From Escherichia coli (lineage in GTDB: Bacteria > Pseudomonadota > Gammaproteobacteria > Enterobacterales > Enterobacteriaceae): a DNA stretch of 64,000 nt. The stretch lies in assembly GCF_050920415.1 (NCBI RefSeq), contig NZ_CP169309.1. One strand, 5' to 3'. The notes beneath the pieces are model-generated. The model had not been told where the DNA came from. It saw only the letters and a list, made by a program, of their open reading frames with translations, and ran no database searches. A program made the translations under genes and the position numbers. How positions within the stretch are numbered: the stretch's first letter is position 1; each line of letters opens with the position of its first letter. Shown piece by piece: positions 1-64,000 of the stretch.

Positions 1-51
1 TGAAGGCACGGGGGTACGCCATCCTGTGCAGGCTTTACTGGAGATTATTAA

Positions 52-462
52 ATGATATGGAAACGAAAAATCACCCTGGAAGCACTGAATGCAATGGGTG
101 AAGGAAACATGGTGGGGTTGCTGGATATTCGCTTTGAACATATTAGTGATGACACCCTTGAAGCGACAATGCCAGTAGACTCGCGGACAAAGCAGCCTTT
201 CGGGTTGCTGCATGGAGGGGCATCCGTGGTACTGGCCGAAAGTATCGGTTCCGTTGCCGGTTATTTATGTACCGAAGGTGAGCAAAAGGTGGTTGGTCTG
301 GAAATCAATGCTAACCACGTCCGCTCGGTACGAGAAGGGCGGGTGCGCGGCGTATGCAAACCGTTGCATCTCGGTTCGCGTCACCAGGTCTGGCAGATTG
401 AAATCTTCGATGAGAAAGGGCGTTTGTGCTGTTCGTCACGATTGACGACCGCTATTTTGTGA
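52..462 (+). CDS. menI: 1,4-dihydroxy-2-naphthoyl-CoA thioesterase (hotdog fold), MenI/YdiI
   Basis: 136-aa ORF; translation recognised as E. coli YdiI/MenI; ATG at 52. Confidence 0.9.
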   Translation: MIWKRKITLEALNAMGEGNMVGLLDIRFEHISDDTLEATMPVDSRTKQPFGLLHGGASVVLAESIGSVAGYLCTEGEQKVVGLEINANHVRSVREGRVRGVCKPLHLGSRHQVWQIEIFDEKGRLCCSSRLTTAIL

Positions 463-561
463 CGTTGTCACCAGAAAAGTGTGACGCATATTGCTTTTGG
501 TCATTATCTGCACAGTAAACGGTGGTATACTGTGCAGGTCTTGTCTAAAAGCGAGGATGCT

Positions 562-750
562 ATGTCTACTCAACTTGATCCCACCCAGCTGGCCATTGAA
601 TTTTTACGTCGTGACCAGAGCAATCTTTCACCTGCCCAATATCTCAAACGTCTGAAACAACTAGAACTTGAATTCGCTGACTTGCTTACTCTCTCTTCTG
701 CTGAATTAAAAGAAGAAATCTACTTTGCCTGGCGTTTGGGCGTGCATTGA
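562..750 (+). CDS. ydiH: small protein YdiH (62 aa)
   Basis: In-frame ATG at 562 preceded by SD gaggat; the 89-aa ORF from 481 begins at GTG with no SD, so the shorter form is preferred; sequence MSTQLDPTQ... recognised. Confidence 0.8.
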   Translation: MSTQLDPTQLAIEFLRRDQSNLSPAQYLKRLKQLELEFADLLTLSSAELKEEIYFAWRLGVH

Positions 751-904
751 TCCTGACGTAATGCCGCGAGTTCGCCAAATCGGCCTGGATTAATCTTCGT
801 CCAGGTTCGAGGGCCTTCTTAATACTGCTTTTCTACCCGCCTGATAACGTTCAAAAATAATACAAATCGCAGTTTGTGCTAAAACAGCGGCTTAGCTTTA
901 TGAG

Positions 905-1018
905 ACTATTCTTATCGCCCCTTCAAGAGCTAAGCCACTGTGAGTGCCGGAGATAAGCGCCGGATGGGGTAGAAACCCTTAAGCCTGTGATGCACAGACT
1001 TAAGGGTTTTCTTATTTC
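905..1018 (+). ncRNA. rydB: candidate small RNA in the ydiH-sufA intergenic region (position consistent with RydB); boundaries uncertain
   Basis: Structured non-coding stretch (inverted repeats gcttagc/gctaagc) ending in a strong intrinsic terminator; RydB is known to lie between ydiH and sufA; exact ends not determinable by eye. Confidence 0.3.
973..1018 (+). terminator. rho-independent terminator (hairpin aaacccttaag / cttaagggttt followed by a T-run)
   Basis: 11-bp perfect stem at 973-983 and 999-1009, then ttttcttatt. Confidence 0.6.
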
Positions 1019-1038
1019 TGAACGCTGCACTTTTTTAC

Positions 1039-1053
1039 CTATCTCTTAAATAG
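1039..1053. promoter_or_regulatory. OxyR-like half-site (CTAT-N7-ATAG) upstream of sufA
   Basis: ctat ctcttaa atag; suf is a known OxyR target with a distal upstream site; only a partial motif seen. Confidence 0.3.
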
Positions 1054-1101
1054 TCATTTTCAATACAACTTTTTCTTTTTCATCTCAGCCTTAATGCTCC
1101 T

Positions 1102-1120
1102 TAGATAATAATCATTATCT
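1102..1120. promoter_or_regulatory. AT-rich Fur-box-like / IHF-like motif (tagataataatcattatct) in the distal suf promoter
   Basis: Resembles the Fur consensus GATAATGATAATCATTATC; also compatible with the IHF site reported in this region. Confidence 0.35.
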
Positions 1121-1238
1121 AACAATGAGATACCTAATTCTTAGCGTGCCTGTTAACCCACACATCAGGGTCTATGCTTATTAAAAGCAGGCAAAAAGCA
1201 TGTTTTACGGTAAAGCCCCTGCGTTTGCTGGGTTGAAC

Positions 1239-1253
1239 TGATAATCATTATCA
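1239..1253. promoter_or_regulatory. Fur box overlapping the sufA core promoter (tgataatcattatca)
   Basis: Close match to the Fur consensus, about 46 bp upstream of the sufA ATG; suf is a known Fur-repressed operon. Confidence 0.55.
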
Positions 1254-1298
1254 CTAACATGCTGTTATACGCTGAAAGCGATGAAGTGAGGTAAATCG

Positions 1299-1667
1299 AT
1301 GGACATGCATTCAGGAACCTTTAATCCACAGGATTTCGCCTGGCAGGGCTTAACGCTGACACCCGCAGCCGCTGTCCACATCCGTGAGCTGGTGGCAAAG
1401 CAACCAGGTATGGTCGGCGTGCGCTTAGGCGTGAAGCAAACGGGCTGCGCGGGATTTGGCTATGTGCTCGACAGTGTTAGCGAGCCAGACAAAGACGATC
1501 TGCTGTTTGAACATGACGGCGCGAAGCTGTTTGTCCCGCTGCAAGCGATGCCGTTTATTGATGGCACGGAAGTCGATTTCGTTCGTGAAGGACTTAATCA
1601 GATATTCAAATTTCACAACCCGAAAGCCCAGAATGAATGTGGCTGTGGCGAAAGCTTTGGGGTATAG
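1299..1667 (+). CDS. sufA: Fe-S cluster assembly A-type carrier SufA
   Basis: 122-aa ORF; C-terminal CGCGESF motif; first gene of the suf operon. Confidence 0.95.
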
Positions 1668-1675
1668 GCGGTACT

Positions 1676-3163
1676 ATGTCTCGTAATACTGAAGCAACTG
1701 ACGATGTCAAAACCTGGACCGGCGGCCCGCTGAATTATAAAGAAGGATTCTTCACCCAGTTAGCCACTGATGAGCTGGCAAAGGGGATAAACGAAGAGGT
1801 GGTGCGCGCAATATCGGCGAAGCGTAATGAGCCGGAGTGGATGCTGGAGTTTCGTCTCAAAGCTTATCGCGCATGGCTGGAGATGGAAGAGCCGCACTGG
1901 CTGAAAGCGCACTACGACAAGCTGAATTATCAGGAATACAGCTACTACTCAGCACCATCGTGCGGTAATTGTGACGACACTTGCGCGTCGGAACCCGGCG
2001 CGGTGCAGCAAACTGGCGCGAACTCCTTTTTAAGTAAAGAGGTGGAGGCGGCGTTTGAGCAGTTGGGCGTTCCCGTACGGGAAGGCAAAGAAGTGGCAGT
2101 GGATGCCATTTTCGACTCTGTTTCGGTTGCCACCACTTATCGTGAAAAACTGGCGGAGCAGGGAATTATTTTCTGTTCCTTTGGCGAGGCGATCCACGAT
2201 CACCCGGAACTGGTGCGGAAATATCTCGGCACCGTGGTGCCGGGGAATGACAACTTCTTTGCCGCGCTTAATGCGGCGGTGGCCTCTGACGGTACATTTA
2301 TTTATGTGCCTAAAGGCGTGCGCTGCCCGATGGAACTCTCCACCTATTTTCGCATTAACGCGGAAAAAACCGGACAGTTTGAGCGCACCATTCTGGTGGC
2401 CGACGAAGACAGCTACGTCAGCTACATTGAAGGCTGTTCCGCTCCGGTGCGTGACAGCTATCAGTTACACGCGGCGGTGGTGGAAGTCATCATCCATAAA
2501 AACGCCGAGGTGAAATATTCCACGGTACAAAACTGGTTCCCTGGCGATAACAACACCGGCGGTATTCTCAATTTCGTCACCAAGCGTGCTTTGTGCGAAG
2601 GCGAAAACAGCAAAATGTCATGGACGCAATCAGAAACCGGGTCAGCGATTACGTGGAAATATCCCAGCTGCATTTTGCGCGGCGATAACTCCATTGGTGA
2701 GTTTTACTCGGTGGCACTGACCAGCGGTCATCAGCAAGCGGATACCGGCACCAAGATGATCCACATCGGTAAAAACACCAAATCGACCATTATCTCGAAA
2801 GGGATCTCTGCCGGACACAGCCAGAACAGTTATCGCGGCTTAGTGAAAATCATGCCGACGGCAACCAATGCACGTAACTTCACCCAGTGCGACTCAATGC
2901 TGATAGGCGCTAATTGTGGGGCGCATACTTTCCCGTATGTCGAATGTCGCAATAACAGCGCGCAACTGGAGCACGAGGCAACGACATCACGTATTGGTGA
3001 AGATCAACTGTTTTACTGCCTGCAACGCGGGATCAGCGAAGAAGACGCCATCTCGATGATTGTTAACGGTTTCTGCAAAGACGTGTTCTCAGAACTGCCG
3101 CTGGAATTTGCCGTTGAAGCACAAAAACTCCTCGCCATCAGTCTTGAACACAGCGTCGGATAA
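1676..3163 (+). CDS. sufB: Fe-S cluster assembly scaffold SufB
   Basis: 495 aa from ATG at 1676 ([10 protein letters not shown]...); the 508-aa ORF from 1637 is an upstream extension. Confidence 0.93.
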
Positions 3164-3172
3164 GGAATAAAC

Positions 3173-3919
3173 ATGTTAAGTATTAAAGATTTACACGTCA
3201 GCGTGGAAGATAAAACTATCCTGCGCGGATTAAGCCTCGACGTTCGTCCCGGCGAAGTTCACGCCATTATGGGACCCAATGGTTCGGGGAAAAGTACCTT
3301 ATCGGCAACGCTTGCCGGACGCGAAGATTATGAAGTGACGGCTGGCACGGTTGAGTTTAAAGGCAAAGATTTGCTTGCGCTGTCGCCGGAAGAACGTGCA
3401 GGCGAAGGCATCTTTATGGCCTTCCAGTATCCGGTGGAAATACCCGGCGTCAGTAACCAGTTTTTCCTGCAAACGGCACTTAATGCGGTACGCAGCTATC
3501 GCGGCCAGGAAACGCTCGACCGCTTTGATTTTCAGGATTTGATGGAAGAGAAAATCGCTCTTCTGAAAATGCCGGAAGATTTATTAACGCGTTCGGTAAA
3601 CGTTGGTTTTTCCGGCGGCGAGAAAAAGCGCAACGATATTTTGCAAATGGCGGTGTTGGAACCGGAGTTATGCATTCTTGATGAGTCGGACTCCGGGCTG
3701 GATATTGACGCATTAAAAGTGGTTGCCGATGGCGTGAACTCGCTGCGTGACGGCAAGCGTTCATTCATCATTGTTACGCACTACCAACGCATTCTCGACT
3801 ACATCAAGCCTGATTACGTCCATGTGCTGTATCAGGGACGAATTGTGAAATCCGGCGATTTCACGTTGGTCAAACAACTGGAGGAGCAGGGTTATGGCTG
3901 GCTTACCGAACAGCAGTAA
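3173..3919 (+). CDS. sufC: Fe-S cluster assembly ATPase SufC
   Basis: 248 aa; Walker A GPNGSGKST and ABC signature LSGGE. Confidence 0.95.
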   Translation: MLSIKDLHVSVEDKTILRGLSLDVRPGEVHAIMGPNGSGKSTLSATLAGREDYEVTAGTVEFKGKDLLALSPEERAGEGIFMAFQYPVEIPGVSNQFFLQTALNAVRSYRGQETLDRFDFQDLMEEKIALLKMPEDLLTRSVNVGFSGGEKKRNDILQMAVLEPELCILDESDSGLDIDALKVVADGVNSLRDGKRSFIIVTHYQRILDYIKPDYVHVLYQGRIVKSGDFTLVKQLEEQGYGWLTEQQ

Positions 3920-5165
3920 CGCGCTGCAACAGTGGCATCACTTGTTTGAAGCCGAGGGTGCAAAACGCTCCCCGCAAGCACAGCAGCATTTACAACAATT
4001 GCTGCGTACCGGACTGCCGACACGTAAACATGAAAACTGGAAATATACGCCGCTGGAAGGGCTGACCAATAGCCAGTTTGTCAGTATTGCGGGGGAGATA
4101 TCCCCACAGCAGCGTGATGCCTTAGCGTTAACGTTAGACGCCGTGCGGCTGGTGTTTGTCGATGGACGTTACGTGCCCGCGCTGAGCGATGCAACTGAAG
4201 GCAGCGGATATGAAGTGAGCATTAACGATGACCGCCAGGGGTTACCCGACGCTATTCAGACGGAAGTGTTTCTGCATTTGACGGAAAGCCTGGCGCAAAG
4301 CGTGACGCATATCGCCGTGAAGCGCGGTCAACGACCGGCAAAGCCATTGCTGTTAATGCATATTACCCAGGGCGTGGCAGGTGAAGAGGTGAACACTGCC
4401 CATTACCGACATCATCTGGATCTGGCGGAAGGTGCCGAAGCGACGGTGATCGAACATTTTGTCAGCCTTAATGATGCTCGTCATTTCACCGGAGCGCGCT
4501 TTACCATCAATGTCGCAGCGAACGCCCACTTGCAGCATATCAAGCTGGCGTTTGAAAACCCGGTCAGTCACCACTTTGCCCATAACGATTTGTTGCTGGC
4601 TGACGATGCTACCGCATTTAGCCACAGTTTCCTGCTTGGTGGCGCAGTGTTACGACACAACACCAGTACGCAACTCAATGGCGAAAACAGCACGCTGCGG
4701 ATCAATAGTCTGGTGATGCCGGTGAAAAACGAGGTGTGTGATACCCGTACCTGGCTGGAACACAATAAAGGTTTTTGTAACAGCCGACAGTTGCACAAAA
4801 CTATCGTCAGCGATAAAGGCCGCGCGGTATTTAACGGTTTGATCAACGTCGCGCAGCACGCCATCAAAACGGATGGTCAGATGACCAACAATAATCTGCT
4901 GATGGGCAAACTGGCAGAAGTGGATACGAAACCGCAGCTGGAAATCTATGCAGATGATGTGAAATGCAGCCACGGCGCGACGGTGGGGCGTATTGATGAT
5001 GAACAGATGTTCTATCTGCGCTCGCGTGGGATCAATCAGCAGGATGCCCAGCAGATGATCATTTACGCCTTTGCTGCCGAACTGACGGAAGCACTGCGTG
5101 ATGAGGGGCTTAAACAGCAGGTGCTGGCCCGAATCGGTCAACGACTGCCAGGAGGTGCAAGATGA
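3894..5165 (+). CDS. sufD: Fe-S cluster assembly protein SufD
   Basis: 423 aa; start overlaps the sufC 3' end by 26 nt. Confidence 0.93.
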
Positions 5166-6382
5166 CTTTTTCCGTCGACAAAGTGCGGGCCGACTTTCCG
5201 GTGCTTTCTCGTGAGGTAAACGGTTTGCCGCTGGCTTATCTCGACAGCGCCGCCAGTGCGCAGAAACCAAGCCAGGTGATTGACGCCGAGGCCGAGTTTT
5301 ATCGTCATGGCTACGCGGCGGTGCATCGCGGTATTCATACCTTAAGCGCCCAGGCGACCGAGAAAATGGAGAACGTGCGCAAGCGTGCTTCGCTGTTTAT
5401 CAATGCCCGTTCCGCGGAAGAATTGGTGTTTGTCCGCGGCACCACGGAAGGCATTAACCTGGTCGCCAATAGCTGGGGCAACAGCAACGTGCGAGCGGGC
5501 GATAACATCATCATCAGCCAGATGGAGCACCACGCTAACATTGTTCCCTGGCAAATGCTTTGCGCGCGAGTGGGTGCAGAGCTGCGTGTGATTCCTCTCA
5601 ACCCCGACGGTACGTTGCAGCTGGAGATACTGCCTAATCTGTTCGATGAGAAAACTCGCCTGCTGGCAATTACCCATGTCTCCAACGTGCTTGGGACAGA
5701 AAATCCGCTGGCCGAGATGATCACCCTTGCACACCAACATGGCGCAAAAGTACTGGTGGATGGCGCTCAGGCGGTGATGCATCATCCGGTGGACGTTCAG
5801 GCGCTGGATTGCGATTTTTACGTGTTCTCCGGGCATAAACTGTATGGCCCCACTGGAATTGGCATTCTTTATGTCAAAGAAGCCTTGTTGCAGGAGATGC
5901 CGCCGTGGGAAGGGGGCGGTTCTATGATCGCCACCGTAAGCCTGAGTGAAGGCACTACCTGGACTAAAGCACCGTGGCGGTTTGAAGCCGGTACACCCAA
6001 TACCGGAGGTATCATTGGTCTTGGCGCGGCACTCGAGTATGTTTCGGGGCTGGGGCTTAATAACATAGCCGAGTATGAACAGAATCTGATGCATTACGCG
6101 CTGTCACAGCTGGAATCTGTACCGGATCTCACTCTCTATGGTCCCCAGAACAGACTTGGCGTTATTGCTTTTAATCTTGGTAAACACCACGCCTATGATG
6201 TTGGCAGTTTTCTCGATAATTACGGCATTGCTGTGCGTACCGGCCATCACTGCGCTATGCCATTAATGGCCTATTACAACGTTCCTGCCATGTGTCGGGC
6301 GTCGCTGGCTATGTATAACACCCATGAAGAAGTGGATCGTCTGGTGACCGGCCTGCAACGTATTCACCGTCTGCTGGGATAA
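5162..6382 (+). CDS. sufS: cysteine desulfurase SufS (PLP-dependent)
   Basis: 406 aa; ATGA overlap with sufD; SGHK PLP-lysine motif. Confidence 0.95.
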
Positions 6383-6394
6383 CAGGGAGGCACT

Positions 6395-6811
6395 ATGGCT
6401 GTATTGCCGGATAAAGAAAAATTGCTGCGTAATTTTTTACGCTGCGCCAATTGGGAAGAGAAATATCTCTACATTATTGAGCTGGGCCAACGTCTGCCAG
6501 AATTACGCGACGAAGACAGAAGCCCACAAAATAGCATTCAGGGCTGCCAGAGTCAGGTGTGGATTGTCATGCGCCAGAATGCGCAGGGAATTATTGAATT
6601 GCAGGGCGACAGCGATGCGGCGATTGTGAAAGGGCTTATTGCGGTGGTCTTAATACTCTACGATCAGATGACGCCGCAGGATATTGTCAATTTCGATGTG
6701 CGTCCGTGGTTTGAAAAAATGGCGCTCACCCAACATCTCACCCCATCTCGTTCACAAGGTCTGGAAGCGATGATTCGCGCAATTCGCGCCAAAGCCGCTG
6801 CACTTAGCTAA
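6395..6811 (+). CDS. sufE: sulfur acceptor SufE
   Basis: 138 aa; recognised SufE sequence. Confidence 0.95.
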
Positions 6812-6959
6812 ACTAAAGGGACAGCTTTCATCCGGTTGGCTCACATTGCCGGGTGGTCAATGTTTACACTGGCCTGCACAGGAGTGTTTTGGTTTCAGGT
6901 GAACATAAGCGCCATCCGACGTTTCAGCGTGAGTCTCCGGCAAATACAGGAGGTTTACA

Positions 6960-7964
6960 ATGAAACGCGCGTCTTTGCTTACACTCACGCTTATCGGCGC
7001 TTTTAGCGCCATTCAGGCTGCCTGGGCGGTTGATTATCCGCTACCACCAACCGGAAGCCGACTGGTTGGGCAAAATCAAACGTATACGGTGCAAGAAGGG
7101 GATAAAAACCTTCAGGCCATCGCCCGACGTTTTGATACTGCGGCAATGTTGATACTTGAAGCCAATAACACTATCGCCCCGGTGCCAAAACCTGGTACGA
7201 CGATAACTATTCCTTCGCAACTGTTATTGCCTGATGCGCCGCGTCAGGGGATTATCGTTAACCTTGCAGAGCTGCGCCTTTATTATTATCCGCCGGGAGA
7301 AAATATCGTGCAGGTCTATCCGATAGGTATTGGTTTGCAGGGGCTGGAAACGCCGGTGATGGAAACGCGTGTGGGACAGAAAATCCCTAATCCAACCTGG
7401 ACGCCAACGGCGGGCATTCGTCAGCGTTCGCTGGAGCGTGGCATTAAATTACCGCCCGTCGTTCCTGCCGGGCCAAATAACCCGCTAGGACGTTACGCAC
7501 TGCGCCTCGCGCATGGTAATGGCGAATACCTCATTCATGGCACCAGTGCGCCGGACAGCGTCGGTTTGCGCGTCAGTTCAGGGTGTATTCGCATGAATGC
7601 ACCGGATATTAAAGCCTTGTTCTCCAGCGTGCGGACGGGAACGCCGGTGAAAGTGATCAACGAACCGGTGAAATATTCTGTGGAGCCTAACGGGATGCGT
7701 TATGTGGAAGTGCATCGACCACTATCAGCAGAAGAACAGCAGAACGTTCAGACAATGCCTTACACACTGCCAGCAGGCTTCACGCAATTTAAAGATAATA
7801 AGGCTGTAGACCAGAAGTTAGTCGATAAAGCGTTGTATCGTCGGGCAGGGTATCCAGTTGCCGTGAGCACTGGCGCAACGCCTGTAGCCAGCAATGCGCC
7901 TTCAGTAGATTCAGCGCAGAATGGTGAACCAGAGCAAGGGAATATGTTACGCGCGACGCAGTAG
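6960..7964 (+). CDS. ldtE: L,D-transpeptidase LdtE (YnhG) with LysM and YkuD domains
   Basis: 334 aa; signal peptide; catalytic SSGCIRM motif. Confidence 0.9.
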
Positions 7965-7981
7965 CGGTAAATGGCAGGCAA

Positions 7982-8012
7982 AAAAATGGCGCACAATGTG
8001 CGCCATTTTTCA
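7982..8012. terminator. bidirectional intrinsic terminator between convergent ldtE and lpp
   Basis: Perfect palindrome aaaaatggcgcac/gtgcgccattttt with A-run and T-run flanks. Confidence 0.7.
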
Positions 8013-8026
8013 CTTCACAGGTACTA

Positions 8027-8275
<249 letters not shown>

Positions 8276-8300
8276 CTAGATTGAGTTAATCTCCATGTAG

Positions 8301-8337
8301 CGTTACAAGTATTACACAAAGTTTTTTATGTTGAGAA
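8301..8337 (-). promoter_or_regulatory. lpp promoter (-35 ttctca, 17-bp spacer, -10 taatac; TSS about 8301)
   Basis: Hexamers read on the minus strand; leader gctacatggagattaactcaatctagagggtattaataATG matches the lpp 5' UTR as I recall it. Confidence 0.55.
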
Positions 8338-8510
8338 TATTTTTTTTATGGGAAGGCACTTATTTTTGATCGTTCGCTCAAAGAAGCATCGAACGCTGGG
8401 TTTTAGATAAAAAAATTGAGAGAAAACAGGATGCTTCCATCGGATTCATCTTAGATAAAGTGGGATTATATAGTGAAATCCGATTTGATTTTTTATTGCT
8501 TCTGGTTATC

Positions 8511-8543
8511 GATTAAATAAAAAAAGCGCCCATCAGGGCGCTT
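8511..8543 (-). terminator. pykF intrinsic terminator
   Basis: Hairpin aagcgccc-atca-gggcgctt followed, on the minus strand, by a U-run (tttttttatt). Confidence 0.65.
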
Positions 8544-8573
8544 CGATATACAAATTAATTCACAAAAGCAATA

Positions 8574-9986
8574 TTACAGGACGTGAACAGATGCGGTGTT
8601 AGTAGTGCCGCTCGGTACCAGTGCACCAGAAACCATAACTACGACGTCACCTTTGTGTGCCAGACCGCTCTGCAGAGCCAGTTCTTTACCCAGACGGTAG
8701 AAATCATCAGTAGAAGTGATTTCTTTAACCAACTGCGGCACAACGCCTTTGCTCAGTACCAACTGATGAGCCGTTTTTTCGTTGGTGGTCAGTGCCAGGA
8801 TGGTGGCATCCGGGAAGTATTTACGTACTGCACGAGCAGATTTACCGCCCTGGGTAGCAACCACGATCAGCGGAGCATCCAGTTTTTCAGCAGTTTCAAC
8901 CGCGCCACGGCATACTGCTTCGGTAATGCGCAGTTTACGGTTGTCATTGTTGAACTCGAGACGGCTGTTCATAACGCGGTCGGTACGTTCGCAGATGGTC
9001 GCCATGATAGAAACTGCTTCCAACGGGTATTTACCTTTTGCGGATTCACCAGACAGCATTACTGCGTCAGTACCGTCGAGGATGGCGTTCGCAACGTCAC
9101 CGGCTTCTGCGCGAGTCGGGCGTGGGTTTTTGATCATTGAATCGAGCATCTGGGTCGCAGTGATAACGACTTTACGTGCACGGATACATTTTTCGATCAT
9201 CATCTTCTGGGCGAAGATAACTTCTTCTACCGGGATTTCTACACCCAGGTCGCCACGCGCAACCATGATGCCGTCAGAGGCTTCGAGGATTTCGTCGAAG
9301 TTGTTGAGGCCTTCCTGGTTTTCGATTTTGGAGATGATTTGGATGTTTTCACCACCGTGTGCTTTCAGATGTTCACGGATTTCGATAACGTCAGAACGCT
9401 TACGAATAAAGGAAGCAGCAACAAAGTCTACGCCTTGTTCGCAACCGAAGATCAGGTCTTGTTTGTCTTTTTCAGCCAGTGCTGGCAGGGCAATAGAAAC
9501 ACCCGGCAGGTTCACACCTTTGTTTTCGCCCAGGTCGCCGTTGTTCAGCACTTTACAGATAACTTTGTTACCTTCAATGGCGGTAACTTCCATACCGATC
9601 AGACCATCGTCAACCAGTACGGTGTTGCCAACAGACAGGTCAGTAGTGAAACCTTCATACGTTACCGCAACCATTTCGCTGTTGCCGATAACAGATTTAT
9701 CAGTGGTGAAAGTAAAGGTCTGACCCGCTTTCAGAGAAACGTCGTTACCGCCTTCCAGTTTCATGGTGCGGATTTCCGGACCTTTGGTATCAAGCAGGAT
9801 AGCGGCGGTTTTACCGGTTTTGCTCATCACGTTGCGCAGATTCTGAATGCGCTGACCGTGTTCTGCATAGTCACCATGAGAGAAGTTCAGACGCATAACG
9901 TTCATGCCAGCGTCCAGCATTTTAGCTAACATCTCTTCAGATTCGGTTTTCGGTCCGATGGTGCAAACAATTTTGGTCTTTTTCAT
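8574..9986 (-). CDS. pykF: pyruvate kinase I
   Basis: 470 aa from ATG at 9986 ([12 protein letters not shown]...); the ORF track's 542-aa form is an upstream extension. Confidence 0.95.
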
Positions 9987-10542
9987 GACAGTCTTAGTCT
10001 TTAAGTTGAGAAGGATGGGAGAAACTTGCTTTCTGGGCGCACTGCCGGAAAGCGAATTCGGTATTACGAAAGTGGTGGTGCCTCGCTCTAAGGATAGGTG
10101 ACATCGAAAAAGCGTGCAGAGGAATGTGTGCTTGTGTCTCAGCCCAACGTGAGTGCCTGTTTTTGAGTCGTTGAGTTCTACAGTCCAAAGTGCTGAAACC
10201 ATTCAAGAGTCAATTGGCGCGCATTATACGCTGAAATTAATCCAAAAGGAAAACAAAAACAGCGTTTCAAAAAATATACAACTCGTTAGACAATAAATTG
10301 TTATCAAAGATTTAACGTTCCAGGGAAAACGTTACGCAAAAACTTCGCTGTTTGCGCAACGTCTGGAGTCAGATTTGTCAGTGTGAGGACGAGTGAAAAT
10401 TCATTAGGTGTACAAATACATCATCGCTAAATTGCTTCAGTTAAAATAATTTATCGCGTTATTTGTATGATTTTCTTTGGTTTTTGTTTAATTGGTTAGA
10501 TTGATATATGCTGATAGTTGGCATGATAAATAGGTATAAAGA

Positions 10543-10752
10543 ATGGGAAACCGGACAAAAGAGGATGAACTGTACCGAGAAATGTGCAGAGTTGTCGGTA
10601 AAGTTGTGCTGGAAATGCGCGATCTGGGGCAGGAACCAAAGCATATTGTTATCGCAGGCGTATTACGTACAGCATTAGCCAATAAACGCATTCAGCGCAG
10701 TGAGCTGGAAAAGCAGGCGATGGAAACCGTCATTAACGCACTGGTTAAATGA
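10543..10752 (+). CDS. fumD: small protein YdhZ (fumarase D)
   Basis: 69-aa ORF recognised as YdhZ. Confidence 0.8.
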   Translation: MGNRTKEDELYREMCRVVGKVVLEMRDLGQEPKHIVIAGVLRTALANKRIQRSELEKQAMETVINALVK

Positions 10753-10756
10753 CCAT

Positions 10757-10793
10757 TCAGGATGAGGCGGTAAGCTTCATCCTGATATTCTTA
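10757..10793 (+). terminator. probable ydhZ terminator hairpin
   Basis: Stem tcaggatga / tcatcctga followed by a T-rich tract. Confidence 0.45.
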
Positions 10794-10992
10794 GTTCAGT
10801 TGCAGTCCAGTTAATCATTCTAAATAACAACTGCTGAAATTATACAAATTTCGGTATGTATTTTAATTTATAGCGCTAATGTTATTTTTATTTTCTGTAA
10901 TAAAAGTCACAAATAATTGTCGCTTAAGTTAAATTTATTTTAAATGATAATAAATATCAGTTCACTTATAATTTCTTGCTTTGTGATTTTAA

Positions 10993-11006
10993 TTGATAAC
11001 GATCAA
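10993..11006. promoter_or_regulatory. FNR box TTGATaacgATCAA upstream of ydhY
   Basis: Perfect match to the FNR consensus TTGAT-N4-ATCAA; the ydhY operon is known to be FNR-activated. Confidence 0.6.
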
Positions 11007-11207
11007 TGTTAAGAGCTCAGAATAATCACATTATTTTTCCTCCTAACCATAAAGGATTAGTTTATCAGCGTTAAATCTTTTCTCATACACTATCGGGTTA
11101 GGGAAAATATCTGGTGTTGGGGACAGAGTCAGCAGCGTATTAGTTGAATGCTTAATATCAGGCTGCTGAATTGTCAGCACTGTGTTTGCGAAGAGGATGC
11201 GAAATAA

Positions 11208-13957
<2,750 letters not shown>

Positions 13958-13969
13958 GGAATGGGTGAG

Positions 13970-14620
13970 ATGAACCATCAGGATGTCTTGCCGTTAGCGG
14001 AAGTCAGCGAAATTGACGAGGCGAAGCGGCAATGGTTGCAGGGGATGCGCCACCCCGTTGATACGGTAAGTGAAGACATCACAGAACCAGAACCTGCTGA
14101 AATCCTGGCAGAGTTCATTCGCCAGCATTCTGCGGCTGGGCAGTTGGTGGCGCACGCCGTGTTTCTCTCGCCACCCTATTCGGTTGCAGAAGAGGAACTG
14201 TCAGTTTTGCTGGAAAACATTAAGCAGAACGGAGACTACGCGGATATCGCGTGTATGACGGGAAGCCAGGATGATTACTATTACTCAACGCAGGCCATGA
14301 GTGAAAACTACGCGGCGATGTCTTTGCAAGTTGTGGAGCAGGACATTTGTCGCGCTATTGCACACGCCGTTCGTTTTGAGTGCCAGACATATCCCCGTCC
14401 TTACAAAGTCGCCATGCTGATGCAAGCGCCATATTACTTCCAGGAAGCGCAGATTGAAGCCGCGATCGCCGCGATGGATGTTGCACCTGAATATGCCGAT
14501 ATACGGCAGGTGGAGTCATCGACGGCGGTGTTGTACTTGTTTAGCGAGCGATTTATGACCTATGGCAAAGCTTATGGCTTATGCGAATGGTTCGAGGTAG
14601 AGCAGTTTCAGAACCCCTGA
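13970..14620 (+). CDS. ydhW: uncharacterised protein YdhW
   Basis: About 216 aa; start chosen at ATG 13970 (better SD spacing) rather than ATG 13961. Confidence 0.75.
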   Translation: MNHQDVLPLAEVSEIDEAKRQWLQGMRHPVDTVSEDITEPEPAEILAEFIRQHSAAGQLVAHAVFLSPPYSVAEEELSVLLENIKQNGDYADIACMTGSQDDYYYSTQAMSENYAAMSLQVVEQDICRAIAHAVRFECQTYPRPYKVAMLMQAPYYFQEAQIEAAIAAMDVAPEYADIRQVESSTAVLYLFSERFMTYGKAYGLCEWFEVEQFQNP

Positions 14621-14683
14621 AATTTCAGGGAGATGTCATGGATAGGGTGGACAGTTGTAGCCACTGCATTAGGGGATAATCAG

Positions 14684-15352
14684 ATGTCCTTCACTCGACG
14701 CAAATTTGTTCTGGGGATGGGAACAGTAATCTTTTTTACTGGTTCAGCGTCTTCTCTGTTAGCGAACACGAGGCAAGAAAAGGAAGTTCGGTATGCCATG
14801 ATTCATGACGAGTCACGGTGCAATGGCTGTAATATTTGCGCCCGCGCATGCCGTAAAACCAATCATGTCCCCGCTCAGGGAAGCCGTTTATCGATAGCAC
14901 ACATACCGGTCACCGATAACGACAACGAAACGCAGTATCACTTTTTTCGCCAGTCATGCCAGCACTGTGAAGATGCTCCTTGCATCGACGTTTGCCCAAC
15001 AGGAGCGTCATGGCGTGATATGCAGGGGATCGTGCGGGTAGAAAAATCGCAGTGCATCGGCTGCAGTTATTGCATTGGCGCTTGCCCGTACCAGGTTCGC
15101 TACCTTAACCCTGTCACTAAAGTTGCAGATAAATGTGATTTCTGCGCTGAGTCCCGACTGGCAAAAGGCTTTCCGCCCATTTGCGTCAGCGCCTGTCCGG
15201 AACACGCATTGATCTTTGGTCGCGAAGATAGCCCAGAAATTCAGGCGTGGTTGCAGGAAAATAAATACTATCAATATCAGCTACCTGGTGCCGGGAAACC
15301 GCATCTGTATCGCCGATTCGGTCAACATTTGATTAAAAAGGAAAATGTATGA
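14684..15352 (+). CDS. ydhX: Tat-signal 4Fe-4S ferredoxin-type protein YdhX
   Basis: 222 aa from ATG at 14684; twin-arginine motif TRRKFVLG; Cys clusters. Confidence 0.88.
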   Translation: MSFTRRKFVLGMGTVIFFTGSASSLLANTRQEKEVRYAMIHDESRCNGCNICARACRKTNHVPAQGSRLSIAHIPVTDNDNETQYHFFRQSCQHCEDAPCIDVCPTGASWRDMQGIVRVEKSQCIGCSYCIGACPYQVRYLNPVTKVADKCDFCAESRLAKGFPPICVSACPEHALIFGREDSPEIQAWLQENKYYQYQLPGAGKPHLYRRFGQHLIKKENV

Positions 15353-16134
15353 ACCCGTCGCAACATGCTGAACAGTTTCAGAGCCAGTTGGCGAACTATG
15401 TGCCACAGTTCACTCCCCAATTTTGGCCGGTGTGGTTGATCATTGCTGGACTATTGCTGGTAGGGATGTGGTTTGTGCTGGGGCTGCATGCCTTGCTTCG
15501 TGCTCGTGGCGTGAAGAAATCAGCCACCGACCATGGTGAGAAGGTTTATCTTTACAGCAAAGCGGTCAGATTATGGCACTGGTCGAATGCGTTACTCTTT
15601 GTATTGTTGCTGGCAAGTGGGCTGATAAATCACTTTGCGCTGGTGGGCGCAACTGCGGTTAAAAGTCTGGTTGCGGTGCATGAAGTTTGCGGATTTTTGT
15701 TACTGGCATGCTGGCTCGGCTTTGTTCTGATCAATGCCGTTGGGGGTAATGGTCACCACTATCGCATTCGTCGTCAGGGGTGGCTGGAGCGAGCGGCAAA
15801 ACAAACGCGATTCTATTTGTTTGGCATTATGCAGGGGGAAGAACATCCTTTCCCGGCAACAACCCAGTCTAAATTTAATCCCTTACAGCAGGTTGCCTAT
15901 ATTGGTGTCATGTATGGATTGCTGCCGTTGTTACTATTGACGGGGCTGCTGTGTCTCTATCCGCAAGCCGTGGGAGATGTGTTTCCTGGCGTAAGATACT
16001 GGTTATTGCAGGCGCATTTTGCTCTGGCATTTATAAGCCTCTTTTTTATCTTCGGTCATCTTTATCTTTGCACCACGGGGCGTACGCCACACGAAACCTT
16101 TAAAAGCATGGTCGATGGCTATCACCGGCACTAA
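15349..16134 (+). CDS. ydhU: membrane b-type cytochrome-like protein YdhU (PhsC family)
   Basis: 261 aa; hydrophobic with multiple transmembrane segments; start overlaps the ydhX stop. Confidence 0.88.
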   Translation: MNPSQHAEQFQSQLANYVPQFTPQFWPVWLIIAGLLLVGMWFVLGLHALLRARGVKKSATDHGEKVYLYSKAVRLWHWSNALLFVLLLASGLINHFALVGATAVKSLVAVHEVCGFLLLACWLGFVLINAVGGNGHHYRIRRQGWLERAAKQTRFYLFGIMQGEEHPFPATTQSKFNPLQQVAYIGVMYGLLPLLLLTGLLCLYPQAVGDVFPGVRYWLLQAHFALAFISLFFIFGHLYLCTTGRTPHETFKSMVDGYHRH

Positions 16135-16137
16135 CGA

Positions 16138-16950
16138 ATGATCATTACACGAGCAGACCTGCGAGAATGGCGTATCGGAGCGGTGATGTATCGCTGGTTC
16201 CTGCGCCATTTCCCACGCGGCGGTAGTTATGCCGATATTCATCATGCACTTATTGAGGAAGGATATACGGACTGGGCGGAGAGTCTGGTTGAGTATGCGT
16301 GGAAAAAATGGCTGGCGGATGAAAACTTCGCGCATCAGGAAGTTTCTTCTATGCAAAAACTGGCCATAGATCCCGGAGATAGACCATTTTGCAGTCAGTT
16401 TGCCCGCAGCGACGATCATGCTCGCATCGGCTGTTGTGAGGATAATGCCAGAATCGCAACTGCTGGGTATGCCGCGCAAATTGCCAGTATGGGTTATAGC
16501 GTGCGGATTGGAAGTGTCGGCTTTAACAGTCACATTGGCAGCTCCGGTGAACGCGCACGGGTTGCTGTAACCGGTAATTCTTCGCGGATAAGCAGCGCTG
16601 GAGATAGTAGTCGGATTGCGAATACCGGAATGCGAGTACGCGTTTGCACATTGGGTGAACGGTGTCATGTCGCCAGTAATGGTGACCTGGTGCAAATCGC
16701 CAGCTTTGGCGCAAACGCCAGAATTGCCAACAGCGGCGACAATGTACACATCATTGCCAGCGGTGAAGATTCAACAATAGTGAGCACGGGCGTGGTCGAC
16801 TCAATTATTCTCGGGCCAGGGGGAAGCGCCGCACTGGCATATCATGACGGCGAAAGAGTTCGCTTCGCCGTCGCCATTGAAGGTGAAAACAATATTCGAG
16901 CCGGAGTCCGCTATCGCCTTAATGAACAGCATCAGTTTGTTGAGTGCTGA
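16138..16950 (+). CDS. ydhT: uncharacterised protein YdhT with nonapeptide repeats
   Basis: 270-aa ORF; last gene of the ydhY cluster. Confidence 0.88.
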   Translation: MIITRADLREWRIGAVMYRWFLRHFPRGGSYADIHHALIEEGYTDWAESLVEYAWKKWLADENFAHQEVSSMQKLAIDPGDRPFCSQFARSDDHARIGCCEDNARIATAGYAAQIASMGYSVRIGSVGFNSHIGSSGERARVAVTGNSSRISSAGDSSRIANTGMRVRVCTLGERCHVASNGDLVQIASFGANARIANSGDNVHIIASGEDSTIVSTGVVDSIILGPGGSAALAYHDGERVRFAVAIEGENNIRAGVRYRLNEQHQFVEC

Positions 16951-16955
16951 TAGCT

Positions 16956-18566
16956 TTACATTTGATCAAACGAAAGACGCCGACGAGCACGGGATGCAGG
17001 CTTTACGACCGCCTGAGCCATCGCCTCACCAATTTCTGCACATGCCGTAAGTCCCTGTACGAATGGCCGGTCGTGCATCAACCAGGGCAACGCGCCGAAC
17101 GCTACGCGCCCACGAATTTCTTCGGGTTGCTGTAGCGTATAATCTTCGCCAACATCAGGGATTTCATCCCCTGTTTTCTGTAATTGTTCGCGTAGTCCAG
17201 GGAAAGGAATATCTTTCACTTTAAGCGGACGCTGCCCGCGGGCATCAATAAAAACGTCAAACGAGTAGCTATCGTCTTCCGTTTTCAGGACGGTGCGCGA
17301 CTCATTAATTTCCATTTCGTAGTCTTCACCGAGGGCGAGAATATGAATGATTCCCGCTTCACGTAAGGCCAGTAGTCGACGAATAGACTCTGAAGGGATT
17401 GCCGCATAATTATCGATGAAAACCCGGGCAAGGCCTTTACTGAACCGTTTATGGTCGTGTTCATTCAGATGAGGAACAATTTCCTGTACGGCTTCATGCA
17501 GGCGCAGAATGACATAACGCCAGGGAACAGTATGTTTTTCTCGTTTATTGCGTTCGACTTCCTGGAGATTTTTTTCTGCCCAGTCGAATGGGTCGCGTTG
17601 TTTGCGCTCGGCAAACCAGGCTTGAGCAAAGGAATCGACATTCAGGCTCTCTAAGGCTATGCGTTGGCTCCAGTCTGGATCAGCAAATTTGATTTCCTCT
17701 ACTATTAATTCGAATACTCGATCCAAAAGGCCCTCTTCGCCTTTTTGAATCTCCGCATTTAATGCCTGTTCAGTGACGATGTGTAAGGGCTCGTAGGGAA
17801 TAGGGCAATAGAAATCGGCTTCGGGTAAAATACCCGTGCGCGACATCAACGTAATATTTAGCTTTTCACTTGCGTTATCGCGGTGAAAAACGACGTGTTG
17901 TTTATCATCTTCAATGAACGAACCATGCTGAATAGCCACTGCCATTGCCGCATCCAGTCCGCTCAAGGATGTTCCCATAATACCCACGTTACACGCATCG
18001 ACCTTTGCTTCCATCAGGCCTGACCACGGGCTGGGAAAATACGTTCTGGTTGCTTCTTCTTCATCAGGCCAGACGTGACCCGTCGCGATCACCGCTAAAT
18101 CAAACGTCTCGCTGGGTAAATCCTGATTTGTAGCGAGCATGACGCCAGCATTTATAATTTGCAGATCGGTAACCTGGCATGATTCATAAACAGCCACTGC
18201 AAATTTTTGCTGTCGTGCCTGGTCTACTAATCGTAAAAATTGATCGCGGAAATATTCGCCCAGCAGAATTCGCGGTAAAAACTGGCGATCGTGCAAGGTT
18301 TCTTTTTTAACGCCATAACGCTGGAGATGGCTGGCTTCTTGCTTTTGTAGCCATTCGAGATACGTACAATAAATCGGCGGTATTTCAATACTGGCAATAT
18401 TTGCCAGCATCAGTTTTGAGTTTTCCTCATCACTGTATGGCATCCCGACACCGGCTTCGTCAGCCTGCTCGAAGATAGAAATAGAAAGTGGAGTTTGTTG
18501 CTGTAGAAGCGAGAATAAGGTGTAGATCCCCGTAGGCCCGGCACCCACAATAGCAATTTTTTTCAT
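16956..18566 (-). CDS. ydhS: FAD/NAD(P)-binding protein YdhS
   Basis: 536-aa ORF; N-terminal GAGPTG dinucleotide-binding motif. Confidence 0.88.
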   Translation of the reverse strand: MKKIAIVGAGPTGIYTLFSLLQQQTPLSISIFEQADEAGVGMPYSDEENSKLMLANIASIEIPPIYCTYLEWLQKQEASHLQRYGVKKETLHDRQFLPRILLGEYFRDQFLRLVDQARQQKFAVAVYESCQVTDLQIINAGVMLATNQDLPSETFDLAVIATGHVWPDEEEATRTYFPSPWSGLMEAKVDACNVGIMGTSLSGLDAAMAVAIQHGSFIEDDKQHVVFHRDNASEKLNITLMSRTGILPEADFYCPIPYEPLHIVTEQALNAEIQKGEEGLLDRVFELIVEEIKFADPDWSQRIALESLNVDSFAQAWFAERKQRDPFDWAEKNLQEVERNKREKHTVPWRYVILRLHEAVQEIVPHLNEHDHKRFSKGLARVFIDNYAAIPSESIRRLLALREAGIIHILALGEDYEMEINESRTVLKTEDDSYSFDVFIDARGQRPLKVKDIPFPGLREQLQKTGDEIPDVGEDYTLQQPEEIRGRVAFGALPWLMHDRPFVQGLTACAEIGEAMAQAVVKPASRARRRLSFDQM

Positions 18567-18691
18567 TGTTACTTACCTGTACGCATTCTTTCGAATTTAG
18601 TGTTATCAGATAAGTTTGGTTGAAATTTTTAGAATTTGAGAAATTTCAGACAGGGATGAAAAGGGCGCTAACCGCCCTTGGTTAAAATCTG

Positions 18692-18997
18692 TCAGGCGAG
18701 TTTTGCCTGATTGATTTGACTCAGTGGCTCATTGACATCGAAAACTTTGGCGACAACTTCCTCAACGCCGAGATTTTTCAGTCGGGCAGTATGTTTTTCC
18801 AGATAGGCAAGGGCGCTTTTTTCATCAGTGAAAAGGTAGATCCCACCGGCTTCGTGGTTCTTTTCACTTTCTGTCCATACCTTCCACAGAAAACCAGGTT
18901 CCTGATTAATTGACTCAGCAAGCGGTTTAAGCTGCTCAGCCATTGCGTCGCCAAATGGGCCATTAAAAGCAAAATGAAGTTGTAACAAAGTTGCCAT
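18692..18997 (-). CDS. ydhR: putative monooxygenase-like protein YdhR
   Basis: 101-aa ORF recognised as YdhR. Confidence 0.85.
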
Positions 18998-19104
18998 AGC
19001 GATTCTCCTTCTGATAACGCATACGAAGACAGTGTAAATCTTTTAACGTATTGGATACAGAGAAGAAACAGAGGGAAAAAGGAGAAGACCAGATTAAGAA
19101 AATC

Positions 19105-19181
19105 TGGTGCGTCCGAGTGGACTCGAACCACCGACCCCCACCATGTCAAGGTGGTGCTCTAACCAACTGAGCTACGGACGC
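19105..19181 (-). tRNA. valW: tRNA-Val (anticodon GAC), downstream copy
   Basis: 77-nt cloverleaf with 3' CCA; anticodon loop CTTGACATG; valV/valW naming assigned by transcription order only. Confidence 0.9.
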
Positions 19182-19185
19182 AGGA

Positions 19186-19262
19186 TGGTGCGTTCAATTG
19201 GACTCGAACCAACGACCCCCACCATGTCAAGGTGGTGCTCTAACCAACTGAGCTATGAACGC
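19186..19262 (-). tRNA. valV: tRNA-Val (anticodon GAC), upstream copy
   Basis: 77 nt; same anticodon; differs from the neighbour by compensatory changes in the acceptor and T stems. Confidence 0.9.
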
Positions 19263-19288
19263 AACGTTGTAGGTGACAACGGGGACGA

Positions 19289-19317
19289 ATATTAGCGGCA
19301 GAGTGGGAAGGTGGCAA
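19289..19317 (-). promoter_or_regulatory. candidate promoter for the tRNA-Val pair (-35 ttgcca, 17-bp spacer, -10 taatat, GC-rich discriminator)
   Basis: Read on the minus strand; discriminator tcgtccccg is typical of stringently controlled stable-RNA promoters. Confidence 0.45.
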
Positions 19318-19568
19318 GAGGCAAAACGTATTTTTCTGCGGTATTTCGACCGTTTGCAGAGCTTTTAAGCAAATTGGCTATATTTTGTTGATTTGCAAGG
19401 GCGATTTTTATTCAGGATCGCATTTACATCTGACACAACCCAATAATCTTTATCAGAGTTTAAACAGAGTTGTTTGCCACCATCTCAAAATCTGTCGTGG
19501 ATAAATCCTCCGTAGCCTTTACACTTAGGTAGCAATAAAGGCACACAGATGCAGCAAAGGAATAAATC

Positions 19569-20825
19569 ATGGGATCTGATGCGAAAAACTTGATGAGCGA
19601 CGGGAACGTGCAAATTGTTAAGACCGGCGAGGTCATTGGCGCGACGCAACTTACTGAAGGTGAGTTAATTGTTGAAGCTGGCGCAAGAGCCGAAAATACC
19701 GTGGTCACGGGGGCCGGTTGGTTGAAAGTGGCAACCGGTGGGATCGCCAAATGCACACAGTACGGCAACAATGGCACGCTATCGGTCAGTGACGGTGCCA
19801 TTGCCACAGATATTGTTCAGTCAGAGGGAGGCGCAATTAGTCTCTCTACGCTCGCTACGGTTAATGGCCGCCATCCAGAAGGTAAATTTAGCGTTGATCA
19901 AGGTTATGCCTGCGGTTTGTTGCTGGAAAATGGCGGTAACCTGCGTGTACTGGAAGGCCATCGCGCGGAAAAAATCATTCTCGATCAAGAGGGCGGCCTG
20001 TTGGTCAATGGGACAACCTCAGCGGTCGTGGTAGATGAAGGTGGTGAATTGTTGGTGTATCCAGGTGGGGAAGCCAGCAATTGTGAGATTAATCAGGGCG
20101 GCGTTTTTATGCTGGCGGGGAAAGCCAGTGATACATTGCTTGCTGGTGGCACCATGAATAATCTCGGTGGTGAAGACTCTAACACTATTGTTGAGAATGG
20201 AGCCATTTATCGTCTGGGGACGGATGGCCTTCAGCTCTATAGTTCCGGTAAGACGCAAAACCTGTCCGTTAATGTGGGTGGTCGGGCTGAAGTGCATGCT
20301 GGTGCGCTGGAAAACGCGGTAATACAAGGTGGGACAGTGATCTTGTTGTCACCCACCAGCGCGGACGAAAATTTTGTCGTAGAGGAAGATCGCGCACCGG
20401 TTGAACTGACCGGGAGTGTTGCATTACTGGACGGCGCTTCAATGATTATTGGCTATGGCGCAGATCTGCAACAATCATCGATTACTGTACAGCAGGGCGG
20501 TGTGTTGATTTTCGATGGCAGCACGGTAAAAGGTGACAGTGTCACTTTCAATATTGGTAACATCAATCTGAATGGTGGAAAACTGTGGCTGATCACTGAT
20601 GCGGCAACGCATGTGCAACTGAAAGTGAAACACCTGCGCGGAGAGGGAGCGATTTGCCTGCAAACCAGTGCGAAAGAAATTTCACCTGACTTCATCAATG
20701 TGAAAGGGGAAGTTAACGGTGATATACACGTTGAGATAACCGATGCCAGTCGGCAAACTCTGTGTAACGCACTGAAACTACAGCCAGACGAAGACGGGAT
20801 TGGCGCAACGCTCCAGCCTGCGTAA
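19569..20825 (+). CDS. ydhQ: autotransporter-adhesin-related beta-helix protein YdhQ
   Basis: 418 aa; Gly-rich degenerate repeats; no N-terminal signal peptide and no C-terminal beta-barrel. Confidence 0.88.
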   Translation: MGSDAKNLMSDGNVQIVKTGEVIGATQLTEGELIVEAGARAENTVVTGAGWLKVATGGIAKCTQYGNNGTLSVSDGAIATDIVQSEGGAISLSTLATVNGRHPEGKFSVDQGYACGLLLENGGNLRVLEGHRAEKIILDQEGGLLVNGTTSAVVVDEGGELLVYPGGEASNCEINQGGVFMLAGKASDTLLAGGTMNNLGGEDSNTIVENGAIYRLGTDGLQLYSSGKTQNLSVNVGGRAEVHAGALENAVIQGGTVILLSPTSADENFVVEEDRAPVELTGSVALLDGASMIIGYGADLQQSSITVQQGGVLIFDGSTVKGDSVTFNIGNINLNGGKLWLITDAATHVQLKVKHLRGEGAICLQTSAKEISPDFINVKGEVNGDIHVEITDASRQTLCNALKLQPDEDGIGATLQPA

Positions 20826-20831
20826 AAACAC

Positions 20832-20865
20832 AGGCGCAACCCGTGAAGGTTGCGCCTTGTCTTTA
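20832..20865. terminator. terminator hairpin between convergent ydhQ and mdtK
   Basis: Stem aggcgcaacc-cgtgaa-ggttgcgcct followed by tgtctttatt. Confidence 0.6.
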
Positions 20866-22260
<1,395 letters not shown>

Positions 22261-22453
22261 TTATATGAGAGACTAAAAAGCCGCCTGAATGGGCAGCAAA
22301 AAGAAGAAGCAGGGGAAATTCAGTCTATTGTAGCGAGGATTTATTAATTCTCCAGTGAAAAAATAGCCATTCTTACCCCTTCACTGGTAAGGGCGTTTTC
22401 CACCTGCTATTGTGCTGAACAGAATGTCTTAACTGATTTCAGGAGTTGTGAGT

Positions 22454-23095
22454 ATGTTTACGGGGATTGTACAGGGCATCGCAAAACTGGTGTCGATTGA
22501 CGAGAAACCAAATTTTCGCACACATGTGGTTGAGTTACCTGACTACATGCTGGACGGGCTGGAAACCGGTGCGTCCGTGGCGCATAACGGTTGCTGCCTG
22601 ACCGTAACGGAAATTAACGGCAACCATGTCAGTTTTGACCTGATGAAAGAAACGTTACGCATTACTAATCTTGGCGATTTAAATGTGGGGGATTGGGTAA
22701 ACGTTGAGCGTGCGGCGAAATTCAGCGATGAAATTGGCGGACACTTAATGTCAGGTCATATTATGACCACCGCTGAAGTGGCGAAAATATTAACCTCGGA
22801 AAATAATCGTCAGATCTGGTTTAAAGTCCAGGATAGTCAGTTGATGAAATATATCCTGTACAAAGGATTTATTGGCATCGACGGTATTAGCCTGACCGTC
22901 GGCGAAGTCACGCCAACGCGTTTTTGCGTCCATTTAATTCCGGAAACACTGGAACGCACTACCCTTGGGAAGAAAAAACTCGGCGCACGCGTCAACATTG
23001 AAATCGATCCACAAACTCAGGCAGTGGTAGATACGGTAGAACGTGTGCTGGCGGCACGAGAAAATGCCATGAATCAACCAGGTACAGAAGCCTGA
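22454..23095 (+). CDS. ribC: riboflavin synthase
   Basis: 213 aa from ATG at 22454 (MFTGIVQG...); the ORF track starts 6 nt upstream at GTG. Confidence 0.92.
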
Positions 23096-23101
23096 TCTGA
23101 A

Positions 23102-23124
23102 ATCGCCCCCGGAGCGGGGGCGAT
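23102..23124. terminator. GC-rich hairpin between convergent ribC and cfa
   Basis: Perfect 10-bp stem atcgcccccg-gag-cgggggcgat; weak U-tract. Confidence 0.45.
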
Positions 23125-23134
23125 AGAATAGCCT

Positions 23135-24283
23135 CTAGCGAGCGACTCGAAGGCCGTTTTCGACTCCGCGAGAGAACACCACCTGCCAGAGCTGAATATC
23201 ACGGGCGCGGAAAGCACCTGCACAGGCATTCAGATAATAGGTAAACATCCGTTTAAAGCGTTCACTGTAGTTATCCGCAATTTCTGGCCATGCAGCGAGG
23301 AAACGTTCATACCACGCCATCAACGTAGTATCGTAATCAGCACCGAAGTTATGCCAGTCTTCCATCACAAAGTGGGGTTCGCTGGACTGAGCAATCTGGC
23401 GTACAGAGGGCAGGCAACCGTTCGGGAAAATATATTTATTAATCCAGGGATCAACATTCAGATCGGTTTTTTTCGAACCGATAGTATGGAGCAGGAATAT
23501 ACCTTCCGGTTTCAAATTACGATCCACCACCGCAAAATAGGTATCGTAATTTTTCGGTCCGACGTGCTCGAACATCCCCACAGAAACAATACGATCAAAC
23601 TGGTCGTTCAGGTCACGATAATCTTGCAGCAAAATGGTGACATCCAGGCCTTCACAGCGTTCCTGAGCCATTTTTTGCTGTTCAGCAGAAATGGTGACGC
23701 CCACCACGCTTACGTCATAGTTAGACGCCATGTAATGCGCCAGTCCGCCCCAACCACAGCCAATATCCAGTACGCGCATCCCTGGTTTTAACTGCAATTT
23801 TTCACAAATCATTTTGAGCTTCGCCTGCTGGGCAGATTCCAGATTATCGGCATCTTTCCAGTAAGCGCAGGAATATTGCATGAACGGATCAAGCATGCGA
23901 CTGAATAAGTCATTACCCAAATCGTAATGCTCTTTGCCGACTATCCAGGCACGTTTTTTACTCTGCAGATTGAAGAGACGAGCGCTGGCAATACGCAGCG
24001 TGTCTTTGAAATGATGGGGGAGTTGGTTCTCGAGACCTGCGCGTAAGACTTTGCTAAAAAACATATCCAGTCGGTCACATTCCCACCAGCCATCCATATA
24101 ACTTTCGCCTAACCCCAACGATCCTTCCTGCAGAACGCGTTTAAAAAAATCGGGATTTTTCACACGAATATCCGCCGGGGCAGAACCGTTAATGGCTATA
24201 CCGGCACGGCTAAGTAATTCGTTGGCGATACGGTACCAGTTGTCATCCGGTACGCTGACTTCTTCTATACACGATGAACTCAT
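23135..24283 (-). CDS. cfa: cyclopropane-fatty-acyl-phospholipid synthase
   Basis: 382 aa; SAM-binding VLDIGCGWG motif. Confidence 0.95.
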   Translation of the reverse strand: MSSSCIEEVSVPDDNWYRIANELLSRAGIAINGSAPADIRVKNPDFFKRVLQEGSLGLGESYMDGWWECDRLDMFFSKVLRAGLENQLPHHFKDTLRIASARLFNLQSKKRAWIVGKEHYDLGNDLFSRMLDPFMQYSCAYWKDADNLESAQQAKLKMICEKLQLKPGMRVLDIGCGWGGLAHYMASNYDVSVVGVTISAEQQKMAQERCEGLDVTILLQDYRDLNDQFDRIVSVGMFEHVGPKNYDTYFAVVDRNLKPEGIFLLHTIGSKKTDLNVDPWINKYIFPNGCLPSVRQIAQSSEPHFVMEDWHNFGADYDTTLMAWYERFLAAWPEIADNYSERFKRMFTYYLNACAGAFRARDIQLWQVVFSRGVENGLRVAR

Positions 24284-24573
24284 AGTTTCTCCATCACTGG
24301 TCGGTGATCAGAACCTTAAAACAGCGTAGACGCTTTTTGGGCTTTGTGAGAAATCTCGCAGAAAAAACTGCGAGTCTATAATCCGACGTAGAACAGAGGG
24401 AAAGGAGGAACCCTTGCCGAAATGACCATCCATAGTGAGTAGGGAACGTTCCTGTCCCCATAAAAACATAATATTTATCGTAGTCTTAACAACTCGAAAT
24501 TAGTATAGGCCGCTAATTTCAATCATACAACAAAATTTTGTTAGCAGCCTAAGTATAAGCATATCGATATAGA

Positions 24574-25785
24574 TCAGTGTGATTCGCTATGCGCCACTTC
24601 GGCATTGCCATGGCTCTGGCAATCCACTTCTTCACTGCGTTGCATCATGTAACCGAGAGCGACCAGCACTACTGTTGATAACATCACGCTGGTGGTGGTG
24701 AGCAATGGCGTACTGATACTGATAAGCCAGGACACTACCAGACTTGCGAGGAAGCACAGACCCAGTTGTAGAGTGTTCTGCAACGCTGCGGCGCGACCAG
24801 TTGCATGTGGGAAAGGACGCAGTGCCTGGGCGACAACAATCGGGTAGATCGCGCCGTTGGCAATCGCCATCACACAGAATGGGATCAGGATTTCGGCCAG
24901 CGACACATGGCTAATGAAGCCCGCAGCCCAGGTCGCAATGACGCTGACAGCAAACAGCACCAGCAACCACGGTAATAACTGCTTGCCTTGCCATTTTTGT
25001 AGTGCGGCGCGACAGCCATAGCCACCAATCAGAAACGCGATAGTTTGCGGGACATAGCTTAAACCAATCACTGCCGGGCTGTAACCCATTTCGCTAAGGA
25101 TGAACGGTGAACCGGTCAGCCATGCAAAAAAACTGGCTGAACAGGCCGCGTAAATCAGCACGTTGCCGCGATAGGTTTTAGAACGTAGCAGATCGGTAAA
25201 GGTCAGACCATCCTGACTATTGTTACGGGCCTTCGTCGTGGGTTTAAGCCAGAAAATAGGCAAAATCAGTACCACGGTAATGGCAAACAGTGTGGCGAAA
25301 ATCGCCTGCCAGGAAAAATGGACCAGAAGCCAACTTCCTAAAAGAGGAGCCAGTGCCGGAGATAGACCCACTAGCGGCATGATGGTCGCAAAAATACGGT
25401 TAACTTTCTGTGAAGGATAATAATCCGTCACTAACGCTTGCCAGATAACCGCCGCGGCGCAGACACCTATAGCCTGTACAAAACGCAATACCAGCAGCGT
25501 GGCGGCGTTTTCAACCCACAGCATCCCCATACTACCTAACGCAAAAATTGTCAGGCCGATTAATAACACCGGTTTACGACCATAACGGTCGGAGAGCGGC
25601 CCCCACAGAAGCTGGGCTGCGGCAAATCCGGCAAGGAACAGACTAAGGCTGGCACTGACAGCAGACGCAGGCGTTTGCAGGTCGGCCTGTATGGCGGCGA
25701 AAGCAGGCAGATACATATCGGTTGCCAGAAAACCGAGTACGCTCAAACCTGCCAGCCAGACTAAAAATCTTTTCCCAGGTTGCAT
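24574..25785 (-). CDS. punC: MFS transporter PunC (YdhC)
   Basis: 403 aa; 12-TMS MFS. Confidence 0.9.
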
Positions 25786-25897
25786 GTATATTCTCTAAAT
25801 CTCTCAATTAAACACCGCCGCAAAGTGTAGGGAGTGAAATTAGTGTTGTGAAACGGTAATATTTGATGACTGGTTTCAAAAATTTTGCAGGCAGACT

Positions 25898-26830
25898 ATG
25901 TGGTCAGAATATTCACTCGAAGTTGTTGATGCGGTAGCGCGTAATGGTAGTTTTAGCGCTGCAGCCCAGGAGTTGCATCGCGTTCCTTCTGCGGTCAGCT
26001 ATACCGTGCGTCAGCTGGAAGAGTGGCTGGCGGTGCCGCTGTTTGAACGACGTCACCGTGATGTGGAACTGACCGCTGCCGGGGCGTGGTTTCTCAAAGA
26101 AGGGCGCTCTGTTGTCAAAAAAATGCAGATCACTCGGCAGCAATGTCAGCAGATAGCGAACGGCTGGCGCGGTCAGTTAGCTATCGCAGTGGATAATATT
26201 GTCAGACCAGAACGTACACGGCAGATGATCGTTGATTTTTATCGCCATTTTGATGATGTCGAACTTCTTGTCTTTCAGGAAGTGTTTAACGGTGTCTGGG
26301 ATGCGCTTTCCGACGGGCGCGTGGAACTGGCGATTGGCGCAACACGCGCGATTCCGGTAGGCGGTCGTTATGCCTTCCGGGATATGGGGATGCTAAGCTG
26401 GAGTTGCGTTGTTGCCAGCCACCACCCGCTGGCGTTGATGGATGGCCCGTTCAGCGATGATACGTTGCGCAACTGGCCGTCATTGGTGCGCGAAGACACC
26501 TCGCGAACGCTACCTAAACGTATTACCTGGTTGCTGGATAACCAAAAAAGACTTGTCGTGCCTGACTGGGAATCATCGGCAACCTGTATCTCGGCAGGAT
26601 TATGCATAGGGATGGTGCCAACACATTTCGCCAAACCGTGGCTTAATGAGGGGAAGTGGGTAGCATTAGAACTGGAAAACCCCTTTCCGGATTCGGCATG
26701 TTGTCTGACATGGCAGCAAAATGATATGTCGCCTGCGTTAACCTGGTTGCTTGAGTATCTCGGCGATAGTGAGACGCTGAATAAGGAGTGGCTGCGGGAG
26801 CCGGAAGAGACTCCCGCAACGGGTGATTAA
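25898..26830 (+). CDS. punR: LysR-family regulator PunR (YdhB)
   Basis: 310 aa; N-terminal HTH; divergent from punC. Confidence 0.9.
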
Positions 26831-27852
26831 CGACGATAGTCTCGGAACGGGCCGTCAGCCACGGAGCGGCGTTCAATCAAGCGCGGATGCACTTCAATGG
26901 ACTGCGGTTCTTCACGTTTGTTGACGATACGATCCAACAGCATGTTGAACGCTGTTTCACCCAGCGAATCTTTTGGCTGATGGATCGTGGTCAGCGCCGG
27001 CGTAAAATAGCGGGCGTTGCGCACGTTATCATAACCGATCAGCGAAACATCCTGCGGGACGCGCAGACCCATTTCATCAGCAGCACAAAGTGCGCCCATT
27101 GCCATGATATCGCCACCACAGAAGACGGCAGTAGGGCGATGCGGCTGCGACAGTATTTGCTGCATGGCGCGATAACCGGATTCAGGTTCAAAGTCACCCT
27201 GTACAATCCAGCTTTCCGGCACTTTGATCATCGCTTCTTCCATTGCCTTCATAAAACCGGCAAGGCGGCCTGCACCAGTGTTACGTTCCAGAGGACCGGG
27301 GATAACGCCGATTTCACGGTGACCACGTTCAATCAGATAACGCCCGGCCATGTAGCCGCCTTCAAACGCGTTATCAATGACTGCATCGGTAAAGTCTGCC
27401 TTTGCTTCACCCCAGTCCATCACCACCATTGGGATATGGCGATACTCTTCCAGCATCGCCAGCAGCGGCTCTGGGTACTCAGAACACATCACCAGCAGAC
27501 CATCGACGCGTTTTTGCGCCATCATCGACAGATAAGCCCGCTGTTTCTCAAGATTGTTCCACGCATTACCCAGAATCAGGGTGTAACCTTTCTGGAAGCA
27601 ATTTTTTTCAACCGCTTCAATGATCTCGGCAAAATAGGCCGCTTCGCTGCTGGTCGCCAGCAAACCGATAGACTTGGTGTGGTTAACCTTCAGGCTACGC
27701 GCCACCGCGCTAGGGGAGTAGTGTAATTCTTTAATCGCTGCCCACACGGCGTTGCGCGTTTCTTCAGCGACGAAACGTGTTTTGTTGATTACGTGTGACA
27801 CAGTTGTAGTGGAAACGTTTGCTCGTTTCGCTACATCTTTTATTGTTGCCAT
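26827..27852 (-). CDS. purR: purine repressor PurR (LacI family)
   Basis: 341 aa; [27 protein letters not shown]. Confidence 0.97.
27809..27824. promoter_or_regulatory. PUR-box-like operator inside the purR 5' coding region (ggaaacgtttgctc)
   Basis: AAACGTTT core; 88 bp from the upstream box, matching the known spacing of the two purR autoregulatory operators. Confidence 0.45.
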
Positions 27853-27896
27853 TCCATTTCACTCCAGACCCTAACTTCAGCTCCTGCAAAATCGCA

Positions 27897-27912
27897 AGGT
27901 AAACGTTTGCCT
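27897..27912. promoter_or_regulatory. PUR box (aggtaaacgtttgcct) in the purR leader
   Basis: Near-perfect 16-bp palindrome with AAACGTTT core, about 45 bp upstream of the purR start codon. Confidence 0.5.
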
Positions 27913-28150
27913 TTACACACCTTACGCACAACAAAAATGTTGCGGTACGCCGGAAAAACGACACGGAGCGTCAGGAAGGGGTCAATGGCCAGTACGCAAA
28001 TAGTGTAAGCGTGGAATTTTGGCCGATCTTGACGAAAAGGGGAAGTGGTAAAAACACTTATCATTATAAATGACGGGAGATTTTTTCATCACAGTGTGTA
28101 AAAATGCGTAATATCACTTTTTGTGTGGTAATAAAAAAGGAGAAAACTTG

Positions 28151-28240
28151 ATGAGCACCGACCTTAAATTTTCACTGGTAACAACAATTATCGTCCTCGG
28201 TTTGATCGTGGCCGTGGGTTTGACTGCCGCGCTGCACTGA
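28151..28240 (+). CDS. ynhF: small hydrophobic protein YnhF (29 aa)
   Basis: ATG with SD aaggagaaaa; encodes MSTDLKFSLVTTIIVLGLIVAVGLTAALH, a single transmembrane segment; below the ORF-track size cutoff. Confidence 0.7.
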   Translation: MSTDLKFSLVTTIIVLGLIVAVGLTAALH

Positions 28241-28405
28241 TTTCCTCTCGAGGGAGCGCGTTCTCCCTCGCATCTCCTTCCTGTTTGTTAGCAAAATGGC
28301 AAAAGTGTTTTCTCTTTTTGTTATTTTCATTTTTTTGTGATTGCTGTCATGCTTTCGCCACTTTAATGAATATCGCGTAATGACGCGAAGAGGTGGAGAT
28401 AAGGC

Positions 28406-29575
28406 ATGAAAATTAACTATCCGTTGCTGGCGCTGGCGATTGGCGCGTTTGGTATCGGGACAACGGAGTTCTCGCCAATGGGCTTGTTGCCCGTCATTGC
28501 GCGCGGTGTGGATGTCTCGATTCCCGCTGCCGGAATGTTAATCAGTGCCTATGCAGTTGGCGTAATGGTGGGCGCGCCGCTGATGACGCTTCTACTTTCT
28601 CATCGTGCCCGCCGCAGTGCGTTGATTTTCCTGATGGCGATTTTCACGCTCGGCAACGTACTTTCCGCCATCGCGCCGGATTATATGACCCTGATGCTTT
28701 CACGCATTTTGACCAGCCTGAATCACGGAGCATTTTTTGGTTTGGGTTCAGTCGTGGCCGCAAGCGTGGTGCCAAAACATAAACAGGCCAGCGCAGTTGC
28801 CACTATGTTTATGGGGTTAACCCTGGCAAATATCGGTGGCGTGCCGGCGGCGACCTGGTTGGGTGAAACCATCGGCTGGCGGATGTCATTTCTGGCAACG
28901 GCGGGGCTGGGCGTGATTTCAATGGTAAGTCTGTTCTTCTCATTACCTAAAGGTGGCGCAGGGGCGCGACCTGAAGTGAAAAAAGAGCTGGCGGTATTAA
29001 TGCGTCCGCAGGTGCTGTCTGCATTGCTGACGACGGTGCTGGGAGCTGGCGCCATGTTTACCCTCTACACCTATATCTCTCCGGTACTGCAAAGTATTAC
29101 CCACGCAACACCGGTGTTCGTCACGGCAATGCTGGTGCTGATTGGTGTCGGGTTCTCTATTGGGAACTATCTCGGCGGCAAACTGGCAGATCGTTCAGTT
29201 AACGGCACGTTGAAAGGCTTTTTGTTGCTGCTGATGGTGATTATGCTGGCAATCCCGTTCCTGGCCCGCAATGAGTTTGGCGCAGCTATTAGCATGGTGG
29301 TGTGGGGAGCAGCAACCTTTGCGGTCGTACCGCCGTTACAGATGCGCGTGATGCGTGTCGCCAGTGAAGCGCCTGGTCTGTCTTCATCAGTCAATATTGG
29401 TGCCTTTAATCTAGGAAATGCGCTGGGAGCAGCTGCTGGTGGTGCGGTAATTTCCGCTGGGCTGGGATACAGTTTTGTGCCGGTGATGGGGGCGATTGTC
29501 GCGGGACTGGCATTATTGCTGGTGTTTATGTCAGCCAGAAAACAACCTGAGGCAGTTTGCGTTGCCAACAGCTAA
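28406..29575 (+). CDS. ydhP: MFS transporter YdhP
   Basis: 389 aa; 12-TMS MFS. Confidence 0.9.
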   Translation: MKINYPLLALAIGAFGIGTTEFSPMGLLPVIARGVDVSIPAAGMLISAYAVGVMVGAPLMTLLLSHRARRSALIFLMAIFTLGNVLSAIAPDYMTLMLSRILTSLNHGAFFGLGSVVAASVVPKHKQASAVATMFMGLTLANIGGVPAATWLGETIGWRMSFLATAGLGVISMVSLFFSLPKGGAGARPEVKKELAVLMRPQVLSALLTTVLGAGAMFTLYTYISPVLQSITHATPVFVTAMLVLIGVGFSIGNYLGGKLADRSVNGTLKGFLLLLMVIMLAIPFLARNEFGAAISMVVWGAATFAVVPPLQMRVMRVASEAPGLSSSVNIGAFNLGNALGAAAGGAVISAGLGYSFVPVMGAIVAGLALLLVFMSARKQPEAVCVANS

Positions 29576-29585
29576 TTAAACAAAA

Positions 29586-29609
29586 ACGCAGAAGGATAAC
29601 CTTCTGCGT
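29586..29609 (-). terminator. intrinsic terminator at the end of the sodB 3' UTR
   Basis: Stem acgcagaagg-ataa-ccttctgcgt followed, on the minus strand, by a U-run. Confidence 0.6.
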
Positions 29610-29638
29610 TACAGTTGCTGGCAACGTGCGATTTATCT

Positions 29639-29698
29639 TGCCGGATGCGGTGTTAACGCTTCATCCGAGTTGGCATGGTAAGCGAAGCGCATCAGGCA
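29639..29698. repeat. REP-like (repetitive extragenic palindrome) sequence
   Basis: gccggatgcggtgttaacgcttcatccg closely resembles the REP consensus GCCGGATGCGGCGTGAACGCCTTATCCGGC; followed by ...gcgcatcaggca. Confidence 0.4.
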
Positions 29699-29720
29699 AT
29701 GTTGCATTTGCCATCAGTTA

Positions 29721-30302
29721 TTATGCAGCGAGATTTTTTGCTACGAATTCCCAGTTCACCAGCGCCCAGAAGTGCTCCAGATAGCCAGGACGTGCATTGC
29801 GATAGTCGATGTAATAAGCGTGTTCCCAGACATCAACGGTCAGCAGTGGAGTCGCATCGGTGGTCAGCGGAGTACCCGCGTTAGAGGTTGAAACGATAGC
29901 CAGTTTGCCATCGCTGTTTTTCACCAGCCAGGTCCAGCCAGAACCAAAGTTTTTGATTGCTGCATCAGTAAACTGTGCTTTGAAATCGGCAAAGCTGCCA
30001 AAAGATGCGGCGATAGCTTCAGCGACTTTTCCAGTCGGTTCGCCACCCGCGTTCGGTGCCAGGCAGTTCCAGTAGAAAGTATGGTTCCAGACCTGAGCTG
30101 CGTTGTTGAATACGCCACCTTCAGAGCTGCGAATAATCTCTTCCAGTGATTTACCTTCAAACGCGGTACCTTTAATCAGGTTGTTCAGGTTAGTGACATA
30201 AGTCTGATGATGCTTGCCGTAGTGATACTCGATGGTTTCCGCAGAAATGTGCGGTGCCAGAGCATCTTTAGCATATGGTAGTGCAGGTAATTCGAATGAC
30301 AT
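29721..30302 (-). CDS. sodB: Fe superoxide dismutase
   Basis: 193 aa; recognised SodB sequence. Confidence 0.97.
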
Positions 30303-30357
30303 TGCTACTCTCCTTTATTATTAATTTGCATACGTACAATAGCCTTATTGTGCGTAT
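30303..30357 (-). promoter_or_regulatory. sodB 5' UTR (RyhB sRNA target region around the SD and start codon)
   Basis: Minus-strand leader atacgcacaataaggctattgtacgtatgcaaattaataataaaggagagtagcaATG matches the sodB leader as I recall it. Confidence 0.5.
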
Positions 30358-30397
30358 GGATAGGGTAGCAAATTAAAAGGTGAGACAAAAGATGAAC

Positions 30398-30425
30398 TTA
30401 CCCTGTTGCCGTAACAACAGGGTAA
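30398..30425 (-). terminator. mepH terminator hairpin
   Basis: 11-bp stem ttaccctgttg-ccgtaa-caacagggtaa immediately after the mepH stop. Confidence 0.5.
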
Positions 30426-30429
30426 AGTT

Positions 30430-31257
30430 TTAGCGAAGTGTTTTTGGGGTCATTACCCGGCGAGCGCCAACATAGTGGCGCTGCCAGTAGTCTTCACTGA
30501 GAGAAGTGATTTGAATTTCCTGACCCGTACGCGGTGACTGAATAAATTTGCCGTTGCCGACATACACGCCGACATGATCGGCTGTACCGCGTCCCTGAGT
30601 ACGGAAGAAGACCAGGTCGCCGTTTTTCAGTTCACTACGTTCGATAGGTGCTGCATCACGCAGGTGATACATTTCATTCGCCGTACGCGGAATACGAATT
30701 TTTACCAAATCTTTATAAGCGTAATAAACCAGACCGCTGCAATCAAAACCGGTACGCGGTGAGCTGCCACCCCAACGATATGGCTTACCAATTTGCTGCA
30801 TCAGTTTATTCATTGCCACTTTTGTGGCTTTTTGCACCTTCGCTTTGTGTGCGTCGGCAAGGGTTCCTGACGCGGCATTTTTGACTTTCACACAATGCGA
30901 TTTATAGCCCTTACGTTTGGTACACTTTTCGGTAAAGCTGGCTGAGGCCGTTTTATTGACGACGTGTTTGCTGCGAGTTTTGGCGTTTTTAGAAGCGGTA
31001 ATGGAAGATTTTTTAACGGAGGAAGCGGTTTTGCTTTTGGTCGTACTTTTACTGGCGGCTTTTTTCGCTGTTTTCTGGCTGGCTTTCTGGGTCTTTTTGG
31101 TGGTTGCCGTGCTTTTCTTTTTATCTGCTTTTTTGGTGATATGAGTGGTAGCAGAACTCTCCCTGGCTTGCTTTGAAGCATGGGCCATAGGCATTAAAGG
31201 CAGGGTGGTAAAAAGTAAAGCACAGAGCGTGATCGAAATACGGTTTATCCGCGCCAC
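30430..31257 (-). CDS. mepH: NlpC/P60 peptidoglycan DD-endopeptidase MepH (YdhO)
   Basis: 275-aa ORF; signal peptide, Lys/Thr/Ser-rich linker, catalytic DCSGLV motif. Confidence 0.9.
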   Translation of the reverse strand: MARINRISITLCALLFTTLPLMPMAHASKQARESSATTHITKKADKKKSTATTKKTQKASQKTAKKAASKSTTKSKTASSVKKSSITASKNAKTRSKHVVNKTASASFTEKCTKRKGYKSHCVKVKNAASGTLADAHKAKVQKATKVAMNKLMQQIGKPYRWGGSSPRTGFDCSGLVYYAYKDLVKIRIPRTANEMYHLRDAAPIERSELKNGDLVFFRTQGRGTADHVGVYVGNGKFIQSPRTGQEIQITSLSEDYWQRHYVGARRVMTPKTLR

Positions 31258-31591
31258 TGAGCGTCCCTCTGTTAAGGCAGGTCTATCATGCCTGCGTCTG
31301 ATTTACAAAACTTGATAATTCTAATGCATAGAAGAAGAGAAAGTTAATAGCTTTTATTGTTAAAAAATACGTTTCGTCGGCGAGCGCAAAAAAATGCAGC
31401 AGTGGAAGCTAAAAATGGTTATAAATACGCCAGTTTGCCGTGCATAAGGGAAGAAACGAATATTTGAAATGCAACAAATAGAACAAAGGGATAAAATAGC
31501 AAAAGCGTGATGAAAATGTTATTTTCCGATGCCGCACTGACCCGCTACAATGTCAGATTACTGCCGTAAAGAAGTTTGAGGAAGCAAGACA

Positions 31592-31939
31592 ATGAGCACC
31601 ACTATCGAAAAAATCCAACGCCAGATTGCTGAAAACCCGATCCTGCTGTACATGAAAGGTTCACCGAAACTGCCGAGCTGCGGTTTCTCTGCCCAGGCAG
31701 TCCAGGCGCTTGCCGCATGTGGCGAACGTTTTGCCTATGTTGATATCCTGCAGAATCCGGACATTCGTGCGGAACTGCCGAAATATGCTAACTGGCCGAC
31801 CTTCCCGCAACTGTGGGTTGACGGCGAGCTGGTCGGCGGTTGTGATATCGTGATCGAAATGTATCAGCGTGGCGAACTGCAGCAGCTGATCAAAGAAACT
31901 GCCGCTAAATACAAGTCTGAAGAGCCGGACGCTGAATAA
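31592..31939 (+). CDS. grxD: monothiol glutaredoxin Grx4
   Basis: 115 aa; CGFS active-site motif. Confidence 0.95.
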   Translation: MSTTIEKIQRQIAENPILLYMKGSPKLPSCGFSAQAVQALAACGERFAYVDILQNPDIRAELPKYANWPTFPQLWVDGELVGGCDIVIEMYQRGELQQLIKETAAKYKSEEPDAE

Positions 31940-31953
31940 TCCGTCCTGCAATA

Positions 31954-31988
31954 CTGACGGATGCGAACGGGCATCCGTCAGTCCTTTC
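31954..31988 (+). terminator. grxD terminator hairpin
   Basis: Stem ctgacggatgc-gaacgg-gcatccgtcag followed by tcctttctc. Confidence 0.55.
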
Positions 31989-31989
31989 T

Positions 31990-34900
31990 CTATCCCCAAT
32001 CCAGTCCTTGTGGCGAACTTGAAAATCCCGCCTCACGCAGCAGCGTAAACATCGGCGTTTGCCGGACCGGTAGGTCATTCACTTCTGTTAGCGTAAAGCG
32101 CAGCCGTGGTTCGCGACGCAGTGCGGTAGTCAGCGCGTGGAAAATCTCTGGGGCGAGTAATTCCTCTTTTTCCTGCCAGACCAGCATTTTTTTGCCACCT
32201 TGCGCCAGATAGAGTAACAATTTGCCGCCAGAAACGACCACCAGCGCACCCGCCCGACGCGTTGGTATCAGCGTTGCCGGATGTGCAGGCCAGGGCAGAA
32301 GATTTCCCCATGCATTAGCCGGATCGTTGGCAGAGAGCGCCACTGGTGTATAGTGGCGCGTTTGCGTGGCTTGTGTCGCCAGATCGCGCAATCGGTCAAT
32401 AGTCAGACGTTCAGCGAATTGCGCGCCACCCAGACTTTCTACAAAACGACCTCGCATAATTCGCCCGGAGTCTTCCATACTTCGACAAAGCGTTTGCATC
32501 GATGGAAACCCGCCAGGGATATTTTCGGCTATCACCGCCTGACGACTGATGATGCCGTAGCGGTCGAGCATATTTTCCGCCAGCGCCAGCATCCTTTCGG
32601 TATCGTTTAGTGGCTCCACCTGCAATAACGACCAGCGTCCAGCCAGATTTGGTGTGTTGTAAGATAGCAGCGGCGAGACGGGTTGCGCATAGACAGGACG
32701 TCCACGACGAGCCCGGTGGCTGCGACGAGTTGAGGTGCGTGTGTTGGTACTGCTGCGGGTGAGGGCGCGTAACGGTGCCCAAATGTCGCTGGTGATGACG
32801 CCTTGCCAGACCAGCGCCCATAACGCCTCTTGCAGGGCTGAGGGAGCAACCGATTCGTCGATTTTATCGCGTATCCGTTGGCTGATTTGTTGTGCAAACC
32901 AGGCTCCTCCGTCAGCCAGAACCGTGACTATCGCTTGCTGCAGCGCCGAACGATTCGCCTGATTCGCTTCGGCGGGAGTGAACGATTCTGCGGCATATTC
33001 CTGTAGATGCAGTGCCACCAGACCGTCATCTTCACCCAGTTTTTTTTGCCCCGACCAGATAACCGCACCGGTTGCCAGTAATTCATCGAGCATTTCTGGC
33101 GAATAGTCGCGTACGCGGGCAGGCAGGATCTGGCTTTCCCAGAGTGAGGCGGGTAAACCGACTCCGGCAAGCTGTTCGATCACCCGCACGACGCCATCCA
33201 CACCCTCATAAACGCCTGGCGATGTTGAGGCAAAGAGTGCCGGGCTACCATCGGTGGCGGGTAATACGCCCTGACGTTCCAGCAGCAATCGCGCATAGGT
33301 CGTGGCCGCAACGGGACGTGTCGCTTCTCTGGCGGCTTGCAGCGAGCGCAAACGCAGACGACGAAATACTTCATCGCTCACCCAGATGCCTTGTTGCAGA
33401 TTCATCACCAGCCCCTGTTCGCGCAGTTGCTGAAGTTGCTCTTCGACAATGGCAATACCGAGACTAAACTCATGAGCCAGTTGTTCAGACGTGACCAGAG
33501 CATGAGCCCGGAGATAGCGCAGAAAGAGGTCGCGAAGCGGGTAACTGACTCGGTGCAAATAAATCTCTGGCAGTGACTCTGGTAGTCGTACGCCGAGGGC
33601 ATCGCGCAGCCTGGCGGCATCATCCATACAGGCAAGACGCTCCTGCCCGCTAATCATCGTCGGGAAGATTCGTTTTACTGCAAGAAGATTTTCCAGATAC
33701 GACGCAATCTTTTCACTGCTGCCTGTATGCCGTTGCGCCAGGTCTTCAACGGTCATTGGCCCCAGTTCGCGCAGCAGGTCGAACAATCCTTCTTCACCTT
33801 TCGCTCTTCTACCAGAAGCCAGTCGTTGCAACTCTTCTTCCACCTGGCGAATGACCTGCGGGTCGAGTAATTCCCCCGGATCGACCTGTCCGAGTAGATT
33901 GCGCAGTAACTCGCTGTCCAGCGACAGTACGGATGCCCGGCGCTCTGCCAGCGGGGCGTCGCTCTGGTACATAAATTCCGCGACATAGCCGAACAATAAA
34001 CTGGCGGCGAAAGGCGAAGGCGTAGGGGTCGTTACATCGGATATTTGAATTTCGCCACCGTTCAGGCGACGCATCAAACGTTCCAGCGCGGGAAGATCAT
34101 AAACATCTTGCAGACATTCGCGTAGGGTTTCGAGAATGACCGGAAAATCCGGATATCCCTGAGCGATTTCCAGCAACTGACTGGCGCGTAGCCGTTGTTG
34201 CCAAAGCGGGGTGCGATGGCCCGGCGTGCGGCCCGGCATTAATAATGCCCGCGCGGCGCATTCGCGAAAACGGGCGGCGAAAAGTGCCGAGCTGCCTACC
34301 GCCTCGCGGACAATTTGCAGCAACTTTTCTGGTTCAAACAAAAAAATCGCGGCATCGGGCAATTTACCATCGGTGTCAGGAATGCGCGCAACAATGCCGT
34401 CATCACTGGCAACCACAGACGCGTCAGCGCCCCATAGTGCATGTATTCGCCCGGCAATCGCCAGCGCCCAGGGTTCATGCACCCGTCTTCCATAGGGAGA
34501 GTGCAAAATAATACGCCAGTCGCCAATTTCATCACGGCACCGTTCGAGGACCAGATGACGACTACCCGGAACGATGCCCGTCGCGTTGCGCTGCTCGTCA
34601 ATCAACCCCTGAATATTGGCGATCGTATTTTCTTCTGCCAACCACGGGGGAATAGTCCCGGAAAAGAACGCGCCATCCGCCAGTAAATGGAGAAAATCGC
34701 CGATCATCTCGCCTAATTCTGCCGGACGTCCGTTACCTTCACCACGCCAGAAGGGAAGGCGGGCAGAACGACCTGGAGCAGGAGTCACAATCACCTGATC
34801 GCGGGTGATTTGCTGGATCCGCCATGAGGTAGCGCCGAGAGTGATAATGTCGTTCACCCGCGACTCATATACCATCTCCTCATCCAGTTCACCCACCCGC

Positions 34901-36606
34901 CGCGAACCGGCCTGTTCTTCACCTTCGGGTAATAACACGCTATACATGCCACGATCCGGAATGGTGCCACCGCTGGTAACCGCCAACAGCTGAGCGCCAG
35001 GTCGGGCGGTCAATATCCCGGTCTCCCTGTTCCAGACCAGTTTTGGTCGAAAAGCAGAAAAATCGCCAGAGGGATAGCGCCCGGAAAGCATATCCAGCGT
35101 GGCGTCAAAAACACGTCTTGGCAGATCTTTCCACGGTGCGGCACGGCGTACGCGGGAGTACCATTCGTCTGCCTGTAATGCATCCATCGCCGCGGTGGCA
35201 ACGGTCTGCTGCGCAAGGACGTCGAGTGGATTATGCGGTGGTGTCAGGTTTTCCAGCCTGCCTGCGAACATACACTCAACAATGACTGCGGAATCGACTA
35301 AGTCACGCCTGGTTCGGGGGAAAAAAAGCCCTTTGGAGATACCACCTACCTGGTGTCCGGCACGTCCAATGCGTTGTAACCCACTGGCAACAGAAAGCGG
35401 CGTTGCCACCTGAATTACCAGATCCACCGCGCCCATATCAATCCCCAGTTCGAGACTGGAGGTTGCGACCACGCAGCGTAATTCACCCGATTTCAGCGCC
35501 TGTTCGGTGATGGCTCGTTGTTCTTTAGACACGGAGCCGTGGTGTGAGCGGGCAATAAAAATGTCGCTACTTTGTACACGGTTAGAGGTTGCGCCGGAGG
35601 TCGACTCGAAATGGGCCGCATCAACGGCGATAGACGGGGAACGCTGTAAGCGTGCGGCGTAAAGCTCATTCAATCGTGCCGTCAGTTTTTCCGCCAGCCC
35701 GCGTGAATTAGTAAAGACAATGGTCGAGCGATGGCGCAAAACTTCATCAAGGATACCCGTTTCAATATATGGCCAGATGGAGCCTTCTCGGCCGGCATGG
35801 CTGTCTTCGCCGGTGCCGCTGGCGACCGATGAGACATCATCCATATTGGCGACCGGTACGACAATCCGTATCTGCGGATGGCGCATTGCGGGCGGGTTGA
35901 CTACCGTAACCGGGCGATCGCCACCAAGAAATGCTGCCACATCGCTGGCTGAGCGTACAGTGGCAGAAAGGCCAATTCGCTGTGCTGAGGTGTGGAGCAG
36001 CGCATCGAGCCGCTCCAGACTTAACGCCAGATGCGCACCACGTTTACTGCCCGCTACCGCGTGGACTTCATCAATAATTACCGTTTCGACGCCGCGTAGC
36101 GTTTCGCGCGCGCGGGAGGTCAGCATCAGATAGAGTGATTCGGGTGTGGTGATCAGAATATCCGGCGGATTACGGGTGAGTTTGCTGCGTTCCTGTGCAG
36201 GCGTATCGCCAGTACGGATCCCCACGCGAAGATTGACTTCCGTTTCGCCGCGCCGCCGCCGTTCATCGGCAATACCCTGTAACGGGATCTGCAAGTTGCG
36301 CTGAACGTCGGTGCCCAGAGCTTTGATCGGTGAAATATAGAGAATGCGTGAGGTTTTACGCTTATGCGCCTCGCGGGTATCTTCGCCGCCTTCGCGGAAG
36401 AGCTGATCGAGGGCGTAGAGAAATGCTGCCAGCGTTTTCCCGGAGCCAGTCGGTGCAATCACCAGCGCATGTTCGCCTCGCGCCGCCACATGCCAGGTTT
36501 GCGACTGGACAGCGGTCGGCTGTTTAAAGGCGCGAAGAAACCAGTCGCGGGTCGCCGGTGAAAACACGTCCGGCAGGGGCGATGAAGGGTTTAGATTATC
36601 TGCCAT
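31990..36606 (-). CDS. lhr: ATP-dependent helicase Lhr (large helicase-related protein)
   Basis: 1538 aa; superfamily-2 helicase motifs (GSGKT, DEVH). Confidence 0.95.
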   Translation of the reverse strand: MADNLNPSSPLPDVFSPATRDWFLRAFKQPTAVQSQTWHVAARGEHALVIAPTGSGKTLAAFLYALDQLFREGGEDTREAHKRKTSRILYISPIKALGTDVQRNLQIPLQGIADERRRRGETEVNLRVGIRTGDTPAQERSKLTRNPPDILITTPESLYLMLTSRARETLRGVETVIIDEVHAVAGSKRGAHLALSLERLDALLHTSAQRIGLSATVRSASDVAAFLGGDRPVTVVNPPAMRHPQIRIVVPVANMDDVSSVASGTGEDSHAGREGSIWPYIETGILDEVLRHRSTIVFTNSRGLAEKLTARLNELYAARLQRSPSIAVDAAHFESTSGATSNRVQSSDIFIARSHHGSVSKEQRAITEQALKSGELRCVVATSSLELGIDMGAVDLVIQVATPLSVASGLQRIGRAGHQVGGISKGLFFPRTRRDLVDSAVIVECMFAGRLENLTPPHNPLDVLAQQTVATAAMDALQADEWYSRVRRAAPWKDLPRRVFDATLDMLSGRYPSGDFSAFRPKLVWNRETGILTARPGAQLLAVTSGGTIPDRGMYSVLLPEGEEQAGSRRVGELDEEMVYESRVNDIITLGATSWRIQQITRDQVIVTPAPGRSARLPFWRGEGNGRPAELGEMIGDFLHLLADGAFFSGTIPPWLAEENTIANIQGLIDEQRNATGIVPGSRHLVLERCRDEIGDWRIILHSPYGRRVHEPWALAIAGRIHALWGADASVVASDDGIVARIPDTDGKLPDAAIFLFEPEKLLQIVREAVGSSALFAARFRECAARALLMPGRTPGHRTPLWQQRLRASQLLEIAQGYPDFPVILETLRECLQDVYDLPALERLMRRLNGGEIQISDVTTPTPSPFAASLLFGYVAEFMYQSDAPLAERRASVLSLDSELLRNLLGQVDPGELLDPQVIRQVEEELQRLASGRRAKGEEGLFDLLRELGPMTVEDLAQRHTGSSEKIASYLENLLAVKRIFPTMISGQERLACMDDAARLRDALGVRLPESLPEIYLHRVSYPLRDLFLRYLRAHALVTSEQLAHEFSLGIAIVEEQLQQLREQGLVMNLQQGIWVSDEVFRRLRLRSLQAAREATRPVAATTYARLLLERQGVLPATDGSPALFASTSPGVYEGVDGVVRVIEQLAGVGLPASLWESQILPARVRDYSPEMLDELLATGAVIWSGQKKLGEDDGLVALHLQEYAAESFTPAEANQANRSALQQAIVTVLADGGAWFAQQISQRIRDKIDESVAPSALQEALWALVWQGVITSDIWAPLRALTRSSTNTRTSTRRSHRARRGRPVYAQPVSPLLSYNTPNLAGRWSLLQVEPLNDTERMLALAENMLDRYGIISRQAVIAENIPGGFPSMQTLCRSMEDSGRIMRGRFVESLGGAQFAERLTIDRLRDLATQATQTRHYTPVALSANDPANAWGNLLPWPAHPATLIPTRRAGALVVVSGGKLLLYLAQGGKKMLVWQEKEELLAPEIFHALTTALRREPRLRFTLTEVNDLPVRQTPMFTLLREAGFSSSPQGLDWG

Positions 36607-36698
36607 TAACGCTATTCCCCGTGAATATCATGCATGATGCGTGGAATAGCCTCACTATAGATGCCTGAATCATTGCATGTCATCAGGCATCGACTCGA

Positions 36699-37346
36699 TT
36701 ACACCTCTTCGGCGGCAGGTAGCGGCCAGCCTCCCAGACGTTTCCAGCGGTTGACGATTTCACAAAACAGCACAGCAGTGCGTTCGGTGTCGTACAGCGC
36801 GGAGTGCGCCTGGGTGCTGTCGAAGTCCATGCCAGCGGTCTGGCAAGCCTTTGACAATACGGTTTGTCCGAGTGCCAGCCCGGCCAGTGCAGCAGTGTCA
36901 AAAGTGGCGAAAGGGTGGAACGGGTTACGTTTCAGTGAGGCGCGTTCTGCGGCGGCCATCATAAAGCTGTGATCAAAATTGGCGTTGTGCGCCACCATAA
37001 TGGCGCGGTTACAGCCGCTCGCTTTAATGCCTTTACGTACAACTTTAAAAATTTCGTGCAGCGCCTCGTATTCGCTGACCGCGCCGCGATCGGGATCGTT
37101 CGGGTCAATGCCGTTGAAGGCGAGGGCCTCTGGCTGCAAATTTGCGCCGACAAATGGTTCTACGTGGAAATGTAATGTGGTGTCCGGCATCAGCCAGCCT
37201 TGTTCATCCATTTTCAGGGTGATGGCGGCAATCTCAAGCAGCGCATCGGTTTTAGCGTTAAATCCGGCTGTTTCAACATCGATCACAACAGGATAAAAAC
37301 CACGAAAACGGTCGCACAGACCGGTAAGTTGAGCGTTATCGGACAT
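36699..37346 (-). CDS. rnt: ribonuclease T
   Basis: 215 aa; DEDDh exonuclease. Confidence 0.95.
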
Positions 37347-37448
37347 CTGATTCTCTTAATACGGATAAATTGCAGCGCGCATTATGACAAATATTACTTG
37401 TCGATGCAGTAAAGATGCGGGCGCGATGAGTTCACGCCCGGCAGGAGA

Positions 37449-37856
37449 TTAGTTGCCCAGACCGCGACCGGCGTCTTTCTCTTCGATTAATTCAATTTTG
37501 TAACCGTCCGGATCTTCCACAAACGCGATAACCGTAGTGCCGCCTTTTACCGGACCCGCTTCACGGGTGACGTTACCGCCGTTCTGACGGATTTTTTCGC
37601 ACGCTTCAGCGGCGTTATCTACGCTAAGCGCGATGTGACCATAAGCAGTGCCGAGTTCGTATTTATCCACGCCCCAGTTGTAGGTCAGTTCAATCACCGC
37701 TTCTTCGGTTTCCGGGCCATAGCCAACAAACGCCAGTGAGTATTTGTATTCCGGGTTTTCGCTGGTACGCAGCAGTTTCATGCCCAGTACTTTGGTATAA
37801 AAATCGATGGAGCGTTGCAGATCGCCAACGCGCAGCATGGTATGAAGAAGACGCAT
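37449..37856 (-). CDS. gloA: glyoxalase I
   Basis: 135 aa; recognised GloA sequence. Confidence 0.95.
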
Positions 37857-37936
37857 CTTTATATCCTCAAAATGGCTAACAGATTCAAAATGTTGTTTTA
37901 GTATAGCGGCGGCTTTGCGCCGCTCGCAATGCTGGA

Positions 37937-39034
37937 TTACAGCGTCGGGTAATCGGTATAGCCTTCCGCGCCGCCACCGTAGAAACTTTCGGCACGCTGT
38001 GGGTTAAGCTCAGCTTTGCGCTGCAAGCGGGCAACCAGATCCGGGTTCGCAATCCAGTCACGACCAAATGCCACCGCATCAATTAACCCTTTGCCGATCA
38101 GCGTTTCAGCTTTTTCTACCGTGTATGCCCCTGCGCCGATAATCGGACCGTGGAAACGGGCACGTACTTTTTCGCGGAACGCATCAGTATACGGTTCACC
38201 TCCCGCCCAATCTGGTTCTGACATATGCAGATAAGCAATGCCGCGTTTGCCCAGTTGTTCAATCAGATACAGTGCATCGGCTTCTTCATTTGGGCCATTA
38301 TCCGTGTTCTGGAAAGTACCGATTGGCGAAACACGAATGCCAATGCGATCGGCACCCCATTCTTCAATCCCGGCATCGACCACTTCCAGCACCAGACGTG
38401 CGCGATTTTCCACGCTGCCGCCGTACTGATCGGTACGATGGTTTGAAGAAGGAGAAAGGAACTGATGCAGTAAATAACCGTGAGCAGAGTGTAGCTCCAC
38501 CAGATCAAACCCAGCTTCACGGGCGTTAGCGATGGCCTGGCGGAAATCATTGACGATGCCCGGAATCTCTTCCCGTTCCAGTGCTCGTGGCATGGATGTT
38601 TCAACGCGGATCGCCTGACCTTTTTCATCGCGCAGAGAAGTACGCGTTCCCGCGCTAAGTGCAGAAGGCGCTACCGGTGCCTGACCGCCAGGCTGCAGGC
38701 TGGCGTGAGAAATTCGCCCCGTGTGCCACAGCTGCACGGCCATATGACCATTTTCAGCATGAACGCCAGCGGTGATTTTTTTCCATGCGGCAATTTGCTC
38801 CGGACTATGGATGCCAGGCGCGCCTGCATATCCTTTTGCCTGGGCGGAAATTTGCGTGGCTTCGCTAATAATCAAACCGGCACTGGCTCGTTGGCGATAG
38901 TATTCCGCCATCAACGGGGTAGGGATGTCACCCGGTTCAATACTGCGCAGACGCGTCAGCGGTGCCATAAAAATACGGTTTGCCGCCGTGATCGCGCCCA
39001 CTTTCAGTGGGGAATACAGTTTTTCAGATGACAT
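37937..39034 (-). CDS. nemA: N-ethylmaleimide reductase (old yellow enzyme family)
   Basis: 365 aa; recognised NemA sequence. Confidence 0.95.
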
Positions 39035-39070
39035 AAAGGCTCCCGGTGGTCTGGTGATAAAAAATGCCTG

Positions 39071-39670
39071 CTAAACGGCAGGCGTCGCAATAATGGTTTT
39101 TACATGGGCCAGCGCGTTTTCCAGTGGCTCGAAACTGCGCGAAATTTTGGCCTGCAAATTCGCGCCAAGCCACAGTGCGTAAAGCACTTGTGCCTGTTGC
39201 AGCGGTTCGCCACAAAAGGTTAAACAATGGTTCTCACGGCCATTTTCCAGCGCCTGAGAGAGCAGGGCGATTACGCCGCGAGCCCCTTTATCCATCGCGC
39301 TGCGCATATCTTCTGACAGATCGCACACTTCGGCAGAGAGTTTTACTGTCAGGCAACCACTGATGGTTCCATGTTGGCAAAACTGGTTCAGTGTTTGCTG
39401 GTAATAAGCCAGTATGCGGTCGCGGTAGTTACCTTCGCCGGATTGCAGCAACTCCGTCAGTCGCTGGTGATATGCGGCGTAATGGCGCTCAAGCATGGCA
39501 ACGCCAAACGCTTCTTTAGAGCGAAAGTAGTGATAGAAGGACCCTTTCGGCACTTCAGCCGTTTTTAGTAATTCGCTTAGCCCCATCCCGGTGAATCCAC
39601 GTTGCAGGCAAAGTTGCTCGCCCGTCGCCAGGAGATGTTCGCGAGTATCATGTTCGGTGTGTTTGTTCAT
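39071..39670 (-). CDS. nemR: TetR-family electrophile-sensing repressor NemR
   Basis: 199 aa; N-terminal HTH. Confidence 0.93.
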   Translation of the reverse strand: MNKHTEHDTREHLLATGEQLCLQRGFTGMGLSELLKTAEVPKGSFYHYFRSKEAFGVAMLERHYAAYHQRLTELLQSGEGNYRDRILAYYQQTLNQFCQHGTISGCLTVKLSAEVCDLSEDMRSAMDKGARGVIALLSQALENGRENHCLTFCGEPLQQAQVLYALWLGANLQAKISRSFEPLENALAHVKTIIATPAV

Positions 39671-39684
39671 GTGTTGGAGTGTAG

Positions 39685-39700
39685 TAGACCAGTCGGTCTA
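39685..39700. promoter_or_regulatory. NemR-box-like palindrome TAGACC-agtc-GGTCTA
   Basis: Perfect inverted repeat 15 bp upstream of the nemR start codon. Confidence 0.55.
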
Positions 39701-39772
39701 GTGCAAGCAAAGTTGCTACTTTGGGCATTAACAGCTTCAATAATGGTAATAATCTTATCTGAGGAGGGCGAG

Positions 39773-40012
39773 GTGGCGGAGCAATTAGAGTTCTTTCCCG
39801 TCCAGAGCCCGTGCCGGGGAATTTGCCAGTCTGACGAACGCGGATTTTGTCGCGGCTGTTTTCGTAGTCGGGATGAGCGTTTTAACTGGAATAAAATGAG
39901 CGATGGCGAAAAACAAGAGGTGCTGCGCCTTTGTCGGCAGCGATTAATGCGCAAATTACGTGCAATTAAGCCAGCGTCATCAGACGAACCGGAGCAACCA
40001 TCACTCTTTTGA
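39773..40012 (+). CDS. ydhL: DUF1289-family small Cys-rich protein YdhL
   Basis: 79 aa from a GTG start at 39773 with SD gaggaggg; the ORF track's 136-aa form runs upstream through nemR. Confidence 0.7.
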   Translation: MAEQLEFFPVQSPCRGICQSDERGFCRGCFRSRDERFNWNKMSDGEKQEVLRLCRQRLMRKLRAIKPASSDEPEQPSLF

Positions 40013-40060
40013 GCCTAATCTTGCGTATACTCCTCTCATATCTGATAAGAGGAAGCGATT

Positions 40061-40957
40061 ATGGTTCAGCGTATTACTATTGCGCCGCAAGGCCCGGAGT
40101 TTTCCCGTTTTGTGATGGGCTACTGGCGATTGATGGACTGGAATATGTCCGCCCGCCAGCTGGTCAGCTTTATTGAAGAGCATCTGGATCTCGGCGTAAC
40201 TACCGTGGACCACGCTGATATTTATGGCGGCTATCAGTGCGAAGCAGCGTTTGGCGAGGCGCTGAAACTGGCACCTCATCTGCGTGAACGGATGGAAATT
40301 GTCAGCAAATGCGGTATCGCGACGACCGCGCGTGAAGAAAACGTCATTGGTCATTACATTACTGACCGCGATCACATCATTAAGAGCGCCGAACAGTCGC
40401 TGATTAATCTCGCGACCGATCATCTGGATCTGCTGTTGATCCACCGCCCGGACCCGTTAATGGATGCCGATGAAGTGGCGGACGCGTTTAAACACCTGCA
40501 TCAGAGCGGCAAAGTGCGCCATTTTGGCGTATCGAACTTTACGCCTGCGCAATTTGCGCTGTTGCAATCACGCCTGCCGTTTACCCTTGCCACTAATCAG
40601 GTGGAAATATCCCCGGTGCATCAGCCGTTACTGCTGGATGGCACGCTCGACCAACTGCAGCAACTGCGTGTTCGTCCGATGGCGTGGTCTTGCCTTGGTG
40701 GTGGTCGTCTGTTTAATGATGATTATTTCCAGCCTCTGCGTGATGAACTGGCTGTGGTGGCGGAGGAGTTAAACGCGGGCTCTATTGAACAGGTGGTTTA
40801 CGCCTGGGTTTTACGTTTACCGTCGCAGCCGCTGCCGATAATCGGCTCCGGTAAAATTGAGCGCGTGCGAGCAGCTGTTGAAGCAGAAACCCTGAAAATG
40901 ACTCGCCAACAATGGTTCCGTATCCGTAAAGCGGCACTGGGTTACGACGTACCGTAA
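40061..40957 (+). CDS. ydhF: aldo/keto reductase-family oxidoreductase YdhF
   Basis: 298 aa; recognised YdhF sequence. Confidence 0.9.
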   Translation: MVQRITIAPQGPEFSRFVMGYWRLMDWNMSARQLVSFIEEHLDLGVTTVDHADIYGGYQCEAAFGEALKLAPHLRERMEIVSKCGIATTAREENVIGHYITDRDHIIKSAEQSLINLATDHLDLLLIHRPDPLMDADEVADAFKHLHQSGKVRHFGVSNFTPAQFALLQSRLPFTLATNQVEISPVHQPLLLDGTLDQLQQLRVRPMAWSCLGGGRLFNDDYFQPLRDELAVVAEELNAGSIEQVVYAWVLRLPSQPLPIIGSGKIERVRAAVEAETLKMTRQQWFRIRKAALGYDVP

Positions 40958-41037
40958 GCACTTTTAGGAATAGCCGCCGTTCAAAAAAGTGTCACTGGTT
41001 TACACTTATTCAGGAATGCACAATGAACGGAGGTCCT

Positions 41038-41559
41038 ATGAAACGTTTTAGTCTGGCTATTCTGGCGCTGGTTGTTGCTACCGGCGCGCAAGCTGCCAGT
41101 GAAAAAGTCGAGATGAACCTCGTCACGTCGCAAGGGGTTGGGCAGTCAATTGGTAGCGTCACCATTACTGAAACCGATAAAGGTCTGGAGTTTTCGCCCG
41201 ATCTGAAAGCATTACCCCCCGGTGAACATGGCTTCCATATTCATGCCAAAGGAAGCTGCCAGCCAGCTACCAAAGATGGCAAAGCCACAGCGGCGGAATC
41301 CGCAGGCGGGCATCTTGATCCACAAAATACCGGTAAACATGAAGGGCCAGAAGGTGCTGGGCACTTAGGCGATCTGCCTGCGCTGGTTGTCAATAATGAC
41401 GGGAAAGCTACCGATGCCGTCATCGCGCCTCGTCTGAAATCACTGGATCAAGTCAAAGATAAAGCGCTGATGATCCACGTTGGTGGCGATAATATGTCCG
41501 ATCAACCTAAACCGCTGGGCGGTGGCGGTGAACGCTATGCCTGCGGTGTAATTAAGTAA
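41038..41559 (+). CDS. sodC: periplasmic Cu/Zn superoxide dismutase
   Basis: 173 aa from ATG at 41038 with SD ggaggt; signal peptide; His-rich metal ligands. Confidence 0.93.
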   Translation: MKRFSLAILALVVATGAQAASEKVEMNLVTSQGVGQSIGSVTITETDKGLEFSPDLKALPPGEHGFHIHAKGSCQPATKDGKATAAESAGGHLDPQNTGKHEGPEGAGHLGDLPALVVNNDGKATDAVIAPRLKSLDQVKDKALMIHVGGDNMSDQPKPLGGGGERYACGVIK

Positions 41560-43572
41560 TTAAGAGGCCAGCGTACCTTGCGGCGGTGCTTGCTCAAGTT
41601 GCGAAAGCGAGCAGTACAGCCGCCAGACAATTGCCGCCAGGTCCTGGGCGGCAGGTTGATGATGACGGGCAAGGCTGTCGCAAATCCGCTGTAATTCTGC
41701 AAGTGTGGCCGCCAGTGATTTTTGCTGAACGCCACGCTCACTCATCACTCCACGTAACAATGAAATACAGTTATCCCGTACTCGCGATAACGGATCGGAA
41801 CGCGATTCCCATTCGCGCAATTGCCAGACAACATGAGAACAGTTCAACAACACCACCCCCCAGCGTAATAACCAACGGCGAGCCAGCGCATCCTGGCTGT
41901 TACTTAACTGACTGACGTGATGATAAGTGAGTGATTCAAAATCGCTTTCACTCAGTGTTGGATGGCGGCTTAGTTGGTCGACAAAATCCCGGCGCAGTGC
42001 GCGAATATGACGACGGCTTTTACGAGCATCCGACCCAGGTCGCAGAATGGCGAACGCTAGCCACGCCAGCGCTACGCCAACAATTTTTGCCAGATTATCA
42101 TTAAGAAAATCAGCGAAATCATACACCGGAGGATTAGTGACAGCGATAAACGACCCCATAAATACAATCAGTTGTCCCCAAAGCGCGGCAAATTTGGGCA
42201 TCTGCAATTTAAGAAGCTGCATTGTCGCCAGTAGTGGGAAGAGAAACAGTAAAAATTGCCACAGATCGCTAATCTGAACCATCAGGCCAAATTTGACCGC
42301 AAAGCTAAATAGCGAAAGTAACACTAGCGTGCGCATTAGCAGTGACAAGGACTTAAACGGTGCCGCGACGGCGGAGTAGAGTACGCAGCTAATTGCGGCC
42401 AGCGTTAATGCATTGGCACCGGCATCCCATTGTGAAGCGATACTCCATGCGCCAATTATCATCAATGTACAAAATGTTCGTAGTCCGCTCCACATAGCTT
42501 CGGCGTTATCGGTATGACGTGCCAGGCCGGATGTCCGTGGGAGTTTGGCATGATCATCTACGCCGCTTTGCAGACGATGTAATTCCTGACTGCTTTGCAG
42601 ATAAAGATGGCAAAAATAGCGTAGTCGCTGCCAGAAGGCGACGTGCCGGTAGTCGGCGACGTTGGTCGGGCGTAGCGGGGCAATAATACGTGCGACGGTG
42701 TAAACATCTGTTTGCGAACTGGCGAGCGCCGTCAGCAACTGTTCGAGAATTTCTCGTGTGGCACCTGGCGGTGAGGGCCAGTTGAGCAACATACGTCGCA
42801 GGCTGGAAATGACGCTGGTCATACGTAATTGCTGGTGGAGCAGCGCATTAAGGCGCGCGTTTTGCTGGCGAAAACGATAGTGGCTCCAGAAAGCCTGGAT
42901 ACGCAGCAAATTCATGGTCAGTATCTGCCCAATCACCCCCTCATGTGCTGCACGAATGGCATCGGTTGTTTCAGGCTGCCAGAGTAAACTGGCATGTTCC
43001 AGCAATCGGGCGTGCATGTTTTTCAATGCGGTTAAAAGGGCTGTAGCATCGGAACTGCTCGGCAGGATCATCATCATCATGCCGCCGCACAAAATACCGA
43101 CAATCACCTCGCAAACGCGCGCCTGAGCGATATCCCACAGCTGGCTGGCCTCAGTAATATTAACCATCGGAAAGGCGATGATGGCAGCCGTGTAGCCCGC
43201 CAGTTGAAATGCATACGCGACGTTATTCGTGAAGTGCGCACAGGCCCAGGTACAAAAGCCAATCCATGCTGACATACTCAATAGAAAAAACCACGGCTCG
43301 TTGAGCGTATGTCCGGCAAGAAGCAATGCCGCGATGGCTCCCAGCAAACTACCCGCGATGCGTCCGAGGCTTTTGCTGATCACACCGCCAACGGTGGGAA
43401 AGCTAACCACGGCAGCCGAGGTCATCGCCCAATAGGGCTCATCAAGATTCAAATAATAGGCAATCGTCAGCGCCAGACACATGGCAATGGTATTGCGTAA
43501 CGCATAACGCCATTGCGCCAGCGTGGCCCTGAACCAGGGCAAATTGCGCAAGGACCATGACGATGCACTCAT
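41560..43572 (-). CDS. ydhK: FUSC-family (AaeB-like) membrane protein YdhK
   Basis: 670 aa; polytopic. Confidence 0.88.
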
Positions 43573-44429
43573 TATTGACCTACGGCAATGCTACAGGTGG
43601 TGCCCGACACCAGCGTGACATCGCCTGGGACTTTATCCAGCGCAAAGCGGACCGGAACACGTTGGGCGAGGCGAACCCAGGGGACGTTAGGTTTCACATC
43701 CGGAATAAGGCTTGAGTCACTTTCAACGCTCTGATCATAAATCGCCCGACCGATACTGGAAACGTGACCCTGTAACGTTTTGTTATCACTATAGAGGGTA
43801 ATTTGTGCTGGTGCACCTTCGCGGATATGGCGCAACTTGGTTTCTTCAAAATAACCAATGACGTAAAACGAGTGGCTATCGACAAGAGCAAACAGCGGTT
43901 TCCCGGTGTCAGCGTAATCGCCGATGCGGGTAGTAAGATTAGTCACCCATCCGCTCACCGGGGCGCGAATTTCCGTTTGCGCCAGTTGCCATTGTGCCTG
44001 TTTCAACGTCGCCTGTGCGGCATCAACACTGGCCTGCATCGCTTTAACATTGAGGTTAGCGGTATCGAGTTCTTCGGCAGAAATAAAATTTTGTGAGAGA
44101 TGACGACGACGATTCGCTTCGTTATTGGCTTTTGCGAGGTCAGATTGCGCTTTCGCCAGCTGAGCCTGTGCGTTCAGCTCGGCGATCTGAAAGGGCGTTT
44201 TATCGATCGTGAGCAGAAGATCCCCCGCGTTAACCAGCTGGTTGTCTTTTATATTCAGCTCAACAATACGTCCCGACACCTGTGGGGTGATAGAAACCTG
44301 TTCTGCGCGTATTTTCCCGTCGCGTGTCCACGGAGATTGCATGTAATAATTCCACAGCCACCATCCGGCAAGAACCGCAACTACCGCTACAATGATTGTT
44401 GAGAAATACTTAATTGTTTTAATTGACAT
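43572..44429 (-). CDS. ydhJ: HlyD-family membrane fusion protein YdhJ
   Basis: 285 aa from ATG at 44429 (MSIKTIKYF...); single N-terminal transmembrane segment plus coiled coil. Confidence 0.88.
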
Positions 44430-44431
44430 AG

Positions 44432-44668
44432 TTACCACGCAATCAGTATTGCCAGGGAAAGGCAAACGCAAATCGCAAACAGCGATAAATCCATTAACAA
44501 GGGATGCCAGATGTCACCGGCGTAGATCCAGCCACGAAGCAGGCGGTGTACGACAAGCCAGATGACGAATCCAAACGCGAAGGCTTTGAAAAACGGAGGA
44601 AAGTAGACGGACGCACCGAACACCAGATCTTGTAAGGGCAATCCTGTTGCATTGAGCATAAACTTCAC
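44432..44668 (-). CDS. ydhI: small membrane protein YdhI (DUF1656, AaeX-like)
   Basis: 78 aa; two hydrophobic segments. Confidence 0.85.
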
Positions 44669-44840
44669 AAAGTAGATTCCTTTACGACCGAATATATTGC
44701 GTTAGATTAATAAATATTCTTTAAGTGCGAAAAATTTACGCGCAATTTCTGAAAAGTATGTCTGACGGTAACCAAATGCAGCAATACATTTGTTTTAGCA
44801 ATACAATTGCTGCACACTATTCTAAAAGCCGCATAATATC

Positions 44841-44852
44841 TTAGCAAGCTAA
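44841..44852. promoter_or_regulatory. SlyA-binding palindrome TTAGCAAGCTAA
   Basis: Exact match to the reported SlyA consensus, about 10 bp upstream of slyA, in the slyA-ydhI divergent region. Confidence 0.6.
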
Positions 44853-44862
44853 TTATAAGGAG

Positions 44863-45303
44863 ATGAAATTGGAATCGCCACTAGGTTCTGATCTGGCACG
44901 GTTGGTGCGCATATGGCGTGCTCTGATAGACCATCGCCTGAAACCGCTGGAGTTAACACAAACCCATTGGGTCACGTTACACAATATCCATCAGTTACCT
45001 CCAGACCAGTCGCAAATTCAACTGGCAAAAGCGATTGGCATCGAGCAGCCATCACTGGTCCGTACTCTGGACCAACTGGAAGAAAAAGGGTTAATTTCGC
45101 GTCAAACTTGTGCCAGCGATCGTCGGGCTAAACGTATTAAACTGACGGAAAAGGCAGAGCCGCTGATCAGCGAAATGGAAGCTGTTATTAACAAAACCCG
45201 CGCGGAAATTTTACATGGCATCTCCGCAGAGGAACTGGAACAACTGATTAAGCTCATCGCAAAACTTGAGCATAATATCATTGAGTTACAGGCCAAAGGG
45301 TGA
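44863..45303 (+). CDS. slyA: MarR-family transcriptional regulator SlyA
   Basis: 146-aa ORF from ATG at 44863; the annotated start may instead be the TTG at 44869 (144 aa). Confidence 0.9.
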
Positions 45304-45314
45304 AATAAAGGGGG

Positions 45315-45340
45315 CGTGTGGTCAGTAACCTGACCACACG
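45315..45340. terminator. hairpin between convergent slyA and slyB
   Basis: 11-bp stem cgtgtggtcag-taac-ctgaccacacg. Confidence 0.5.
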
Positions 45341-45349
45341 CAAACTTAT

Positions 45350-45817
45350 TTAGCGCGGGGAAACGGTCACCTGACTGCCATTGCTGGCCAGTACGACACG
45401 TTGGCCCGGAGAGAAACGAGTGTTGCCTTGTTTCTGTACCACCATGATGGTATTACCATCGTCTTTACGAATTTCCAGCTCGACACCCTGCGTTTTGTTC
45501 ATTGCACTCTGTACGCCCTGACCGGCTACGCCACCTGCAACAGCGCCTGCTGCAGTAGCCAGAGAACGCCCGGTTCCGCCACCAACAGTATTCCCCAGGA
45601 AACCACCAAGAACAGCACCGCCAATTGCGCCGATAACGTTGGAATCATCACCGCCCTGAATCTGTACCGGACGTACGTTAACGATGGTGCCATAGCTGAC
45701 ATTCTGTACTTGTTTCGCTTCAGAAGCGGTATAAACATCCCCTGACAGGGTGTCGTTATTAACACAACCGACAAGAGACAGACCTACCATTGAAACAACC
45801 AATACGCGTTTAATCAT
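45350..45817 (-). CDS. slyB: outer membrane lipoprotein SlyB
   Basis: 155 aa; lipobox LVGC; Gly-rich. Confidence 0.93.
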   Translation of the reverse strand: MIKRVLVVSMVGLSLVGCVNNDTLSGDVYTASEAKQVQNVSYGTIVNVRPVQIQGGDDSNVIGAIGGAVLGGFLGNTVGGGTGRSLATAAGAVAGGVAGQGVQSAMNKTQGVELEIRKDDGNTIMVVQKQGNTRFSPGQRVVLASNGSQVTVSPR

Positions 45818-46090
45818 TGAAAAATCTCCTGTTCACCATGAAACGCCACGCAAGCATCCCTCATGGTCAAAGTATATGGCATATGTGAATCCATGGTTAC
45901 ATGTTCTACCAAATATGAGCAAATCATAATGAAAGTAGGATCAACCAATTATAAACAAAACATTCATGATGATTATTGATTTGAAGATAATGTTTTACTA
46001 CCAACGGTAAAAATCGGTCATTCCGCATGGTATTCACGAAAAGTTTATGTTTGAGTGGTGCGCAAACGTCAGATTGAAAAAGGATGAACT

Positions 46091-47200
46091 ATGAAATCGG
46101 GCCGCTTTATTGGCGTTATGTCAGGCACCAGCCTTGATGGTGTTGATGTTGTGTTGGCGACAATTGATGAACACCGGGTCGCACAGCTGGCAAGTTTGAG
46201 CTGGCCGATCCCGGTGTCTCTGAAACAGGCTGTACTGGATATTTGCCAGGGCCAGCAGCTTACACTTTCGCAGTTTGGACAGCTTGATACTCAACTCGGG
46301 CGACTTTTTGCTGATGCGATCAATGCCTTGCTTAAGGAACAAAACCTGCAGGCGAAAGATATCGTTGCGATCGGCTGTCACGGTCAAACCGTCTGGCATG
46401 AACCGACGGGCGTGGCACCACACACTTTACAGATTGGCGATAACAATCAAATTGTGGCACGCACCGGAATTACGGTTGTCGGTGATTTTCGCCGTCGAGA
46501 TATTGCCTTGGGAGGACAAGGCGCACCGCTGGTACCTGCGTTCCATCATGCGCTGCTGGCTCATCCAACCGAGCGACGAATGGTGCTCAATATTGGTGGC
46601 ATCGCCAATCTGTCACTGCTCATTCCTGGGCAGCCGGTAGGGGGCTACGATACCGGCCCTGGTAACATGCTGATGGATGCCTGGATCTGGCGTCAGGCAG
46701 GTAAACCTTACGATAAAGATGCCGAGTGGGCACGGGCGGGTAAAGTCATTCTCCCACTGCTGCAAAATATGCTCAGCGACCCGTATTTCTCGCAACCTGC
46801 ACCGAAAAGCACCGGACGCGAATACTTTAACTACGGCTGGCTGGAGCGCCATTTGCGCCATTTTCCGGGTGTTGATCCCCGTGATGTACAGGCGACACTG
46901 GCAGAACTCACCGCCGTGACCATTTCTGAACAAGTTTTGTTGAGCGGTGGCTGCGAACGATTGATGGTATGTGGTGGAGGAAGTCGTAATCCGCTACTCA
47001 TGGCGCGTCTGGCGGCATTACTGCCAGGCACAGAAGTCACCACCACCGATGCCGTTGGCATTAGTGGCGATGACATGGAAGCATTGGCTTTCGCCTGGCT
47101 TGCCTGGCGGACGCTGGCGGGATTACCAGGAAATCTGCCTTCCGTCACTGGCGCAAGCCAGGAGACGGTACTCGGGGCTATTTTCCCCGCTAACCCATGA
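46091..47200 (+). CDS. anmK: anhydro-N-acetylmuramic acid kinase
   Basis: 369 aa; recognised AnmK sequence. Confidence 0.93.
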
Positions 47201-47297
47201 TATCAGAGTTAACTGAATTTTTCTTACCGCGTCTGCCGTTACACTTGGAACGTTAGGGAGGGCGTATTGCCCTCCAGACCAGGAAAGTCTTCGGGAT

Positions 47298-47627
47298 ATG
47301 TCTATGAAAAAACTGTTACTGATCTGTTTGCCGGTCCTTCTCACCGGCTGTAGCGCGTTCAATCAACTGGTTGAGCGCATGCAAACCGATACGCTGGAAT
47401 ACCAGTGTGATGAAAAACCGTTGACGGTCAAACTGAATAATCCGCGCCAGGAAGTCAGTTTTGTTTACGATAATCAACTACTGCATCTCAAACAGGGCAT
47501 TTCTGCGTCTGGTGCACGTTACACCGACGGGATCTATGTTTTCTGGTCGAAAGGCGAGGAAGCGACTGTCTATAAACGCGATCGCATCGTCTTGAATAAC
47601 TGTCAGTTACAAAATCCACAGCGTTGA
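47298..47627 (+). CDS. mliC: membrane-bound lysozyme inhibitor of C-type lysozyme (MliC/YdhA)
   Basis: 109 aa; lipoprotein signal LLTGCSA. Confidence 0.9.
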
Positions 47628-47685
47628 GATTTTTCCAGGGGCGGCGCACAATAGCGTCACCCACTGACAATCCGTAAAGAAAACC

Positions 47686-48342
47686 ATGTCTGATAACGAC
47701 GAATTGCAGCAAATCGCGCATCTGCGCCGTGAATACACCAAAGGCGGATTACGCCGCCGCGATCTTCCCGCCGCTCCATTAACCCTTTTTGAACGCTGGC
47801 TCTCTCAGGCGTGTGAAGCCAAACTGGCGGACCCTACCGCGATGGTGGTCGCTACCGTGGATGAACATGGTCAGCCTTATCAGCGCATCGTTTTACTCAA
47901 ACATTACGACGAAAAAGGCATGGTGTTTTACACCAACCTCGGCAGCCGTAAAGCACATCAAATCGAAAATAATCCGCGCGTTAGCCTGCTGTTCCCGTGG
48001 CATACCCTTGAGCGCCAGGTGATGGTGATCGGTAAAGCGGAACGACTTTCGACTCTCGAAGTGATGAAATATTTTCATAGTCGCCCCCGTGATAGCCAGA
48101 TTGGTGCATGGGTTTCGAAGCAGTCCAGTCGCATTTCTGCCCGCGGTATCCTTGAAAGTAAATTCCTGGAGCTGAAGCAGAAGTTTCAACAGGGCGAAGT
48201 GCCATTGCCGAGTTTTTGGGGCGGTTTTCGCGTCAGCCTTGAACAGATTGAGTTCTGGCAGGGCGGTGAGCATCGCCTGCATGACCGCTTTTTGTACCAG
48301 CGTGAAAATGATGCGTGGAAGATTGATCGTCTTGCCCCCTGA
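47686..48342 (+). CDS. pdxH: pyridoxine/pyridoxamine 5'-phosphate oxidase
   Basis: 218 aa; recognised PdxH sequence. Confidence 0.95.
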
Positions 48343-48470
48343 AAAGATGCAAAAATCTTGCTTTAATCGCTGGTACTCCTGATTCTGGCACTTTATTCTA
48401 TGTCTCTTTCGCATCTGGCGAAAAGTCGTGTACCGGCAAAGGTGCAGTCGTTATATACATGGAGATTTTG

Positions 48471-49745
48471 ATGGCAAGCAGTAACTTGATTAAACAATTG
48501 CAAGAGCGGGGGCTGGTAGCCCAGGTGACGGACGAGGAAGCGTTAGCAGAGCGACTGGCGCAAGGCCCGATCGCGCTCTATTGCGGCTTCGATCCTACCG
48601 CTGACAGCTTGCATTTGGGGCATCTTGTTCCATTGTTATGCCTGAAACGCTTCCAGCAGGCGGGCCACAAGCCGGTTGCGCTGGTAGGCGGCGCGACGGG
48701 TCTGATTGGCGACCCGAGCTTCAAAGCTGCCGAGCGTAAGCTGAACACCGAAGAAACTGTTCAGGAGTGGGTGGACAAAATCCGCAAGCAGGTTGCCCCG
48801 TTCCTCGATTTCGACTGTGGAGAAAACTCTGCTATCGCGGCGAACAACTATGACTGGTTCGGCAATATGAATGTGTTGACCTTCCTGCGCGATATTGGCA
48901 AACACTTCTCCGTCAACCAGATGATCAACAAAGAAGCGGTTAAGCAGCGTCTCAACCGTGAAGATCAGGGGATTTCGTTCACCGAGTTTTCCTACAACCT
49001 GTTGCAGGGTTATGACTTCGCCTGTCTGAACAAACAGTACGGTGTCGTGCTGCAAATCGGGGGTTCTGACCAGTGGGGTAACATCACTTCTGGTATCGAC
49101 CTGACCCGTCGTCTGCATCAGAATCAGGTGTTTGGCCTGACCGTTCCGCTGATCACCAAAGCAGACGGCACCAAATTTGGTAAAACTGAAGGCGGCGCAG
49201 TCTGGTTGGATCCGAAGAAAACCAGCCCGTACAAATTCTACCAGTTCTGGATCAACACTGCGGATGCGGACGTTTACCGCTTCCTGAAGTTCTTCACCTT
49301 CATGAGCATTGAAGAGATCAATGCCCTCGAAGAAGAAGATAAAAACAGCGGTAAAGCTCCGCGCGCTCAGTATGTTCTGGCGGAGCAGGTGACACGTTTG
49401 GTGCACGGTGAAGAAGGTTTGCAGGCAGCAAAACGTATTACCGAATGTCTGTTCAGTGGTTCCTTGAGTGCGCTGAGTGAAGCGGACTTCGAACAGCTGG
49501 CGCAGGACGGCGTACCGATGGTTGAGATGGAAAAAGGTGCAGACCTGATGCAGGCGCTGGTCGATTCCGAACTGCAACCTTCCCGTGGTCAGGCGCGCAA
49601 AACTATCGCCTCCAATGCCATCACCATTAACGGTGAAAAACAGTCTGATCCTGAATACTTCTTTAAAGAAGAAGATCGTCTGTTTGGTCGTTTTACCTTA
49701 CTGCGTCGCGGCAAAAAGAATTATTGTCTGATTTGCTGGAAATAA
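48471..49745 (+). CDS. tyrS: tyrosyl-tRNA synthetase
   Basis: 424 aa from ATG at 48471 (SD ggag); HLGH and KFGKT class I motifs. Confidence 0.95.
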
Positions 49746-49760
49746 TGCATTAAGTGGAAA

Positions 49761-49793
49761 GGGGGAGTGAGAAATCACTCCCCCTGGTTTTTA
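49761..49793 (+). terminator. tyrS intrinsic terminator
   Basis: Stem gggggagtga-gaaa-tcactccccc followed by tggttttta. Confidence 0.6.
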
Positions 49794-49803
49794 TACAGGG
49801 AAC

Positions 49804-50667
49804 ATGATGAAAAATATTCTCGCTATCCAGTCTCACGTTGTTTATGGTCATGCGGGTAACAGTGCGGCAGAGTTTCCGATGCGCCGCCTGGGCGCGAACG
49901 TCTGGCCGTTGAACACCGTTCAATTTTCTAATCACACTCAATACGGCAAATGGACTGGCTGCGTGATGCAGCCCAGCCATTTAACCGAAATTGTGCAAGG
50001 CATTGCCGCCATTGATAAATTACACACCTGTGATGCCGTATTAAGTGGCTATCTGGGTTCGGCGGAGCAGGGTGAACATATCCTCGGTATCGTTCGTCAG
50101 GTGAAAGCAGCGAATCCGCAGGCGAAATATTTTTGCGATCCGGTAATGGGTCATCCGGAAAAAGGCTGTATCGTTGCACCGGGTGTCGCAGAGTTTCATG
50201 TGCGTCACGGTTTGCCTGCCAGCGATATCATTGCGCCGAATCTGGTTGAGCTGGAGATACTCTGTGAGCATCCGGTAAATAACGTCGAAGAAGCGGTTCT
50301 GGCAGCGCGTGAACTCATTGCGCAAGGGCCACAAATTGTGTTGGTTAAGCACCTGGCGCGAGCTGGTTACAGCCGTGACCGTTTTGAAATGCTGCTGGTT
50401 ACCGCCGATGAAGCCTGGCATATCAGCCGTCCGCTGGTGGATTTTGGTATGCGCCAACCGGTAGGTGTCGGTGATGTGACGAGCGGTTTACTGCTGGTGA
50501 AACTGCTTCAGGGGGCAACGCTGCAGGAGGCCCTGGAACATGTGACCGCTGCAGTATACGAAATCATGGTGACCACCAAAGCAATGCAGGAATATGAGCT
50601 GCAAGTGGTTGCTGCTCAGGATCGTATTGCCAAACCAGAACATTATTTCAGCGCAACAAAGCTCTGA
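49804..50667 (+). CDS. pdxY: pyridoxal kinase PdxY
   Basis: 287 aa; recognised PdxY sequence. Confidence 0.95.
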
Positions 50668-50679
50668 AATATCTCATTT

Positions 50680-50703
50680 CGGCCCACAACAACCTGTGGG
50701 CCG
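50680..50703. terminator. hairpin between convergent pdxY and gstA
   Basis: Stem cggcccaca-acaacc-tgtgggccg; weak U-tract. Confidence 0.4.
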
Positions 50704-50710
50704 ATGGCTA

Positions 50711-51316
50711 TTACTTTAAGCCTTCCGCTGACAGCGCGTCTTGTACTTCCGGACGTTCAGCCATACGTTGCATAAATGCCGCGATGTGCTCTAACCCTTC
50801 CAGATTCAGTTTCACCGCGTATGCCCAGCGCAGAACCGTAAACAGATAGGCATCAGCAATTGTAAATCGTTGCCCGCAGATCCAGTGCTCATCCTTCAGT
50901 GCATCGTTCACATATTGCAGCTTCTTCTCCAGCTGCGCGCGAACTGTCGGTTTGTACTCTTCCGGTGTATCAGGGCGAAACAGAGGTGTGAAGCCTTTAT
51001 GCAGCTCGGTGGCGATGTAATTCAGCCATTCGATGGTTTTATAGCGGGAAATACTGTTTACCGGTGCCAGCAACTGGCGGTCGGGGACGCTGTCGGCAAG
51101 ATACTGCATAATTGCTACGCCTTCCGTCAGCAAAGTACCATCGTCCAGCAGCAATGCAGGCACCTGTCCCTTAGGGTTAACGGCAAAGTAATCGTCACCG
51201 TTTTCGAGACGTTTTTTCATTAAATCCACACTGACGAGCGTAAAATCCTTTCCGCTCTCACGCAGGGTGATATGGGAAGCGAGAGAGCAGGCGCCCGGTT
51301 TGTAGAACAATTTCAT
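50711..51316 (-). CDS. gstA: glutathione S-transferase
   Basis: 201 aa; recognised GstA sequence. Confidence 0.95.
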
Positions 51317-51363
51317 CGGTAACTCCTTTTGTCTGTGGTTTAAAGTATGGTAGTGCGTTGCTG

Positions 51364-51400
51364 AACAAAAAAAAAGCCGCTAACGAAAAGTTAGCGGCTT
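51364..51400 (-). terminator. dtpA intrinsic terminator
   Basis: Stem aagccgctaac-gaaaa-gttagcggctt with a 9-nt U-run on the minus strand. Confidence 0.65.
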
Positions 51401-51421
51401 GTAAAAGAGTTTCCCTGAATT

Positions 51422-52924
51422 TTACGCTACAGCAGCTTTCGCCGCTTTGTCTGCAGCGTCATCCTGCGTCATGCGGTGCAGTTTCGGCGCGGTCAGCAGC
51501 ATCAGTACTGCAATAACGGCAGTAGCGACACCAATCTGCAAGAATACGCGACCATAGACTTCCAGTGACATCAGTGGATCGGTAACGTTATCCGGCACAG
51601 CCATCATACCCGCAACATAACCACCAATCAGGTTTGCACCGGCAGTGGTCAGGAACCAGCTACCCATAATGAAGCCCATCAGACGCTGCGGAACGAGTTG
51701 TGCAACCATTGCCAGACCCAGACCAGAGATCATAAGTTCCCCGATACTCTGCAGGCCATAGCTTGCGACCAGCCAGCTTACAGACACGATACCTGCGTCA
51801 GACGCGAATTTTGCACCCAGCGGCAGAATCAGGAACGCACCAGAACACATCACCATACCGATTGCAAACTTAGTTGGCATCGGCAGGGTATCGCCCATCT
51901 TGTTATAGATAGCGGCCAGAATCGGGCTACCAATGATAATCCAGAACGGGTTCAGTGCCTGATACTGCTCAGGTTCTACGGCCAGGCCCAGAATGGTGTG
52001 TTCAACGTTACGAATCGCAAAGAAGTTCAGTGACGTTGGCATCTGGCTGTACAGCACGAAGAAGATAATGGCTTCGAGCATCAGGATGAAGGCAACGATC
52101 ATTTTACGACGCGCAGCACCTTTCATCGCGAAGGCTTCTTTACCGAAGATAACCACGATACCAAAGGCAACAACGCCCAGCGCCATACGCGCAACTTCCT
52201 GATTGTGCAGCAGCCAGGTGGCGATAGCGATCAGTGCCACAACACCAATAATGGTCAGCAGCAGGTTACGGTAGTTGATAGGCTCGAAGTCTGGTTTTGA
52301 ACCGTACTGTTTAACCCAGCGTTGGCAGAAGGCAAAGTTAACGATAGTGATCAGCAGGCCTACAACGCTCAACGCAAACGCAACACTCCAGCCGTATTTC
52401 GCGGCCAGCCACGGGGTGGCGATCATAGAGAAGAAAGAGCCGATGTTGACGGACATGTAGTACATGGTGAATGCACCGTCCAGACGCGGGTCGTTTTTCT
52501 CATAGCATGTAGAAAGCAGAGAAGACGGGTTAGCTTTAAATAGGCCGTTACCGACCGCAATAGCCGCCATACCCATATAAACGATACCGGCGTCGTGACC
52601 AGACCAGGCAACCAGAGCATAACCAATCGCCAGCACAATAGCGCCAAGCATAATTACGCGTTTAGTACCCAGTACCTTGTCACCTAACCAGCCGCCGATA
52701 GCGACCAGACCATAAACCAGGGCACTAAAGGAAGAGAAAAGGGTGATTGAATCCGCTTCAGACATACCCAGTTGTTTAACCAGGTAAACAGCCATAATTC
52801 CTTGTAGGCCGTAATAACCAAAACGTTCCCATAACTCAATCGAGAAGATGAGATAGAACGCCTTCGGTTGTTTGAAAGCGTTCAAACTGACGCTTTCAGT
52901 TGGTTTTTGGTTTGCAGTGGACAC
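51422..52924 (-). CDS. dtpA: proton-dependent di-/tripeptide permease DtpA (TppB/YdgR)
   Basis: 500 aa; POT-family membrane protein. Confidence 0.95.
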
Positions 52925-53534
52925 TTTTACCTCTTTTTTTACATCCCATATTAACGGGGGTGCTTTCTCGCGTTATGCCTAAAAAACATACGCGCAATTG
53001 TTATAGTGGGAGGGGAAACGGCAGGTAATGTTCACTATCTTGCACTTTCAGACAAGTCCTTTGTAATAATCTGTTACATATAACTGAGGCGGGGAATTCA
53101 ACCATTCCGGGAAATGTTATCCAGCGTTAAATTTTTCAAAAAACGTAACGGCAGATTTTTTCACTACCCTGAGAGGGGGATGATGGCTTAACGGCGATAT
53201 GTTCTGCTATTTAGCGTTTTTCCTAGTGAGATAGTCCAGTTTCTGAAAAATAGCCAGTGTAATGTTTTGTAGGTCAATATTTGTTGCGTGTGTAAATTTA
53301 AATGATTTTAACCTAGTTCTTGCAATGTTTTTACATTGCCACAGCATCGTGATCTTGATCACGAATGAATAGAAAATTTCGCTATTAAAAAAACAATTAA
53401 CCTGCATTTTTGGTTATCCGCAAACGGATTACCTGATGATAACGCTAAGCAATGGCATCATTGACGTTAAAAAGATGTTTTAAAAGAGGATAAAGAAAGG
53501 TTATCAATGGGGTAATCGGTGTTACCCCTTTTCT

Positions 53535-54170
53535 TCAGATGTCAACTTTCTCTTTGTATTCACAAAGATCTTCAATAATACAAGAGCCACAGCGAGGCTT
53601 GCGGGCAATACAGGTATAACGCCCGTGCAGGATCAACCAATGGTGGCAGTCGACTTTAAACTCTGCCGGAACCACTTTCAGTAGCTTTTCTTCTACCTGT
53701 TCGACGTTTTTCCCCGGCGCAAATTGAGTACGATTACAAACGCGGAAAATGTGCGTGTCGACAGCAATAGTCGGCCAGCCGAATGCAGTGTTTAATACGA
53801 CGTTGGCTGTTTTACGACCTACACCAGGCAGGGCTTCAAGCGCAGCACGATCTTCCGGAACCTCGCCATTATGCTGTTCCAGTAAGATACGGCAGGTTTT
53901 GATGATATTTTCTGCTTTGCTGTTATAAAGCCCAATGGTTTTGATATAGGTTTTCACCCCTTCGACGCCCAGTTCAAGCATCGCTGCAGGCGTATTCGCT
54001 ACCGGGTAGAGTTTCGCCGTCGCCTTATTAACACTGACATCGGTCGCCTGAGCGGAAAGCAGTACGGCAATCAGCAATTCAAAAGGCGAACTGAAATTAA
54101 GCTCGGTGGTGGGATGAGGATTGTTCTCACGCAGGCGAGTGAGGATCTCCAGGCGTTTTGCTTTGTTCAT
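53535..54170 (-). CDS. nth: endonuclease III
   Basis: 211 aa; HhH-GPD domain and C-terminal Cx6Cx2Cx5C Fe-S cluster loop. Confidence 0.95.
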   Translation of the reverse strand: MNKAKRLEILTRLRENNPHPTTELNFSSPFELLIAVLLSAQATDVSVNKATAKLYPVANTPAAMLELGVEGVKTYIKTIGLYNSKAENIIKTCRILLEQHNGEVPEDRAALEALPGVGRKTANVVLNTAFGWPTIAVDTHIFRVCNRTQFAPGKNVEQVEEKLLKVVPAEFKVDCHHWLILHGRYTCIARKPRCGSCIIEDLCEYKEKVDI

Positions 54171-54865
54171 CAGACATTCCCTGTTTCACCGTTTGGCAAT
54201 GCACGTTCGGCAGCTGCTTCAGCACGGCGCTTTTTCATTCTTTCATCAATCAGGTATTTCCCTGCCAGCATCAGTCCCAGGCCAATAAATGCACCTGGTG
54301 GCAGCATTGCCAGCAGGAAAGGGGAGTCGGTGTGGAAAATCTCCACGCGTAATACTTTGGCCCAGCTACCTAACAGCGCATCTGCACCGTCAAACAACGT
54401 GCCATTGCCGATAATTTCGCGTAGTGAACCCAGCACGAACATGGCACAGGTTGCGCCCATACCAATCGAAAAACCATCCAGTGCCGAAAGTGCCGGACCT
54501 TTTTTAGCAGCGAAGGCTTCAGCGCGCCCCACAACAATACAGTTAGTGACAATCAGCGGAATAAAAATCCCTAACGATTGATACAGACCAAAGGCGTAGG
54601 CGTTGATCAGCATCTGTACAGCGCTGACCACCGAGGCGATGATCATCACGTAAATGGGAATGCGGATCTCGGCTGGCGTCCAGTGACGCAGCGTCGAAAT
54701 GGTCAAGTTGGTCAGCGTCAGTACCAGCGTAGTCGCAAGTCCTAAACCCAGAGCGTTAGTGGCAGTGGACGTGACCGCCAATAGCGGACAGAGGCCGAGC
54801 AGCTGGACCAGCGCAGAGTTGTTTTTCCACAACCCCTGAACAATAACGTCTTTAATTTCGCTCAC
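54170..54865 (-). CDS. rsxE: Rnf-type ion-translocating oxidoreductase subunit RsxE
   Basis: 231 aa; membrane protein. Confidence 0.93.
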
Positions 54866-54868
54866 GCT

Positions 54869-55489
54869 TTATTCTCCACAGGCAGGAAGTTGAGAAAGTT
54901 GTGACGGTAACGTCTGAGCGTACAATCCGGCGCGTTTTACCGCATTAACCACCGCGCGGGGAGTAATCGTCGCGCCGGTGAACTGGTCGAAATCACCACC
55001 ATCTTTCTTCACCGCCCAGTGCGCATCATCCGCACCACTGATTTTTTTACCCGCAAAATGGGTGATCCAGTCAGAAAGGCGCAGTTCGATTTTATCGCCA
55101 AGCCCTGGCGTTTCGTGGTGCTCTGTCACGCGCGTGCCAAGTACCGTGCCGTTAAAATCGGCTCCCACCAGCAGCTGAATCGCACCGGAATAGCCATCTG
55201 GCGCGGTTGTTTCCAGAACGGCGGCTACCGGTTTGTCATCCTGTTTGGCGATGTAAACCCGATGCTCACCTTTACCTAACTCTGGCGCAGTTACCAGATA
55301 GCAACTCTGTGCCAGCGCATTGTTATAGCGTTCGGCTGGCAGCACCTGATCAAATAACGCCTTTTGTTGCAGACTGGCCTGTTCAGCAATCGTCGTTTTG
55401 GTCATCTGGTTGATGGCCGCAGTTAACCCTGTTGAGCCCGCTGCAAATAGCGCCAACGTAATGCCGTGTTTTCGGATAGTTTTCAGCAT
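54869..55489 (-). CDS. rsxG: Rnf-type complex subunit RsxG (FMN-binding)
   Basis: 206 aa; recognised RsxG sequence. Confidence 0.93.
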
Positions 55490-55492
55490 GGT

Positions 55493-56551
55493 TTACCCTT
55501 TGCGATGGCCGTAGACGCGCGGACGCGTGTAGTAATCGATCAGAGGAACCGTGATGTTCGCCAGCAGGACGGCAAAAGCCACGCCGTCAGGATAGCCGCC
55601 GAAACTGCGGATCAACCAGACTAATAAGCCCGCCAGCGCGCCGAAAATAAGACGACCACGATTGGTCGTAGAAGCGGTAACCGGGTCAGTCAAAATAAAG
55701 AATGCGCCGAGCATGGTCGCTCCAGACAGCAGATGAATTTGCGGTGCTGCCAGTGTTTCTGGTGAGAACAACCAGCCCAACGTTGCGCATAACGCCAGCG
55801 TTACTAAGAAGCTGAGGGGAATATGCCAGCGAATCGCTTTCTGCCACAGCAACCATACGCCGCCAGCCAGCCAGGCGAGATTTACCCATTGCCAACCAAC
55901 GCCCGCCAGCATACCGCTGTAGATCGGATATTGCATAATCTGTTCAACCGAATGACCGGCACGGACAGAGGTTTTAAATGTATCCAGCGGTGTTGCCTGA
56001 CTTATGCCATCAATACCTAAGCGTAGCGTGTTCATATCACCACCACTGGCGGTATGTCCGCTGAAAATAACCTGTATGGCGTCGATAAAACCAGGGATGT
56101 TGACCGCAATTTCATGTGGCGGTAACCAGCTGGTCATCTGCACCGGGAAGGAGATCAGTAAGACCACATAACCAATCATTGCCGGATTAAACGGGTTTTG
56201 CCCCAGACCGCCATACAACTGTTTAGCGATGATCACCGCAAACACCGTACCCAGCACGACCATCCACCACGGCGCGAGGGGGGGAATACTTACCGCCAGC
56301 AATAAGCCTGTCAGCATTGCTGAGTTGTCTTTCAACGTTGCGGCTACTGATTGCTTGCGTAGTTTGAGTACGAGAGCTTCGGCTAACAGAGCACTGACCG
56401 ACGCCAACAGGATCTGAACGAGAGTACCCCAACCAAAAAACCACAGTTGCGCTGCGATTCCTGGCACGGCTGCGAGCAACACCAACAGCATAATGCGCGA
56501 TGTTTGGCGCTGGTTATGGGTATAAGGGGAGCTAGCTATTCTGAATACCAT
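55493..56551 (-). CDS. rsxD: Rnf-type complex subunit RsxD
   Basis: 352 aa; polytopic. Confidence 0.93.
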
Positions 56552-59344
<2,793 letters not shown>

Positions 59345-59345
<1 letters not shown>

Positions 59346-59926
59346 TACAACTTCACCAAACCACTAAAGCCCATAAAGGCCAGAGACATAAGACCTGCGG
59401 TAATTAACGCAATGGCATTACCGCGAAAAGGTGCCGGGACATCAGCCACAGCAAGGCGTTCGCGGATGGCGGCGAAGAGCACCATCACCAGCGAGAAACC
59501 GACAGCGGCGGAAAAACCGTACAGCGCCGACTGCAAGAAATTGTGCCCGAGATTGATATTCAGCAACGCCACGCCGAGCACTGCACAGTTGGTGGTGATA
59601 AGCGGCAAAAAAATCCCCAGCAGACGGTAAAGCACCGGGCTGGTTTTGCGCACCACCATCTCGGTGAACTGCACAACCACAGCAATTACCAGAATAAACG
59701 CCAGGGTGCGCAGGTAAATCAGATTAAGCGGGATCAAAATCCACGTATCGATAAGCCAGGCGCAAATAGACGCCAGCGTCATCACAAACGTTGTAGCCAG
59801 CCCCATGCCCATCGCGGTTTCCAGCTTTTTGGAAACCCCCATAAACGGACAGAGACCGAGAAACTTGACCAGTACAAAGTTATTGACCAGTACAGTTCCG
59901 ACAAACAGTAACAGGTAGTCAGTCAT
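59345..59926 (-). CDS. rsxA: Rnf-type complex subunit RsxA
   Basis: 193 aa; membrane protein. Confidence 0.93.
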
Positions 59927-60002
59927 TTTTCGGCCTGAAATAAAAAAGCCGCCTATTATCCGTTAATCCAGAGCAGGCGACAACAGGTTAACTGTAAGGT
60001 TA

Positions 60003-60443
60003 TTACGGATTCACAAACGTCGCTTTCACCCGCGACGAGCGTTTAAAATAAGGGACGATCAATGCGGTTGCCAACAAAGTAAACAGTAACTGGCGAACGG
60101 CTATGCCATCTTCCACGGGTGAAAAAGCGAACGCTTTTACTGCCAGCAATACGGAAATAAGCAGCCAGATAATATAGTGTTTAGGAACACAACGCCGACG
60201 TTTAAAGAAAGCGATGGTCAACCACAGTGTGTAATACCACATGGCGATAGCGGTAATAAAAGAAACGCCCCATAAGATTTGTGTCGTCAGTGCTTGTTCG
60301 CCGAGCGTTTGAAATGTTTGCGGAGAAGATAACGCAGCGGTATACAGCAACAACGCCAGCGTCGTACTTAACAGAGCGACTAAAAGCCAGGCCAATGGAC
60401 CAAGCAACCAGCCTCCAATACGTTGTGGCGTTGTGGTGGTCAT
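60003..60443 (-). CDS. ydgK: inner membrane protein YdgK
   Basis: 146 aa from ATG at 60443 (MTTTTPQRIG...); the ORF track's form extends 8 codons upstream. Confidence 0.8.
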   Translation of the reverse strand: MTTTTPQRIGGWLLGPLAWLLVALLSTTLALLLYTAALSSPQTFQTLGEQALTTQILWGVSFITAIAMWYYTLWLTIAFFKRRRCVPKHYIIWLLISVLLAVKAFAFSPVEDGIAVRQLLFTLLATALIVPYFKRSSRVKATFVNP

Positions 60444-60528
60444 AGGTTCTCCAGAATAGCGACGCAAACAGGCAAATCTAATTTTAGGGGCGTTATTATA
60501 AGGCTTTTATAACCGATCGCTACTTTCT

Positions 60529-60744
60529 TTATTGGACATAGTGCCAGACGGACTTCGGTACCTGGCCGAGGTCAAACAAACGCCCGCCAGAAACCAGCTC
60601 TGCGCGACGGTGATCGGCAGCACGATACATATTGATCAGTTCCTGATCGTCCGTCAGGGTGTAATTAAGATGGTCGTAGAGTTTTTCCAGACTTTCGAGT
60701 GAACTGATTTTGCGAAATTTTAATAAGTAGTCCTGAACAGTCAT
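60529..60744 (-). CDS. cnu: Hha-family nucleoid-associated protein Cnu (YdgT)
   Basis: 71 aa; recognised Cnu sequence. Confidence 0.92.
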
Positions 60745-61016
60745 AAAAGGTCCATAAAATAATTAATACCAAAGGGGTAGGTATTATTAGTGATGATAAA
60801 ATTTCACCAAAAGTGAACGTTTGTATTATTACAATAATAAGAATGCGCTGATGGTAAATATTCAGGGATGAAAAACTGCTCTGAAAAGAGTAACGCGCTT
60901 TACTATCCCTGACAATCACCAACAACATCGAACAAGATAATAAATTCCTGGTTTAATATCCGACAAGTTAAAACATGCACCCAGTCGGGCAGCATGTCGC
61001 TCTACAAGAGTAGAGC

Positions 61017-61142
61017 TTACTTGTGTTGTACCGTAGCACTCTGTTCAGGTGGCTGATAGTTGTCAATGTGACTCGCCACGCCAAGAAGAATGACTGAAAC
61101 GACAAGAACGATCCAACCTGTTAATTCAATAAGACGATTCAT
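61017..61142 (-). CDS. blr: small membrane protein Blr (41 aa)
   Basis: Internal ATG at 61142 gives MNRLIELTGWIVLVVSVILLGVASHIDNYQPPEQSA..., a single transmembrane segment; the 66-aa ORF is an extension. Confidence 0.7.
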   Translation of the reverse strand: MNRLIELTGWIVLVVSVILLGVASHIDNYQPPEQSATVQHK

Positions 61143-61384
61143 TACAGCCCACATCTCTGTTGATTGATCCATTAACTTCAGGGGGTAAATGTTACTTAGC
61201 AATAATAGCTCCAGCAAGATTTTTACTGAGGTTTTTGCGATATTTAGCTTTTGTCGTTGGAAAATTCGCTATTTTTTTGACTTAAGTTAAACAACATCCC
61301 TTATTGCTGGCAGGTTATTAAACTGTTGAGCGAGGGTAAAGGATAGTGTCAAATAGCCATCATACTTCAATGAGAGGCAATGAC

Positions 61385-62425
61385 ATGAGCGACAACATCC
61401 GTGTTGGGTTGATTGGGTATGGTTATGCGAGCAAAACCTTCCATGCGCCCCTGATTGCGGGCACGCCCGGGCTGGAACTGGCGGTAATCTCCAGCAGCGA
61501 TGAAACAAAAGTAAAAGCCGACTGGCCAACGGTTACGGTTGTCTCTGAGCCGAAGCATCTGTTTAACGATCCCAACATAGACCTGATTATCATCCCTACA
61601 CCCAACGATACCCATTTCCCGTTAGCCAAAGCGGCTCTTGAGGCGGGTAAACATGTGGTCGTTGATAAACCCTTTACCGTGACACTGTCACAAGCGCGAG
61701 AGCTGGAAGCGCTGGCAAAAAGCCTGGGGCGTGTGCTGTCTGTATTCCATAACCGTCGCTGGGATAGCGATTTCCTGACGCTTAAAGGTTTGCTCGCGGA
61801 AGGCGTACTGGGTGAAGTTGCTTACTTTGAGTCTCATTTTGACCGCTTCCGTCCGCAGGTGCGCGATCGTTGGCGTGAACAGGGCGGCCCTGGCAGTGGT
61901 ATCTGGTACGATTTAGCACCGCATCTTCTTGATCAGGCCATTACGCTATTTGGTTTACCGGTTAGCATGACGGTAGATTTGGCACAGTTACGGCCCGGAG
62001 CGCAGTCGACTGATTATTTCCACGCCATCTTGTCCTATCCGCAGCGGCGAGTCATTTTACACGGTACCATGCTGGCAGCCGCTGAGTCAGCACGGTATAT
62101 CGTGCATGGATCCCGAGGCAGTTATGTGAAATATGGCCTCGATCCACAGGAAGAACGTCTGAAAAATGGCGAGCGTCTGCCGCAGAAAGACTGGGGCTAC
62201 GATATGCGTGATGGCGTACTTACCCGCGTGGAAGGTGAGGAACGTGTCGAAGAAACGCTGTTGACCGTGCCGGGGAATTATCCGGCTTACTATGCGGCTA
62301 TTCGTGATGCGTTAAATGGCGATGGTGAAAATCCGGTTCCGGCAAGTCAGGCAATCCAGGTAATGGAGTTGATTGAGCTGGGCATCGAATCCGCCAAACA
62401 TCGCGCGACGCTGTGCCTTGCGTGA
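61385..62425 (+). CDS. ydgJ: Gfo/Idh/MocA-family oxidoreductase YdgJ
   Basis: 346 aa from ATG at 61385 (SD gagagg); Rossmann motif GLIGYGYASK. Confidence 0.88.
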   Translation: MSDNIRVGLIGYGYASKTFHAPLIAGTPGLELAVISSSDETKVKADWPTVTVVSEPKHLFNDPNIDLIIIPTPNDTHFPLAKAALEAGKHVVVDKPFTVTLSQARELEALAKSLGRVLSVFHNRRWDSDFLTLKGLLAEGVLGEVAYFESHFDRFRPQVRDRWREQGGPGSGIWYDLAPHLLDQAITLFGLPVSMTVDLAQLRPGAQSTDYFHAILSYPQRRVILHGTMLAAAESARYIVHGSRGSYVKYGLDPQEERLKNGERLPQKDWGYDMRDGVLTRVEGEERVEETLLTVPGNYPAYYAAIRDALNGDGENPVPASQAIQVMELIELGIESAKHRATLCLA

Positions 62426-62429
62426 AAAG

Positions 62430-62459
62430 AGGATGGTGCAATTAGCACCATCCATTTTT
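62430..62459. terminator. terminator between convergent ydgJ and add
   Basis: Stem ggatggtgc-aatta-gcaccatcc followed by atttttgtt. Confidence 0.6.
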
Positions 62460-62460
62460 G

Positions 62461-63462
62461 TTACTTCGCAGCGACTTTTTCTCGCAGTGCGCGTTTTTCC
62501 TCTGCGCTGAGGAAAGCCATTTCCAGACCATTAATCTGCGCCTGGCGGATTTGCTCGCGGGATAACCCAGCAGCCGGCGCGGCAACGGTATATTCGTGAA
62601 TGATATCCACTCCCTGTACGCCGGGATCGTCAGTGTTAATGCTGGCACGAATGCCATGCTCAAGGAACGTTTTCAGCGGATGTGCCGCCAGCTCTGCCAC
62701 GGTGCTGGTCTGAATATTGGAGGTCAGACAGGATTCAATACCAATTTCCTGCTCGGCGAGAAAATCCATCAGCGCCCGATCTTCAATGGCTTTTACGCCA
62801 TGTCCAATACGTTCCGCCCCCAGTTCACGAATCGCCTGCCAGATGCTTTCCGGCCCGGCAGCTTCGCCTGCATGGACGGTAATATGCCAGCCCGCATCAC
62901 GCGCGCGGTTGAAGTGAGAAAGGAACAGACTTCCCGGGAAACCAAGTTCATCACCGGCTAAATCAAGTGCGGTAATCTGGTCACGGTGGGCTAAAAAGGC
63001 CTCCAGTTCTTGCTGACAGGCGGCTTCACCGAAGGTCCGGCTCATAATGCCGATAAGCTTCGCCTGCACACCAAAGGTGCGGCAACCTTCACGAACGCCA
63101 TCGATCACCGCTTCGACAACACCCGCTACAGGCAGCTGATGTGCCATTGCCATGTAGCCCGGTGAAAAACGCAGCTCGACATAGTGCAGGCCGTTACGGG
63201 CTGCATCTTCAATGTTTTCAAATGCCACGCGGCGGCAAGCATCAAGAGAGGCGAGAACTTTAACGCCCCAGTCAAGTTTGGTCAGAAAGCTCACAAGATC
63301 GGGTTCGTTGGCAATGACCTGAACGTGGGGAATCAGTGTTTCCAGGGATTGTGCAGGAAGCGAGATATTATACTGGCGGCCAAGTTCAAGAATGGTCTGG
63401 GGACGAATGTTGCCATCAAGGTGGCGATGGATATCAGTTAATGGCAGGGTGGTATCAATCAT
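62461..63462 (-). CDS. add: adenosine deaminase
   Basis: 333 aa; recognised Add sequence. Confidence 0.95.
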
Positions 63463-63565
63463 GGTCGCACTCTTTTTCTGGATATAAAAGTGCGCACCAT
63501 TATAAAAACAAAGCAGGGTAAAAATCCACGATTGCGCAACGATTTTTTACGTTGCGCAATTGGGG

Positions 63566-64000
63566 TTAACGAACAGCGCGGATGGCGTTAATTAATCCAG
63601 CAACACCTTTTTCCAGTTTCGAACGTGGGCAGCCGGCATTGAGACGGACAAAACCACGACCTTCTTCACCGTAGGTATACCCCGGCATGATCGCGACCTT
63701 CTCTTGCTCGATAAGCGCTTTTTGCAACGCGTTGTCGTCAATATTCAACGGACGTAGATCAAGCCAGGCCAGATAAGTGGATTGCGGGATCTGCCAATTG
63801 AGTTCAGGGAACGCGGCGTTCATTTTATCTGCAATATACGTCAGGTTATCTTTCAGATAGACGCGTAAGGCATCCAGCCACGGCGCGCCTTGCTGATAGG
63901 CGGCGATATGGGCAGTTAACGCCAGTACTGAAGGGGAAGAAAGGCCATCACGTCCTTTCAGTGCCGATAAATAGGCATCACGGCTGCTGCTATTTTCTAT
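63566..64000 (-). CDS. malY: MalY (cystathionine beta-lyase / mal regulon modulator), 3' portion only; gene continues past the window end
   Basis: C-terminal sequence ...AVR recognised; the reading frame on the minus strand runs to position 64000. Confidence 0.8.
   Translation of the reverse strand: MENSSSRDAYLSALKGRDGLSSPSVLALTAHIAAYQQGAPWLDALRVYLKDNLTYIADKMNAAFPELNWQIPQSTYLAWLDLRPLNIDDNALQKALIEQEKVAIMPGYTYGEEGRGFVRLNAGCPRSKLEKGVAGLINAIRAVR

What the first reader, a model, noticed from the sequence alone, without database searches (positions are those of the whole stretch)
36607..36698. Two stable hairpins in the 92-nt rnt-lhr spacer, one overlapping the lhr ribosome-binding site
On the minus-strand transcript, just after the rnt stop, there is a 9-bp stem (gatgcctga / tcaggcatc, 36660-36691). 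A second inverted repeat follows (gctattcc / ggaatagc, 36611-36650) enclosing the perfect palindrome ATCATGCATGAT. Its 3' arm overlaps the GGGGA Shine-Dalgarno 11 nt upstream of the lhr ATG. Neither hairpin has a U-tract, so they look like processing or translational-control structures rather than terminators. They may uncouple lhr expression from the highly expressed rnt.
Basis: inference. Interest (0 to 1): 0.25.

Follow-up and report, generated by a model that had tools for sequence, protein, structure and literature searches.

The report
Conserved RNA hairpins between rnt and lhr
The short gap between the E. coli genes for RNase T and the Lhr helicase holds two real, evolutionarily maintained RNA hairpins; the second one buries the ribosome-binding site of lhr and most likely keeps this dispensable helicase at a low level, which is an ordinary kind of gene control.

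Summary
Both inverted repeats exist exactly where stated. Two perfect repeats of at least 8 bp appear in 0.02% of shuffled spacers. The window is E. coli, with nemA-gloA-rnt-lhr on the minus strand. The spacer has no Rfam match, no terminator signature, and no mapped 3' end or transcription start in two published K-12 data sets.

Of 80 Enterobacterales rnt loci, only Escherichia carry lhr after rnt. The others have rnt followed by a bidirectional terminator and convergent grxD. So lhr and its spacer replaced that terminator.

Within the E. coli/E. albertii clade the spacer is far more conserved than neighbouring four-fold sites (5/92 against 25-38%). A lineage as distant as Citrobacter (L086) keeps both hairpins: 4/34 stem changes against 27/58 elsewhere, with G-C to A-U and A-U to G.U to G-C series. 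E. fergusonii keeps and lengthens hairpin 2.

Opening the lhr ribosome-binding site costs about 14-16 kcal/mol, against 4-7 for rnt, gloA, nemA and grxD.

The translational-control reading is therefore supported for hairpin 2. Hairpin 1 is a weakly REP-like stem 7 nt after the rnt stop, and its role is less certain. The "perfect palindrome" is strain-specific. This is an ordinary mechanism and a modest finding.

The parts
36699..37346 (-). rnt (RNase T, 215 aa), upstream gene of the operon
   Evidence: NCBIfam TIGR01298, 383 bits; annotated rnt in 5425 E. coli genomes
37374..37374 (-). Published rnt transcription start, 28 nt upstream of the rnt ATG. It is mapped here by sequence identity with K-12. 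It is the only start reported between gloA and grxD.
   Evidence: Kim et al. 2012 TSS table (PMC3415461 supplement); the 51-nt flank matches window 37424-37374
36607..36698 (-). 92-nt rnt-lhr intercistronic spacer, under purifying selection as a whole
   Evidence: 0-5 differences per 92 nt across the E. coli/E. albertii clade, where flanking four-fold sites differ by 9-38%
36660..36691 (-). Hairpin 1: 9-bp stem GAUGCCUGA/UCAGGCAUC with a 14-nt loop, starting 7 nt after the rnt stop codon
36611..36650 (-). Hairpin 2: 8-bp core GCUAUUCC/GGAAUAGC. It has two further inner pairs (36640-36641 with 36620-36621) and a weak 3-bp outer extension (36652-36654 with 36607-36609).
36616..36620 (-). GGGGA Shine-Dalgarno-like element of lhr (-14..-10), buried in the 3' arm of hairpin 2
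   Evidence: read from the sequence; paired in the MFE and consensus structures; opening energy
36627..36638 (-). Palindrome ATCATGCATGAT in the hairpin 2 loop; strain-specific, not conserved
36654..36683 (-). Sigma-70 promoter-like match: -35 ATGACA (36678-36683, in the hairpin 1 loop), an 18-nt spacer, and -10 TATAGT (36654-36659). It is a candidate only.
   Evidence: 10/12; chance 0.02 per shuffled spacer; absent in L086, E. fergusonii and Citrobacter; no TSS reported there
36612..36683 (-). 23-codon ORF (MTCNDSGIYSEAIPRIMHDIHGE*) running from the hairpin 1 loop to a TAG inside the hairpin 2 3' arm; considered and judged non-coding
   Evidence: read: all seven substitutions inside it in the E. 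coli clade are nonsynonymous, there is no SD, and the frame is not kept in L086 or E. fergusonii
31990..36606 (-). lhr (ATP-dependent helicase, 1538 aa), downstream gene
   Evidence: NCBIfam NF007284, 3374 bits, full length
31953..31982 (+). 12-bp hairpin between the lhr stop and the grxD stop. It coincides with the published grxD 3' end and replaces the ancestral rnt/grxD bidirectional terminator.

Best explanation
The spacer is the structured intercistronic region of a two-gene transcript that starts at the rnt promoter. It arose when lhr was inserted between rnt and the bidirectional terminator that rnt originally shared with grxD. Hairpin 2 pairs a leader motif (GCUAUUCC) with the Shine-Dalgarno region (GGAAUAGC inside GGGGAAUAGC). 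Ribosomes therefore load on lhr only rarely, and Lhr synthesis is set far below that of RNase T although both are on one mRNA. Hairpin 1 sits 7 nt after the rnt stop codon, where lhr-less relatives have the terminator hairpin. It most likely acts as a structural insulator at the 3' end of rnt. In that role it would block 3'-exonucleases once the poorly translated lhr part of the message is cut or prematurely terminated. It would also stop ribosomes leaving rnt from moving on to lhr. Shown: the structures, their conservation, strand-specific G.U-tolerant covariation, and the predicted occlusion of the ribosome-binding site. Inferred: the effects on translation and mRNA decay.
For: Co-transcription of rnt and lhr is stated in PMC8301817, which cites Reuven et al. 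1995. The only TSS in the interval is the rnt TSS, and there are no 3' ends in the spacer. Both hairpins are more stable than shuffles and jointly improbable by chance. They are recovered by RNAalifold. 97.4% of cells are paired with 0/500 shuffles as high. The HP2 pair 55-88 runs A-U / G.U / G-C, and the HP1 pair 11-42 runs G-C / A-U. HP1 is also kept in five Citrobacter-type spacers, with U-A to G-C and wobble changes. The G.U and U.G variants (L086, L095, L091, L099) are tolerated only on the sense RNA strand. Against L086, 4/34 stem positions differ versus 27/58 elsewhere (Fisher p = 0.0006). Within the E. coli clade, 1 of 13 variable columns is in a stem, and that change keeps the pair. 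The spacer is much more conserved than four-fold sites, for example p = 8e-7 for E. albertii. The RBS opening energy is 14.4-16.0 kcal/mol for lhr in the Escherichia types, against 4.2 (rnt), 6.6 (gloA), 4.0 (nemA) and 5.5 (grxD). It falls to 9-10 when the 5' arm is absent. In two lhr-dead lineages hairpin 2 is weakened or lost while hairpin 1 is kept. L095 has C-G changed to U.G. L096 has a 15-nt deletion that removes the 5' arm.
Against: There is no direct measurement of lhr translation, mRNA ends or decay here. Only three to four independent lineages carry hairpin 2, so the covariation rests on few events. Shuffling the upstream sequence still gives about 10-11 kcal/mol of opening cost, because the G-run also pairs with a CCCC run in early lhr codons, so hairpin 2 adds only about 5-7 kcal/mol. 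Loops and linker are also conserved in the E. coli clade (5/58, p = 0.0014), which structure alone does not explain. Term-seq shows no stable 3' end at hairpin 1, which argues against a strong exonuclease barrier under those conditions. E. fergusonii has replaced hairpin 1, and the Citrobacter types lack hairpin 2.
Confidence: 0.5

Rival explanations
1. The conserved sequence is mainly a DNA-level control region. It would hold an internal sigma-70 promoter for lhr (-35 ATGACA in the hairpin 1 loop, -10 TATAGT just after hairpin 1), perhaps with the hairpin 1 palindrome as an operator. Hairpin 2 would then be the 5'-terminal stem-loop of a separate lhr mRNA.
For: There is a 10/12 promoter-like match, found in 2% of shuffled spacers. 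Loops and linker, including both hexamers, are invariant across the E. coli/E. albertii clade. The homologous Citrobacter-type spacers carry an invariant LexA-box-like site, TACTGTATATTTGACCAGTA. It matches 15-16/20 consensus positions, as good as the K-12 lexA and uvrA boxes. This implies that a promoter lies inside the spacer in those relatives.
Against: Kim et al. 2012 list no transcription start between the rnt TSS and the grxD TSS. The promoter-like match is absent in L086, E. fergusonii and Citrobacter, although L086 keeps both hairpins. The G.U-tolerant, strand-specific covariation argues for RNA-level selection on the stems. The literature reports co-transcription with rnt.
Confidence: 0.15
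2. Hairpin 1 is a decayed REP-type (repetitive extragenic palindrome) element. [quoted passage not shown]
For: The core GCCUGAU...AUCAGGC is the base of Z-type REP stems (K-12 examples). The C. amalonaticus version is the best hit of a covariance model built from 9 K-12 REPs across 131 kb (15.2 bits, E 0.055). The stem starts 4-7 nt after the rnt stop in every lineage that has it. REPs closer than 16 nt to a stop codon are reported to reduce translation (Liang, Rudd and Deutscher 2015, as summarised in PMC12306157).
Against: The E. coli hairpin scores only 8.7 bits (E 4.6). It lacks the CTAC tail and the GCGACGC upper stem. It is single-copy in every genome. No 3' end is mapped at it.
Confidence: 0.12
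3. The hairpins are functionless leftovers of the insertion event that brought lhr in, for example end sequences of the inserted segment.
For: The spacer has no counterpart in the 77 lhr-less rnt loci. lhr itself is dispensable: it is internally deleted in 1040 of 5426 complete E. coli genomes.
Against: There is strong purifying selection on the spacer. Both stems are retained, with pair-preserving changes, in L086, where four-fold sites are about 50% diverged.
Confidence: 0.06
4. A 23-codon upstream ORF (36612-36683), which ends 5 nt before the lhr ATG, is translated. It would couple lhr translation to itself by melting hairpin 2.
For: The ORF is open in all seven E. coli-clade haplotypes, and its stop codon lies inside the 3' arm of hairpin 2.
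Against: There is no Shine-Dalgarno sequence before its ATG, which sits in the hairpin 1 loop. All seven substitutions inside it are nonsynonymous. The frame and start are not conserved in L086 or E. fergusonii, although the hairpins are.
Confidence: 0.04

Closest known systems
Ribosome-binding-site-occluding stem-loops that set unequal translation of genes on one polycistronic mRNA (ORF-specific structure, translational operators)
   Same: The Shine-Dalgarno bases are paired to an upstream complementary segment in a local hairpin. The predicted opening cost is several-fold higher than for the neighbouring genes. The structure is kept by compensatory changes.
   Different: No trans-acting ligand, protein or sRNA is known. 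Repression appears constitutive. It is lineage-specific (Escherichia-type spacers only), and no expression data are available.
REP/BIME elements in intercistronic regions (for example malE-malF), acting as 3'-exonuclease barriers and, when closer than 16 nt to a stop codon, as translation dampers (Liang, Rudd and Deutscher 2015, cited through PMC12306157)
   Same: Hairpin 1 shares the GCCUGA(U)...(A)UCAGGC stem base. It lies directly after a stop codon inside an operon and has no U-tract.
   Different: It is single-copy and has a short 9-bp stem without the REP upper stem or CTAC tail. It gets a sub-threshold score with a REP covariance model (8.7 bits), and no mapped 3' end sits at it.
The ancestral rnt/grxD bidirectional intrinsic terminator (AAAAAAAGCGACC-loop-GGUCGCUUUUUU) of lhr-less Enterobacterales
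   Same: It occupies the same position, immediately after the rnt stop codon.
   Different: There is no sequence similarity and no U-tract. Transcription continues into lhr.
LexA-controlled DNA-repair genes (SOS boxes)
   Same: The homologous spacer of the Citrobacter amalonaticus/farmeri-type rnt-lhr loci carries a near-consensus SOS box.
   Different: The E. coli spacer, and indeed the whole 64-kb window, has no CTG-N10-CAG site with at least 14/20 matches to the consensus.

Membership tests
SD-sequestering (translational repressor) hairpin | Shine-Dalgarno bases are base-paired in the favoured structure | tested here: met
   The MFE, centroid and RNAalifold consensus all pair 4 of the 5 GGGGA bases. 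The opening cost is 14.4-16.0 kcal/mol against 4.0-6.6 for four neighbouring genes.
SD-sequestering (translational repressor) hairpin | The structure is maintained in evolution by pair-preserving changes | tested here: met
   Pair 55-88 runs A-U / G.U / G-C and pair 59-84 runs C-G / U.G. 98.6% of helix 2 cells are paired. Only 3-4 independent lineages are available.
SD-sequestering (translational repressor) hairpin | Disrupting the stem raises translation and restoring it lowers translation | not testable with these tools
   This needs reporter fusions. The only natural hint is a 15-nt deletion of the 5' arm in a strain whose lhr is already a pseudogene.
REP (repetitive extragenic palindrome) | Match to the REP sequence and structure consensus | tested here: not met
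   With a covariance model built from 9 K-12 REPs, E. coli hairpin 1 scores 8.7 bits (E 4.6). The C. amalonaticus homologue is borderline at 15.2 bits (E 0.055).
REP (repetitive extragenic palindrome) | Many dispersed copies per genome | tested here: not met
   There is one place per genome in 5425 genomes. The motif TGCCTGA-N8-24-TCAGGCA occurs once in the 64-kb window.
REP (repetitive extragenic palindrome) | Extragenic position close to the 3' end of a gene | tested here: met
   The stem starts 7 nt after the rnt stop, and 4-7 nt after it in the other lineages.
Intrinsic (Rho-independent) terminator | GC-rich stem followed by a U-tract | tested here: not met
   No terminator-like site lies in the spacer. 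The tails are UAUAGUGA and GUUAAUGG.
Intrinsic (Rho-independent) terminator | RNA 3' ends map at the hairpin | tested here: not met
   The Adams et al. 2021 Term-seq tables list 1728279(+) after gloA, then 1733706/7(-) after grxD, and nothing in between. This is limited to their conditions and thresholds.
Sigma-70 promoter (internal lhr promoter) | -35 and -10 hexamers with 16-18 nt spacing | tested here: inconclusive
   ATGACA-18-TATAGT matches 10/12. The chance is 0.02 per shuffled spacer. It is not present in L086, E. fergusonii or Citrobacter.
Sigma-70 promoter (internal lhr promoter) | A mapped transcription start | tested here: not met
   The Kim et al. 2012 table goes from the rnt TSS (1726343) directly to the grxD TSS (1732157). 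Other TSS data sets were not held.
LexA (SOS) operator | CTG-N10-CAG with a high match to TACTGTATATATATACAGTA | tested here: not met
   There is none in the E. coli-type spacers or anywhere in the window at 14/20 or better. It is present (15-16/20) in all five Citrobacter-type spacers.
Any curated RNA family (Rfam 15) | Covariance-model hit | tested here: not met
   Nothing in the spacer even at E <= 10.

The most novel reading that the evidence does not exclude
The spacer is a two-state switch. Read-through transcripts from the rnt promoter carry the intact hairpin 2 and are translationally silent for lhr. A conditional internal promoter has its -10 (TATAGT) ending 3 nt before the 5' arm. 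It would start transcripts inside that arm and so produce lhr mRNA with a freed ribosome-binding site. The predicted opening cost falls from about 16 to about 10 kcal/mol for starts at 36647-36648. This RNA-based arrangement would have replaced the LexA-operator control that the Citrobacter-type spacers still carry.
Probability: 0.08. Interest if true: 0.5.

Novelty: new member of a known kind. Interest (0 to 1): 0.28.

Why it matters
Lhr is a large DNA-repair helicase whose physiological role in E. coli is still unclear, and nothing is known about how its expression is set. It matters to know three things. It rides on the rnt transcript. Its ribosome-binding site is locked in a conserved hairpin. 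Its relatives in Citrobacter instead carry an SOS box in the same spacer. Together these give concrete, testable handles on when Lhr is made. They also show how a horizontally inserted gene was fitted into a host operon after deleting that operon's terminator. The mechanism itself (RBS occlusion plus a post-stop hairpin) is textbook, so the general significance is modest.

Tried and rejected
- **Rfam:** a scan at E <= 10 found nothing in the spacer.
- **Terminator reading:** rejected. There is no U-tract and no Term-seq 3' end.
- **Palindrome as operator:** the "perfect palindrome" ATCATGCATGAT is polymorphic within E. coli and imperfect in K-12 and E. albertii, so it is rejected as an operator.
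- **REP membership of hairpin 1:** tested with a covariance model built from K-12 REPs. The score is sub-threshold for E. coli and borderline for Citrobacter. The RefSeq K-12 record as served here lists no REP features at all, even at malE-malF, so the lack of annotation is uninformative.
- **23-codon uORF:** rejected as coding. All changes are nonsynonymous, there is no SD, and it is not conserved.
- **LexA box in E. coli:** absent.
- **Conserved SD sequestration in Citrobacter-type spacers:** their C-rich tracts do not raise the opening cost above shuffles.
- **Literature look-ups that failed:** Reuven 1995, Liang 2015, Thomason 2015, Li 2014, Schmidt 2016 and Weaver 2019 are not held. The supplements of the Cappable-seq, SMRT-Cappable-seq, Rend-seq annotation, Dar and Sorek, Conway and RepRanger papers are not held, are truncated, or have no entry for this locus.
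- **Metagenome scan:** not run. Any pattern general enough to find new variants would be swamped by E. coli, and any pattern that excludes E. coli fixes the stem bases and so cannot reveal covariation.

Full report
**What is in the window.** The region is E. coli chromosome. A 501-nt query around the site is 100% identical to NZ_CP033635 and is present in 5425 of 5426 complete E. coli genomes. On the minus strand lie nemA (37937-39034), gloA (37449-37856), rnt (36699-37346) and lhr (31990-36606). All four are confirmed by full-length NCBIfam matches, and the order is the same as in K-12. Convergent grxD lies at 31592-31939. The rnt-lhr spacer is 92 nt (36607-36698).

**Checking the observation.**
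  - Hairpin 1 is GAUGCCUGA/UCAGGCAUC: 9 bp, a 14-nt loop, -14.6 kcal/mol, z = -3.1.
  - Hairpin 2 is GCUAUUCC/GGAAUAGC: an 8-bp core plus two inner pairs across an A.G mismatch, a 24-nt loop, -15.4 kcal/mol, z = -2.9.
- Two non-overlapping perfect repeats of at least 8 bp occur in 1 of 5000 dinucleotide shuffles of the spacer.
- GGGGA occupies -14..-10 relative to the lhr ATG, and four of its five bases are paired in hairpin 2.
- Neither stem has a U-tract, and the terminator scan finds nothing in the spacer.
- One correction. The "perfect palindrome" ATCATGCATGAT in the hairpin 2 loop is a property of this haplotype (1873 genomes). K-12 and 2279 genomes have ATCCTGCATGAT, and E. albertii has ATCATGTATGAT.

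**Where the spacer comes from.** I fetched 80 rnt loci, one per species, from Enterobacterales. Only the Escherichia loci have lhr after rnt. In nearly all the others the rnt stop is followed within a few bases by a canonical bidirectional terminator (AAAAAAAGCGACC-loop-GGTCGCTTTTTT) and then by the 3' end of convergent grxD.

Full-length Lhr relatives above 70% identity exist only in three groups:
- Escherichia;
- the Citrobacter amalonaticus/farmeri group;
- Phytobacter.

The first two have rnt-lhr-grxD synteny, whereas Phytobacter lhr sits elsewhere. So lhr, its leader and a new hairpin after its stop (31953-31982) replaced the ancestral terminator. That new hairpin coincides with the published grxD 3' end. 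As a result, rnt transcription now runs into lhr. The literature agrees: PMC8301817, citing Reuven et al. 1995, states that rnt and lhr are co-transcribed. In the Kim et al. 2012 TSS table the rnt start, 28 nt upstream of the ATG (window 37374), is followed directly by the grxD start, with no start for lhr. The Term-seq tables of Adams et al. 2021 list a 3' end after gloA and one after grxD, and none in the spacer.

**Conservation.** Within the E. coli/E. albertii clade the spacer is much better conserved than four-fold degenerate sites of the flanking genes:

| Comparison with the window | Spacer differences | Four-fold site divergence | Binomial p |
|---|---|---|---|
| E. albertii | 5/92 | 25% (rnt), 38% (lhr) | 8e-7 |
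| L002 | 3/92 | 14-30% | not repeated here |
| Escherichia sp. E4694 (L097) | 0/92 | 9-23% | not repeated here |

- Of 13 variable columns in seven haplotypes, only one lies in the 34 core stem positions. That change is C-G to U.G (p = 0.02).
- The unpaired positions are also constrained (5/58 against 25%, p = 0.0014). Something beyond the two stems is therefore under selection, and I cannot say what.

**Covariation.** Three deeper lineages are informative.
- **L086.** This metagenomic contig comes from an organism about as far from E. coli as Citrobacter is: rnt is 84-86% identical and four-fold sites are about 50% diverged. It still has a 92-nt spacer with both hairpins. 4/34 stem positions differ against 27/58 elsewhere (Fisher p = 0.0006). 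Of the four stem changes, two form a compensatory G-C to A-U pair at the base of hairpin 1. One turns A-U into G.U in hairpin 2. One opens the loop-closing pair of hairpin 1.
- **E. fergusonii.** Its rnt-lhr block is a foreign mosaic: nemA-gloA is 96.8% identical to K-12, but rnt is only about 81%. At the same hairpin 2 pair it has G-C, completing an A-U / G.U / G-C series. It also lengthens the stem to 10 bp (CUGUUCCUCC/GGGGGAACAG). Hairpin 1 is replaced there by a different 9-bp hairpin.
- **Five Citrobacter-type spacers (142-146 nt).** These keep hairpin 1 as GCCUGAUAA/UUAUCAGGC, with U-A to G-C, C-G to U.G and A-U to G.U variants. They lack the 3' arm of hairpin 2.

On the alignment of nine Escherichia-type spacers, 97.4% of cells are paired and 0/500 shuffles reach that value. 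All slid controls stay at or below 46%. RNAalifold predicts both helices without guidance. The tolerated G.U pairs would be C.A mismatches on the other strand, which points to selection on the sense RNA. The number of independent events is small, so this is supportive rather than conclusive.

**What hairpin 2 does.** Forcing -15..+6 of lhr single-stranded costs 14.4-16.0 kcal/mol in E. coli, E. albertii, L086 and E. fergusonii. The same calculation gives 4.2 for rnt, 6.6 for gloA, 4.0 for nemA and 5.5 for grxD. Transcripts that begin after the 5' arm need 9-10 kcal/mol. So hairpin 2 contributes about 6 kcal/mol, and a second, downstream CCCC run supplies the rest. Shuffling the upstream sequence gives 9.6-11.6 (the observed value was exceeded in 0-6 of 40 shuffles), so the effect is real but moderate. 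Citrobacter-type spacers show no excess over shuffles. The dedicated SD-occluding hairpin is therefore an Escherichia-type innovation. It was built on an older leader motif: GCTATTC(T/C) is also present in Citrobacter, and CTATTCTG in Phytobacter.

**What hairpin 1 does.** It starts 7 nt after the rnt stop (4-7 nt in the other lineages), the place where lhr-less genomes have their terminator stem. Its base (GCCUGAU/AUCAGGC) is that of Z-type REPs. However, a covariance model built from nine K-12 REPs gives it only 8.7 bits (E 4.6). The C. amalonaticus version reaches 15.2 bits (E 0.055), the best hit in 131 kb. Hairpin 1 is single-copy and lacks the CTAC tail. I therefore do not file it as a REP. 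It may work like one, either as a 3'-exonuclease barrier for the rnt part of the message or, being closer than 16 nt to the stop, as a brake on terminating ribosomes (Liang et al. 2015 as summarised in PMC12306157). The absence of a Term-seq 3' end weighs against a strong barrier. This part of the explanation is inference.

**Rivals.**
- **Internal promoter.** The match (-35 ATGACA in the hairpin 1 loop, 18 nt, -10 TATAGT; 10/12) occurs by chance in 2% of shuffled spacers. It would explain why loops and linker are conserved. However, it is missing in L086, E. fergusonii and Citrobacter, and no TSS is reported there.
- **SOS control.** The Citrobacter-type spacers carry an invariant SOS-box-like site, TACTGTATATTTGACCAGTA. 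It matches 15-16/20 consensus positions, equal to the K-12 lexA and uvrA boxes. In 290 kb of background, no site other than those known K-12 boxes reaches 14/20. lhr probably has its own LexA-controlled promoter in those species. E. coli has no such box.
- **Upstream ORF.** A 23-codon ORF from the hairpin 1 loop to a TAG inside hairpin 2 is open in the E. coli clade. It shows only nonsynonymous changes and is not conserved further out.

**Natural experiments.** lhr is dispensable. 1040 of 5426 complete genomes carry a stop at codon 34 and an internal deletion of about 4.4 kb, while keeping the spacer. One such lineage comprises 193 genomes, including the type strain ATCC 11775. It has a stronger hairpin 1 (one extra U-A pair) and a weakened hairpin 2 (C-G to U.G). 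A strain with an lhr pseudogene has lost the hairpin 2 5' arm through a 15-nt deletion but kept hairpin 1. This fits hairpin 1 serving rnt and hairpin 2 serving lhr, but it rests on two anecdotes.

**Verdict.** This is a new, lineage-restricted example of a familiar mechanism, so interest is modest.

Noticed in passing
L093 3295-3523 (E. coli AR_0081); corresponds to window 31990-36606: lhr is reduced to a remnant of about 229 nt (stop at codon 34 plus an internal deletion of about 4.4 kb; annotated as 'endonuclease' and 'ATP-dependent helicase' pseudogenes). The contiguous deletion junction is present in 1040 of 5426 complete E. coli genomes, and the rnt-lhr spacer is retained.
   Followed up: yes
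L083 2907-2926; also L088, L091, L092, L099 spacers: All five Citrobacter amalonaticus/farmeri-type rnt-lhr spacers contain an invariant LexA-box-like site, TACTGTATATTTGACCAGTA. It matches 15-16/20 consensus positions, as good as the K-12 lexA and uvrA boxes, which suggests lhr is an SOS gene there. E. coli has no such site.
   Followed up: partly
L004-L081 (rnt loci), about 5-60 nt after the rnt stop: Most lhr-less Enterobacterales share a highly conserved bidirectional terminator, AAAAAAAGCGACC-loop-GGTCGCTTTTTT, between convergent rnt and grxD. It is missing in every genome that carries lhr.
   Followed up: partly
L082 (E. fergusonii) 578-2913: This is a mosaic locus. nemA-gloA is 96.8% identical to E. 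coli K-12, but the adjacent rnt is only about 81-83% identical to any Escherichia or Citrobacter rnt, and Lhr is 73% identical to the E. coli protein. There appears to be a recombination breakpoint between gloA and rnt, so the rnt-lhr block seems to have been imported as a unit.
   Followed up: partly
window 31953-31982: A 12-bp hairpin (ACTGACGGATGC/GCATCCGTCAGT) lies between the lhr and grxD stops. On the grxD strand it is followed by CCTTTCTCT and coincides with a strong published Term-seq 3' end (K-12 1733706/7, minus strand).
   Followed up: partly
L096 (E. coli CFSAN004176) spacer: This natural 15-nt deletion (TGAGGCTATTCCACG) removes the 5' arm of hairpin 2. It occurs in a strain whose lhr is annotated as a truncated pseudogene.
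   Followed up: partly
window 29642-29701: There are two adjacent weak hits of the REP covariance model (14.6 and 13.8 bits), for example CATTGCCTGATGCGC...GCTTACCATGCCAAC. They look like a degenerate REP/BIME remnant. The 64-kb window otherwise contains no canonical REP.
   Followed up: no
L084 2950-3000 and L089 (Phytobacter lhr, not next to rnt): The lhr leader shares CTATTCTG and ACAGGGAG(C/A) with the Citrobacter-type spacers although the upstream gene differs. These motifs therefore travel with lhr and predate or are independent of the rnt junction. GCTATTC is the 5' arm of hairpin 2 in E. coli.
   Followed up: partly
window 37418-37440 and 37374: The hairpin after gloA (CGGGCG...CGCCCG followed by CATCTTTACT) matches a published Term-seq 3' end (K-12 1728279). 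The published rnt TSS lies about 45 nt downstream of it. So rnt-lhr is a transcription unit separate from nemRA-gloA.
   Followed up: partly
E. coli genome searches: One copy of the rnt-lhr junction lies on a record classified as a plasmid, and one complete genome of 5426 lacks the region altogether.
   Followed up: no

Follow-up and report, generated by a model that had tools for sequence, protein, structure and literature searches.

In Tn10, the operators of the divergent tetR and tetA genes overlap both promoters, so that a single repressor governs the pair. The NemR box of the nemRA-gloA operon was reportedly described by Umezawa et al. 2008, whom later papers cite for it. NemR binds this site and loses binding upon alkylation or oxidation (PMC3739934, PMC5297802). 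Cys106 and Lys175 of NemR have been reported as its reactive-chlorine sensing residues (PMC5297802), and expression of gloA results from read-through from nemRA (PMC3739934). The acuR-acuI-dddL operon of Rhodobacter sphaeroides has been published as leaderless (PMC3017554). In E. coli, leaderless repressor mRNAs are represented by lambda cI (from PRM), Tn1721 tetR, dicA, racR, and ymfK (PMC4681348).

We analysed a 64-kb stretch of E. coli DNA, hereafter the window, that carries the nemR locus. The genes of the locus are as follows.

37449–37856, minus strand: gloA, glyoxalase I (coordinates converted from the annotation of a 100%-identical record)
37937–39034, minus strand: nemA, N-ethylmaleimide reductase (Oxidored_FMN), in the same operon, downstream of nemR
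39071–39670, minus strand: nemR CDS, ATG start, 199-aa TetR-family repressor (open reading frame list and RefSeq)
39773–40012, plus strand: ydhL CDS, GTG start, 79 aa, DUF1289
40061–40957, plus strand: ydhF, aldo/keto reductase, 48 nt past ydhL

The nemR and ydhL genes are divergent, and the region between them spans 39671–39772. The open reading frame coordinates thus confirm the 102-bp divergent region given by the initial annotation. The nemR product matches Pfam TetR_N and TetR_C_13, aligns over its full length of 199 residues with the crystal structure of NemR (PDB 4YZE), and contains both Cys106 and Lys175. A 1.1-kb query over the locus finds matches in 5,425 of 5,426 complete E. coli genomes, just 16 of the 5,425 reaching at least 99% identity. 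One strain is 100% identical, and RefSeq gives the gene order there as nemA, nemR, ydhL, ydhF, sodC, ydhK. K-12 MG1655 has an identical gene layout and likewise a 102-bp gap; its intergenic region differs by three single bases, which leave the palindrome and the promoter elements described below unaffected. The ydhF gene follows ydhL in 27 of the 29 ydhL loci (it was undetected in L021 and L028), and the ydhL-ydhF order is also seen in Salmonella and Klebsiella. A scan of 39500–40150 revealed no terminator-like site between ydhL and ydhF. As a whole, the 102-bp region is best explained as two back-to-back, largely independent promoters, a reading that we consider likely.

The nemR side of the region contains a palindrome.

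39685–39700, no strand assigned: NemR box, perfect 16-bp palindrome TAGACC-agtc-GGTCTA, operator of nemRA-gloA

The sequence TAGACCagtcGGTCTA is separated from the nemR ATG by 14 nt, so that its final base is at −15, i.e., its proximal base is 15 bp from the ATG (39670), as initially annotated. In the window, TAGACCAGTCGGTCTA is the sole exact match to TAGACCNNNNGGTCTA, and no match occurs in 100 shuffles. When up to two mismatches are allowed, the number of matches in the window is no better than chance; therefore, only the exact match has weight. The 16-bp palindrome expected of a NemR box, TAGACCnnnnGGTCTA, is thus present as an exact copy that is unique in the window, and it is positioned in the promoter region just upstream of nemR-nemA(-gloA), with nemA and gloA on the same strand as nemR. 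The NemR box is kept in every Enterobacterales nemR locus examined, whether ydhL is adjacent or not. It is always 13–15 nt away from the nemR ATG in Enterobacteriaceae and Yersinia, and the distance in Serratia is 17 nt.

Mutations selected in vivo hit the same site. Four honey-adapted E. coli isolates that have no coding mutations in nemR carry a G-to-A substitution described as intergenic (−84/−19) ydhL/nemR. Counted on the K-12 sequence, position −19 falls on the second G in the GGTCTA half-site. This recurrent substitution is independent in vivo support that the operator works. The exact and unique match, the conservation, and the neighbouring NemR-encoding gene all support the assignment made by the initial annotation: the palindrome is the already published NemR box, through which NemR represses its own gene. 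The operator finding is ordinary E. coli biology, already known.

A strict consensus scan of 39500–40150 for promoters and terminators detected no promoter, and its one terminator-like site is intragenic and expected by chance; an Rfam scan of 39400–40200 yielded a chance snoRNA match only (E=0.38). The thresholds of the strict scan are unsuited to these promoters; therefore, we used a PWM promoter scan of both strands of 39600–39800 together with phylogenetic footprinting. On the nemR strand, the following elements are predicted.

39701–39706, minus strand: predicted nemR −35 TTGCAC, abutting the box, in the top PWM promoter
39678–39683, minus strand: predicted nemR −10 TACACT, 1 nt beyond the box, from the PWM scan
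39668–39671, minus strand: nemR ATG (39670–39668) with the predicted transcription start at about 39671–39670, implying a leaderless mRNA or a leader of 0–3 nt

The best promoter on this strand, TTGCAC-17-TACACT, scores 9.8 bits, which is in the top 0.04% of window positions, and would start transcription near 39671. Its 17-bp spacer consists of one base and the 16-bp palindrome, and the distance from the end of its −10 hexamer to the ATG is 7 nt. To place this arrangement among related loci, we compared 80 loci with NemR relatives, 39 of which carry a NemR box with at most two mismatches. In all 39, TTGnnn abuts the box, TAnnnT lies 1 nt past the box, and the start codon of nemR is ATG. The in-frame ATG follows TAnnnT after 6 nt (11 loci), 7 nt (21 loci), 8 nt (3 loci), or 10 nt (4 loci), and the bases between the −10 and the ATG otherwise vary freely among loci. 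Distant NemR-like regulators (39–49% identity), taken from Burkholderia, Pseudomonas, Photobacterium, Vogesella, Thauera, and others, have TAGAC-N5-GTCTA and then TAnnnT 6–9 nt before the ATG. NemR itself matches the NCBIfam AcuR model with an E of 1.3e-34.

The nemR mRNA is probably leaderless; we infer its transcription start from the conserved geometry. Since the nemR −10 ends 7 nt before the ATG, transcription would be expected to start with the A of the ATG or with an adjacent base. A box in the promoter spacer combined with a near-zero leader would explain why the palindrome sits tight against the nemR start codon, and the conserved operator–ATG distance of 13–15 nt would follow from the same leaderless-type promoter geometry. 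In the window, the start codon of nemR is not preceded by a Shine-Dalgarno sequence: its anti-Shine-Dalgarno duplex is only −2.7 kcal/mol, the same as the median of 33 orthologues, as compared with −10.6 kcal/mol for ydhL. Weak Shine-Dalgarno sequences are not unique to nemR, though: many E. coli genes have them, and in the window, 24% of the long open reading frames have one that is equally weak or weaker.

This last figure would also suit an mRNA that starts upstream of or inside the palindrome and whose short leader lacks a canonical Shine-Dalgarno sequence, in which case NemR would act as a roadblock or overlap the start. Such an arrangement would agree with one published strain description, in which a lesion just upstream of nemR is termed a 'ribosome binding site' mutation. 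It would also agree with a global E. coli map, which lists five leaderless mRNAs without nemR among them (PMC4681348), although the weight of that absence is tempered by the repression of nemR in unstressed cells. However, an mRNA of this kind fails to explain why TTGnnn, box, TAnnnT, and an ATG 6–10 nt further on are kept in 39 of 39 loci, and why distant family members have a similar −10-to-ATG spacing. In addition, no better promoter is found upstream on this strand, the runner-up of the PWM scan scoring 7.0 bits with a start near 39736. We therefore regard such a nemR mRNA as improbable. In the searchable literature, which does not extend to the original NemR-box paper, we found nothing relevant on nemR or ydhM as leaderless. 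Not only nemR but also NemR-like TetR regulators across Proteobacteria may be leaderless, and their operator would then be built into the promoter spacer or the −35.

On the opposite strand, the region upstream of ydhL contains a promoter-like block of its own and an alternative hexamer pair.

39713–39718, plus strand: ydhL −35-like TTGCTA; TTGC is present in 29 of 29 loci, separated by 18 nt from CTTCA[AC]T, including those without an adjacent nemR
39735–39741, plus strand: ydhL block CTTCAAT, with −10-like TTCAAT at 39736–39741; predicted transcription start at about 39748, PWM score 6.9 bits
39728–39755, plus strand: alternative pair TTAACA-16-TAATCT; predicted transcription start at about 39762, PWM score 9.3 bits

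The motif TTGC-N18-CTTCA[AC]T is found upstream of ydhL in all 29 loci with fixed internal spacing, 25–32 nt before the start codon. In the window, it can be read as a promoter with TTGCTA, a 17-nt spacer, and TTCAAT. Because position 2 of TTCAAT is not the usual A, the hexamer is a putative −10 element. The pair TTAACA-16-TAATCT has the best PWM score on the ydhL strand but is confined to Escherichia and Citrobacter. E. albertii has a dispersed repeat of 120 bp between the ydhL block and the Shine-Dalgarno sequence, suggesting that this stretch is transcribed as 5′ UTR. The repeat has a median of 7 copies per E. coli genome, and its sequence recalls the ERIC element. Taken with its conservation, the block suggests that ydhL appears to have its own promoter, separate from that of nemR. 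Two other readings of this stretch were rejected. A candidate Fur box in the AT-rich 5′ region of ydhL has mismatches at 6 of 19 positions, and 21 equally good sites occur in the window; recognition of the CTTCAAT block by sigmaE, sigma32, or sigmaS is disfavoured by its spacing.

The initial annotation had suggested, from the tight geometry of the region, that NemR could co-regulate ydhL. The NemR box would then be a shared operator, through which NemR also represses (or activates) ydhL-ydhF, and ydhL would belong to the NemR regulon. The elements are indeed close together: 12 nt separate the box from the ydhL −35-like element downstream of it, only 6 bp lie between the two divergent −35 hexamers of E. 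coli, and Escherichia, Salmonella, Klebsiella, Citrobacter, Kluyvera, and others share the divergent gene order. However, the box is clear of the −35, the spacer, the −10, and the predicted transcription start of ydhL, its centre being at about −55 relative to the start predicted from the block or about −70 relative to the alternative start. It thus does not overlap both core promoters and transcription starts, as a shared operator would, and there are no second NemR half-sites near the ydhL promoter.

Nor is the arrangement of the operator relative to ydhL conserved. In species in which the genes are adjacent, the gaps between the box and the ydhL block are 9, 12, 20, 23, 30, 31, 37, 38, and 53 bp, with no constant helical phase. 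The spacing of the box is fixed on the nemR side and variable on the ydhL side, so the tightness noted in the initial annotation concerns nemR alone. In ten species, an insertion of 0.9–1.9 kb parts ydhL from nemR. The inserted gene is phosphoethanolamine-transferase-like (Enterobacter, Cedecea, Erwinia, Mangrovibacter, Yersinia) and is truncated in Cedecea. The ten species retain the ydhL block and the ydhF neighbour; their NemR box has remained next to nemR, and none occurs within 400 bp of ydhL. Likewise, none of the distant NemR-like regulators outside Enterobacterales has a DUF1289 neighbour within 2.5 kb.

Published functional data touch both genes. In an RNA polymerase ChIP-chip experiment with methylglyoxal, an induced peak covers 60% of ydhL, all of nemR, and 56% of nemA, which would fit a shared operator, but the peak is 1.5 kb wide and therefore too coarse to separate the two promoters. 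Overexpressed ydhL scored in screens for resistance to H2O2 and HOCl, and ydhF encodes an aldo/keto reductase, both of which would be in keeping with a place in the NemR regulon. On the other side, ydhL keeps its own block without a NemR box, and the gap between box and block is variable; therefore, direct co-regulation is not supported. Control of ydhL-ydhF through a shared NemR operator is thus doubtful, and direct co-repression of ydhL by NemR is unlikely from the layout of the sites. We infer that ydhL is independent of NemR in this direct sense. With the −35 hexamers 6 bp apart, competition between polymerases or coupling through supercoiling is possible. An indirect or weak effect of NemR on ydhL is conceivable.

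Translation of ydhL is assigned to the GTG at 39773, for which two further features are relevant.

39761–39768, plus strand: ydhL Shine-Dalgarno sequence GAGGAGGG, duplex −10.6 kcal/mol; a GGAG-type Shine-Dalgarno sequence is conserved in orthologues
39743–39745, plus strand: in-frame ATG ahead of the GTG, rejected as start of ydhL

Within the Shine-Dalgarno sequence, AGGAGG (39762–39767) ends 5 nt ahead of the GTG, and its duplex energy of −10.6 kcal/mol compares with a window median of −4.0 kcal/mol. In the RefSeq annotation of both the 100%-identical strain and K-12, ydhL likewise starts at this GTG. The start codon occupies one conserved position in 29 loci, being GTG in 25, ATG in 2, and TTG in 2. 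In every case, a GGAG-type Shine-Dalgarno sequence stands ahead of it and the conserved AEQLEFFP comes after it. In accordance, the N-termini of distant DUF1289 proteins align at residues 1–4 of the query.

The frame upstream of the GTG is open in E. coli, extending over 195 nt in K-12, and several public protein records are longer (87–125 aa), which would be expected if ydhL started at ATG 39743 (89 aa) or TTG 39602 (136 aa). However, these candidate codons are without a Shine-Dalgarno sequence and unconserved, and the starts of distant family members coincide in the alignment with that of the GTG form. ATG 39743 was rejected on these grounds and because it precedes both predicted transcription starts of ydhL, and an extension to 39602 would run over the nemR start and promoter. 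Many ydhL orthologues have an in-frame stop 6–30 nt upstream of the conserved start with no intervening start codon; therefore, ATG 39743 and the longer database forms are excluded. An upstream start is accordingly very improbable, and the GTG start with a strong Shine-Dalgarno sequence, as proposed in the initial annotation, is borne out by RefSeq, the orthologues, and the duplex energy.

The description of the product as a small Cys-rich DUF1289 protein also holds. YdhL has 79 residues and matches Pfam DUF1289 (PF06945) over residues 12–57 with 69.3 bits against a cut-off of 27. Four of its five cysteines are in the conserved core C-x3-C...C-x2-C, and these four (C14, C18, C26, and C29) are nearly invariant among 58 diverse members.

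The termini of DUF1289 proteins deserve a separate remark. In an alignment of the 58 proteins, an N-terminal pentapeptide is conserved like the four cysteines, with Q4 and F8 at 90% or above and the consensus QLELF, and QxxLF occurs at the extreme C-terminus, behind a variable linker. In the YdhL family, QLE[LF]F begins three residues from the N-terminus. Of 140 representatives, 119 carry an N-terminal Qxx[h]F, as compared with 12 ± 3 in shuffles, and 50 have the C-terminal motif within the last 12 residues, as compared with 3.7 ± 1.8 in shuffles. Common C-terminal forms are QLDLF, QLDMF, and QFDLF, and longer DUF1289 homologues contain several such motifs each. In the AlphaFold2 model of YdhL, the core (residues 11–60) has a pLDDT of at least 90 and the termini of about 60. 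A search of the PDB for the fold of YdhL gave no match (best E=7.8) and no solved relative. A search for DUF1289 in phages gave five weak matches, in jumbo phages. We found no functional literature on DUF1289 and no common partner among the neighbours of two distant DUF1289 genes.

The beta-sliding-clamp motif QL[SD]LF occurs at the N-terminus of Hda and at the C-termini of Pol II and Pol IV. The terminal motifs of DUF1289 resemble this clamp-binding consensus. Tentatively, YdhL could be a small four-Cys, probably metal-binding protein that docks on the beta clamp through its terminal QLxLF motifs, one per dimer cleft. The N-terminal motif of YdhL, however, is only 5 residues before the folded four-Cys core and could be structural. 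A single-chain AlphaFold2 model of YdhL-(G4S)8-DnaN has a mean pLDDT of 49.8, DnaN itself being poorly folded in it. If the clamp reading is true, the GTG start matters, as it sets the N-terminal motif three residues from the end; if the QLxLF motifs are real clamp binders, they would provide a first testable function for the uncharacterised DUF1289 family.

Taken together, the region would work as follows. A dimer of NemR, a TetR-family protein that senses electrophiles and bleach, would sit on the operator, which makes up 16 of the 17 bp of the nemR promoter spacer. Since the operator fills the space between the −35 and the −10, the bound dimer would exclude RNA polymerase. Transcription starting with the A of the nemR ATG or with a neighbouring base would produce a leaderless nemRA(-gloA) mRNA, the first gene of which would be translated without a Shine-Dalgarno sequence. 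In the opposite direction, ydhL, usually together with ydhF, would be transcribed from its own promoter-like block about 12 bp beyond the operator and translated from GTG 39773 via its strong Shine-Dalgarno sequence. The operator is clear of the ydhL core promoter; therefore, direct repression of ydhL by NemR would not be expected.

The locus is a clean example that closeness in a divergent region alone does not imply shared regulation. If the leaderless reading of nemR is true, translation of the NemR sensor itself would be independent of a Shine-Dalgarno sequence, which could account for a low level of the repressor relative to NemA and GloA. If it is confirmed, a conserved core gene would join the very short list of leaderless mRNAs in E. 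coli.

Compared with the NemR box of nemRA-gloA in K-12 (PMC3739934; PMC5297802), the locus has the same palindrome, the same genes, and the same 102-bp gap, and nothing essential differs. Like Tn10 tetR/tetA, it combines a TetR-family repressor, a palindromic operator, a short divergent region, and autoregulation. Unlike in Tn10, the operator here overlaps the nemR promoter only, and ydhL keeps its promoter when moved away. Like AcuR (PMC3017554), to which it is related, NemR is a TetR-family regulator encoded by the first gene of an operon for detoxifying or catabolic enzymes. It differs in that the leaderless status of nemR is deduced from geometry, and in that the inducers are electrophiles and HOCl for NemR but acrylate for AcuR. 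Like the classic leaderless repressor genes (PMC4681348), nemR has an ATG 6–8 nt past the −10 without a Shine-Dalgarno sequence. Those genes belong to mobile elements, however, whereas nemR is part of the core chromosome and is conserved throughout Enterobacterales.

The 16-bp palindrome recognized by NemR (39685-39700) is probably bound by a second regulator as well. The RutR consensus is TTGACCAnnTGGTCAA, and the palindrome agrees with this sequence at 11 of the 14 specified positions, so RutR probably binds the same palindrome as NemR. According to a review, the region upstream of nemRA is bound by RutR too, but RutR does not regulate the operon.

Outside Enterobacterales, genes for NemR-like TetR regulators in Burkholderia, Pseudomonas, Photobacterium, Vogesella, Thauera, and other genera (loci L040-L082) have in common a 15-bp palindrome, TAGAC-N5-GTCTA. 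In each case it is found ~50 nt upstream of the regulator gene, its left arm often also serves as a -35-like TAGACg, and it is followed by a TAnnnT hexamer 6-9 nt before the ATG. From this arrangement of palindrome, hexamer, and nearby ATG in distant loci, a leaderless-type, self-operated architecture seems to be family-wide among NemR-like regulators.

On the ydhL side, a CTTCAAT block (39735-39741 and orthologous positions) is kept from Escherichia to Yersinia. Read as a -10 hexamer, the block does not have the canonical A at position 2; it may be an atypical -10 element or the binding site of some other factor as yet unknown. In E. albertii (locus L004, 2296-2420), a 120-bp insertion, reminiscent by sequence of ERIC/IRU repeats, separates the ydhL promoter block from the Shine-Dalgarno sequence of ydhL, within the presumed 5' UTR of this gene. 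Copies of this element number 2-14 per E. coli genome (median 7), in unannotated DNA. The E. albertii ydhL starts with ATG, not GTG.

ydhL and nemR are separated in Enterobacter, Erwinia, Mangrovibacter, and Yersinia by a gene on the nemR strand that encodes ~540-585 aa. Judged by eye, its product appears to be phosphoethanolamine-transferase-like.

Gene between ydhL and nemR in individual loci
About 690-2480, nemR strand, intervening gene (L007, L010, L011, L028, L030, L031, L033-L035)
1789-2430, remnant of the intervening gene in Cedecea, 213 aa only (L025)

When a 1.1-kb query (window 39000-40100) is compared with complete E. coli genomes, only 16 of the 5,425 matching genomes are at least 99% identical, the others being 95-99% identical, so the window comes from an uncommon lineage. 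YdhL residue 65 is Ile in the window versus Asn in K-12. The closest match to the Fur-box consensus within the window (about 1234-1258; 3 of 19 positions mismatched) is near the sufA promoter region, as placed by coordinate arithmetic from K-12.

YdhL is 79 aa in most public records and 87-125 aa in some (P0002, P0004, P0017, P0019, and others). The E. coli reading frame is open upstream of the start (195 nt in K-12), and upstream start codons are sometimes chosen by gene callers. Among PMC5821084, PMC8228696, and PMC5389530, ydhL is classed as "essential only by TraDIS", scores upon over-expression in H2O2 and HOCl resistance screens, and is within the five most down-regulated genes of a pcnB mutant.

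The DUF1289 family is without a described function in the literature. Its four-Cys core is flanked by a near-invariant N-terminal QLE[LF]F and a C-terminal QxxLF, which takes the forms QLDLF, QLDMF, and QFDLF, and QPSLF in E. coli YdhL (YdhL, encoded at window 39773-40012, and protein records P0121-P0268, DUF1289 alignment A2). Long homologues carry several motifs of these types per protein. The motifs resemble β-sliding-clamp binding motifs.

Follow-up and report, generated by a model that had tools for sequence, protein, structure and literature searches.

Genes of the slyA-ydhIJK locus

The locus lies within a window of 64 kb, i.e. the whole stretch of Escherichia coli DNA that was analysed. 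Open reading frames and RefSeq annotation are concordant on its four genes: ydhK, ydhJ and ydhI on the minus strand, and slyA on the plus strand, ending at position 45303. The divergence of ydhIJK from slyA over an AT-rich spacer, from which an earlier note on this sequence had set out, is real according to both sources. The span proposed there for the module (43572-45303), however, leaves out ydhK. Gene names were read from the RefSeq annotation; gene set, order and orientation are the same as in K-12. The locus is found in 5425 of 5426 complete E. coli genomes, and the present copy represents a less-sampled lineage of the species, with only three of the 5426 genomes being at least 99% identical to it across the 3.9 kb of the locus. 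It is the same locus as that described from E. coli K-12 and Salmonella Typhimurium (PMC5797941, PMC6401476, PMC12506092), and nothing of substance differs. With considerable confidence, we therefore regard the region as an ordinary slyA-ydhIJK locus of the E. coli core genome whose biology has already been published. The reading given in the earlier note is a rediscovery: the locus, the site, the control by SlyA and the homology to AaeXAB are all in the literature. Because locus content, SlyA binding and control, and AaeXAB homology were published beforehand, the weight of the observation as a discovery is limited; the residual questions concern the way in which enteric bacteria link the sensing of aromatic acids with efflux and the regulation of virulence.

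The gene next to the spacer, ydhI (44432-44668, minus strand), encodes a DUF1656 protein of 78 aa (Pfam: PF07869; E 2e-14) and starts with a GTG that is shared by 76 of 79 species loci. Its two hydrophobic segments (residues 21-39 and 58-76) agree with the description as a small two-helix membrane protein. A Shine-Dalgarno motif AAAGGA, read from the sequence at 44678-44683 (minus strand), lies 9 nt ahead of the GTG, and the corresponding ATCCTTT block is kept across genera in the spacer alignment. Next in order is ydhJ (43572-44429, minus strand; 285 aa), annotated from ATG 44429; a longer TTG reading frame from 44471 is not the annotated start. Its product, a periplasmic adaptor, had been called a HlyD-type membrane fusion protein, and the Pfam domains HlyD_3, HlyD_D23 and Biotin_lipoyl_2 confirm this; one N-terminal membrane anchor corresponds to the single hydrophobic segment (residues 8-26). 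The third gene, ydhK (41560-43572, minus strand), codes for an inner-membrane transporter subunit of 670 aa, annotated in RefSeq as 'FUSC family protein'. Assignment to this family is likewise secure (Pfam: PF04632; E 1.4e-140; profile positions 1-658 of 660), and two hydrophobic membrane regions are present, one in each of the N- and C-terminal halves. Only 2 nt separate ydhI from the downstream ydhJ, and the stop codon of ydhJ shares 1 nt with the start of ydhK; the three genes probably form one tightly coupled operon. YdhK would then serve as the FUSC-type inner-membrane subunit and YdhJ as the HlyD-type adaptor anchored in the membrane, with YdhI as a small membrane protein of the DUF1656 family.

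On the other side of the spacer, slyA (44869-45303, plus strand) encodes a MarR-family regulator of 144 aa with a TTG start in RefSeq. The protein matches the NCBIfam equivalog NF002926 with 278.9 bits (cutoff 120) over residues 1-143 of 144 as well as the Pfam MarR domain (E 7e-17), and its relatives in the PDB are 3q5f (Salmonella SlyA, E 3e-80) and 3deu. The UUG start has been shown experimentally to limit the level of SlyA (PMC3173223). A putative Shine-Dalgarno motif AAGGAG (44857-44862, plus strand), invariant across species, is 6 nt away from TTG 44869 and 0 nt from ATG 44863. At the convergent junction of slyA and slyB, a hairpin with a 12-bp stem and eight G-C pairs (45314-45341) is terminator-like on both strands.

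Relation to AaeXAB and the substrate

Direct BLASTP comparison relates all three pump proteins to those of AaeXAB: YdhI is 33% identical to AaeX (E 1e-5), YdhJ 41% to AaeA (E 5e-68) and YdhK 24% to AaeB (E 6e-27). The order is also shared. As expected for a tripartite system of the AaeXAB (FUSC/PET) type, the DUF1656 gene comes first and the HlyD gene stands immediately upstream of that for the FUSC subunit; the E. coli AaeXAB (YhcRQP) genes have this DUF1656-HlyD-FUSC order, i.e. small protein, adaptor and FUSC subunit, together with a divergent regulator, as does ydhIJK. The AaeXAB-like architecture claimed in the earlier note is hence well founded. The two systems differ in the regulator, which is the MarR-type SlyA for YdhIJK and the activator AaeR, of the LysR type, for AaeXAB. 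The same homology to AaeXAB was stated by Will 2025 (PMC12506092).

Homology at this level does not amount to orthology. YdhJ reaches 243 bits on the AaeA equivalog model (cutoff 400); the best NCBIfam model for YdhK is AaeB, at 121 bits (cutoff 870); and YdhI does not match the AaeX equivalog model. As a positive control, the true AaeX, AaeA and AaeB pass their own models with 133, 609 and 1219 bits, respectively. Because the AaeX, AaeA and AaeB cutoffs are not reached, YdhIJK is classified as a paralogue of AaeXAB and not as an orthologue sharing its function, p-hydroxybenzoate efflux.

To our knowledge, no structure of a FUSC-family transporter has been solved. A single-sequence search of the PDB with YdhK gave no match, and a profile of 14 YdhK sequences found weak matches to plant ALMT proteins (7vq3, 9jtw, 7w6k; E 1.5e-4 to 3e-3), limited to a stretch of about 140 residues in the N-terminal membrane domain. 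Among solved structures, only the plant ALMT/QUAC channels are thus detectably related to YdhK. Unlike YdhK, they are eukaryotic channels without an adaptor partner; their substrates are organic carboxylates, and the weak match to a carboxylate channel is consistent with an organic anion as the substrate of YdhK.

Growth of a ydhIJK mutant of Salmonella on fusaric acid is delayed (Will 2019, PMC6401476); ydhIJK protects Salmonella against this compound. The substrate evidence consists only of this growth delay, on one compound and in another genus, and according to Will 2025 (PMC12506092) no clear function of YdhIJK has been established. Instead of a drug or xenobiotic pump, YdhIJK could be a relief valve, or a channel, for some organic anion made by the cell itself, the fusaric-acid phenotype being a side activity. 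Such a role is conceivable, though we lean against it. Will 2025 (PMC12506092) argues for an unidentified endogenous compound as the probable primary substrate, the ALMT malate channels stand closest to YdhK among solved structures, and a paper on AaeAB, to judge by its title as cited in PMC12506092, asks whether AaeAB is 'a metabolic relief valve'. On the other hand, no endogenous substrate of YdhIJK is known, and the ALMT match is not only weak (E about 1.5e-4) but also confined to the N-terminal segment mentioned above.

The spacer and its candidate SlyA sites

The spacer shared by the two transcription units measures 194 bp up to ATG 44863 and 200 bp up to TTG 44869, the annotated and experimentally supported start. 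The 195-bp intergenic region of the earlier note is therefore correct as to the shared spacer but not as to its length. Relative to K-12, the spacer of the window carries a single G/A SNP at 44756, outside all three candidate SlyA sites; hence, the K-12 EMSA and the published site table apply to the window.

The best candidate is the 12-mer TTAGCAAGCTAA (44841-44852), which lies 28 nt before the slyA TTG, matches the SlyA consensus exactly and occurs once in the 64-kb window. Its reverse complement is TTAGCTTGCTAA: arms of 5 bp flank a non-symmetric AA centre. It had been presented as an exact SlyA-consensus palindrome; the consensus match holds, but the perfect palindrome does not. The footprinting behind the consensus was reportedly carried out with the slyA promoter of Salmonella, and the exactness of a match at a slyA promoter is largely circular. 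The consensus was proposed from footprinting and limited SELEX in a study that also lists the 12-mer as a site 22 bp upstream of K-12 slyA (Curran 2017, PMC5797941). A second candidate, TTAGATTAATAA (44702-44713), has the form TTAN6TAA, agrees with the consensus in 9 of 12 positions and lies 34 nt upstream of the ydhI GTG; among the aligned genera it is confined to Escherichia. The same study lists it 161 bp upstream of slyA. The third, TTAGCAATACAA (44795-44806), is a half-matching site, also 9/12, and overlaps the inverted repeat AGCAAT/ATTGCT.

Two observations on the 12-mer are new in this analysis. Its offset of -28 to the slyA TTG is identical in 77 of 80 Enterobacteriaceae species, and it is kept in three species without ydhIJK. 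The linkage of ydhIJK to slyA, present in 77 of the 80 species, is lost at the remaining three loci, where not only the 12-mer but the near-invariant block spanning the entire 85 bp upstream of slyA is retained. Because it persists in these three species, the 12-mer would seem to be first of all slyA's own operator. For the same reason, conservation is uninformative on the control of ydhI; with a near-invariant block in the 80 loci, it could not separate a ydhI-directed promoter from the slyA promoter. A search of the spacer for an RNA element in Rfam returned sub-threshold noise only.

A functionless chance match in an AT-rich spacer has something in its favor, as the window holds 20 copies of the looser motif TTAN6TAA, and matches allowing up to two mismatches are no commoner than in shuffled sequences. 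Yet base composition predicts exact matches to TTAGCAAGCTAA just 0.007 times per window and 2.3e-5 times per 200 bp, the position of the 12-mer is invariant across the species mentioned, and SlyA binding to the slyA-ydhI fragment has been published (PMC5797941). Rarity, conservation and binding together rule out a chance origin, whose probability we consider negligible.

Within the spacer, the sigma-70 consensus is matched only once, by a predicted promoter toward ydhI (44819-44847, minus strand). Its -35 element TTGCTA (44847-44842) falls within the 12-mer and is followed by a 17-nt spacer and the -10 element TAGAAT (44824-44819), with a predicted transcript start near 44812. The sequence TATTCTA of this -10 region is retained in 68 of 80 loci, and an equivalent ydhI-facing promoter-like site is present in Salmonella diarizonae. 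In the direction of slyA, a -10-like CATAAT can be read at 44832-44837 (plus strand), which is TATAAT in 56 of 80 species. As far as the sequence alone permits such a placement, it would put the slyA transcript start within the 12-mer.

Control of ydhIJK by SlyA

According to the literature, SlyA binds the 200-bp slyA-ydhI spacer of K-12 in EMSA with an apparent Kd of about 50-100 nM (Curran 2017, PMC5797941). Salmonella SlyA represses ydhI about 19-fold in vitro, and salicylate relieves this repression (Will 2019, PMC6401476). In vitro, the Salmonella protein represses slyA too, and salicylate releases it; other aromatic carboxylates are also bound by SlyA. Repression of ydhIJK by SlyA is evident from RNA-seq as well (Will 2025, PMC12506092), and in Klebsiella YdhJ increases 45-fold to over 100-fold when the orthologue KvrA is lost (preprint). 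In K-12, ydhIJK was not repressed but increased 2.2-fold on SlyA overproduction, and slyA deletion brought no significant change (Curran 2017, PMC5797941). Taken as a proposal of a SlyA-controlled efflux system, the earlier note finds support in the K-12 EMSA, in the RNA-seq data and, for Salmonella, in the roughly 19-fold repression of ydhI in vitro and the fusaric-acid phenotype.

A plausible mechanism would have SlyA bind the 200-bp spacer as a MarR-type dimer, with the 12-mer at 44841-44852 as its best site. This site would coincide with the slyA transcript start or follow it closely, adjoining the slyA ribosome-binding site. Its occupation may also occlude the ydhI-directed promoter, because the reverse strand of the 12-mer supplies the -35-like TTGCTA. 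Ligand-free SlyA would keep the pump low, and aromatic acids would induce it.

Which site and which sign apply to ydhIJK can be read in several ways. It could be that the 12-mer is only a slyA operator or 5'-leader element, and that ydhIJK is controlled via weaker, genus-specific sites (44702-44713 and/or 44795-44806); we take this as a serious possibility without going so far as to call it probable. The persistence of the 12-mer at -28 in species without ydhIJK fits, and in Salmonella the SlyA site that responds to salicylate, close to the -35 of ydhI, is described not as the exact 12-mer but as a 75%-match site; TTGGTAAGCAAA, at -104, is the sole candidate for it at the two Salmonella loci. 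The segment of E. coli that aligns with TTGGTAAGCAAA agrees with the consensus in only 6 of 12 positions (counted from the alignment), so that a second operator of the Salmonella type was not recovered in E. coli; there, the second site of Curran 2017 (PMC5797941), 161 bp upstream of slyA, could take this part. In most genera, however, the variable spacer half has no second site of at least 9/12, yet YdhJ is very strongly de-repressed in Klebsiella, and the 12-mer contains the -35 of the sole ydhI-facing sigma-70 consensus match. Alternatively, a single operator of invariant position (44841-44852) may serve two divergent, fully overlapping promoters, the genus-specific variable half of the spacer setting the sign of the SlyA effect, a joint reading that we hold to be rather improbable. 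Here, the 12-mer would both supply the ydhI -35 (TTGCTA, 17 nt, TAGAAT) and cover the slyA +1; SlyA would exert net repression in Salmonella and Klebsiella, and H-NS counter-silencing in AT-rich Escherichia.

The sign in E. coli can also be considered separately. That SlyA acts on E. coli ydhIJK mainly as an H-NS counter-silencer, with net activation, unlike in Salmonella and Klebsiella, appears doubtful to us. The 2.2-fold increase on SlyA overproduction and the flagging of ydhIJK as H-NS-associated in K-12 point in this direction, as do the positive autoregulation reported for E. coli slyA and the base composition of the ydhI-proximal half of the spacer, which in Escherichia is the most AT-rich of 79 loci (30-34% GC versus a median of 41%). 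But the 2.2-fold effect is a small one, observed only when slyA was present in multiple copies; in the Klebsiella preprint, direct repression by SlyA is cited for the E. coli operon; and the slyA-proximal block of promoter and operator is identical between the genera.

Among known systems, slyA-ydhIJK resembles the MarR-type repressor-pump pairs, in which a gene for a winged-helix dimer lies back to back with an efflux operon, the spacer contains a pseudo-palindromic operator, and aromatic carboxylates free the protein from DNA. Unlike the regulators of classical MarR pairs, SlyA acts chiefly as a pleiotropic counter-silencer of H-NS, and its gene has repeatedly become unlinked from the pump. 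A further departure from the classical pairs is the autoregulation of slyA, reported as positive in E. coli, unlike in Salmonella; this difference in sign stands despite the identical operator and promoter block.

The slyA-ydhIJK locus and its published control

From 41.5 to 45.9 kb of the window, sodC, ydhK, ydhJ, ydhI, slyA and slyB are arranged and oriented as on the E. coli chromosome. According to the RefSeq annotation of strain MFDS1022581 and K-12, from which gene coordinates were taken, ydhK (41560-43572), ydhJ (43572-44429) and ydhI (44432-44668) lie on the minus strand and slyA (44869-45303) on the plus strand; the module proposed in the earlier note, spanning 43572-45303, thus lacks ydhK. 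The gap between ydhI and ydhJ is 2 nt, the ydhJ stop and the ydhK start overlap by one base, and the three genes look like a single translationally coupled operon. Between the convergent genes slyA and slyB, a hairpin at 45314-45341 (12-bp stem, 8 G-C pairs) has a terminator-like score on both strands.

By megablast, the segment 41500-45400 is matched in 5425 out of 5426 complete E. coli genomes, with 100% identity to MFDS1022581 (from animal-source food, South Korea) and about 98.9% to most others. Only 3 of the 5426 reach at least 99% identity over this segment, which places the source strain in a sparsely sampled lineage. Elsewhere in the window, Rfam gathering-level matches comprise the sRNA rydB (917-977), the antisense RNA HPnc0260 (18981-19143), two minus-strand tRNAs (19108-19181 and 19189-19262) and STnc550 (27853-28243).

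The idea of a SlyA-controlled ydhIJK efflux system is supported by published SlyA binding, ydhI repression and a fusaric-acid phenotype. An EMSA showed binding of E. coli SlyA to the 200-bp spacer between slyA and ydhI, and SlyA overproduction raises ydhIJK expression 2.2-fold (Curran 2017, PMC5797941). In Salmonella, repression by SlyA in vitro amounts to about 19-fold for ydhI and about 5-fold for slyA and is relieved by salicylate; on fusaric acid, ydhIJK mutants are delayed in growth and slyA mutants grow better (Will 2019, PMC6401476). RNA-seq confirmed the repression of ydhIJK, and the same study noted the homology to AaeAB and stated that the physiological substrate is unknown (Will 2025, PMC12506092). 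YdhJ increases 45- to more than 100-fold when Klebsiella loses KvrA, its SlyA orthologue. Hence, the checks proposed in the earlier note have largely been performed already; its observation is confirmed and its interpretation supported, both being textbook-level knowledge for this locus. The literature (Will 2025, PMC12506092) likewise already poses the questions of what serves as the ydhI operator, in which direction control works in E. coli, what the natural substrate is, what YdhI does and which fold FUSC proteins have.

The 12-mer and the slyA upstream block

The 12-mer TTAGCAAGCTAA, the SlyA consensus proposed by Stapleton 2002 (as cited in Curran 2017, PMC5797941), occurs exactly once in the 64 kb, at 44841-44852; about 0.007 exact matches are expected per window and 2.3e-5 per 200 bp. 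The exact consensus match reported earlier stands, but the site is not a perfect palindrome, as the central AA is asymmetric. Between the site and the Shine-Dalgarno sequence of slyA, AAGGAG (44857-44862), lie 4 nt. This AAGGAG is spaced 0 nt from an ATG at 44863 and 6 nt from a TTG at 44869; because of this spacing, the sequence alone favours the rare TTG. This is also the RefSeq-annotated start, and it was tested and experimentally supported (McVicker 2011). A slyA reading frame of 146 aa from the ATG is consequently two residues too long, and the spacer (44669-44868), previously given as 195 bp, measures 200 bp. Its GC content is 32% (window: 50.5%), and it differs from the K-12 spacer at one position, G/A at 44756, outside every candidate site. 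Counted from TTG, the two sites listed upstream of slyA by Curran 2017 (PMC5797941), TTAGCAAGCTAA at 22 bp and TTAGATTAATAA at 161 bp, agree with the window.

We retrieved slyA loci from 80 species of Enterobacteriaceae. Linkage of ydhIJK and slyA is found in 77 of them, and in 77 loci the exact 12-mer precedes the slyA start by 28 nt; of the three loci without it at this position, one has it at -27 and two have 11/12 variants. The 12-mer is not specially conserved relative to its surroundings: a near-invariant block extends from about -85 to +12 of the slyA start (window 44784-44880), including synonymous positions, whereas the ydhI-proximal ~100 bp vary freely, a division likewise noted by Will 2019 (PMC6401476). 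Three species have lost ydhIJK, i.e. Intestinirhabdus alba (L039, 4880-5000), Kosakonia oryziphila (L045) and a soil MAG (L081), and yet keep the exact 12-mer and the slyA upstream block. This retention suggests that the 12-mer is primarily part of slyA's own control region; its conservation cannot serve as evidence for control of ydhI.

A perfect 9-nt inverted repeat (TGCAGCAAT / ATTGCTGCA, arms 20 nt apart) at 44777-44814 belongs to the conserved block upstream of slyA and spans the candidate site TTAGCAATACAA.

Candidate ydhI operators and the sign of control

The sole sigma-70 consensus match in the spacer points to ydhI: a predicted minus-strand promoter has its -35 element (TTGCTA) inside the 12-mer and its -10 element (TAGAAT) at 44824-44819, and the same match is present in Salmonella diarizonae. 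If this promoter is real, one SlyA dimer would block it and occupy the slyA start region as well. Against such a shared operator counts that Will 2019 (PMC6401476) locate the salicylate-sensitive ydhI operator of Salmonella close to the mapped -35 element of ydhI, at a site with a 75% match to the consensus; TTGGTAAGCAAA at -104 is the only 75%-match site in the two Salmonella loci. The E. coli segment aligned to it, counted from sequence, agrees with only 6 of 12 consensus positions. Two further candidate sites in the window spacer, TTAGATTAATAA (44702-44713) and TTAGCAATACAA (44795-44806), each agree with the consensus at 9 of 12.

The sign of regulation also differs between species. SlyA mildly activates ydhIJK in E. 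coli (Curran 2017, PMC5797941), where slyA is positively autoregulated, while the Salmonella data (Will 2019, PMC6401476; Will 2025, PMC12506092) and the Klebsiella data show repression by SlyA and KvrA, respectively. K-12 ydhIJK is flagged as H-NS-associated, and the variable spacer half (window 44669-44768) is most AT-rich in Escherichia among the genera sampled, with 30-34% GC vs a median of 41%. This composition may have to do with the reported association with H-NS and with the reversed sign of SlyA control in E. coli. Together with the activation data, it fits a model in which SlyA would act there partly as an H-NS antagonist.

YdhIJK and the AaeXAB pump

The family assignments of the earlier note are borne out. 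YdhI is a small two-helix membrane protein (78 aa, DUF1656, two hydrophobic segments), YdhJ an HlyD-type adaptor with a single N-terminal anchor, and YdhK a full-length FUSC match (E 1.4e-140); SlyA scores 279 bits, above the NCBIfam SlyA equivalog cutoff of 120. Direct comparison with aaeXAB of K-12, the operon of the aromatic-acid efflux pump, confirms the proposed common architecture: gene order is shared, and identities are 33% for YdhI and AaeX (E 1e-5), 41% for YdhJ and AaeA (E 5e-68), and 24% for YdhK and AaeB (E 6e-27). Both operons have a divergent regulator. The best NCBIfam models are AaeA for YdhJ and AaeB for YdhK, but both proteins fall far under the equivalog cutoffs; YdhIJK is therefore paralogous to AaeXAB rather than a second copy of it.

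A single-sequence search of solved structures with YdhK (41563-43572) detected no relative. With a 14-sequence profile, malate channels of the plant ALMT family were matched weakly but consistently (7vq3 and 9jtw, E ~1.5e-4; 7w6k, E 3e-3), the matched part being ~140 residues in the N-terminal membrane domain; this agrees with an organic-anion substrate but indicates no more than that. Since sequence and profile searches found no solved relative closer than ALMT, the FUSC fold appears structurally uncharacterized. A transposon screen during systemic infection with uropathogenic E. coli (PMC3855560) lists ydhK twice among its candidate fitness genes, with effects of about 10-fold.
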